Origin: Dickeya dadantii NCPPB 898
Lineage (GTDB): Bacteria; Pseudomonadota; Gammaproteobacteria; Enterobacterales; Enterobacteriaceae
Reading direction: 5' to 3'
Length of the DNA stretch: 32,000 nucleotides
NCBI RefSeq assembly: GCF_000406145.1
Contig: NZ_CM001976.1
Coordinates: 2,741,337-2,773,336, forward strand
A program made the position numbers and the translations under genes. The notes under the pieces are model-generated. The model saw only the letters and a list, made by a program, of their open reading frames with translations. It ran no database searches and had not been told where the DNA came from. Below, piece by piece: positions 1 to 32,000 of the stretch; positions within the stretch are counted from its first letter, which is position 1; each line of letters begins with the position of its first letter.

Positions 1-135
1 AATCGGCATCACGCCGTACAGCGCGTCGATAAAGCGCCAGCGCTTGCGGCACAGCGCGCCAAGGTACGCGGTATAATCAATGCACATCCGTTCACTTTCA
101 GAGGAGCCCGCAGGCCCGGAATGAGCCTCTTCCAT
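1..135 (-). CDS. Hypothetical protein, N-terminal 45 codons only; the gene runs off the left edge of the window
   Basis: The reverse strand has an ATG at 135..133 preceded by AAGGAG about 7 nt upstream. The frame stays open to position 1 (MEEAHSGPAGSSESERMCIDYTAYLGALCRKRWRFIDALYGVMPI...). I do not recognise a family. Confidence 0.35.
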   Translation of the reverse strand, partial: MEEAHSGPAGSSESERMCIDYTAYLGALCRKRWRFIDALYGVMPI

Positions 136-374
136 CCTTTTTCTCCTTTCCGTCAACCGACCGTTGGCGTCACGCCATTTCACTCAACCATTACAACGTA
201 AAAAGGATTAATAGGGTATAGTATCTCTAACAATTGTAGAGCTATTAGGCAAAAGCAGGGACTTTTCTGCTGGCAATGCGATCCAGCGCACCCTACGCTT
301 GCGTCGTAGCCGCCCATGCCGTCAGACAGCGTCGGTATAGGCCATAATACGCGTTCTGTTGTGAGTGGGATGTC

Positions 375-1127
375 ATGTATAAAGTTGTTTTTGTTGAAGA
401 TGATCCGGAAGTCGGCAAACTGATCGCAGCCTATCTGGGCAAACATGATATTGATGTGCGCATTGAGCCACGCGGCGATAACGCGTTGGCATTCATCGAA
501 GAACAACAGCCCGACCTGGTGTTGCTGGACATCATGTTGCCCGGCAAAGACGGTATGACGATCTGTCGGGAACTGCGCCCCCGCTTCACCGGCCCCATCG
601 TACTGCTCACCTCGCTCGACAGCGACATGAACCACATCCTGTCGCTCGAAATGGGGGCCGACGACTATATTCTGAAAACCACGCCGCCGGCGGTGCTGCT
701 GGCACGCTTGCGCTTGCATTTCCGCCAGTACGCCGCCGCGCCCACGCCGGCGGTGGAAAAAAGCGTGCAAAGCGCGCCGGTGAAAACGCAGGTTCAGGTG
801 CATAAATCGCTGCACTTCGGCCTGTTGTGTATCGACCCGGTCAACCGCGACGTCACGCTGGCGAACGAGAATATCGCCCTCTCCACGTCGGATTTCGACC
901 TGCTGTGGTTGCTGGCCACCCACGCCGGGCAGATCATGGATCGCGAAGCGCTGCTTAAAGCGCTGCGCGGCGTCAGCTACGACGGGATGGATCGCAGTAT
1001 CGACGTCGCCATTTCCCGCCTGCGCAAAAAACTATACGACAACGCGCTGGAACCGGTGCGCATCAAAACCATCCGCAACAAAGGCTACCTGTTCGCTCCC
1101 AATGCCTGGGAGACCATCGCGCCATGA
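375..1127 (+). CDS. rstA: OmpR-family two-component response regulator RstA
   Basis: 250 aa. The receiver domain has DD..D (LLDIMLPGKDG) and a winged-helix C-terminus (RIKTIRNKGYLF). The stop overlaps the kinase start (ATGA). The rstA-rstB-asr context matches the E. coli neighbourhood. Confidence 0.9.
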   Translation: MYKVVFVEDDPEVGKLIAAYLGKHDIDVRIEPRGDNALAFIEEQQPDLVLLDIMLPGKDGMTICRELRPRFTGPIVLLTSLDSDMNHILSLEMGADDYILKTTPPAVLLARLRLHFRQYAAAPTPAVEKSVQSAPVKTQVQVHKSLHFGLLCIDPVNRDVTLANENIALSTSDFDLLWLLATHAGQIMDREALLKALRGVSYDGMDRSIDVAISRLRKKLYDNALEPVRIKTIRNKGYLFAPNAWETIAP

Positions 1128-2479
1128 AAAAACTGTTTATTCAGTTCTTTCTGCTGCTGTTCGCCAGCTTTCTGGTGATGACCCTTCTGGTGGGGCTGGT
1201 GTACAAAGTCACGGCGGAACGGGCCGGTCGCCAGTCGATGGATGACCTGATGAAAAGCTCGCTGTATCTGATCCGCAACGAGCTGCGTTCCATTCCGCCA
1301 CGAGAGTGGCACAAGACCATCAACCAGATGGACCTTAACCTGTCGTTCAAGTTACACATTGAGCCGATCAGCAAGTACCGGCTTAGCACACAGGCGCAAC
1401 AGCGGCTGATCCAGGGGGAAATCGTCGCGCTGGACGACGAATACACCTTCATCCAGCGCATTCCGCGCAGTCACTATGTGCTGGCGGTCGGCCCGATTCC
1501 CTATTTGTTCTTCCTGCACGAAATCCGGCTGGTCAACCTGCTGTTTCTGGCGTTGATCGGCCTGTCGCTGGCGCTGCCGGTGTTCCTGTGGATGCGCCCG
1601 CACTGGAAGGCGATGCTGCAACTGGAAAGCGCTGCGCAACGGCTGGGAGACGGCCATCTGGAAGAGCGCACCCATTTCGATAACACCTCCAGCCTGTTCC
1701 GCCTCGGCGTGGCGTTCAACCGCATGGCCGACAACCTTAACCAGTTGATTACCAGTAAAAAACAGCTGATCGACAATATCGCCCATGAGCTGCGCACGCC
1801 GCTGGTTCGGCTGCGTTACCGGCTGGCGATGAGCGACAACCTGACCGACGAAGAGCAGGAAGCCATCAGTCGCGATGTCGGCCAGTTGGAGGCGTTGATC
1901 GATGAACTGCTAACTTACGCCCGCCTTGACCGGCCGCAGGTGACACTGCATCTGGAACAGATCGACCTGCCGCTATGGTTGCACAAGCGCATTGAGGATT
2001 TCCAACTGGTGCACGACGATAAGCAAATTGAGCTGGACGTCACCGGCGATAACGACTTCGGCTATGTGGACCTGCGCCTGATGGAACGGGTGCTGAACAA
2101 TCTGGTCAATAACGGTTTACGTTTTTGTCGGCACCGCCTGCGGGTGGGGCTGACGCTCGACCAACATACCGCCTACTTGCAGGTGGAGGATGACGGGCCA
2201 GGCATCGCGCCGGAAGACCGCGCGCATATCTTCGAACCCTTCATCCGGTTGGAAGCCGGCATCGAAAATAGCAGCGGCGGCTGCGGTCTGGGGCTGGCGA
2301 TTGTTCACGCCATCGTGCGCGCTTACAACGGCACGATCGAGGTGGACAGCAGCCCGCTGGGCGGCGCCCGCTTCCTGTTCCGCTGGCCGATTATCGAGCA
2401 TAAACCACCGTCAAATTCTTCGTCTGCGAACCTTGTACAAACCGTTACACGCGGAAACCAAACACTCACAGATCGCTAG
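1124..2479 (+). CDS. rstB: Sensor histidine kinase RstB
   Basis: 451 aa with two TM segments, a HAMP-like linker, an H-box (IAHELRTPL) and N/G boxes (NNLVNNGLRF, DDGPGI, GGCGLGLAIV). It is translationally coupled to rstA. Confidence 0.88.
   Translation: MKKLFIQFFLLLFASFLVMTLLVGLVYKVTAERAGRQSMDDLMKSSLYLIRNELRSIPPREWHKTINQMDLNLSFKLHIEPISKYRLSTQAQQRLIQGEIVALDDEYTFIQRIPRSHYVLAVGPIPYLFFLHEIRLVNLLFLALIGLSLALPVFLWMRPHWKAMLQLESAAQRLGDGHLEERTHFDNTSSLFRLGVAFNRMADNLNQLITSKKQLIDNIAHELRTPLVRLRYRLAMSDNLTDEEQEAISRDVGQLEALIDELLTYARLDRPQVTLHLEQIDLPLWLHKRIEDFQLVHDDKQIELDVTGDNDFGYVDLRLMERVLNNLVNNGLRFCRHRLRVGLTLDQHTAYLQVEDDGPGIAPEDRAHIFEPFIRLEAGIENSSGGCGLGLAIVHAIVRAYNGTIEVDSSPLGGARFLFRWPIIEHKPPSNSSSANLVQTVTRGNQTLTDR
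2436..2449 (+). promoter_or_regulatory. RstA-box-like site (TACAAACCGTTACA) upstream of asr
   Basis: It matches my recollection of the RstA box TACATNTNGTTACA at 10 of the 12 specified positions (positions 6 and 8 are N); the mismatches are positions 5 and 7. It lies 106-119 nt upstream of the asr ATG, inside the last codons of rstB. Confidence 0.35.
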
Positions 2480-2554
2480 CGTAGGTTCTCTTATGCTTCA
2501 CTCATCGGCCCACCCTAGGGTTCGAAACGTGAACTGGATAATGAGGAATTTACG

Positions 2555-3007
2555 ATGAATAAATTTTTAGTGATGATCGCAGGTGCGGCTCTGGGTCTGT
2601 CCTCTGTAGCTTTCGCGGCTGGTACCACTGCTCCGGCAACCGCAGCTGCTCCGGCAACTACCACTGCAGATGCTGCTCCGGCTAAAGCTGCTGATACCGC
2701 CAAAAAACCGGTGAAGAAAAAAGTAGAGAAGAAAAAAGCGGCAACGCAGAAAGCTCAGGCTGCTAAAAAGCACAAAAAAGCAACCAAGAAAAAAGCGGCC
2801 GCTCAGAAAGCTCAGGCTGCTAAAAAAGTAGCCAAGAAAAAACCGGCTCAGAAAGCTCAGGCCACCAAAAAAGTAGCCAAGAAAAAACCGGCTCAGAAAG
2901 CTCAGGCCACCAAAAAAGTAGCTAAGAAAAACCGGCTCAGAAAGCTCAGGCCACCAAAAAGTAGCCAAGAAAAACCGGCTCAGAAAGCCCAGGCTGCCAA
3001 AAAGTAG
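2555..3007 (+). CDS. asr: Acid shock protein Asr homologue (periplasmic, Lys/Ala-rich). The frame is broken by A-tract indels, and the homologous sequence continues to 3141.
   Basis: The signal peptide [22 protein letters not shown] and the [11 protein letters not shown] repeats resemble E. coli Asr (MKKVLALVVAAAMGLSSAAFAA...[12 protein letters not shown]). The asr-ydgU-ydgD order matches E. coli. The frame is lost at 2927-2931, regained, then hits TAG at 3005. A natural-looking C-terminus (KHKKVKKAKTAATPAA*) ends at 3141 in another frame. Confidence 0.8.
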
Positions 3008-3087
3008 CCAAGAAAAACCGGCTCAGAAAGCTCAGGCTGCCAAAAAAGTAAGCCAAGAAAAAACCGGCTCAGAAAGCTCAGGCTGCC
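2822..3087 (+). repeat. Six tandem copies of a 45-bp (15-codon, [15 protein letters not shown]) unit inside asr
   Basis: Units are 2822-2866, 2867-2911, 2912-2955, 2956-2998, 2999-3041 and 3042-3087, with lengths 45, 45, 44, 43, 43 and 46. Every length difference is a single A gained or lost in a homopolymer. Confidence 0.9.
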
Positions 3088-3208
3088 AAAAAACACAAAA
3101 AAGTGAAAAAAGCTAAGACAGCCGCTACCCCGGCAGCTTAATTCACCAAAGTGATAGTTGATGGTCATGAACACCGGTAGCCACTACCGACATGACAATA
3201 GCGTTATC

Positions 3209-3237
3209 AAACACCCGGTTCGCCGGGTGTTTGTTTC
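3209..3237 (+). terminator. Rho-independent terminator downstream of asr
   Basis: Stem AACACCCGG / CCGGGTGTT with loop TTCG, followed by TGTTTC. Confidence 0.7.
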
Positions 3238-3251
3238 ATGGGGACCGGATA

Positions 3252-3332
3252 ATGCTGCGACGCTACTCATTTGAAATCGTGCTGTCCTTCCTGCTTATTT
3301 GCGCGTTGGTCATCGTGGTATTTTTCTTATAA
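3252..3332 (+). CDS. ydgU: 26-aa hydrophobic micro-protein (YdgU-like by position)
   Basis: ATG at 3252 to TAA at 3330-3332 encodes MLRRYSFEIVLSFLLICALVIVVFFL, a single TM helix. It sits between asr and ydgD, where E. coli carries the 27-aa ydgU. The call rests on position and size; I cannot verify sequence identity from memory. Confidence 0.45.
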   Translation: MLRRYSFEIVLSFLLICALVIVVFFL

Positions 3333-3484
3333 CCCGATGACACTCTCACCTACGCGCCCAAACCGGGTCATTCGATTCGCCTGACCAACCAATCCGTCGT
3401 TTCCTGCCTGATTCCGGCATGCTACGTTTATAGTGGATTGATGACGGTTAACGCTGAATTTCATCTTTAAAGGCCATTCATTAC

Positions 3485-4303
3485 ATGCGCATATCAGCCT
3501 GGTTGTTATGTTCATTAAGCGTGCTCGCCTCTTCCGCGTGGGCCGATAACGATCCGTCGGCCACGACGGAACAACAAAAGCAGACTCTGTTCTTTAATCA
3601 TGACGATCGCGACAAAGTGCCGGATACCGCGCAATGGCCGTGGCAGGCCATTGGTCAGTTGGAAACCGCCAGCGGCAACCTTTGCACCGCGACGCTGATC
3701 TCACCGCATCTGGCGTTGACCGCAGGCCACTGCGTGGTAGCGCCGCCCGGCGTGCCGGACAAACCGGTAGCGTTGCGTTTTCTGGCAACGGAAAACGGCT
3801 GGCGCTACGAAACCGATAAAATTGAAGCGCTGACCAATAAAAAGCTGGCCAAAATGCTAAAAGCAGACGGCGACGGCTGGATCGTCCCGCCTTCCGCCGC
3901 ACCGTGGGATTTCGCGCTGATTCGCCTCAAGCAGACGCCGCCGAATATCCGCCCGTTGCCAATCTGGCAGGGAACGCAGGAAGAACTGAAGGCGGCGCTG
4001 GCAGCGGCGCAGCAAAAGGTCACCCAGGCCGGTTACCCGGAAGACCATCAGGAGACGCTGTACCGTCATCAGGATTGCCTGATTACCGGTTGGGTCCATA
4101 AAGCGGTGATGGCGCACCGTTGCGACACCCTGCCGGGCGACAGCGGCTCGCCGTTGATGCTAAAAACCGCCGGCAGTTGGGTGTTGATGGGCATTCAAAG
4201 CTCCGCGCCGGACGCCAGCAACCGTCAGCTCGCCGACAACCGCGCCGTGGCGGTCACCGCTATCCGCCAACAGCTGGAAGCGATGTCTAAAGGGGAGCGT
4301 TGA
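3485..4303 (+). CDS. ydgD: Secreted trypsin-like serine peptidase (S1 family, YdgD-like)
   Basis: 272 aa with a signal peptide (MRISAWLLCSLSVLASSAWA), a His motif (LTAGHCV) and a Ser motif (GDSGSPL). Size and position after asr/ydgU match E. coli YdgD (273 aa). Confidence 0.85.
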   Translation: MRISAWLLCSLSVLASSAWADNDPSATTEQQKQTLFFNHDDRDKVPDTAQWPWQAIGQLETASGNLCTATLISPHLALTAGHCVVAPPGVPDKPVALRFLATENGWRYETDKIEALTNKKLAKMLKADGDGWIVPPSAAPWDFALIRLKQTPPNIRPLPIWQGTQEELKAALAAAQQKVTQAGYPEDHQETLYRHQDCLITGWVHKAVMAHRCDTLPGDSGSPLMLKTAGSWVLMGIQSSAPDASNRQLADNRAVAVTAIRQQLEAMSKGER

Positions 4304-4490
4304 TTCTGCCTGCCGGTATTTTAGATGGAATACCGGCAAACCTATAGCCGGTCAGACGGTCATAACGCCCACAAACACAACCCCATCCGCACTGTCTGTG
4401 CCTCATCCCTTCCCGCTTTGACCATTAACGGATTGTTAATGTTTTTTACCACCTCTAATACCTTGGAGTAACACAGTTATACTTTTCATT

Positions 4491-4508
4491 GATAAGTTGA
4501 AACTTATC
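4491..4508. promoter_or_regulatory. Perfect inverted repeat GATAAGTT-GA-AACTTATC upstream of lldP (candidate operator)
   Basis: 8-bp arms with a 2-bp spacer in an AT-rich intergenic region, 106 nt upstream of the lldP ATG. Confidence 0.3.
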
Positions 4509-4613
4509 TTTCAGTGAAGCGATCCAGCCACCTGAATACCCCTCTTTATCTCTCTATAAACGAATACTCCAAGAAGGATATCAATAAGTTACATTTTTCT
4601 TTTAGGGAGCATC

Positions 4614-6164
4614 ATGTCCGAATACGTGCAATTCTCACTCGGTGTTTTACCACTCCTGATAATGATCATTTTGATTTTGAAAATCAAAATGCCAATTCAC
4701 CATTCCGTCCTGATCACACTGGTTATCACGGCCATACTGAGCGTCACCGTCTGGCACACGCCGCTGCAAACGCTAAGTTCGGCTATCGGGTATGGGGTGA
4801 TAAAGGGCTTATGGCCCATCATTATTGTGATCCTGGGCGCGATTTACAGCTATAACCTAATGCAGGAGACACGCAGCATGGATGTACTGCGTGACGTCCT
4901 GGCCAGTATCAGCGATGACAGGCGTATTCAGGTACTGTTGATTTCCTGGTGCTTTGGCGGTTTTCTTGAGGCGGCTGCAGGCTATGGTACTGCCGTTGCT
5001 ATTCCCATCGGTATTCTGATCGCCCTCGGTTTCAACCCGCTGAAAGCCGCCATCGCGTCTCTGGTGGCAAACACCGTCCCTACGGCATTTGGCGCTGTCG
5101 GTATTCCGGTCTCAATTTTGGCTGAACAGGTACACCTGCCAGTTACGACACTCGGGGGCACGATTATTCTGCAACTGGCGCTGTTCAATATACTGCTGCC
5201 TTTCGTCATTATCGCCATCATCGGTGACGGTGTGAAAGCTATCCGGGGTGTAGTGGGTATCACACTGGTGTGTGGGATTACCACACTGATTCCGCAGTAT
5301 TTCGTCGCCGTTCATCTTGGCGCGGAACTTCCCGCGTTTGCGGGCAGCCTTGTCAGTCTCATTGCGGTAGCAGCGATGGGGCGAGCGCGTAAGGGAAGAA
5401 CCGATCCACACTATCTTATTCGGAATAGCAAATCATCGGGCGCGCTGCCTTCAGGCCGTGATTTACTAAAAGCCAGCTCTATTTATATTCTTATTTTTAC
5501 GTTCATTCTGCTCTGCTCCCCATTATTCCCAGGAATAAAGCACATCGTTGCGCATGTTACGTCCACGCTGTATTTCCCCTTGTCGGAGGGAAAAGCCCTA
5601 TCGCTGAAAATCGACTGGATTGCCACACCGGGCGTTCTCATCATTATTGCCACATTACTTGGCGGCTTTATTCAGGGCGCATCGTTGGGAAAGATGTTGC
5701 ACGTACTGGCTAGCACGATTAAGCAGTTGAAAAACTCCATTATCGCTATCACCACCATCGTGGCAATGGCAACCATTATGGACGTCAGTGGATTAATCGC
5801 CACTCTGGCGCAAACCATGGTGAATGTAACGGGCGGTGCTTATGTCTTTATCGCCCCCATCATCGGGGCACTGGGCACCTTCGTAACGGGAAGTGATACC
5901 AACTCAAACGTACTCTTCGGAAAGTTGCAGACGGTGGCGGCAGAAAAACTCCATATCGATCCCATCTGGCTGGCGGCCGCAAACACATCAGGAGCGACCG
6001 GCGGAAAAATGATCTCCCCGCAGAGTATCGCCATTGCGGTATCCGCGACCCGGATGGATGGACAAGGCAGTGCCATCATGGCAGGTACACTGAAATACTG
6101 TACCGCCTACATATTCATTCTCGGGTTAAAAGTAGGACTGATTTACTACCTGTTTCTGTCCTGA
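4614..6164 (+). CDS. lldP: L-lactate permease (LctP/LldP family)
   Basis: 516 aa and polytopic. LctP-family stretches are present (GLWPIIIVILGAIYSYNLM, FGGFLEAAAGYGTAVAI, GALGTFVTGSDTNSNVLFG). RBS AGGGAG. It is followed by lutABC. Confidence 0.9.
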   Translation: MSEYVQFSLGVLPLLIMIILILKIKMPIHHSVLITLVITAILSVTVWHTPLQTLSSAIGYGVIKGLWPIIIVILGAIYSYNLMQETRSMDVLRDVLASISDDRRIQVLLISWCFGGFLEAAAGYGTAVAIPIGILIALGFNPLKAAIASLVANTVPTAFGAVGIPVSILAEQVHLPVTTLGGTIILQLALFNILLPFVIIAIIGDGVKAIRGVVGITLVCGITTLIPQYFVAVHLGAELPAFAGSLVSLIAVAAMGRARKGRTDPHYLIRNSKSSGALPSGRDLLKASSIYILIFTFILLCSPLFPGIKHIVAHVTSTLYFPLSEGKALSLKIDWIATPGVLIIIATLLGGFIQGASLGKMLHVLASTIKQLKNSIIAITTIVAMATIMDVSGLIATLAQTMVNVTGGAYVFIAPIIGALGTFVTGSDTNSNVLFGKLQTVAAEKLHIDPIWLAAANTSGATGGKMISPQSIAIAVSATRMDGQGSAIMAGTLKYCTAYIFILGLKVGLIYYLFLS

Positions 6165-6190
6165 ACCTGTTTCTGTCCTGAACCTGTTTA
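6148..6190 (+). repeat. 17-bp tandem duplication (2.5 copies) spanning the lldP stop codon
   Basis: ACCTGTTTCTGTCCTGA occurs at 6148-6164 and 6165-6181, with a partial ACCTGTTTA at 6182-6190. The first copy contains the TGA stop. Confidence 0.8.
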
Positions 6191-6264
6191 TTTTCTAACC
6201 AAAAGCGCCATGCCATAACGTCTAATCATAAAAACAATCTTGCCTACTGTACTGGAGGGGTGTC

Positions 6265-6984
6265 GTGAATGTTAATTTTTTTGTGACCTGCATAGGCGAT
6301 GCGCTTAAATCGCGTATGGCACGTGATTCCGTGTTGCTGCTGGAGCACTTAGGGTGTCAGGTAAATTTTCCTGAAAAACAAGGGTGTTGTGGTCAACCAG
6401 CACTCAACAGCGGTTATGTTAATGATGCGATTCCCGGGATGAAAAACCTGATTGTGGCGCTGGAGGAAAACGACGACCCGATCATCTCCCCTGCGGGTTC
6501 TTGCACCTACGCCATCAAAAGTTACGCCACCTGGCTTGCTGACGAGCCGGAGTGGGCTCAGCGTGCCGGGAACGTCGCCGCACGCATGTACGATCTGACC
6601 TCTTTTATCGTCAATACGCTGGGTGTCGTAGACGTGGGAGCCCGTTTACCCGGTAAGGCAGTTTACCATCCTTCCTGTAGCCTGTTTCGCAAAATGGGAG
6701 TGAAAGAAGAACCGCTAGCACTGCTGAAGCAAGTTGATGATCTGACGCTGCTGCCATTTCAGGCGCCAGAAACCTGCTGCGGTTTCGGTGGCACGTTCTC
6801 GGTAAAAATGGCGGAGATTTCCGGTGAAATGGTGAAAGAGAAAGTCAGCCATATTATGGATGCCCGACCGGATTACCTCATCGGTGCCGATGTCAGTTGT
6901 CTGCTCAATATCGGCGGGCGTCTGCAACGCGAGGGACACCCCGTCAAGGTGATGCATATTGCCGAAGTGTTGATGAGCCGCTGA
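6265..6984 (+). CDS. lutA: Lactate utilization protein A (LutA/YkgE; CCG-domain Fe-S oxidoreductase)
   Basis: 239 aa with a GTG start after GGAGG. Two CCG-type cysteine motifs are present (QGCCGQP, ETCCGFGG). Confidence 0.9.
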   Translation: MNVNFFVTCIGDALKSRMARDSVLLLEHLGCQVNFPEKQGCCGQPALNSGYVNDAIPGMKNLIVALEENDDPIISPAGSCTYAIKSYATWLADEPEWAQRAGNVAARMYDLTSFIVNTLGVVDVGARLPGKAVYHPSCSLFRKMGVKEEPLALLKQVDDLTLLPFQAPETCCGFGGTFSVKMAEISGEMVKEKVSHIMDARPDYLIGADVSCLLNIGGRLQREGHPVKVMHIAEVLMSR

Positions 6985-6995
6985 GGAGGTCTGCA

Positions 6996-8417
6996 ATGTA
7001 TTTAAAAACCAGCAACACTGCTTTCAAAGAGCGCATCAAACAACAGATTGATGATCCCATTATGCGTAACGCGGTCGCTAACGCGCAGGAGCGCATTGGC
7101 GCCAACCGCCAGAAAATGGTCGATGAACTGGGGCACTGGGAAGACTGGCGCGAACGCGCAAGCCAAATCCGCGAACATGTACTGGCAAATCTGGATGCCT
7201 ATCTCTACCAGCTCTCAGAACGAGTCAGCGCCAACGGTGGCCACGTTTTTTTCGCCAAAACCAAAGAGGACGCTACCGATTATATCCTGCAAGTCGCCCG
7301 GTCGAAGCAGGCCAAAAAAGTGGTCAAAGCCAAATCGATGGTAACCGAAGAGATTGGGATGAACCATGTCCTGCAGGAAGCCGGTATCCAGGTGATTGAA
7401 ACCGACCTTGGCGAGTACATTCTGCAACTCGACGGTGACCCGCCCTCACATATCGTCGTGCCGGCCATTCATAAAGATCGCCATCAGATTCAGCGCGTAT
7501 TGCGCGAAAAACTTGGCTATGACGGACCGGAAACCCCGGAAGCCATGACCTTGTTCATCCGCCAAAAGATCCGTCAGGATTTCCTGAGCGCCGAGGTCGG
7601 TGTGACCGGCTGTAACTTCGCCGTGGCGGAAACAGGTTCGGTTTGTCTGGTGACCAATGAAGGCAACGCCCGTATGTGTACCACGCTACCGAAAACGCAT
7701 ATCGCGGTGATGGGAATGGAGCGTATCGCCCCCACGTTTGAAGAGGTGGATGTGCTCATCACCATGCTGGCCCGTAGTGCAGTCGGTGCTCGCCTGACGG
7801 GGTACAATACCTGGCTCACCGGCCCCCGCGAAACGGGTAATGTAGATGGTCCGGAGGAGTTCCACCTGGTTATTGTCGATAACGGCCGTTCTACGGTACT
7901 GGGCTCCCAGTTTCAGGAAATATTGCGCTGTATTCGTTGTGGCGCCTGTATGAATACCTGCCCAGCCTACCGCCATATCGGTGGTCACGGATACGGTTCT
8001 ATCTACCCCGGCCCTATCGGCGCAGTCATCTCCCCCCTGCTGGGCGGTTATGATGATTTTAAAGATCTGCCTTACGCCTGTTCGCTGTGTACTGCCTGTG
8101 ACAGCGTATGTCCGGTAAAAATTCCGTTGTCCAGACTGATACTGGAGCACCGGCGTGTCATGGCGGAAGGGGGGCTCACGCCGAAAGGCGAGCAGAGAGC
8201 GATTAAGCTGTTCGCTTATGCCAACAGCCATCCGAGGTTATGGAAAGTCGGCATGATAGCGGGCGCTCATGCCGCCAGGTGGTTCATCAAGGATGGCAAA
8301 ATACCACTCAATATTGGGGCGATCGGCGAATGGACGCAAGCGCGTGATTTGCCGCAAGCCGATGGTGAAAGTTTCCGCTCCTGGTTTAAAAAACACAAAG
8401 CGCAGGGAAATCAATGA
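6996..8417 (+). CDS. lutB: Lactate utilization protein B (LutB/YkgF; 4Fe-4S protein)
   Basis: I chose the ATG at 6996 (after GAGGAGG), which gives 473 aa (MYLKTSNTAFKERIKQ...). The track start at 6897 overlaps lutA. Ferredoxin motifs are CIRCGACMNTCP and CSLCTACDSVCP. Confidence 0.9.
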   Translation: MYLKTSNTAFKERIKQQIDDPIMRNAVANAQERIGANRQKMVDELGHWEDWRERASQIREHVLANLDAYLYQLSERVSANGGHVFFAKTKEDATDYILQVARSKQAKKVVKAKSMVTEEIGMNHVLQEAGIQVIETDLGEYILQLDGDPPSHIVVPAIHKDRHQIQRVLREKLGYDGPETPEAMTLFIRQKIRQDFLSAEVGVTGCNFAVAETGSVCLVTNEGNARMCTTLPKTHIAVMGMERIAPTFEEVDVLITMLARSAVGARLTGYNTWLTGPRETGNVDGPEEFHLVIVDNGRSTVLGSQFQEILRCIRCGACMNTCPAYRHIGGHGYGSIYPGPIGAVISPLLGGYDDFKDLPYACSLCTACDSVCPVKIPLSRLILEHRRVMAEGGLTPKGEQRAIKLFAYANSHPRLWKVGMIAGAHAARWFIKDGKIPLNIGAIGEWTQARDLPQADGESFRSWFKKHKAQGNQ

Positions 8418-9112
8418 TGAATCACAGAGACGAATTTTTAGCTGACATCGCCAAAGCACTAGGCCGGGATGTTCGTCATATTCCCTCTCCGCCGCCGGTT
8501 CCGGTCAATGATTATGCCCACTCTCGTCTGACTGAACTCGACGCACAGCAACGCTGTGACGCGTTCATTGAATTTGCCACCAACGTCATGCTGGTGCACT
8601 GTGAATTGACCACCGACGTTGATGCGCCTGAGGCGACATTGCGTTTGTGCGAACGCTATGGACGCGAACCCGTGCTGATCAGCGGCGATGATCGACTGGC
8701 GGCATTGGGTATCACTGCCCGGCTACAGGAAGTCTGCGATGCGGTCGTCTGGGATTCAGCGCATGGCGAGGAGAATATCCGGCTGGCAGAGCAAGCCAAA
8801 GTAGGCGTGGTATACGCGGAATATGGCTTAACCGAGTCCGGAGGAGTGGTGTTGTTTTCTGCGCCGGAACGTGGCCGCGCGATCAGTTTACTGCCAGAAT
8901 CATCGATTTTTGTCCTGCGCAAAAGTACTATTTTACCACGTGTGGCACAACTGGCGCGTCGACTGCATCAGATAGCCCAGCAGGGCACACGAATGCCTTC
9001 CTGTATCAATCTGATCGGCGGCCCTAGCTCCACGGCCGACATTGAGCTTATCAAGGTGGTAGGGGTACACGGCCCAGTGAACGCAGCGTATCTGATCATA
9101 GAAGACTGTTAA
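8414..9112 (+). CDS. lutC: Lactate utilization protein C (LutC/YkgG)
   Basis: 232 aa. The start overlaps the lutB stop (ATGATGA). It occupies the third position of the ykgEFG/lutABC arrangement. Confidence 0.85.
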   Translation: MMNHRDEFLADIAKALGRDVRHIPSPPPVPVNDYAHSRLTELDAQQRCDAFIEFATNVMLVHCELTTDVDAPEATLRLCERYGREPVLISGDDRLAALGITARLQEVCDAVVWDSAHGEENIRLAEQAKVGVVYAEYGLTESGGVVLFSAPERGRAISLLPESSIFVLRKSTILPRVAQLARRLHQIAQQGTRMPSCINLIGGPSSTADIELIKVVGVHGPVNAAYLIIEDC

Positions 9113-9215
9113 CAACCACAGGGATACCCCTTGCGCCGAAGCCGAATTAGCGTCGGACAAGGGGTCATAATAGCGGCGTGGGCCTGCCCGGTTTTAGCGC
9201 TACGCCGCCAGCCGT

Positions 9216-12200
9216 TTATCCCTCAATCTGCGCCATCGCCTGCAAAATGCGTTTATCGGAAACCGGATAAGGCGTGCCGAGCTGCTGGGCGAAGTAGCTG
9301 ACGCGCAGTTCTTCGATCATCCAACGGATCGCTTTTACGTCGTCGTCTTCCCGTCGCTCCGGCGGCAGCTTGTTCAGCCACTGCTGCCAGGCTTGCTGCA
9401 CCTGCTCCACTTTCAGCATTTGCGCGCGATCGCGATGGACATCCTGCGCCAGTTTATCCAGCCGACGCTCGATGGCCTGCAGATAGCGCAGCACATCCGG
9501 CAGCCGTTTCCAGCCGTTGTCAGTCACGAAACCGCGGAACACCAGCCCGCTCATCTGGCTTTTGATGTCGCTCAAGGCCAACGCCAGCGCCATATCCACC
9601 CGACCTTTGAGCCGTTTGTTGATATTGAATACTGTGGTTAAAATCTGCTCCACCTGCCGGGCGATATCCACCACCGTATCGTTCAGTTCCGCCCGTACTC
9701 GCTCGTGCAACTGACGGAAAGCGTCTTCCTGCCACACCGGGCCGCCCGCTACCGTCATCAACTGGTCCACGCCGCAGGCGATGCAATCGTCGATCAGCTC
9801 CAGCACCTTGCCGTAGGGGTTGAAATACAGCCCCAGCTTGGCCTTGTTAGGCAGCTTTTCGTGCAGATACTTGATGGGAGACGGAATGTTCAGCAACAGC
9901 AGCCGGCGCTGACCGCGCCACATCATCTGTTGCTGCTGGTGCGGTGTATCGAACAGACGTATCGCCACGCTGTCTTTCTCATCCACCAGCGCCGGGTAGG
10001 CTTTTACCGCGTAACCGCCGCGTTTCTGCTCGTAACGCTCCGGCAAATCGCCAAAACTCCAGATATGCAGATCGCGCTGTTCGATGCCGTCATCCGCCAC
10101 CGCCGACAGCGTTTGCTGCACCTTCTCCTGCAACTGATCTTTCAACGCCCGCAGACTCTTGCCTTCCCGTAGCGCACGGCTTTTCTCGTCCACCACCCGG
10201 AAGGTCATTTTCAGGTGATCGGGCACCTGTTCCCACTGCCAGGCTTCACGGTCGACCGTCACGCCGGTCATCAGCCGCAGTTCACGCTCCAGCGCGTCCA
10301 GCAGCCCTTTCTCCAGCGGTGTCACCCGCGCCAGAAACGCTTCGGCATAGTTGGGCGCCGGCACGAAGTTGCGCCGTATCGGTTTGGGCAGCGATTTGAT
10401 CAGCGCCACCACCACCTCACTGCGCAGTCCTGGGATCTGCCATTCGAATCCGTCCTCTTTTACCTGATTCAACACCGGCAGCGGAATATGCACGGTGACG
10501 CCGTCGGCGTCCGCCCCCGGTTCGAACTGATAGGTGAGACGCAAACGCAGCTCGCCCTGCTGCCAATGGTTCGGATAATCCAGCGCGCTGACGCGTTCCG
10601 CCCCGTCTTTGATCAGCATTGCCTTCTCGAAATTCAGCTGCTCCGGGTCGGTTTTCGACGCCTGTTTCCACCAGTTGTCGAAATGACGGCTCGATACCAC
10701 ATCGTGGGGAAGACGCTGGTCGTAGAACGCAAACAGCGTCTCGTCATCCACCAGAATGTCGCGACGACGGGACTTGTTCTCCAGTTCCTCCACTTCCGAT
10801 CGCAGTTTCTGATTGGCGCGGAAAAACGCGTGCTGGGTCTGCCAGTCGCCTTCCACCAGCGCATGGCGAATGAACAGCTCGCGCGACACCACCGGGTCGA
10901 TGGCGCCGTAGTTCACCTTACGGGCCGCCACCAGCGGCAGACCGTACAGCGTGACCTTTTCCTGCGCCATCACCGCACCCTGCGCTTTCTCCCAGTGCGG
11001 CTCGCTGTAGCTGCGTTTGATCAGATGCTGCGCCAGCGGTTCAACCCATTCCGGTTCGATGCGAGCGGCGATGCGCCCCCACAGGCGGCTGGTTTCCACC
11101 AGTTCCGCTACGATGGTCCACTTCGGCGGCTTTTTGAACAGCCCCGAGCCGGGGAAAATGGCGAAACGGGTGTTGCGCGCTCCACTGAATTCCTGTTTCT
11201 CAACATCTTTTTGCCCGATGTGGGACAGCAGCCCGGTCAGTAACGCGCCGTGCAGGCTACGGTAATCCGCCGGTTCGCTATTGACCGGGAAGCCCAGTTC
11301 TTTTACCACCTGACGCAGTTGGGTGTAGATATCCTGCCATTCCCGCACCCGCAGGTAGTTGAGGTAATCGCTGCGGCACAGTTTACGAAACTGGCTGGAC
11401 GACAGCGCTTTCTGCTGCTCTTGCAGGTAATCCCACAGGTTGACGAAGGCCAGGAAATCGGACTCTTTATCGGCGAAACGACGGTGTTTCTCCTCCGCCG
11501 CCTGCTTTTTCTCTACCGGGCGCTCGCGTGGGTCTTGAATCGACAACGCCGCGGTGATGACCATCACCTCGCGCACGCAGCTGGTCTGGCGCGCTTCCAG
11601 CACCATGCGCGCCAGCCGCGGGTCGATAGGCAACTGCGCCAGTTGGCGCCCCTGCGGCGTCAACCGGTAATGACCGTCCTCGCTGCTCTGGAGCGCGCTC
11701 AGCTCTTCCAGCAGCCGCACCCCATCCTGAATGTTGCGCTTGTCCGGCGCTTCAACAAACGGAAACGCCGCGATATCGCCCAGCCCCAACGCCGTCATCT
11801 GCAAAATGACCGACGCCAGGTTGGTGCGCAAAATCTCCGGGTCGGTAAACGGCGGTCGGGAGAGAAAATCCTGCTCGGAATAGAGCCGGATGCAGATGCC
11901 TGCCGCCACACGGCCGCAACGTCCTTTGCGCTGGTTGGCGGAAGCCTGCGACACCGGCTCGATCGGCAGCCGCTGCACCTTGGTGCGGTAGCTGTAGCGG
12001 CTGATGCGCGCGGTACCGGGGTCAATCACGTAACGAATGCCCGGCACCGTCAGCGAGGTTTCCGCTACGTTGGTCGCCAGCACGATGCGCCGCCCGTGAT
12101 GAGACTGGAACACCCGGTTCTGTTCCTGATTGGAGAGCCGCGCGTACAGCGGCAAAATTTCGGTATGCGGCAAATCCTGTTTATTCAGCGCGTCGGCGGT

Positions 12201-13103
12201 ATCGCGTATTTCCCGCTCGCCGCTCATGAACACCAGAATATCGCCCGGCCCTTCGCGACAGAGTTCATCCACCGCATCCAGAATCGCCTGCAACTGGTCG
12301 CGGTCGCTGTCCTGCGCGTCTTCCACCACCGGCCGGTAACGAACATCCACCGGATAGGTTCGCCCAGAGACTTCGATGATCGGCGCGTTGCTAAAGTGCC
12401 GTGAAAAACGCTGCGGATCGATGGTAGCCGAGGTAATGATGACCTTGAGGTCCGGCCGTTTGGGCAATAGCTGTTTGAGGTAGCCGAGAATAAAGTCGAT
12501 GTTGAGACTGCGTTCGTGCGCCTCGTCGATGATCAGCGTGTCGTACTGCATCAACAGCCTGTCCTGCTGAATCTCCGCCAGCAGAATACCGTCCGTCATC
12601 AGTTTGACCAGCGTGTTGTCGCCGACCTGATCGTTAAATCGCACCTTGTAACCCACCGTGCTACCCAGCGGCGTCTCCAGCTCCGCCGCGATGCGATCCG
12701 CCACGCTGCGGGCCGCCAGCCGGCGCGGCTGAGTATGGCCGATCAACCCGGTGACGCCGCGCCCCAGTTCCAGACACATCTTCGGCAACTGGGTGGTTTT
12801 GCCCGAGCCGGTTTCCCCGGCCACGATCACCACCTGATGATCGCGAATGGCGCTGAGGATCGCCTCGCGTTTCTGGCTGACCGGCAATGCTTCCGGGTAA
12901 CGTATCGCCGGCAACGACGCCCTGCGCTGCTCCACTCGCAGGCGCGCGGCCTCGATCTCCTGGCCGATTTCCTGCGCAATCGAAACCTGTGCCTGTGGAT
13001 TTCCCACTTTCATCGCGCCTTGCAGACGGCGGCGCAGGCGTTGCCGGTCGCGCAGCATTAGCACATTGAGCTGAGGTTCTAACGCATGGAGGGGTGATGT
13101 CAC
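9216..13103 (-). CDS. hrpA: ATP-dependent RNA helicase HrpA (DEAH-box)
   Basis: 1295 aa with motifs GETGSGKTTQLP, DEAH (IIDEAHERS), SAT and QRKGRCGR, plus a long C-terminal extension. GTG start after TAAGGAA. It is adjacent to azoR, as in E. coli. Confidence 0.95.
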   Translation of the reverse strand: MTSPLHALEPQLNVLMLRDRQRLRRRLQGAMKVGNPQAQVSIAQEIGQEIEAARLRVEQRRASLPAIRYPEALPVSQKREAILSAIRDHQVVIVAGETGSGKTTQLPKMCLELGRGVTGLIGHTQPRRLAARSVADRIAAELETPLGSTVGYKVRFNDQVGDNTLVKLMTDGILLAEIQQDRLLMQYDTLIIDEAHERSLNIDFILGYLKQLLPKRPDLKVIITSATIDPQRFSRHFSNAPIIEVSGRTYPVDVRYRPVVEDAQDSDRDQLQAILDAVDELCREGPGDILVFMSGEREIRDTADALNKQDLPHTEILPLYARLSNQEQNRVFQSHHGRRIVLATNVAETSLTVPGIRYVIDPGTARISRYSYRTKVQRLPIEPVSQASANQRKGRCGRVAAGICIRLYSEQDFLSRPPFTDPEILRTNLASVILQMTALGLGDIAAFPFVEAPDKRNIQDGVRLLEELSALQSSEDGHYRLTPQGRQLAQLPIDPRLARMVLEARQTSCVREVMVITAALSIQDPRERPVEKKQAAEEKHRRFADKESDFLAFVNLWDYLQEQQKALSSSQFRKLCRSDYLNYLRVREWQDIYTQLRQVVKELGFPVNSEPADYRSLHGALLTGLLSHIGQKDVEKQEFSGARNTRFAIFPGSGLFKKPPKWTIVAELVETSRLWGRIAARIEPEWVEPLAQHLIKRSYSEPHWEKAQGAVMAQEKVTLYGLPLVAARKVNYGAIDPVVSRELFIRHALVEGDWQTQHAFFRANQKLRSEVEELENKSRRRDILVDDETLFAFYDQRLPHDVVSSRHFDNWWKQASKTDPEQLNFEKAMLIKDGAERVSALDYPNHWQQGELRLRLTYQFEPGADADGVTVHIPLPVLNQVKEDGFEWQIPGLRSEVVVALIKSLPKPIRRNFVPAPNYAEAFLARVTPLEKGLLDALERELRLMTGVTVDREAWQWEQVPDHLKMTFRVVDEKSRALREGKSLRALKDQLQEKVQQTLSAVADDGIEQRDLHIWSFGDLPERYEQKRGGYAVKAYPALVDEKDSVAIRLFDTPHQQQQMMWRGQRRLLLLNIPSPIKYLHEKLPNKAKLGLYFNPYGKVLELIDDCIACGVDQLMTVAGGPVWQEDAFRQLHERVRAELNDTVVDIARQVEQILTTVFNINKRLKGRVDMALALALSDIKSQMSGLVFRGFVTDNGWKRLPDVLRYLQAIERRLDKLAQDVHRDRAQMLKVEQVQQAWQQWLNKLPPERREDDDVKAIRWMIEELRVSYFAQQLGTPYPVSDKRILQAMAQIEG

Positions 13104-13171
13104 GGTGCGATTCCTTACTGTCTGATTCCGGGTACGGTTGAACCAGATTGTTCAACGGTCCGGCGCCCTGC

Positions 13172-13247
13172 TTGTACTGTGGGCATAACCTGATTGTACT
13201 GCAGGCATAAAATTGTACTGCAGACATAATTGGTACTGCAGGCATAA
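13172..13247. repeat. Four tandem copies of a ~17-bp motif TTGTACTGCAGGCATAA in the hrpA-azoR intergenic region
   Basis: Copies are at 13172-13188 (ttgtactgtgggcataa), 13194-13210 (ttgtactgcaggcataa), 13212-13228 (ttgtactgcagacataa) and 13231-13247 (tggtactgcaggcataa). Spacing is 22, 18 and 19 bp. Confidence 0.8.
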
Positions 13248-13407
13248 ATGAATAGTGCGGCGGGCATGGTATCACATTGACCGCGCAGGCTATACGCCGT
13301 CAGGCGGGATTCCGCCGCACGCGCCGTGGTCTGACGCCTTCATTCAATAAAATCGAACAAAGATCTCGAAATATTACGCTATCCCATTGTCGACAACGCG
13401 CCTATGA

Positions 13408-14067
<660 letters not shown>

Positions 14068-14110
14068 CGACTACGATTTAACTCCCCTCATACTCGCCGC
14101 CGTGTTGCCT

Positions 14111-14170
14111 TGACAGCAACGTTGCTCTGATAACGACGTTGATCTGACAACAACGTTGATCTGACCAACA
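14111..14170. repeat. 17-bp tandem repeat (3.5 copies) with a palindromic CAACGTTG-type core, between the convergent azoR and ynbE
   Basis: Copies are tgacagcaacgttgctc (14111-14127), tgataacgacgttgatc (14128-14144), tgacaacaacgttgatc (14145-14161) and a partial tgaccaaca. They are bracketed by the 9-bp inverted repeat CCGCCGTGT (14097-14105) / ACACGGCGG (14187-14195). Confidence 0.8.
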
Positions 14171-14198
14171 GATACCTTGTCACCGCACACGGCGGATT

Positions 14199-14456
14199 TT
14201 AGTCTTCCTGTTTTTTACCTTGCGGTCTGTCTTTTTCTTGCGTGTCGCTCGGCGCGCTTTTCTTTATTTGATCGCCCACGCGGTTATCTGACTTTTCCAG
14301 CAGTTGCACCGTCTCTTTATCCGTACGGATGTGGATGTCGTGCTCAATGTGCACATTCATGTTGATGGTGATCGGTTCTTTCGGTGCCGCCACCTCAATG
14401 CGCGGGGTGCAACCGGTCAGCAACACGGCAGCCATTGCGACACAGGCAGTTTTCAT
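14199..14456 (-). CDS. ynbE: Lipoprotein YnbE (partner of YdbH) with an extended charged C-terminal tail
   Basis: I chose the start at MKTACVAMAAVLLTGC (lipobox LTGC), preceded by GAGGA. The core CTPRIEVAAPKEPITINMNV.IEH closely matches E. coli YnbE as I recall it. It lies immediately downstream of ydbH. Confidence 0.8.
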   Translation of the reverse strand: MKTACVAMAAVLLTGCTPRIEVAAPKEPITINMNVHIEHDIHIRTDKETVQLLEKSDNRVGDQIKKSAPSDTQEKDRPQGKKQED

Positions 14457-14480
14457 CTCATCCTCTTTCTTCATAGTGAG

Positions 14481-17084
14481 TTACTCCGCGGCCTGCTGTT
14501 CCAGCGATGCCTTCAGGTTATCGCCAAAGCGCAGGCTGTGCCACAGCTGGAAAATGTTCTCCTGCTGGCGGTAATTCAGCACAATGTCGCGCCGTGACTG
14601 GTCATCCATCACGCTGTGACCGGTGATGCGCGACACCAGCGACAACTCGCCGCGCTGGCTGAGATTCAGCGTGACCCAGGATCGCCCAATCTCCATATAG
14701 CGCAGCCAGGCCACCGCCGCGGCGTTGGCGACGCTGTTCTGCGCCAGTTGGTCGGCCAGTTGCGGGTCCAGCTGTACGGTCAGCGGTGTGTCATTAGTCA
14801 GTTTGCCGTCCTGCACCAGCATCGAAGGATGACTGAAATTCAGCGGCAACACCCCGCTAACCCGGCCGGACATCGCCAGTTTTTTCGCCTTTAAGCCAGC
14901 GACCAGCTCGCCGAGATCGATACCCTGCAGCCGTAATACCGCAGCGTCATGAGCGGGTAGACGCAACGGCGACAACGACAGGTGGCCGTCCAGCACGTCA
15001 AGATCCAACTGCGCCAGCGTCAACGGGTGACGCTCGCTGTAGGGATAGGCGCCATACACCTGCACGTCGATATTCCGTATCGGGAACAAGCTATCCAGCC
15101 GGTTGACGCGCAATGTCACCGGCTGGGAAATCCCCAGTTGCCAGCGGTGGTTTTCAAACCGGTACGGCAGCACAAAATTGACCCCGCTGAGCTCGCCATC
15201 CTCCAGCCAGGCGCCGCCGTTTTTCACCACCCAATGGCCACCGGCGCGGAATCCCTGGCCGCGAGCGGCGGAAAATGCGGTTTGCGCGTAAAACTGACCG
15301 GTGCGAATCGCCAGTTGCCAGGCTGGCGGCAGCAACGACTGGAACACCCGTAATGGCTGAGGCGACCACCAGCCGTTGCCGCGCAGGCGCTTCCCGTCCC
15401 AACGGCCGTTGAGCTGGATCGGACCGACTGGATCCGCCTGCAACTGCCCGCGCCACAGGAAGTCGTGCGGATTGCGCCCACGAATATCCACCGTCAGTTC
15501 GGTGGCGGGCAACATGCCGGCACCCTGCAAATTCACCTGTTTCGCCGCCAGTCTTAATGCGCCGCGTAGCGAAGCCGCCGCCGGGTCACGTCGCCAGCGC
15601 AGCGGTTCGGTCAGCGTCAGCCGCGGCTGATCAACCGTCACCACGCCGTAACGCAGCTGGTTCAGGCCGCTGGATAAGGACTCGACCTCAATCAGGTCAT
15701 CCTGCCAGCGGCCATGCCCGGCGATATCCCAGCTCCCCTGCAACGGCGGCAGATGCCCTTCCCCCCAGTAACGCCAGCGCCAGTCGCCGCTATCGGGCCA
15801 GAACTGTTGCGCTTTGCCATCCAGATGCAGCCGGAAACGCCCCCAATAGCTATCGCGCACTTTCACAATCGCCTGCAACCGGCCACTGACGCCCCGTCGG
15901 GTGACCTGGATGCCGGCCAGCGGCCAGCGCGCCTCTTCCAGCGTCACCGTCGGGCGCGGCGCGCCCCAGGCCCGTAATAGCGAGCCGGGCAACAGCACCA
16001 CGGTGGGATCCAGCACGGCGCCTTTCACCGTTCCCGGCAACGACGCGAAAATCGACAGATCGGGAAGATTCGCCTGCCCGGTAAGCTGAAAACGGATATC
16101 GCTGTCGGTCAGCCCCAACTGACCAGGCCCCAACGACAACACCGCGTTGGCGCGACCGTTATGCCCTTGCGTCAGAACATTAAGCCGCGCTTCCAGTCGC
16201 AGCGGATCGTGCAAACTCAACACGTCATACAGCGTCAACGCTATGCCGCCTGTCAGCGGCTGGCTGGCGTACGGCCAGCGCCAGCGGCCATCGTAGATGC
16301 GCAGGTTGCCGTCGCTCACCTGCCACGGCAACGTCAGCAAAGGCTCCGCCATCGACGCCACGCCGACCGTCAGTTCGCCCTGATTACCATGCCAGCGCAG
16401 TGTGGCGCTGGCCGGCTCCGGTAACCACAACGGCAACTGCTGCCCCTGCACTTCGCCCTGCTCCGGCAGTTGGTTGAGCGCCGGCGCCAGTTGCATCGCG
16501 CCGTTGATCTGCAATGGCGGATGCGCCGTCGTGGCGCGCATCTGACCTTGTTGCAGCGTCAGCGCGGCACCGTGCAGTTCCGCCTGCACCTGTAGCTGAT
16601 CGCTCTGAATTCGGAGTTGCTGACGCGACGCGTCGGTAGAGAGTTGCAGGCTGCCGACCTGCGTCAGCCAGGGTGTAATCGCAACGCGATGTAGCATCAG
16701 CTCGGCTTGCGGCAACCACTGTTGCCACTGCGCCAGCAACGGCACCGTCATATTGGAAGAAACCGGCCACTGCCGCAGGCAAGCCGCATCCAGCGTCAGC
16801 GACTCCGCCTCCAGTTGCCAGCGTCCTTCCCGATAGCGAACCAGCAGGCCCGACAGCGTGGCCGGCTGGCACTGCGCCAGACGCAGTTGCACATCCGGCA
16901 GCCAGAATCCGCCTTGCCGCCAGCCCGGCGATGCCTGCATCACGAGGCTGACCCCGACGGGCAAATAGGGCCGCAGCAACACCGGCAGCCAGCGCGGCAT
17001 GGTCCAGCAGGCGGTCGCCACCCCCAGCGCCAGCACGAACACCAGCGCTGCCAGCCAGCCTGCATAGCGCATTAACTTCAGCAT
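14481..17084 (-). CDS. ydbH: AsmA-like intermembrane lipid-transport protein YdbH
   Basis: 867 aa with an N-terminal TM anchor (MLKLMRYAGWLAALVFVLALGVA) and a long beta-rich, Q/L/G/W-rich body. The size is close to E. coli YdbH (879 aa). The ydbH-ynbE order is conserved. Confidence 0.88.
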   Translation of the reverse strand: MLKLMRYAGWLAALVFVLALGVATACWTMPRWLPVLLRPYLPVGVSLVMQASPGWRQGGFWLPDVQLRLAQCQPATLSGLLVRYREGRWQLEAESLTLDAACLRQWPVSSNMTVPLLAQWQQWLPQAELMLHRVAITPWLTQVGSLQLSTDASRQQLRIQSDQLQVQAELHGAALTLQQGQMRATTAHPPLQINGAMQLAPALNQLPEQGEVQGQQLPLWLPEPASATLRWHGNQGELTVGVASMAEPLLTLPWQVSDGNLRIYDGRWRWPYASQPLTGGIALTLYDVLSLHDPLRLEARLNVLTQGHNGRANAVLSLGPGQLGLTDSDIRFQLTGQANLPDLSIFASLPGTVKGAVLDPTVVLLPGSLLRAWGAPRPTVTLEEARWPLAGIQVTRRGVSGRLQAIVKVRDSYWGRFRLHLDGKAQQFWPDSGDWRWRYWGEGHLPPLQGSWDIAGHGRWQDDLIEVESLSSGLNQLRYGVVTVDQPRLTLTEPLRWRRDPAAASLRGALRLAAKQVNLQGAGMLPATELTVDIRGRNPHDFLWRGQLQADPVGPIQLNGRWDGKRLRGNGWWSPQPLRVFQSLLPPAWQLAIRTGQFYAQTAFSAARGQGFRAGGHWVVKNGGAWLEDGELSGVNFVLPYRFENHRWQLGISQPVTLRVNRLDSLFPIRNIDVQVYGAYPYSERHPLTLAQLDLDVLDGHLSLSPLRLPAHDAAVLRLQGIDLGELVAGLKAKKLAMSGRVSGVLPLNFSHPSMLVQDGKLTNDTPLTVQLDPQLADQLAQNSVANAAAVAWLRYMEIGRSWVTLNLSQRGELSLVSRITGHSVMDDQSRRDIVLNYRQQENIFQLWHSLRFGDNLKASLEQQAAE

Positions 17085-17389
17085 GGTTTATGTTTCAGGG
17101 TTATTCCGGTGGTCATTATTTGTCATTCAGTGCGAATCGTTACGGTTTATGAACCAAAAGTCACCATTCAGTTCACATTCCCCCGCAAAATCCATACATG
17201 CCAATTACCTGATCGTGATAAAATTTTTACATAAGCGCAATATCTGACTACACCACGCGCCGGTGACAGGCTCGCTGACGCCGTGGCGCGAGCGTCAATC
17301 CTGCCCGGATTATACATTCATCAATATTGTTGCTTATTCAAACAATACGGACCTGCTCTACCCTTCAATATCGCAAAAAGGGATGCTCC

Positions 17390-18943
17390 ATGCGTAAAAA
17401 TTATCCAGTCAGTCAACGTCAGTATCCGCTGGATGCCAGGATCAAACTGATGTCGGTGACCACACCTGATAGCCACATTACCTACGCCAACGCCGATTTC
17501 ATCAAAGTCAGCGGCTACGAGCCGGAAGAACTGATGAATCAGCCGCATAATATTATCCGCCATCCTGATATGCCACCTTCCGCCTTCGCGGATATGTGGA
17601 ATACCCTAAAAGCCGGAAAAATCTGGACCGGTGTGGTCAAGAACCGCCGCAAGAACGGCGATCACTACTGGGTACGCTCCAGCACCACCCCCCTGAAGCG
17701 GGACGGCAAGCTGATGGGCTACATGTCGGTACGCACCGCGGCGACGGCGGAGGAGATCAGCCAGGCCGAAGCGCTCTACGCCCAGGTGAATCAGGGCATA
17801 TTGAAAAACCGCGCCTTCCACCACGGCCTGCTGGTTTACACCGGCCCGCTGAAATGGCTGAGCCTGTTCAAAACCATGCCGCTGCGCTGGCGCATCCGCA
17901 GCTACTTTGGGCTGCTGGGGTTGCTGCCGCTGGCCGTCGCGTTCGCCTTGTTGCCTAAAACGGCGCTGGTCTGGGGGCTGTTTGCGGCACTGATCGCCTT
18001 CGCCTGCCTGTTTTGCGAACTGCTGGTGCAACACGTCGCCAGGCCGGTGGAACAGATTCTCGAACAGGCGATGCGATCGGCGGCCGGTCAGGCCAATAGC
18101 CTGACGCAACTCAATCGCGCCGACGAAATCGGTATGCTGATGCGCGCCGTCAATCAATCCGGCATGAACTTCCGCACCTTTGTCGATGACGTCAACAGCA
18201 ACCTACAGGAGCTGAAAACCGCCTGTAGTGAAATCGCGCAGGGCAACCACATTCTGGCGGAGTGTTGCGAGAAGACCGAAGAGAGCCTGCAGCAAACCGC
18301 CGCGTCGGTGGAACAACTGACCGCCACCATCAAGAGTAACGCCGACGCCTCGCTGCGCGCATCGCAATACGCGGAAGACGTCAATCAGGTGGTTAATGTG
18401 GGCGAGCAGGCCGTCTCGGAGGTCGCCAATACCATGGAAGCGATCACCGGCGCCAGCGAACGTATCACCGACATCATCGGCGTACTGGATAACCTGGCGT
18501 TCCAGACCAATATTCTGGCGGTCAACGCCGCAGTGGAAGCCGCCCATGCCGGGGAACAGGGCAAAAGCTTCGCGGTGGTGGCCAGCGAAGTACGCTCGCT
18601 GGCGCAGCGCAGCGCCGCTTCCGCCAAAGACATCGCCGCGCTCATCGACAACACCTTGTCCAGCATCCGCGCCGGCGACCAGCAGGTTGCGCATACCAAC
18701 CGCTCGATGAACAACATTCTGGTCAAAGTGCAGGACGTCACCCATCTGATGAACGATATCAGCCTGGCGACCAAGGAGCAGTCGCAGGGATTGCAGCAGA
18801 TCAACGACGCGGTCAACCGTATTGATGAACTGACCCATCAGAATACGGCGCTGGCCAGCCAGTCCAACTCCGCTACCGGCCACCTGCAACAGCAGATCGC
18901 CAGCATGGCGCAGGCGGTGTCCGTATTCGGCGCGTCAAAATAA
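17390..18943 (+). CDS. aer: Aerotaxis receptor Aer (PAS-FAD methyl-accepting chemotaxis protein)
   Basis: The ATG at 17390 gives 517 aa. The N-terminal PAS region is close to E. coli Aer (ITYANADFIKVSGYEPEELMNQPHNIIRHPDMPPSAFADMWNTLKAGKIWTGVVKNRRKNGDHYWV). It has a membrane hairpin, a HAMP domain and the MCP signalling hairpin ([40 protein letters not shown]). Confidence 0.88.
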   Translation: MRKNYPVSQRQYPLDARIKLMSVTTPDSHITYANADFIKVSGYEPEELMNQPHNIIRHPDMPPSAFADMWNTLKAGKIWTGVVKNRRKNGDHYWVRSSTTPLKRDGKLMGYMSVRTAATAEEISQAEALYAQVNQGILKNRAFHHGLLVYTGPLKWLSLFKTMPLRWRIRSYFGLLGLLPLAVAFALLPKTALVWGLFAALIAFACLFCELLVQHVARPVEQILEQAMRSAAGQANSLTQLNRADEIGMLMRAVNQSGMNFRTFVDDVNSNLQELKTACSEIAQGNHILAECCEKTEESLQQTAASVEQLTATIKSNADASLRASQYAEDVNQVVNVGEQAVSEVANTMEAITGASERITDIIGVLDNLAFQTNILAVNAAVEAAHAGEQGKSFAVVASEVRSLAQRSAASAKDIAALIDNTLSSIRAGDQQVAHTNRSMNNILVKVQDVTHLMNDISLATKEQSQGLQQINDAVNRIDELTHQNTALASQSNSATGHLQQQIASMAQAVSVFGASK

Positions 18944-18959
18944 GCGACGCCATCGATTC

Positions 18960-18987
18960 AGGAGGGGCTCGCCCCTCCTTTATTTCT
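18960..18987 (+). terminator. Rho-independent terminator after aer
   Basis: Stem AGGAGGGG / CCCCTCCT with loop CTCG, then TTATTTCT. Confidence 0.7.
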
Positions 18988-19149
18988 CCCGCATCACCTC
19001 TCCCGCCGGTTCACCGTCAAGACCTTTTCAGGCTGTTATCATAACAAGGGCAACAGTTTGTCTGTTCATGGTTTTCTGCTAGCTTACTCTGGCTGCCTCC
19101 GTCACCACGTATGACGGCGCGGCTGACAATACCCTGTGGAGAAACAATC

Positions 19150-20142
19150 ATGAAGCTGGCGATTTACAGTACCAAACAGTATGACCGCAAATACCTTGAG
19201 CAGGTGAATCAGCAGTTTGGGTATGAGCTGGAGTTTTTCGATTTCATGCTCAGCCCGCGCACCGTCAAAATGGCTGCCGGCTGCGATGCTGTCTGCATCT
19301 TTGTCAACGACGAAGCCGGTCGCGAGGTGCTGACGGAGCTGGCGAACACCGGCATCAACATACTGGCACTGCGCTGCGCCGGTTTTAACAACGTCGATCT
19401 GGACGCCGCCCGCGAACTGGGGATCCAGGTGGTGCGCGTGCCGGCCTACTCGCCGGAAGCGGTGGCGGAACACGCGGTAGGGATGATGATGAGCCTGAAC
19501 CGCCGCATTCACCGCGCCTATCAACGCACCCGCGACGCCAATTTCTCGCTGGAAGGACTGATTGGCTTCAACATGTATCAGCGCACCGCCGGGGTGATAG
19601 GCACCGGCAAAATCGGTATCGCCACCCTGCGCATCCTCAAAGGATTCGGCATGACGCTGTTGGCGCACGACCCTTACCCGAATCCGCAGGCGCTGGAACT
19701 GGGCGCGGAGTATGTCGATCTCGATACCCTGTACGCCAGGTCGGACGTGATTTCGCTGCACTGCCCGCTGACGCAGGAGAATCACCACCTGCTCGACCGC
19801 GACGCGTTTTCGCGCATGAAAAACGGGGTGATGATCATCAATACCAGCCGCGGAGGGCTGATTGACTCTCAGGCGGCGATCGACGCGCTGAAACAGCAAA
19901 AAATCGGTTCATTGGGCATGGATGTTTATGAAAACGAACGCGATCTGTTCTTTAGCGACAAATCCAACGACGTGATTCAGGACGATGTGTTCCGCCGGCT
20001 TTCCGCCTGTCATAACGTGCTGTTTACCGGCCATCAGGCCTTTTTGACGGAAGAAGCGCTGACCAGCATCTCCGAAACCACGCTGCACAATATTAAACAG
20101 CTTCGCGAAGGCACGCCCTGCGCTAATCTGGTCAATCCCTGA
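19150..20142 (+). CDS. ldhA: Fermentative D-lactate dehydrogenase LdhA
   Basis: The ATG at 19150 gives 330 aa, MKLAIYSTKQYDRKYLEQVN... The sequence is near-collinear with E. coli LdhA, including GVIGTGKIG (NAD-binding) and SLGMDVYENERDLFF. Confidence 0.95.
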   Translation: MKLAIYSTKQYDRKYLEQVNQQFGYELEFFDFMLSPRTVKMAAGCDAVCIFVNDEAGREVLTELANTGINILALRCAGFNNVDLDAARELGIQVVRVPAYSPEAVAEHAVGMMMSLNRRIHRAYQRTRDANFSLEGLIGFNMYQRTAGVIGTGKIGIATLRILKGFGMTLLAHDPYPNPQALELGAEYVDLDTLYARSDVISLHCPLTQENHHLLDRDAFSRMKNGVMIINTSRGGLIDSQAAIDALKQQKIGSLGMDVYENERDLFFSDKSNDVIQDDVFRRLSACHNVLFTGHQAFLTEEALTSISETTLHNIKQLREGTPCANLVNP

Positions 20143-20188
20143 TCGTTCTGCCGGTGGCGCCATGCCGCCGGTTACCAGCTAACCCGGC

Positions 20189-20467
20189 TTAACCCGCCGG
20201 GCAGCTGCCGCTCATCAGCGCCGCTTCGGAGCAACGCTTGCCATTAGCCAGCAAACAGGTGCCGATGCTCGCCCCGCTCAGTTGACGCGAAACCCCCATG
20301 CGCCCACCCGCCAGCGTACAGTTCACCTCCGCCGGCGTGCCCTGCCCTTGCCACGTCGCGCGCTGCGGCGCTACCGATTCCTGAACCTGCGCCGACTCCG
20401 TTTGTCCGCCACTGCAAGCCACCAGCATCAGGGTGGCGCCCACCACCAGCCATTGCGGCATAGTCAT
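20189..20467 (-). CDS. Small lipoprotein, DUF333/COG3042-like (the family often labelled 'putative hemolysin')
   Basis: Start MTMPQWLVVGATLMLVAC (lipobox LVAC) after AGGAG. The Cys-containing C-terminus (NCTLAGGR...GTCLLANGKRCSEAALMSGSC) resembles the DUF333 pattern. The family assignment is from memory only. Confidence 0.55.
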   Translation of the reverse strand: MTMPQWLVVGATLMLVACSGGQTESAQVQESVAPQRATWQGQGTPAEVNCTLAGGRMGVSRQLSGASIGTCLLANGKRCSEAALMSGSCPAG

Positions 20468-20782
20468 GTTCTTGTCGACTCCTGCGTCGTGATTATAAGA
20501 AACCATCAGCCAATTTTGCCGCCACGCGGCATAACTCGGCCTAATCCTATTTACCCTACTTCTTTACCCCACTTCTTTACCACATTTTTGCGGTGCGAGC
20601 AGCAACGGCTCACCACCGGTTTTCACCTCTCATGTTTTTACGCACGGTAAGTAACAAATACAATTGTTGTCAGGGAGATAAATTATATGTCCTTATTTTT
20701 CAGCCACTAAAGGCAGTGGGTCGTTGGTCGATTAATGGTTAGGCTGATAAGCAATCAGCGCCATCGCCAACGGGAGTAGATA

Positions 20783-22747
20783 ATGGCACCTGCAAGAAAA
20801 CGTTTTTTTGACATGAATGTCGCAACCAAGCTGTACCTGGGTTTTGCAATGATTTTGTTTTTAGTGGTGCTTTCCTCAGCGCTGAGTATCCACCGTTTTT
20901 CGACCATCAAGACCTACTACGGCAAAACCGACCTGATGCACACCGTCATCATGGATATTTTTCAGGTCAAAATCGCCAGAACAAAATATTTGGTCAGCAA
21001 TGACAATGAGCCTTACGACACCATGCTCAGCTACAACAATGATCTGGCTAAAAATCTTGAACAAGGCAGCCAGCTCTATACCGAAAGCGAATTCAGGGAT
21101 CCGCTGGCCCGCATGCAGAAGCACCAGGCCGCACTACAGCAATCCATCAACGAAATGGCTCGTGCTAAGCAGGCGTTTATCGACGCCAGCGCCCGGTTTA
21201 GCCGCCTTTCGGTCGACGGCGCTATCTCCCGCTTTCGTAGCAGCCTGGCGGCCACTGCGTTTACATCCGACAGCGACCGGGAAAAAGCGACCGCGTTAAC
21301 CCTGGCGCTGGCGTCTTACAAAGCGACCGCCGACGCCGTGGTGATTGAACGCACTCCCGCCGCACTTAGCACCCTGCAAAGCCGCTTCAGCGATATTGAG
21401 AGAAGTTACCGCGACCTGTCCGCCCTGCTCCCGGCCGATCAGAAAACAGCACTGGATGAATTCTGGGCAAGCATCGTCAACCTGAAAACCGGCGCGGAAG
21501 GCTACCTGAACGCTTACAAGGCGTTATCGAGCGCAGAAGCGGCGGTGAAAACCGACGGCGATAACGTCAGCGATATCGCCAAAGAGGTCATCCGTCGTCT
21601 GAGCGAAATCAACACCACGCTCACCAACAACGCCATCACCGGCGCCACCGCGTTCGCCTTGCTGGCGCTGGTGTTCGGCCTGCTGGTATCACGCTATATC
21701 ACCCGCCAGATTACCACCCCGGTGTCCCACAACCTGGCGCTGGCGGAACGTATCGCCAGCGGTGACCTGACCGCCAGCATCGAAACCAACCGTCACGATG
21801 AACTGGGCCAGTTGACCGCCGCCATGGCGGGCATGAATGAACGGTTACGCCAGATGATCGGCAATATCCGCGACAGCGTTGGCAGCGTGGCGGCATCCGC
21901 GGCGCAAATCGCCCACGGCAACCATGAACTGTCGTCGCGCACCGAGCAGCAGTCCGCCGCCGTCGTTCAGACCGCCGCCAGCATGGAACAGCTGACCTCA
22001 ACGGTGAAAAACAACGCCGACAACGCCCGCCATGCCAGTCAGATCGCGGCGGAGGCATCCAGAGACGCACACACGGGCGGCGGCGTGGTGCAAAACGTGG
22101 TCAATACCATGAATGACATCGCCGTCAGTTCGAAAAAAATCTCCGATATCACCGACGTGATCAACAGCATCGCCTTTCAAACCAACATTCTGGCACTTAA
22201 CGCCGCAGTGGAAGCGGCACGCGCCGGCGAACAAGGGCGTGGTTTCGCGGTGGTGGCCGGAGAGGTACGTAATCTGGCGCAGCGCAGCGCTCAGGCCGCC
22301 CGTGAAATCGCCAGCCTGATCGCCGAGTCCGTTACCCGCATTAATGCCGGCTCCGTACTGGCGGCGGAAGCCGGCGACGCCATGCAGAAAATCCTGCTCT
22401 CGGTTTCTCGCGTCAACGACATCATCGGTGAAATCGCCTCGGCGTCCGATGAACAGCGTCGCGGCATCGAGCAGATCGCCAGCGCGGTCGGCGAACTGGA
22501 TTCCACCACCCAGCAAAACGCGTCGCTGGTGACGGCATCCGCCTCGTCCGCCAGTTCGCTGGAAGAACAATCGATACAACTGGAAACGCTGGTAAGTCAT
22601 TTCCGGCTGGCGCAGGATAATCAGCCGTTGCTGTCCCGGCACGCGGCGCTGCCCGCCAACCGTCCCCCCGTTCCCGCGTTGAGCCAGGCCAGGCTAACCC
22701 TCGACGGTAAAAACCGCCAGAGCCAGCAGGATTGGGAAAGTTTCTGA
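20783..22747 (+). CDS. Methyl-accepting chemotaxis protein with a ~250-aa helical periplasmic sensor and a C-terminal DWESF pentapeptide
   Basis: 654 aa. The ATG at 20783 is preceded by GGGAG. It has two TM segments, a HAMP domain, the signalling hairpin ([40 protein letters not shown]), and ends ...QQDWESF (compare the NWETF CheR/CheB tether of Tar/Tsr). Confidence 0.88.
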
Positions 22748-22765
22748 TAACCCGCGATTAAAAGA

Positions 22766-22790
22766 AAACCGGCAAGGATGCCGGTTTAAT
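22766..22790. terminator. Stem-loop terminator between the convergent MCP and lipoprotein genes
   Basis: Stem AAACCGGCA / TGCCGGTTT with loop AGGA. Flanking A/T runs make it plausibly bidirectional. Confidence 0.6.
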
Positions 22791-22844
22791 GATGGGAATC
22801 ATCGTCAATCGCTACAGTCTTTATACGTTGCCACAATTGTTCGG

Positions 22845-23342
22845 TTAGCGATCCTCGATCGAATGCGTCTCGACTTTCTCCGTCAGCGACACTTCAACCT
22901 TAATATCATCCGTCAGGGTCAGCATCGCCTTCTTATCCGGGCCTACCACCGCAGTACGCTGCGGAATGATGAACTGGCGCACGCTCTCGCCCTCAATCAT
23001 ATCTTTGCCGTTTGCAACGCCGTGCCGCGCCGACAGCAGGTAATTCACCATGCCGTTATAGGTAATCTGATAATCACTGCCGGACGACTCAACCCGGTAA
23101 TTTAAGGTGATCTTGGGCAGCGCCGCTTTATAGGTGCCGCGAATCTCATCCCAGCGCGCCGGGTTACCCGTCAGATAGACGGAATCCACCCAGTTGGTAT
23201 TGTTCTGCAGCACATGGGCGGTGGTGTAGGAAAAGTAATAAGGCGAGACAAACGTACTGTTCAGGCTCGTTGTTTTGGTGCTGAACACAGAACATCCTGA
23301 CAGCATCGCCGTGGCCGCCACGGCCAGGAACAGTTTCTTCAT
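22845..23342 (-). CDS. Lipoprotein of unknown function
   Basis: I chose the start at MKKLFLAVAATAMLSGC (lipobox LSGC), giving 165 aa. The upstream extension in the track has no support. I do not recognise a family. Confidence 0.6.
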   Translation of the reverse strand: MKKLFLAVAATAMLSGCSVFSTKTTSLNSTFVSPYYFSYTTAHVLQNNTNWVDSVYLTGNPARWDEIRGTYKAALPKITLNYRVESSGSDYQITYNGMVNYLLSARHGVANGKDMIEGESVRQFIIPQRTAVVGPDKKAMLTLTDDIKVEVSLTEKVETHSIEDR

Positions 23343-23747
23343 CGGTATTTTTCTCTTTTTGCCAACAGTTTCACCCCAAACAGGGGCCGGGCCAGTTTTC
23401 CTGTCATGACCTGCCGGACAGCGCACACGCAGGCAACGGATTGCGCCCACAGAATAGCAGTGATCCTGCGGGTTGATGGAGTGAAAAAGGGGCAAGTGGA
23501 GGGATATTTATCCGCATCGACCACCACCGGCCGGTGCCTGAAATCCATCAGCCTGTTTGCTGAGCCATCACCCAACACGCCTGAATAGTTTAATCAGCCA
23601 CGCACGATAATATAACGCCATCGTTCTTCTGCATGACGCTGAAATATACCCGACTTCAGTTCGTAATAACGCTGAAGCGGCCTCCCATTCATCCCGTTGG
23701 CGTTAATTTTCATGATTGACGTCAACTAATATTGTTATTAAACGCCT

Positions 23748-25832
23748 ATGAAAAAAAATAACACCACCCGGAAACAACTCGTCGTCGTGATAAAAAAAAC
23801 ACGCTCTTTTGCGAAGAAAACAGAAATAACGACCCAATCCCGTCAAAATACCACAGCCGCCAACAACACGGCAGCGAATTACCCCAACGCCCCGTCGTCA
23901 GCCGGGTTGGATAATATCCGTTTTTCCGCACCGGAACCCGGCCAGTCCGGCGCGCCTGCGACTGCCGCCAGCCAGCCGACGCCACCGGCCGCACCGCCGG
24001 TGACAACCGTTCCGCCACTGCCAAAATTTAACCCGCCGCGCGCTGAAACGACCACACCGCCGTCCGCGCCGCCGGCACAACCATCAACATCCAGCGCGCC
24101 GCAACCCAGCCTGCCGTCTCCGGCACCGGCACCAGTTGCCGCCGCTCCCGCAGCGGAACCCCCGGCAACCCAGGAACCGGCCACGCCGCCGTTTGCACCT
24201 GACTATGCAGCAGTTGGAAATCAGCTAAGCAAGCTGATGTCCGGCATGGCGGCGCCGCTGTCGCGGCTGGCGGGAAGCTTTCAGAGTTTTGCTCATGCCA
24301 CAAATCAAGCACTACTGAATCCAGCCCAATCTGTTGCGCCTAAAACAGAACCTAAACCTGTTACACCTACGCCCACCCCAGCAAAACCTATATCGTTACC
24401 AACCGCACCCGCCCAGAAAATCAGTGTGCCGGTTCCAGCAGGTAAAACAGGGACAGTTCAGCGAGCTCTCGCAACAGGTGCTGCGTATAAACAAGGTGAT
24501 ATTGCCGGTTTAGACGATGCCCACACCCGAGCATTGGTGGCCTCTACCGCAGCCACAGAAAGTGCTGGTGGTAAATTAGATATACGCAACTCCGCCGGAT
24601 ATCTCGGTCGTTATCAGGCTGGTGCGAGTTGGCTAGCTGACGCCGGGTTGATTGCAGGCGGTGCAAATGCCGTTATCGCCGCCATGAAAGCGGACGGATT
24701 CACCAATGAGTATAAATGGGGAAAATCCGGCGGTATGACTCGCTTTCTGAAGAATAAAAATAACTGGAAGAATGGACTGGACTATGACAAATACCTATCC
24801 AGTGCCGAAGTACAGGATACCGCATTTAAGACCAACTCAGACAAAGCATATAAACAATTGCTTAAAGAAGGAACTATTAAGCCGAATATGAGCCAGGACG
24901 AAATCGCTGGCATTCTCAAAGCACGGCATATTGGAGGAATTGGCGGAGCCAGAAAAGCAGCTAAGGGTATCGAAGGAGCCAAAGATGCTAATGGTACTTC
25001 AGCACTGAAGTATAAGAATGATTTAGCAGCTGGTAATGTGTTTATTGAGAGCTACCAGTCAGAAACACCAATAAAAAAAGATAACATCAACTCACTTTCA
25101 AATAAAGACACCATTCCACAAAAAGAGTTTAAACAAAAAAAATACAATTACACACTAGATGATGCTTTTGAAAAACAAATAGCCGTCAGCAAGGAAGAAA
25201 AATTTAAACTTACCATAGGGAATAAAAAAATTGCCACTAGAGATGAGGTAAGAGATTATATGAACCCACAAAAAAACATGGGTAATGATGAAATATATCA
25301 ATTTCTGGATTTATCTGCACCAGCGGGTTTATCTGAAAGTGCCATAGAGAAGACCCTAGAGGGACAAGGGGTATTATCAGGAAAAGCAGCAATATTTATT
25401 AAAGCTGCCAAGAAATATGGAATAAATGAAGCATATCTTGTCGCTCATGCAATATTAGAATCAGGACATGGCAATTCAGCTTTTGCCAAAGGACTTCACT
25501 CATACAATGGCAGAAAAATTTACAACATGTTCGGAATAAATGTTGATACTAATAAACCGGAGAATGGCATAAAACGTGCTTATGATCAAGGATGGTTTTC
25601 AGTAGATGAAGCAATTGATGGTGGTGCAAGATGGATTGCTAACTCTTACATTCACAATAAAAGCGAACAAAACACTCTATATAAAATGAGATGGAACCCC
25701 TCCAACCCAGCAACTCACCAATATGCAACAGATATAAAATGGGCAAAATCACAAGCTGGAAAGATAAGGGAATTAATAGAGAAAATCCCTGGCGCAAAAT
25801 TAAAATTTGAAATACCAGAATATAAGAAATAG
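23748..25832 (+). CDS. Large leaderless peptidoglycan hydrolase: Pro/Ala/Thr-rich N-terminal region, SLT/GH23-like segment and C-terminal GH73 N-acetylglucosaminidase module
   Basis: 694 aa with no signal peptide or TM segment. Residues ~60-235 are P/A/T-rich low complexity. The mid region carries ..AATES(E271)AGG..AGYLGRYQAG..ARHIGGIGGA. The C-terminus carries AYLVAHAILES(E571)GHGNS..YNMFGI..LYKMRWNP..HQYATDIKWA, which are GH73 hallmarks. Confidence 0.75.
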   Translation: MKKNNTTRKQLVVVIKKTRSFAKKTEITTQSRQNTTAANNTAANYPNAPSSAGLDNIRFSAPEPGQSGAPATAASQPTPPAAPPVTTVPPLPKFNPPRAETTTPPSAPPAQPSTSSAPQPSLPSPAPAPVAAAPAAEPPATQEPATPPFAPDYAAVGNQLSKLMSGMAAPLSRLAGSFQSFAHATNQALLNPAQSVAPKTEPKPVTPTPTPAKPISLPTAPAQKISVPVPAGKTGTVQRALATGAAYKQGDIAGLDDAHTRALVASTAATESAGGKLDIRNSAGYLGRYQAGASWLADAGLIAGGANAVIAAMKADGFTNEYKWGKSGGMTRFLKNKNNWKNGLDYDKYLSSAEVQDTAFKTNSDKAYKQLLKEGTIKPNMSQDEIAGILKARHIGGIGGARKAAKGIEGAKDANGTSALKYKNDLAAGNVFIESYQSETPIKKDNINSLSNKDTIPQKEFKQKKYNYTLDDAFEKQIAVSKEEKFKLTIGNKKIATRDEVRDYMNPQKNMGNDEIYQFLDLSAPAGLSESAIEKTLEGQGVLSGKAAIFIKAAKKYGINEAYLVAHAILESGHGNSAFAKGLHSYNGRKIYNMFGINVDTNKPENGIKRAYDQGWFSVDEAIDGGARWIANSYIHNKSEQNTLYKMRWNPSNPATHQYATDIKWAKSQAGKIRELIEKIPGAKLKFEIPEYKK

Positions 25833-25854
25833 GGGGTAATTATTGTTCCAGCCT

Positions 25855-25985
25855 ATGTACCCAGATAATCTGGATTGCAAGAAGGCAATAACATAGCTAA
25901 TCCCCGTGGGCTCACTCAAGTAAGTAATCGGGGTACGCAAGGAAAACCGACAGATCTAAAAATTAAAATATGAAGTATATAATTA
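25855..25985. repeat. ERIC/IRU-like intergenic repeat (diverged copy)
   Basis: The core at 25896-25939 (gctaatccccgtgggctcactcaagtaagtaatcggggtacgca) aligns to the ERIC core GTGAATCCCCAGGAGCTTACATAAGTAAGTGACTGGGGTGAGCG. By hand count, 14/22 and 16/22 positions match the ERIC1R-complement and ERIC2 primer regions. The flank ...gaagtatat resembles the ERIC end. The outer boundaries are approximate. Confidence 0.5.
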
Positions 25986-26038
25986 ACAAGCAAACCACCA
26001 TCAATATAAAATTTACACCTTTTTAAAAACAGTTAATC

Positions 26039-26063
26039 ATCCTCGTTTTGGCGAGGATTTTTT
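26039..26063 (+). terminator. Terminator-like hairpin with a T6 tract abutting the ATG at 26064
   Basis: Stem ATCCTCG (26039-26045) / CGAGGAT (26052-26058) with loop TTTTGG. The right arm's final T starts a T6 run (26058-26063), which is followed immediately by ATG. Confidence 0.5.
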
Positions 26064-26560
26064 ATGAAGAAAAAATTTCACTATTACTACTTTTATTTCC
26101 ACTGACGGAAATGACATCCGCCACTAATACAAATCACGCCGATATCTATCAGCAGTATTATGCCAAAATGGCAGGTAATATTTGTAACAACCTTACTAAC
26201 AAAGACAGCGAGATGGGAATCTATCAGTGTGCGACATTAATGAAAAAAGATGCCGACGCAAAACTCACCACACGTACCAACGAGATTAATCAGGTACTCA
26301 GTAGGTTAAGCGATGATGATGAACATAAAGAGTTGATAAAATACTTCAAGGAAGATCAGTTGCAATGGGAGCGTCACCGTAATAAGCGTTGCAAATTGCG
26401 GGTGACAAATTTAGAACAAGACTCTCCGCAATATATATCTGAAACATTCTTGTGTCAGGCAGTAGATGCCGTTTTCGTGGCCTACATGTCATTCCAGAAA
26501 GCAGAGTATACTATGAATGGCTGGCTACCTGTGAGGCGGCAGAAAACTATCGTCGGATAG
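26048..26560 (+). CDS. DUF1311/LprI-family (lysozyme-inhibitor-like) 4-Cys protein; start uncertain
   Basis: The pattern is C46-x14-C61, KKDADAKL, QLQWERHRNKRC115 and FLC136, which fits the DUF1311 consensus C..t..E...C...ad.eLn...Q..W...r...C....C as I recall it. The track ORF starts at a TTG. The good-looking ATG at 26064 is one base out of frame across an A6 run (26070-26075). AT-rich. Confidence 0.6.
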   Translation: MARIFYEEKISLLLLLFPLTEMTSATNTNHADIYQQYYAKMAGNICNNLTNKDSEMGIYQCATLMKKDADAKLTTRTNEINQVLSRLSDDDEHKELIKYFKEDQLQWERHRNKRCKLRVTNLEQDSPQYISETFLCQAVDAVFVAYMSFQKAEYTMNGWLPVRRQKTIVG

Positions 26561-26710
26561 AAACGCTAAACAGCGAGCCTGGAATGCCGTAAGCCATTTT
26601 TGTCACCCTCGTGTTTATGTGCCGCCAGACTCCCCTGACACGCACTTAATGGTACACTTAGCCCCCAGCAACGCTGGACCACCGGCCCCATGAACACGAG
26701 TTACCGTTAA

Positions 26711-27652
26711 ATGTCAGAAAATCAATCTGTTACACCCAAAGAGCAGTACAACCTTAACAAACTTCAAAAACGCCTGCGCCGACACGTGGGCGAAGCGATC
26801 GTCGATTTCAATATGATCGAAGACGGCGATCGGATCATGGTGTGTCTGTCCGGTGGCAAAGACAGCTACACCATGCTGGAGATTCTGCGCAATCTGCAGC
26901 AAAGCGCGCCGGTGAATTTCTCGCTGGTGGCGGTGAATCTTGACCAAAAACAGCCGGGGTTCCCGGAACATGTGCTGCCGCAGTATCTGGACAGCATTGG
27001 CGTTGAATACAAGATTGTGGAAGAGAATACCTACGGCATCGTTAAAGAGAAGATTCCGGAAGGTAAGACTACTTGCTCGCTGTGCTCGCGTCTGCGCCGC
27101 GGCATTCTGTACCGTACCGCCACCGAGCTGGGTGCGACTAAAATTGCGCTCGGCCATCACCGTGACGATATCCTGCAAACGCTATTTCTGAACATGTTCT
27201 ACGGCGGCAAACTGAAAGGCATGCCGCCGAAACTGGTGAGCGACGACGGCAAGCATGTGGTGATCCGCCCGCTGGCATACTGCCGTGAAAAAGACATTGA
27301 ACGTTTTGCCGAGGCGCGCCAGTTCCCGATCATCCCGTGTAATCTGTGCGGTTCGCAGCCCAACCTGCAACGTCAGGTGATCAAGGACATGCTGCGCGAC
27401 TGGGACAAACGCTACCCCGGCCGCATCGAAACCATGTTCAGCGCCATGCAGAATGCGGTGCCGTCGCATCTGTGCGACACCAATCTGTTCGATTTCAAAT
27501 CGATTCGTCAGGGCAGCGAGGTGGTGGACGGCGGCGATCTGGCGTTCGACCGCGAAGAGATGCCATTACAGCCAGCAGGCTGGCAGCCGGATGAAGATGA
27601 AGAAGACAACGCTCGCCCGCTGGAGCGACTGAACGTACTGGAAATCCGTTAA
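26711..27652 (+). CDS. ttcA: tRNA 2-thiocytidine(32) synthetase TtcA
   Basis: 313 aa and near-collinear with E. coli TtcA. It has the PP-loop motif ([17 protein letters not shown]) and Cys motifs ([18 protein letters not shown]). Confidence 0.95.
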
Positions 27653-27658
27653 TTGATC

Positions 27659-27692
27659 GGCGGTCGAACGGCCGCCAACGTTCTCTCTTTCC
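27659..27692 (+). terminator. Candidate ttcA terminator
   Basis: Stem GGCGGTC / GGCCGCC (one G:U pair) with loop GAAC, followed by the moderately T-rich AACGTTCTCTCTTTCC. Confidence 0.4.
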
Positions 27693-27710
27693 GTATGCTG
27701 CCTTTCCTGA

Positions 27711-27739
27711 TAAAAACGGGTGTTCAGACCAGACACCCG
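27711..27739 (-). terminator. Minus-strand rho-independent terminator downstream of FnrS
   Basis: The reverse strand reads CGGGTGT-ctggtctga-ACACCCG followed by TTTTTATC. Confidence 0.5.
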
Positions 27740-27796
27740 CATCCACAGACACCCCACCGGCACAGGTTTAAGCATGTCGCGTACTGAATCGCGGGC

Positions 27797-27915
27797 AAAA
27801 AAAAGCCGACAAAACGTCGGCATGGTGTGAATTAATTGTGCTATGCAGTAATTCAAAAAAGGAAGTAAGACAATATGGAGCGCAACGCCCATCGCTTGAC
27901 GTTGCATTCACCTGC
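27797..27915 (-). ncRNA. fnrS: FnrS small regulatory RNA (FNR-activated, Hfq-dependent)
   Basis: The reverse strand reads GCAGGTGAATGCAACGTCAAGCGATGGGCGTTGCGCTCCATATTGTCTTACTTCCTTTTTTGAATTACTGCATAGCACAATT..., essentially identical over ~85 nt to E. coli FnrS as I recall it. It ends in the terminator GCCGAC-gttt-GTCGGC plus T8. It lies next to zntB (ydaN), as in E. coli. Confidence 0.85.
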
Positions 27916-27950
27916 GAGAAGGATAGTGCCGCAGACGTAGACCAAAAATG

Positions 27951-27964
27951 TTGATATTGCTCAA
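27951..27964. promoter_or_regulatory. FNR box TTGATattgCTCAA for the fnrS promoter
   Basis: It has 9/10 matches to TTGAT-N4-ATCAA. The centre is ~42 bp upstream of the inferred FnrS 5' end (27915), which is the class II FNR position. Confidence 0.6.
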
Positions 27965-28032
27965 TATTGACCATGGTTTTTATCATCGCCGCCGGTTGTG
28001 TGATATCCCACGCAATAATTCCGCCATGACAC

Positions 28033-29019
28033 TCACAACCATTTACTACGCTTTAACCACCAGGCAACGCCGCTGACCAACAACACCAACAACAGGCAGA
28101 ACACGCCGAATCCGATACCGCTGTTAGCACCTGGAATCCCGCCCAAATTAACGCCAAACAACCCGGTCAGAAACGTAGTCGGCAGGAAAACCATCGCCAG
28201 CAACGACATGGTATACGTACGCCGGTTCATGGCGTCGGTCATCAGCGTGGTGATTTCATCGGCAATCACTGTCGTTCGGGCGATGCTGGCGTCCAGATCT
28301 TCCAGACCCCGGCCGAGGCGCTCGGCAATTTCCTGCATGCGGCGGCGGTCGTCATCCTGCATCCAGCCAAACTTCTCGCCGGACAAGCGCGAGAAAATAT
28401 CGCGCTGCGGCGTCATGTAGCGGCGTAACACAATCAGCTGCTTGCGAATCAACGCCAGTTCGCCGCGCGGCGGAATGCGCTGTTCCAGCAACGCATCTTC
28501 CAGATCGATGATTTTCTCGTGCAGCTCATCAATAAACTCGCTGGTGTGATCGGTTAACGCCTCGGCGATAGACACCATCCAGTCTCCGCTGTTGGCAGGA
28601 CCGTTACCCTCTTTCAGATCGCTCATTACCTCATCGATCGCCGCTACTTTACGCCGCCGGGTGGAGACAATCAGGCGATCGGTGATGAAGACCCGGATCG
28701 CCACCAGCTCATCCGGCCGGGCATCAGGGTTATAATTGATGCTGCGCAGGGTCACCAGCGTGCCTTCACCAAGCCGTACGACGCGAGGACGGGCGCTTTC
28801 CCCCGCCAGCGCGTTACGTACGCTGTCCGGCAGCAGCGTGGTTTCATGCAGCCAGCGCACGCTGGCTGGTTGCGTCGAGTCAAGGTGCAGCCAGGCAGGC
28901 AGAAACGCCTCCTCGCCCAGACCACTCTCCGCCAGCGGCAGAATGCCTCCCCTGCCGTCCAGTTGACAGGTAAAGACGGCGCCGGTGTGCCGGATAGCTT
29001 TACTTTCAGTCACTTCCAC
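28033..29019 (-). CDS. zntB: Zinc transport protein ZntB (CorA superfamily)
   Basis: 328 aa with a cytoplasmic N-domain and two C-terminal TM segments carrying the GVNLGGIPG (GxN) motif. The C-terminus ends in WWLKRSKWL. Synteny with ttcA and fnrS supports the call. Confidence 0.92.
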
Positions 29020-29156
29020 ACGTTATCTCCCACTATGCACACGGTTTCCATCTTACTGTCTGCATCAATGACTGCAATCAGAAAGAGTGCATCCTCCGCC
29101 GCAGGCGCCGAGCCAGGGCGGAGTCGCGTGCACCACATGACGCAATGACGCTCCGT

Positions 29157-29193
29157 CAGTCAGTGTTTCAGAATCCAGTCAGTGTTTCAGAAT
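29157..29193. repeat. 18-bp exact tandem duplication (19-bp period) spanning the mppA stop codon
   Basis: CAGTCAGTGTTTCAGAAT occurs at 29157-29174 and 29176-29193. On the coding (-) strand this duplicates ATTCTGAAACACTGACTG, meaning codons ILKH plus the stop. Confidence 0.8.
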
Positions 29194-30810
29194 ATAGAGC
29201 GTCTGACTGTAGGCGACATCCTCAGGGTTGGCGATGGGATACCCTTTCACCCAAGGCTTGATCAACCGGCCGTTGGTGTACTGGTAAATCGGCGCGATCG
29301 GCGCCTGCTCCGCCAGGATCTGCTCGGCGCGGTTGTAATCCTCGTTCAGCACCTTACGGTCGGTCTGCCCGGCGGTATCCGCCATCAATCGATCGTAATC
29401 GGCGTTGTTGAAACGGGCGATATTGCCGCTGTGACTGGCGGTCAGCAGCGACAGGAAGGTGGACGGCTCGTTGTAATCGCCGACCCAGGAAGCGCGTATG
29501 ACATCAAAATTACCCGTATTGCGGCTGTCGATGTACGTTTTCCATTCCTGATTCACCAGTTTCACGTCTACGCCGAGTTTGGTTTTCCACATCGACGCGA
29601 CGGCGATGGCAATTTTTTGATGCACTTCCTGCGTGTTGTACAGCAGGGTCAGTTTCAGCGGTTTAGACGGACCATAGCCGGCCGCCGTCATTAGCGCCTT
29701 GGCCTGCATATCCAGTTCGGCCTGCGAGTACTGCTGCAATTGTCCCGGCTGCGGCGTGAACCCGGCGGTAACATCCGGCGTAAGGCGATACGCCGGTTTC
29801 TCGCCGGTTCCCAACACTTTCCCGGCGATAATCTTACGGTCGATGGCATAAGACAGCGCCTTGCGCACCCGCGCGTCGTTGGTCGGCGCTCGCTGCGTGT
29901 TGAACGCATAGTAATAGGTGCCGAGTTGGTCCGGGGTAAAGACCTGCCCCGGCAAGTCCTTCAGCAGCTTCTGATACTGGTTCTTGGGAAACGACTCGGT
30001 GATGTCGATATCGTCGGCCTGATAGCGCTTGGTGGCGTTGGATTCCTGATTGATCGGCACAAAGGTGACCTGCGTCAGCCGGGTATTGGCGTGATCCCAG
30101 TAATGGCTATTCGGCGTCAGCACCAGTTTTTCATTGACCACCCGATCTTTCAGTACGAAAGCGCCATTGCCCACCAGATTGCCCGGTTTGATCCACTCGT
30201 TGCCGTATTTTTCCACCGTAGCCTGATGCACCGGATAAAGACAGAAATTGGCCATCAGGCTGATGAAATAAGGCACCGGCTTGCTCAGTTGCACCTTTAA
30301 CGTGTGATCGTCAACCGCCATGACGCCCAGTTTGTCGGCGGGCAGCTTGCCGGCCAGGATATCATCCGCATTGACGATCCCCGTCAGCCGGATAAACCAG
30401 CTAAACGGCGACGTATTTTGCGGCGTCGCCAGTCGCCGCCAGCTGTAGACAAAGTCTCTGGCGGTGACCGGATCGCCGTTCGACCAGCGCGCGTCAGGGC
30501 GCAGAGTAAAAATAAAGGTGCGGTTATCGTTAGTCTGCCAGCGCTGAGCGACGCCGGGGATCGGATTACCCTGCGCGTCCTGATTCACCAGCCCTTCGAA
30601 CAGGTCGCGAATCACCTGAATCTCCGGCAAACCAACCGCTTTAATCGGGTCCAGCGACGCCGGTTCATCCTTGATGTGGCGGACGATCTCCTGCCGGTCC
30701 GCCAGAACGGCGCCGGCAGGAACCTGCGCCGCGCCTGCCGGGTTCATCAGCGCTGTCATCAGGACGGCGGAAACCACGCCGACGGAAACTGCGGAATAAC
30801 GAAAGTGCAT
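29179..30810 (-). CDS. mppA: Periplasmic murein tripeptide / oligopeptide-binding protein (OppA family, MppA-like)
   Basis: 543 aa with a signal peptide (..MNPAGAA). It is collinear with family-5 SBPs (LFEGLV, WSNGDPVTARDFVYSW, YNGAFVL-type motifs). It is divergent from mpaA, which processes the same substrate. The MppA versus OppA choice is contextual. Confidence 0.72.
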   Translation of the reverse strand: MHFRYSAVSVGVVSAVLMTALMNPAGAAQVPAGAVLADRQEIVRHIKDEPASLDPIKAVGLPEIQVIRDLFEGLVNQDAQGNPIPGVAQRWQTNDNRTFIFTLRPDARWSNGDPVTARDFVYSWRRLATPQNTSPFSWFIRLTGIVNADDILAGKLPADKLGVMAVDDHTLKVQLSKPVPYFISLMANFCLYPVHQATVEKYGNEWIKPGNLVGNGAFVLKDRVVNEKLVLTPNSHYWDHANTRLTQVTFVPINQESNATKRYQADDIDITESFPKNQYQKLLKDLPGQVFTPDQLGTYYYAFNTQRAPTNDARVRKALSYAIDRKIIAGKVLGTGEKPAYRLTPDVTAGFTPQPGQLQQYSQAELDMQAKALMTAAGYGPSKPLKLTLLYNTQEVHQKIAIAVASMWKTKLGVDVKLVNQEWKTYIDSRNTGNFDVIRASWVGDYNEPSTFLSLLTASHSGNIARFNNADYDRLMADTAGQTDRKVLNEDYNRAEQILAEQAPIAPIYQYTNGRLIKPWVKGYPIANPEDVAYSQTLYILKH

Positions 30811-30959
30811 GTTGTGTCCTTAACCAAAGAGGCCCTGTCTTCGCCAGCCCGCCGTATCGTGCCGACGCCGCGGGAGGGATGCAGGAACAACCGGGAGTCA
30901 TCTCTGCGCACGGAAGACGGCACGCGATCATCACCGGTCAAAAAAAGAAATTCGTCTAT

Positions 30960-30991
30960 ACCGTCATGTATCAAGACCGTCATGCATCAAG
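30960..30991. repeat. 16-bp tandem direct repeat in the mppA-mpaA divergent promoter region
   Basis: ACCGTCATGTATCAAG (30960-30975) and ACCGTCATGCATCAAG (30976-30991) differ at one position. Confidence 0.8.
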
Positions 30992-31220
30992 CGGCAGGCA
31001 CGTGCGCTGCCCAGCAAGCACTCCAGAGCATTGAGGGTATATCTACTGAAAAAATCGTTATCAGGCTGGAAGTTATCATAGTCTCAAACCTGCTCTTCCA
31101 GCCAGCGGCGCGACGCCGGTTTGCGGAGCGTTCCGCGATTTCGGGCCGGCTCCCGCGACCAGCAGGGATTTTTTGTTATCATCAGGCAAAACACCGCTGA
31201 CTATTGTTCAGGATGCCGCC

Positions 31221-31952
31221 ATGACAGACACCGAGTTTCTTTATCGACCCCGTACCGAACGCGGGTTCTTTACTTCGCCGGGCCAGGAGTATGGCCGCTC
31301 CCGGCTGGGTGCGCCGCTGCTTTGGTTCCCGGCGGAAGTGGAAGGAAAACACAGCGGATTGATCCTCGCCGGCACGCACGGCGACGAAACCGCGTCGGTG
31401 GTGGCGCTCTCCTGCGCGTTGCGTACGCTAGCGCCGGGCAGCCGGGCTCACCATGTGGTACTGGCGGTCAATCCGGATGGCTGTCAGTTGGGCCTGCGCG
31501 CCAATGCCGGCGGCGTCGATCTCAACCGTAATTTCCCGGCGGCCAACTGGCAGCCGGATGGCACTGTCTACCGCTGGAGCGAAGACACGCCAGTGCGCGA
31601 CGTACAGCTCTCCACCGGCGATCGCCCCGGCTCCGAGCCGGAAACGCAGGCATTGTGTCGCCTGATCGATCGGCTATCGCCGCCGTGGGTGGTGTCCTTT
31701 CATGAGCCGCTGGCCTGCATCGACGATCCCCATCGTTCCGAGCTGGGCGGCTGGCTGGCGCGTGAATTCGCGCTGCCGCTGGTCGACAGCGTGGGCTACC
31801 CAACGCCGGGATCGTTTGGCAGTTGGTGCGCCGAGCGCCGCCTGCATTGCATCACCGCCGAGTTGCCGGTGATTGCCGCCGACAGCGCCAATCACCGCTA
31901 TCTGACCGCCCTGACCCGGTTGCTGTCCCATAATTTTTTATACCAATGTTGA
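31221..31952 (+). CDS. mpaA: Murein peptide amidase A (gamma-D-Glu-mDAP carboxypeptidase, M14 family)
   Basis: The ATG at 31221 gives 243 aa. It is collinear with E. coli MpaA as recalled (LILAGTHGDE, HHVVLAVNPDGCQLGLRANAGGVDLNRNFPAANW, GSEPETQALCRLI, TPGSFGSWCA). Confidence 0.9.
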   Translation: MTDTEFLYRPRTERGFFTSPGQEYGRSRLGAPLLWFPAEVEGKHSGLILAGTHGDETASVVALSCALRTLAPGSRAHHVVLAVNPDGCQLGLRANAGGVDLNRNFPAANWQPDGTVYRWSEDTPVRDVQLSTGDRPGSEPETQALCRLIDRLSPPWVVSFHEPLACIDDPHRSELGGWLAREFALPLVDSVGYPTPGSFGSWCAERRLHCITAELPVIAADSANHRYLTALTRLLSHNFLYQC

Positions 31953-32000
31953 TCATGTTGCCCTACACTGATCGACATGTTAATCACCTGTAATGAAGGA

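Follow-up and report, generated by a model that had tools for sequence, protein, structure and literature searches.

A predicted polymorphic muralytic toxin with two wall-hydrolase domains, followed by decayed LprI-family genes, in a Dickeya-specific island

Classical polymorphic toxins are encoded with a cognate immunity gene immediately downstream, and a locus in Dickeya dadantii NCPPB 898 seems to have this layout: a large open reading frame (ORF) for a cell wall hydrolase is followed on the same strand by a small ORF of the LprI (DUF1311) family. A first-pass annotation had proposed that the two form an antibacterial effector-immunity pair. Here we ask whether they do, and what the large gene may otherwise be, by analysing a 32,000-nucleotide stretch of contig NZ_CM001976.1 (the window; Table 1) together with its counterparts in a comparison set of 12 syntenic Dickeya loci, window included. 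Literature searches turned up a single mention of the family, in a table of a genome paper, where the pesticin allele is given as a 'putative cytoplasmic protein' (PMC6329079).

Table 1. Features of the locus, in window coordinates
Feature	Coordinates	Strand	Remarks
165-aa outer-membrane-type lipoprotein	22845..23342	-	lipobox LSGCS; divergent neighbour; backbone gene, outside the island
Dickeya-specific island	23510..26633	.	comprises leader, predicted toxin gene and LprI remnant; flanked by the backbone lipoprotein gene and by ttcA
Conserved leader/promoter region	23555..23747	+	directly 5' of the predicted toxin gene
694-aa polymorphic muralytic protein	23748..25832	+	intact gene; putative activity
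N module, aa 1-233	23748..24446	+	disordered: basic N-terminus, Pro/Ala-rich spacer, conserved motif PPFAPDYAAVGNQLSKLMSGMAAPLSRLAG
M domain, aa 234-440	24447..25067	+	phage baseplate-hub/tail lysozyme module, remote GH23 fold
GH73 N-acetylglucosaminidase module, aa 459-694	25122..25829	+	Atl/SagB/staphylococcal phage tail-hydrolase type; low-GC cassette
Terminator-like hairpin and T6 run	26039..26063	+	8-bp stem, 4-nt loop; directly abuts the LprI remnant at its dead ATG
170-aa ORF of the first-pass annotation	26048..26560	+	mechanical ORF across two remnants; opens at a TTG inside the hairpin
LprI-1 (DUF1311) remnant	26064..26464	+	original ATG 26064; codons to ...FLCQAV kept
LprI-2 3' remnant	26465..26592	+	out-of-frame join to LprI-1; original stop codon 26590-26592

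The large ORF was confirmed as an intact gene, and its product, which is 99% identical to a protein of D. dadantii subsp. dieffenbachiae, comprises three modules (N, M and GH73) with separate evolutionary histories, all of them under purifying selection (dN/dS 0.05-0.36). The protein contains no cysteines. As had been noted, it is leaderless, with neither a signal peptide nor a transmembrane segment (N-terminal Kyte-Doolittle 15-mer maximum of 0.21), and rich in low-complexity sequence, residues 61-150 being 77% Pro, Ala, Thr or Ser. The N module begins with MKKNNTTRKQLVVVIKKTRSFAKKTEI and carries a net charge of +8 at this end; when the full-length protein is modelled with AlphaFold2, residues 1-233 have a pLDDT of ~27. 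The alignment contains short invariant motifs, namely a very basic N-terminal 27-mer with a short, beta-prone QL(V/F)VVI core, PPLPKF and the amphipathic PPFAPDY...LSRLAG, spaced by variable Pro-rich stretches. This module is common to alleles with differing catalytic payloads (warheads), and its profile, searched against 1.84 billion representative proteins, retrieved the Dickeya family only (6 representatives). Neither a WHxxxH motif nor a Pfam match was found in it, and it resembles no known delivery domain.

The M domain, modelled with a pLDDT of 94.3, had been annotated as SLT/GH23-like, which stands at the level of the fold: against the PDB, the model resembles MltE, phiKZ gp144, Slt and goose lysozyme (Foldseek probability 1.0, E 0.02, TM 0.44-0.50). 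No sequence match was obtained in Pfam, NCBIfam or the PDB, however, and an hhalign comparison with E. coli MltE was negative. The domain is closer to phage gp5-OB/baseplate-hub and tail lysozymes (Foldseek BFVD, E 5.5e-8, TM 0.68) and matches PHROG 27932 (2.8e-13). Its relatives, about 80 proteins at 55-77% identity, include phage tape-measure-like proteins, and others in which it is joined to XVIPCD, a signal found on T4SS effectors that kill bacteria. E271 (codon 24558-24560), which lies in an invariant T-E-S followed by GRYQ, is a putative catalytic residue, a role suggested solely by the remote fold match.

The GH73 assignment of the C-terminal module was borne out by Pfam (PF01832, 5.7e-15, 56.5 bits, cutoff 30.2), and its likeness to Firmicute autolysins rather than to FlgJ was confirmed by other comparisons. 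Its matches include the glucosaminidase of Staphylococcus aureus Atl (PDB 6fxo, 1.5e-45), SagB (6u0o, 2.4e-38; NCBIfam SagB model, 9.6e-52), AtlE (4pi7, 2.5e-37) and the 'tail associated cell-wall hydrolase' family PHROG 759 (2.1e-57), whereas the FlgJ model TIGR02541 scores 26.9 bits, against a cutoff of 193. When phage genomes were searched by tblastn, Staphylococcus phages accounted for 301 of 323 matches. The PDB structures align with the module at catalytic E571 (codon 25458-25460), which is part of ILESG, and at the HQYATD motif.

Comparison of the 12 loci showed that the payload differs between strains. M is combined with GH73 in the window, L014 and L018-L020, with a FlgJ-like GH73 (109 bits) in L003, with M' in L015 and with a pesticin-like domain in L016; a Tae3-like amidase is paired with GH73 in L002 and with a pesticin-like domain in L001; L021 has a pesticin-like C-terminus and a middle part that is not characterised, and L017 has GH73 alone. 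For the Tae3-like module, a T6SS effector of known structure was matched (PDB 4HZ9, 8e-20), and the pesticin-like domains belong to PF16754. Between the window and L014, N and M are 93-99% identical (M 99%), against 57% amino acid identity and a dS of 1.3 for GH73, with a recombination breakpoint at about aa 441, where the GC content falls to the 0.30-0.39 seen in the GH73 cassette.

As to the small ORF, its assignment to DUF1311 was correct (Pfam LprI, 4.5e-6, 27.4 bits, cutoff 22, profile positions 1-75 of 106 covered), and the four-Cys pattern is kept both here and in the intact Dickeya homologues, all of which pass the Pfam gathering threshold. It had been taken for an intact, probably periplasm-directed protein, which it is not. 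DNA alignment with the intact genes of L014 and L001, and also with L018 and L019, places a 1-nt deletion at about 26076-26078, so that ATG 26064 is out of frame, the signal peptide is stranded and the ORF starts at a fortuitous TTG; the intact LprI-1 homologue starts MKKKLSLLLLLFPLTGMTAA. A further deletion of ~415 bp joins two tandem LprI genes out of frame, and the last 36 aa of the ORF are out-of-frame LprI-2 sequence. The deletion junction (...CAGGCAGTA / GATGCCGTTTTCG...) is common to the window, L018 (D. dadantii) and L019 (D. solani), the last of which has separately lost its LprI start (ATG to AAG). The hairpin next to the dead start codon has an RNA fold of -14.1 kcal/mol (z = -2.8), and intact relatives have at this position a weaker repeat and no T-run. 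As read from these alignments, the 170-aa ORF is a pseudogene remnant of a tandem LprI pair and not a functional partner here.

The distribution of LprI genes agrees poorly with pairing as well. Intact LprI genes are present at two of the 12 loci (L001 and L014), a wreck at three (window, L018 and L019) and none at the other seven, so the co-occurrence across genomes that the first-pass annotation had set as a test fails. Since the two intact loci differ in their warheads (Tae3-like amidase and pesticin-like in one, M and GH73 in the other) and every warhead type is also found without LprI, these genes track no toxin domain. The proposed effector-immunity pair is therefore not upheld; the idea of a wall-degrading antibacterial effector survives, supported by polymorphic-toxin behaviour across strains, and its immunity partner does not.

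The two genes and the leader lie in an island of ~3.1 kb that is specific to Dickeya. When the window was compared by blastn with D. lacustris L024, homology stopped at 23509 and restarted at 26634, the lipoprotein gene abutting ttcA with the island absent. The predicted toxin gene family was found in every plant-associated Dickeya species sampled, and it is chromosomal and fixed in most species. In the leader alignment of the 12 Dickeya loci, 135 of 192 columns are invariant, and identity is 85-89% even at loci with a coding dS above 1. The leader contains a palindrome (23696-23726) and, at 23584-23610, AATAGTTT-N11-CACGATAA, a weak sigma-28-like match (6/8 and 6/8, with a poor TAAA core) of which chance gives one per window in 25% of shuffles. 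Searches of the leader for a LexA box, an hrp box and an Rfam family found none, and a motif scan agreed with the earlier report that there is no hrp box. The gene and Pfam survey of the window likewise returned no secretion-system gene, as had been claimed (vgrG, hcp and PAAR are all absent), and no adaptor, holin or lysis gene either.

We consider it somewhat probable that the product of the large gene is a polymorphic two-warhead muralytic toxin peculiar to Dickeya; the LprI ORF not being a functional partner, such a toxin is kept without adjacent immunity. The conserved, disordered, cysteine-free N module would serve as a constant delivery handle and the variable payload would be a pair of peptidoglycan hydrolases, here a baseplate-hub-type lysozyme (E271) and a staphylococcal-type GH73 (E571). 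Recombination at domain boundaries would exchange payloads between strains, and the low-GC GH73 cassette of the window may be a recent import. Sec-independent export, with the N module as the recognised signal, may carry the protein out of the cell unfolded, after which the glycan strands of competitors' walls would be cut at two different bonds. The adjacent LprI ORF would be the decayed leftover of a tandem periplasmic inhibitor-family pair that only some strains still carry. It counts in favour of a toxin that both warheads of the window protein are of the phage tail lysin kind, enzymes whose attack on the wall comes from outside. The purifying selection on an intact gene, the differing payloads behind one N module at a syntenic locus, the fusion of M to XVIPCD elsewhere and the T6SS effector match of the Tae3-like module also speak for it. 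The absence of secretion, holin and lysis genes from the window and an N module like no known delivery domain count against it. That an intact immunity gene is missing at 10 of the 12 loci (7 with none, 3 with a wreck) is unusual and counts against a toxin that reaches kin. The lack of adjacent immunity implies one of three situations: the toxin misses the periplasm of kin, for example through release to the medium and action on exposed Gram-positive walls; protection is encoded elsewhere; or self-exposure is blocked at the delivery step.

Other readings differ mainly in the route of export and the target. The protein could be a T6SS cargo effector that is loaded onto VgrG, Hcp or PAAR through the N module or a linker motif; both hydrolases would then be delivered to the periplasm of neighbouring Gram-negative cells, and the LprI proteins would be cognate or orphan immunity proteins. 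The payloads are typical of such effectors (Tae3-like amidase, pesticin-like muramidase, glucosaminidase and lytic-transglycosylase-like), the two-warhead layout recalls that of WHIX subclass II effectors and Tae17, and orphan and decayed immunity genes are frequent in such islands. Signal-peptide LprI/DUF1311 proteins have been proposed as immunity or orphan immunity in Pantoea hcp islands (PMC9796082) and beside WHIX effectors (PMC12135965). We nevertheless regard this reading as unlikely: the window has neither vgrG, hcp or PAAR nor an adaptor gene; WHxxxH is absent, and the fully disordered N module contrasts with PIX and WHIX, which have been described as folded; a T6SS that fires at kin could not do without immunity, and an intact candidate is missing at 10 of 12 loci; and T6SS content reportedly varies widely among Dickeya species (PMC10319131), in contrast to a family present in every plant-associated species sampled. 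Doubtful to a slightly greater degree is type III export to the medium, flagellar or Hrp, of a lysin of exposed-wall Gram-positives or a carocin-like bacteriocin. This would account for the missing immunity genes at most loci, which would be unneeded because the protein never meets the producer's own periplasm. A natively unfolded N-terminus followed by GH73 is a FlgJ-like architecture (the L003 GH73 is itself FlgJ-like), a long disordered, cysteine-free N-terminus suits transport of an unfolded chain, the GH73 is of staphylococcal type, the leader has a conserved sigma-28-like element with chemoreceptor genes adjoining, and Pectobacterium carocins S1 and S3 reportedly exit through the flagellar T3SS (PMC2744703, PMC8672553). 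The sigma-28 match is, however, weak enough to arise by chance, the hrp box, a Rod-binding domain and an adjacent known T3SS chaperone gene are absent, the FlgJ equivalog score is far under its cutoff, and the retention of periplasmic LprI genes in any strain is left unexplained.

A colicin- or pesticin-like soluble bacteriocin would use the disordered N module as a translocation domain that threads an outer-membrane receptor and engages TonB or Tol, with QL(V/F)VVI as a TonB-box-like strand, and would deliver the hydrolases to the target periplasm. Modular bacteriocins are reported from soft-rot relatives (PMC3302902). Consistent with this reading are the leaderless, cysteine-free protein, its disordered N-terminus with invariant motifs between variable Pro-rich spacers, the pesticin-like warhead of sister alleles and the LprI-type proteins, which are periplasmic and thus in the right compartment for immunity. 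To our knowledge, an immunity gene accompanies every characterised wall-targeting bacteriocin (pesticin/Pim, colicin M/Cmi), and 10 of 12 loci here have no intact candidate. We consider a bacteriocin improbable, as there is also no lysis gene and no LexA box in the leader, nothing recognisable as a receptor-binding domain separates the N module from the warheads, and the flanks of the putative TonB box are basic, not acidic or polar. Least probable in our view is an autolysin with a housekeeping or self-directed role, or else a phage tail-lysin relic that has been domesticated; either would serve own-wall remodelling, machine insertion or programmed lysis and be no weapon. It would fit the lack of immunity genes at most loci, the fixation of this chromosomal locus in most Dickeya species, the high conservation of its regulatory leader, and catalytic domains that both derive from phage tail lysins, which are likewise mosaic. 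Against this, a leaderless enzyme needs a holin or export system to reach the wall and none is nearby, a locus for a housekeeping hydrolase does not normally exchange four unrelated catalytic folds among members of one genus, the 230-aa disordered handle has no endolysin counterpart, and the island is dispensable, because D. lacustris lives without it.

A two-warhead toxin, the reading we prefer, would have precedents, dual peptidoglycan-hydrolase toxins being already established with the WHIX 'double-blade' effectors. Like the window protein, WHIX subclass II effectors (PLoS Biol 2025, PMC12135965) are polymorphic, carry two peptidoglycan-targeting domains drawn from a common pool (Tae3-like, NlpC/P60, pesticin-like, N-acetylglucosaminidase and lysozyme-like) and are sometimes flanked by genes for signal-peptide DUF1311/LprI proteins. 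The window protein differs from them in lacking WHxxxH, and their ~450-aa bipartite fold would not fit; the constant module is central and folded in WHIX, whereas here the constant part is N-terminal and disordered and both warheads are C-terminal. Most Dickeya loci also differ in having no immunity genes. Acinetobacter baumannii Tae17 is reportedly a further established dual peptidoglycan-hydrolase toxin. Tae17 and Tse4 likewise join a GH23-like glycan-cleaving domain to a second wall hydrolase in one polypeptide, but they combine a lytic transglycosylase with an amidase/endopeptidase and are encoded with VgrG and immunity genes for T6SS-dependent delivery. The second domain of the window protein is GH73 and not an amidase, although sister alleles do have a Tae3-like amidase.

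Pesticin (Yersinia) and the pectocins (Pectobacterium) are also leaderless and modular: the N-terminal region serves uptake, and the C-terminus is formed by a lysozyme-like domain, to which the PF16754 domains of sister alleles correspond; unlike them, the window protein has ~230 aa of Pro-rich disorder as its N region, no identifiable FyuA-binding or ferredoxin-type receptor domain and no obligatory immunity gene (Pim). Over their full length, the last 235 aa of the protein can be aligned with the Atl/SagB structures 6fxo, 6u0o and 4pi7, with the Glu and YATD kept, and are ~42% identical to the 80alpha/phi11-type tail hydrolase (LYZ2/GH73) of staphylococcal phages. In contrast to these staphylococcal enzymes, the module occurs in a Gram-negative plant pathogen, without SH3b, GW, CHAP or a signal peptide, and is fused to a lysozyme domain of proteobacterial-phage type. 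Like the window protein, FlgJ carries its GH73 behind a disordered N-terminal half, and it is exported without a Sec signal, as the window protein may be; it differs in its Rod-binding domain and its place in the flagellar operon, outside which the window gene lies, and in having no extra lysozyme domain. The small ORF and its intact homologues resemble Mycobacterium tuberculosis LprI (DUF1311, PF07007) of the lysozyme-inhibitor family, with the difference that the window gene is a pseudogene of a putative inhibitor family.

Two further observations concern the neighbourhood. Homologues of the divergent lipoprotein are restricted to Dickeya (78-96% identity), and D. lacustris has the lipoprotein without the toxin. 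Chemoreceptor genes adjoin the predicted toxin gene.

The 694-aa ORF of the first-pass annotation is real and intact, and its product has 99% identity to a protein of D. dadantii subsp. dieffenbachiae. Literature searches found no characterisation of the Dickeya protein. BLASTP against 108 homologues from a big-database search resolved three modules with separate histories: an N-terminal module (N, aa 1–233), a middle domain (M, ~aa 234–440) and a C-terminal GH73 module (~aa 459–694). The N-terminus had been read as leaderless and as running into low complexity rich in Pro, Ala and Thr, and both readings hold: the best 15-residue Kyte-Doolittle score there is 0.21, with no hydrophobic leader, and Pro, Ala, Thr and Ser account for 77% of residues 61–150. 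The whole protein contains no cysteine.

Module N has no Pfam match and is confined to Dickeya proteins of one syntenic locus and to a strain labelled 'Erwinia sp. AG740', in which synteny is identical; a profile search of 1.84 billion representative proteins returned no relatives beyond this Dickeya-locus family. In the full-length AlphaFold2 model (mean pLDDT 50), N is wholly unstructured (pLDDT ~27), and it carries short invariant motifs with variable, Pro-rich spacers between them. Given a dN/dS of 0.19–0.36 and a codon-based protein alignment in which all gaps are whole codons, the module is coding and constrained. An autoinhibitory pro-region found no support, as the full-length model has no contacts between N and the enzymes. 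Several GenBank calls of the family begin at residue ~162–167 (MSGMAAPL...), including the gene at positions 3518–5560 of L016 and the homologous proteins P0008, P0012 and P0016–P0019 (L and P numbers denote compared loci and homologues). In L016, N is in frame and intact upstream of the called start. The late starts are probably annotation truncations within the GC-rich, Pro-rich region, to which the spurious antisense ORFs called there also point. Upstream of the toxin gene, some genomes have small ORFs called on the minus strand (76–124 aa), which were discarded because their translations are antisense or GC-rich junk.

Features of the window discussed in the text
Feature	Position	Strand	Description
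Sigma-28-like motif	20700–20740	+	TAAAGGCA-N11-GTCGATTA, upstream of a 654-aa chemoreceptor gene; read by eye
Lipoprotein gene	22845–23342	-	165 aa, outer-membrane type; lipobox LSGCS, Ser at +2; no Pfam family
Island	~23510–26633		Leader, toxin gene and LprI stretch
Leader	23555–23747	+	192 nt
Palindrome	23696–23726		Within the leader
Toxin gene	23748–25832	+	694 aa
GH73 cassette	25068–25832		Allele separate from that of L014; non-homologous DNA runs ~170 bp beyond the stop codon
Hairpin and T6	26039–26063	+	Hairpin 26039–26058 (8-bp stem, 4-nt loop), then T6; 3' arm includes the former Shine-Dalgarno GAGGA
Small ORF	26048–26560	+	170 aa
FnrS small RNA	27801–27915	-	RF01796, 123.9 bits (gathering score 60); between ttcA and zntB

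At this locus, N is joined to at least seven payload architectures. The survey comprised 12 syntenic loci (mcp, lipoprotein gene, toxin, then ttcA and zntB) found by exact-protein look-ups; a profile search of genome contigs with the N-module alignment gave one locus only, from D. undicola.

Payloads joined to the N module at the syntenic locus
Payload following N	Loci
M + Atl-type GH73	Window, L014, L018, L019, L020
M + FlgJ-like GH73	L003
M + second, divergent M (M')	L015
M + pesticin-like domain (PF16754)	L016
Papain-fold Tae3-like amidase + GH73	L002
Same Tae3-like amidase + pesticin-like domain	L001
Uncharacterised middle + pesticin-like C-terminus (PF16754)	L021
GH73 alone	L017

The amidase of L002 (P0013, aa ~260–405) and L001 (P0054, aa ~270–405) is detected by no Pfam model. 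It matched chain A of PDB 4HZ9 (8e-20), including an aligned Cys/His dyad; this chain is the T6SS effector Tae3 of Ralstonia pickettii (bioRxiv 10.1101/2024.06.29.601107). In both alleles, the dyad Cys lies in YCARAV and the His in GHAAMYDG. Compared with the D. dadantii locus L014 (5001–7079), N and M of the window are 93–99% identical, whereas GH73 has 57% amino acid identity and a dS of 1.3, and from ~25000 onwards the GC content is 0.30–0.39 against ~0.56 for the genome. These data point to recombination with a breakpoint near aa 441 and to a recent import of the GH73 cassette. The entire leader-toxin-LprI stretch is lacking in D. lacustris, in which the lipoprotein gene abuts ttcA, and the stretch thus forms a dispensable island. 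Joining one unchanging handle to exchangeable wall hydrolases is how polymorphic toxins behave, and two features of polymorphic toxins in the sense of Zhang and Aravind are present, namely a constant N-terminal region and variable C-terminal domains exchanged by recombination; an immunity gene immediately downstream of each variant is not, since 7 of the 12 loci have no ORF there.

SLT/GH23-like motifs had been proposed for what is now the M domain. A sequence-level link to GH23 was rejected after negative Pfam searches, a PDB profile search (0 matches) and hhalign against E. coli MltE, which found no relation (E 0.25 over 14 columns). Neither M by itself nor a profile of 25 sequences had a sequence match in Pfam, NCBIfam or the PDB; at E ≤ 10, none of the 25 members of the family was matched by an SLT-family Pfam model, and the nearest named Pfam match was PF06737 'Transglycosylase-like', in one member (E = 7.4). 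Structure gave a different picture. With an AlphaFold2 model built from the family alignment (pLDDT 94.3), the best Foldseek matches in the PDB were all GH23 (MltE, phiKZ gp144, MltC, Campylobacter Slt and goose-type lysozymes/GEWL), with modest scores (probability 1.0, E 0.02, TM 0.44–0.50). Among predicted viral structures, the model had far stronger matches to phage gp5-OB/baseplate-hub tail-lysozyme proteins (E 5.5e-8, TM 0.68), phage SLT and LT_GEWL proteins ranking lower, and PHROG 27932 'baseplate hub subunit and tail lysozyme' matched the domain at 2.8e-13. An invariant T-E-S containing the putative catalytic E271 lies at the C-terminal end of helix 28–43 of the model, and an invariant GRYQ comes next. 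This helix-end Glu agrees with the geometry first proposed. M is not a GH23 member by sequence profile; as modelled, it would be lysozyme-like, with a fold remotely resembling that of GH23.

Relatives of M (~80 proteins, 55–77% identity) come from Azotobacter, Variovorax, Polaromonas and metagenomes, and the domain lies within tape-measure/tail-lysin-like proteins of ~900 aa, on viral contigs with portal/tube and baseplate genes around it, and Xanthomonas phage Rb1 has it in a protein of 948 aa encoded within the structural region. In Gly-rich tape-measure-like proteins of phages and prophage-like regions (600–1100 aa; P0022, P0040, P0062, P0088; L004–L013; L022, 5024–7870), M sits near the C-terminus, and these proteins terminate in a conserved ...D(R)xIAHVxTGG(L/M)G motif. 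M is a widespread phage tail lysozyme family lacking from Pfam and NCBIfam. It is also found at the N-terminus of proteins ending with XVIPCD (PF20410; P0104, aa 8–194, and P0105, aa 6–198), the signal of the bacteria-killing T4SS of Xanthomonadales, a fusion that makes M a warhead of Xanthomonadales-type T4SS antibacterial effectors. In both proteins, M is also fused to PG_binding_1, and P0104 additionally has NlpC/P60 and CHAP.

The GH73 module matched Pfam PF01832 (Glucosaminidase) at 56.5 bits against a cutoff of 30.2 (aa 548–675) and aligned end to end with the glucosaminidase of S. aureus Atl (6fxo, 1.5e-45), SagB (6u0o) and S. epidermidis AtlE (4pi7). The predicted catalytic E571 lies in AHAILESGHG, aligned with SHALLETGNG of 6fxo, and the Tyr of YATD is conserved (HQYATDIKWA aligned with HQYATDVDWA). 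The NCBIfam SagB model (9.6e-52) and PHROG 759 'tail associated cell-wall hydrolase' (2.1e-57) also matched, and 301 of the 323 matching records in a phage collection were Staphylococcus phages, at ~42% identity. By its sequence, the module is a member of the staphylococcal branch, which bears out the earlier view that it is closer to Firmicute autolysins than to FlgJ: the FlgJ equivalog TIGR02541 scored 26.9 bits against a cutoff of 193, and the Rod-binding Pfam domain was not found in the protein.

The first-pass annotation had paired the toxin gene with the small ORF, taken as a probably periplasm-directed DUF1311 protein, in a candidate effector-immunity pair. A DUF1311 match does exist (PF07007, 27.4 bits against a cutoff of 22), but it covers only profile positions 1–75 of 106; intact LprI homologues score 34.7 and 26.1 bits. 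Alignment of the intergenic DNA with L014 and L001 revealed what had been lost. These two loci carry two tandem LprI genes (148/149 and 145 aa) with clean signal peptides, MKKKLSLLLLLFPLTGMTAA and MKRNSALLLLLLLPLTVIA. In the window, a ~415-bp deletion leaves LprI-1, just past ...FLCQAV, running out of frame into the 3' end of LprI-2, so that the final 36 residues in the '170-aa protein' have no meaning and the C-terminal helix is lost. A 1-nt deletion after ATGAAGAAAAAA throws the original ATG and the MKKK(L/I)SLLLLLFPL signal peptide out of frame, and the small ORF opens solely from a TTG within a hairpin that, followed by its T-run, has the shape of an intrinsic terminator and abuts the dead ATG. 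Intact relatives have a weaker repeat at this position and no T-run. With its signal peptide stranded and its fusion out of frame, the small ORF is not an intact secreted LprI protein. The deletion junction is common to the window, L018 of D. dadantii and L019 of D. solani. L019 lacks the frameshift, but its ATG has independently changed to AAG, and the remnants in L018 and L019 have an earlier stop. A shared founding lesion with independent secondary lesions identifies the LprI ORF as a pseudogene rather than a sequencing error.

Across the 12 loci, LprI genes form two intact pairs and three wrecks, and the remaining seven have no ORF in the 175–325 bp between toxin and ttcA. The toxin and LprI genes therefore do not co-occur across genomes, which was the annotation's own test and an outcome it had named as contrary to the pair; there is no adjacent, co-inherited cognate immunity gene. 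The two intact pairs are ~91–95% identical to each other and stand behind different warheads (Tae3-like amidase with pesticin-like domain, and M with GH73), and every warhead type also occurs without LprI. A rule that LprI accompanies lysozyme-like warheads (M or pesticin) fitted the first three loci (L001, L002 and L014) and was abandoned because L015 (M + M'), L016 (M + pesticin), L003 and L020 have such warheads without LprI. Close LprI-1 homologues were found in Dickeya only. LprI-domain proteins have been proposed as T6SS immunity or orphan immunity proteins (PMC9796082, PMC12135965), and this may also be what the intact genes of Dickeya do, with no bearing on a functional pair in the window. 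The first-pass annotation was thus largely right in what it observed, and its effector-immunity interpretation is wrong for the window, where a toxin beside an inhibitor-family gene turns out to be a toxin beside a pseudogene.

The leader is strongly conserved, with 135 of its 192 columns invariant in 12 Dickeya loci and 85–89% identity even where coding dS exceeds 1. It holds the palindrome and a weak sigma-28-like AATAGTTT-N11-CACGATAA; the match is too weak to count, and a similarly imperfect motif precedes the chemoreceptor gene nearby. No hrp box, LexA box or Rfam family was found in the leader. The reported absence of a hrp box, and of vgrG, hcp, PAAR, Rhs, CdiB, holin and T3SS genes from the window, was confirmed.

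The gene is intact and under selection, and its product has, behind a unique disordered handle, two domains of wall glycosidase type, of the sort with which phage tail lysins 'attack from outside'; the family diversifies by domain swapping and is kept without adjacent immunity. Two-warhead polymorphic wall-degrading toxins have been recognised only recently, as WHIX effectors and Tae17. The dual-hydrolase layout has a precedent in WHIX subclass II effectors (PMC12135965), and Tae17 likewise combines two wall hydrolases in one protein. The Dickeya family draws on the same warhead pool, but WHIX effectors and Tae17 are tied to T6SS delivery domains and cognate immunity genes, whereas here the handle is disordered, restricted to the genus and usually without an adjacent immunity gene. 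We regard the family as a new genus-restricted form of the polymorphic dual-hydrolase toxin theme with a putative delivery handle.

The protein would be exported by a Sec-independent route that recognises N, and would degrade the peptidoglycan of competitors. As T6SS cargo, it would fit the warhead repertoire and the LprI precedent, but immunity genes are lacking, the window has no T6SS genes, and the protein has no WHxxxH motif and no known or folded delivery domain (VgrG, PAAR, MIX, FIX, PIX or WHIX); the disorder of N sets it apart from PIX and WHIX, which are described as folded. Release into the medium through a flagellar or Hrp type III system would account for dispensable immunity and agrees with a FlgJ-like logic and a disordered, cysteine-free N-terminus, and Pectobacterium carocins are reported to leave via the flagellar T3SS (PMC2744703, PMC8672553); the weakness of the sigma-28-like leader motif counts against it. 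Uptake in the manner of colicins or pesticin is suggested by the cytotoxic domains and by an unstructured N-terminus with short conserved motifs, but a receptor-binding domain, a lysis gene in the window and a LexA box in the leader were not found, and immunity is mostly absent across the loci. A self-directed autolysin or phage relic is the least likely explanation, since domains are swapped and the island is dispensable.

That N is a new genus-restricted delivery signal, with interchangeable wall-hydrolase pairs deployed without cognate immunity, is a reading we consider improbable. One possible route for such deployment would be passage of the unfolded chain through a flagellar or other type III-like channel into rotting plant tissue; the exported hydrolases would lyse Gram-positive or outer-membrane-damaged competitors, and the decaying LprI genes would be leftovers of an earlier periplasm-exposed lifestyle. 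The family would then constitute an 'immunity-free' polymorphic toxin class. Should the handle prove to be a delivery signal, a group of crop pathogens of some importance would have a new route of export or uptake, and the rule that immunity has to accompany toxins of this type would be called into question.

The lipoprotein beside the island was considered as a general immunity or export partner and dismissed, as it occurs in D. lacustris without the island and hence belongs to the backbone. It is confined to Dickeya (78–96% identity) and present in all loci, and its PHROG 'Cor' match spans the signal peptide only. The backbone of the window further comprises a two-component system, lactate utilisation genes, hrpA, ydbH, ldhA, two chemoreceptor genes, ttcA, FnrS, zntB and an ABC binding protein.
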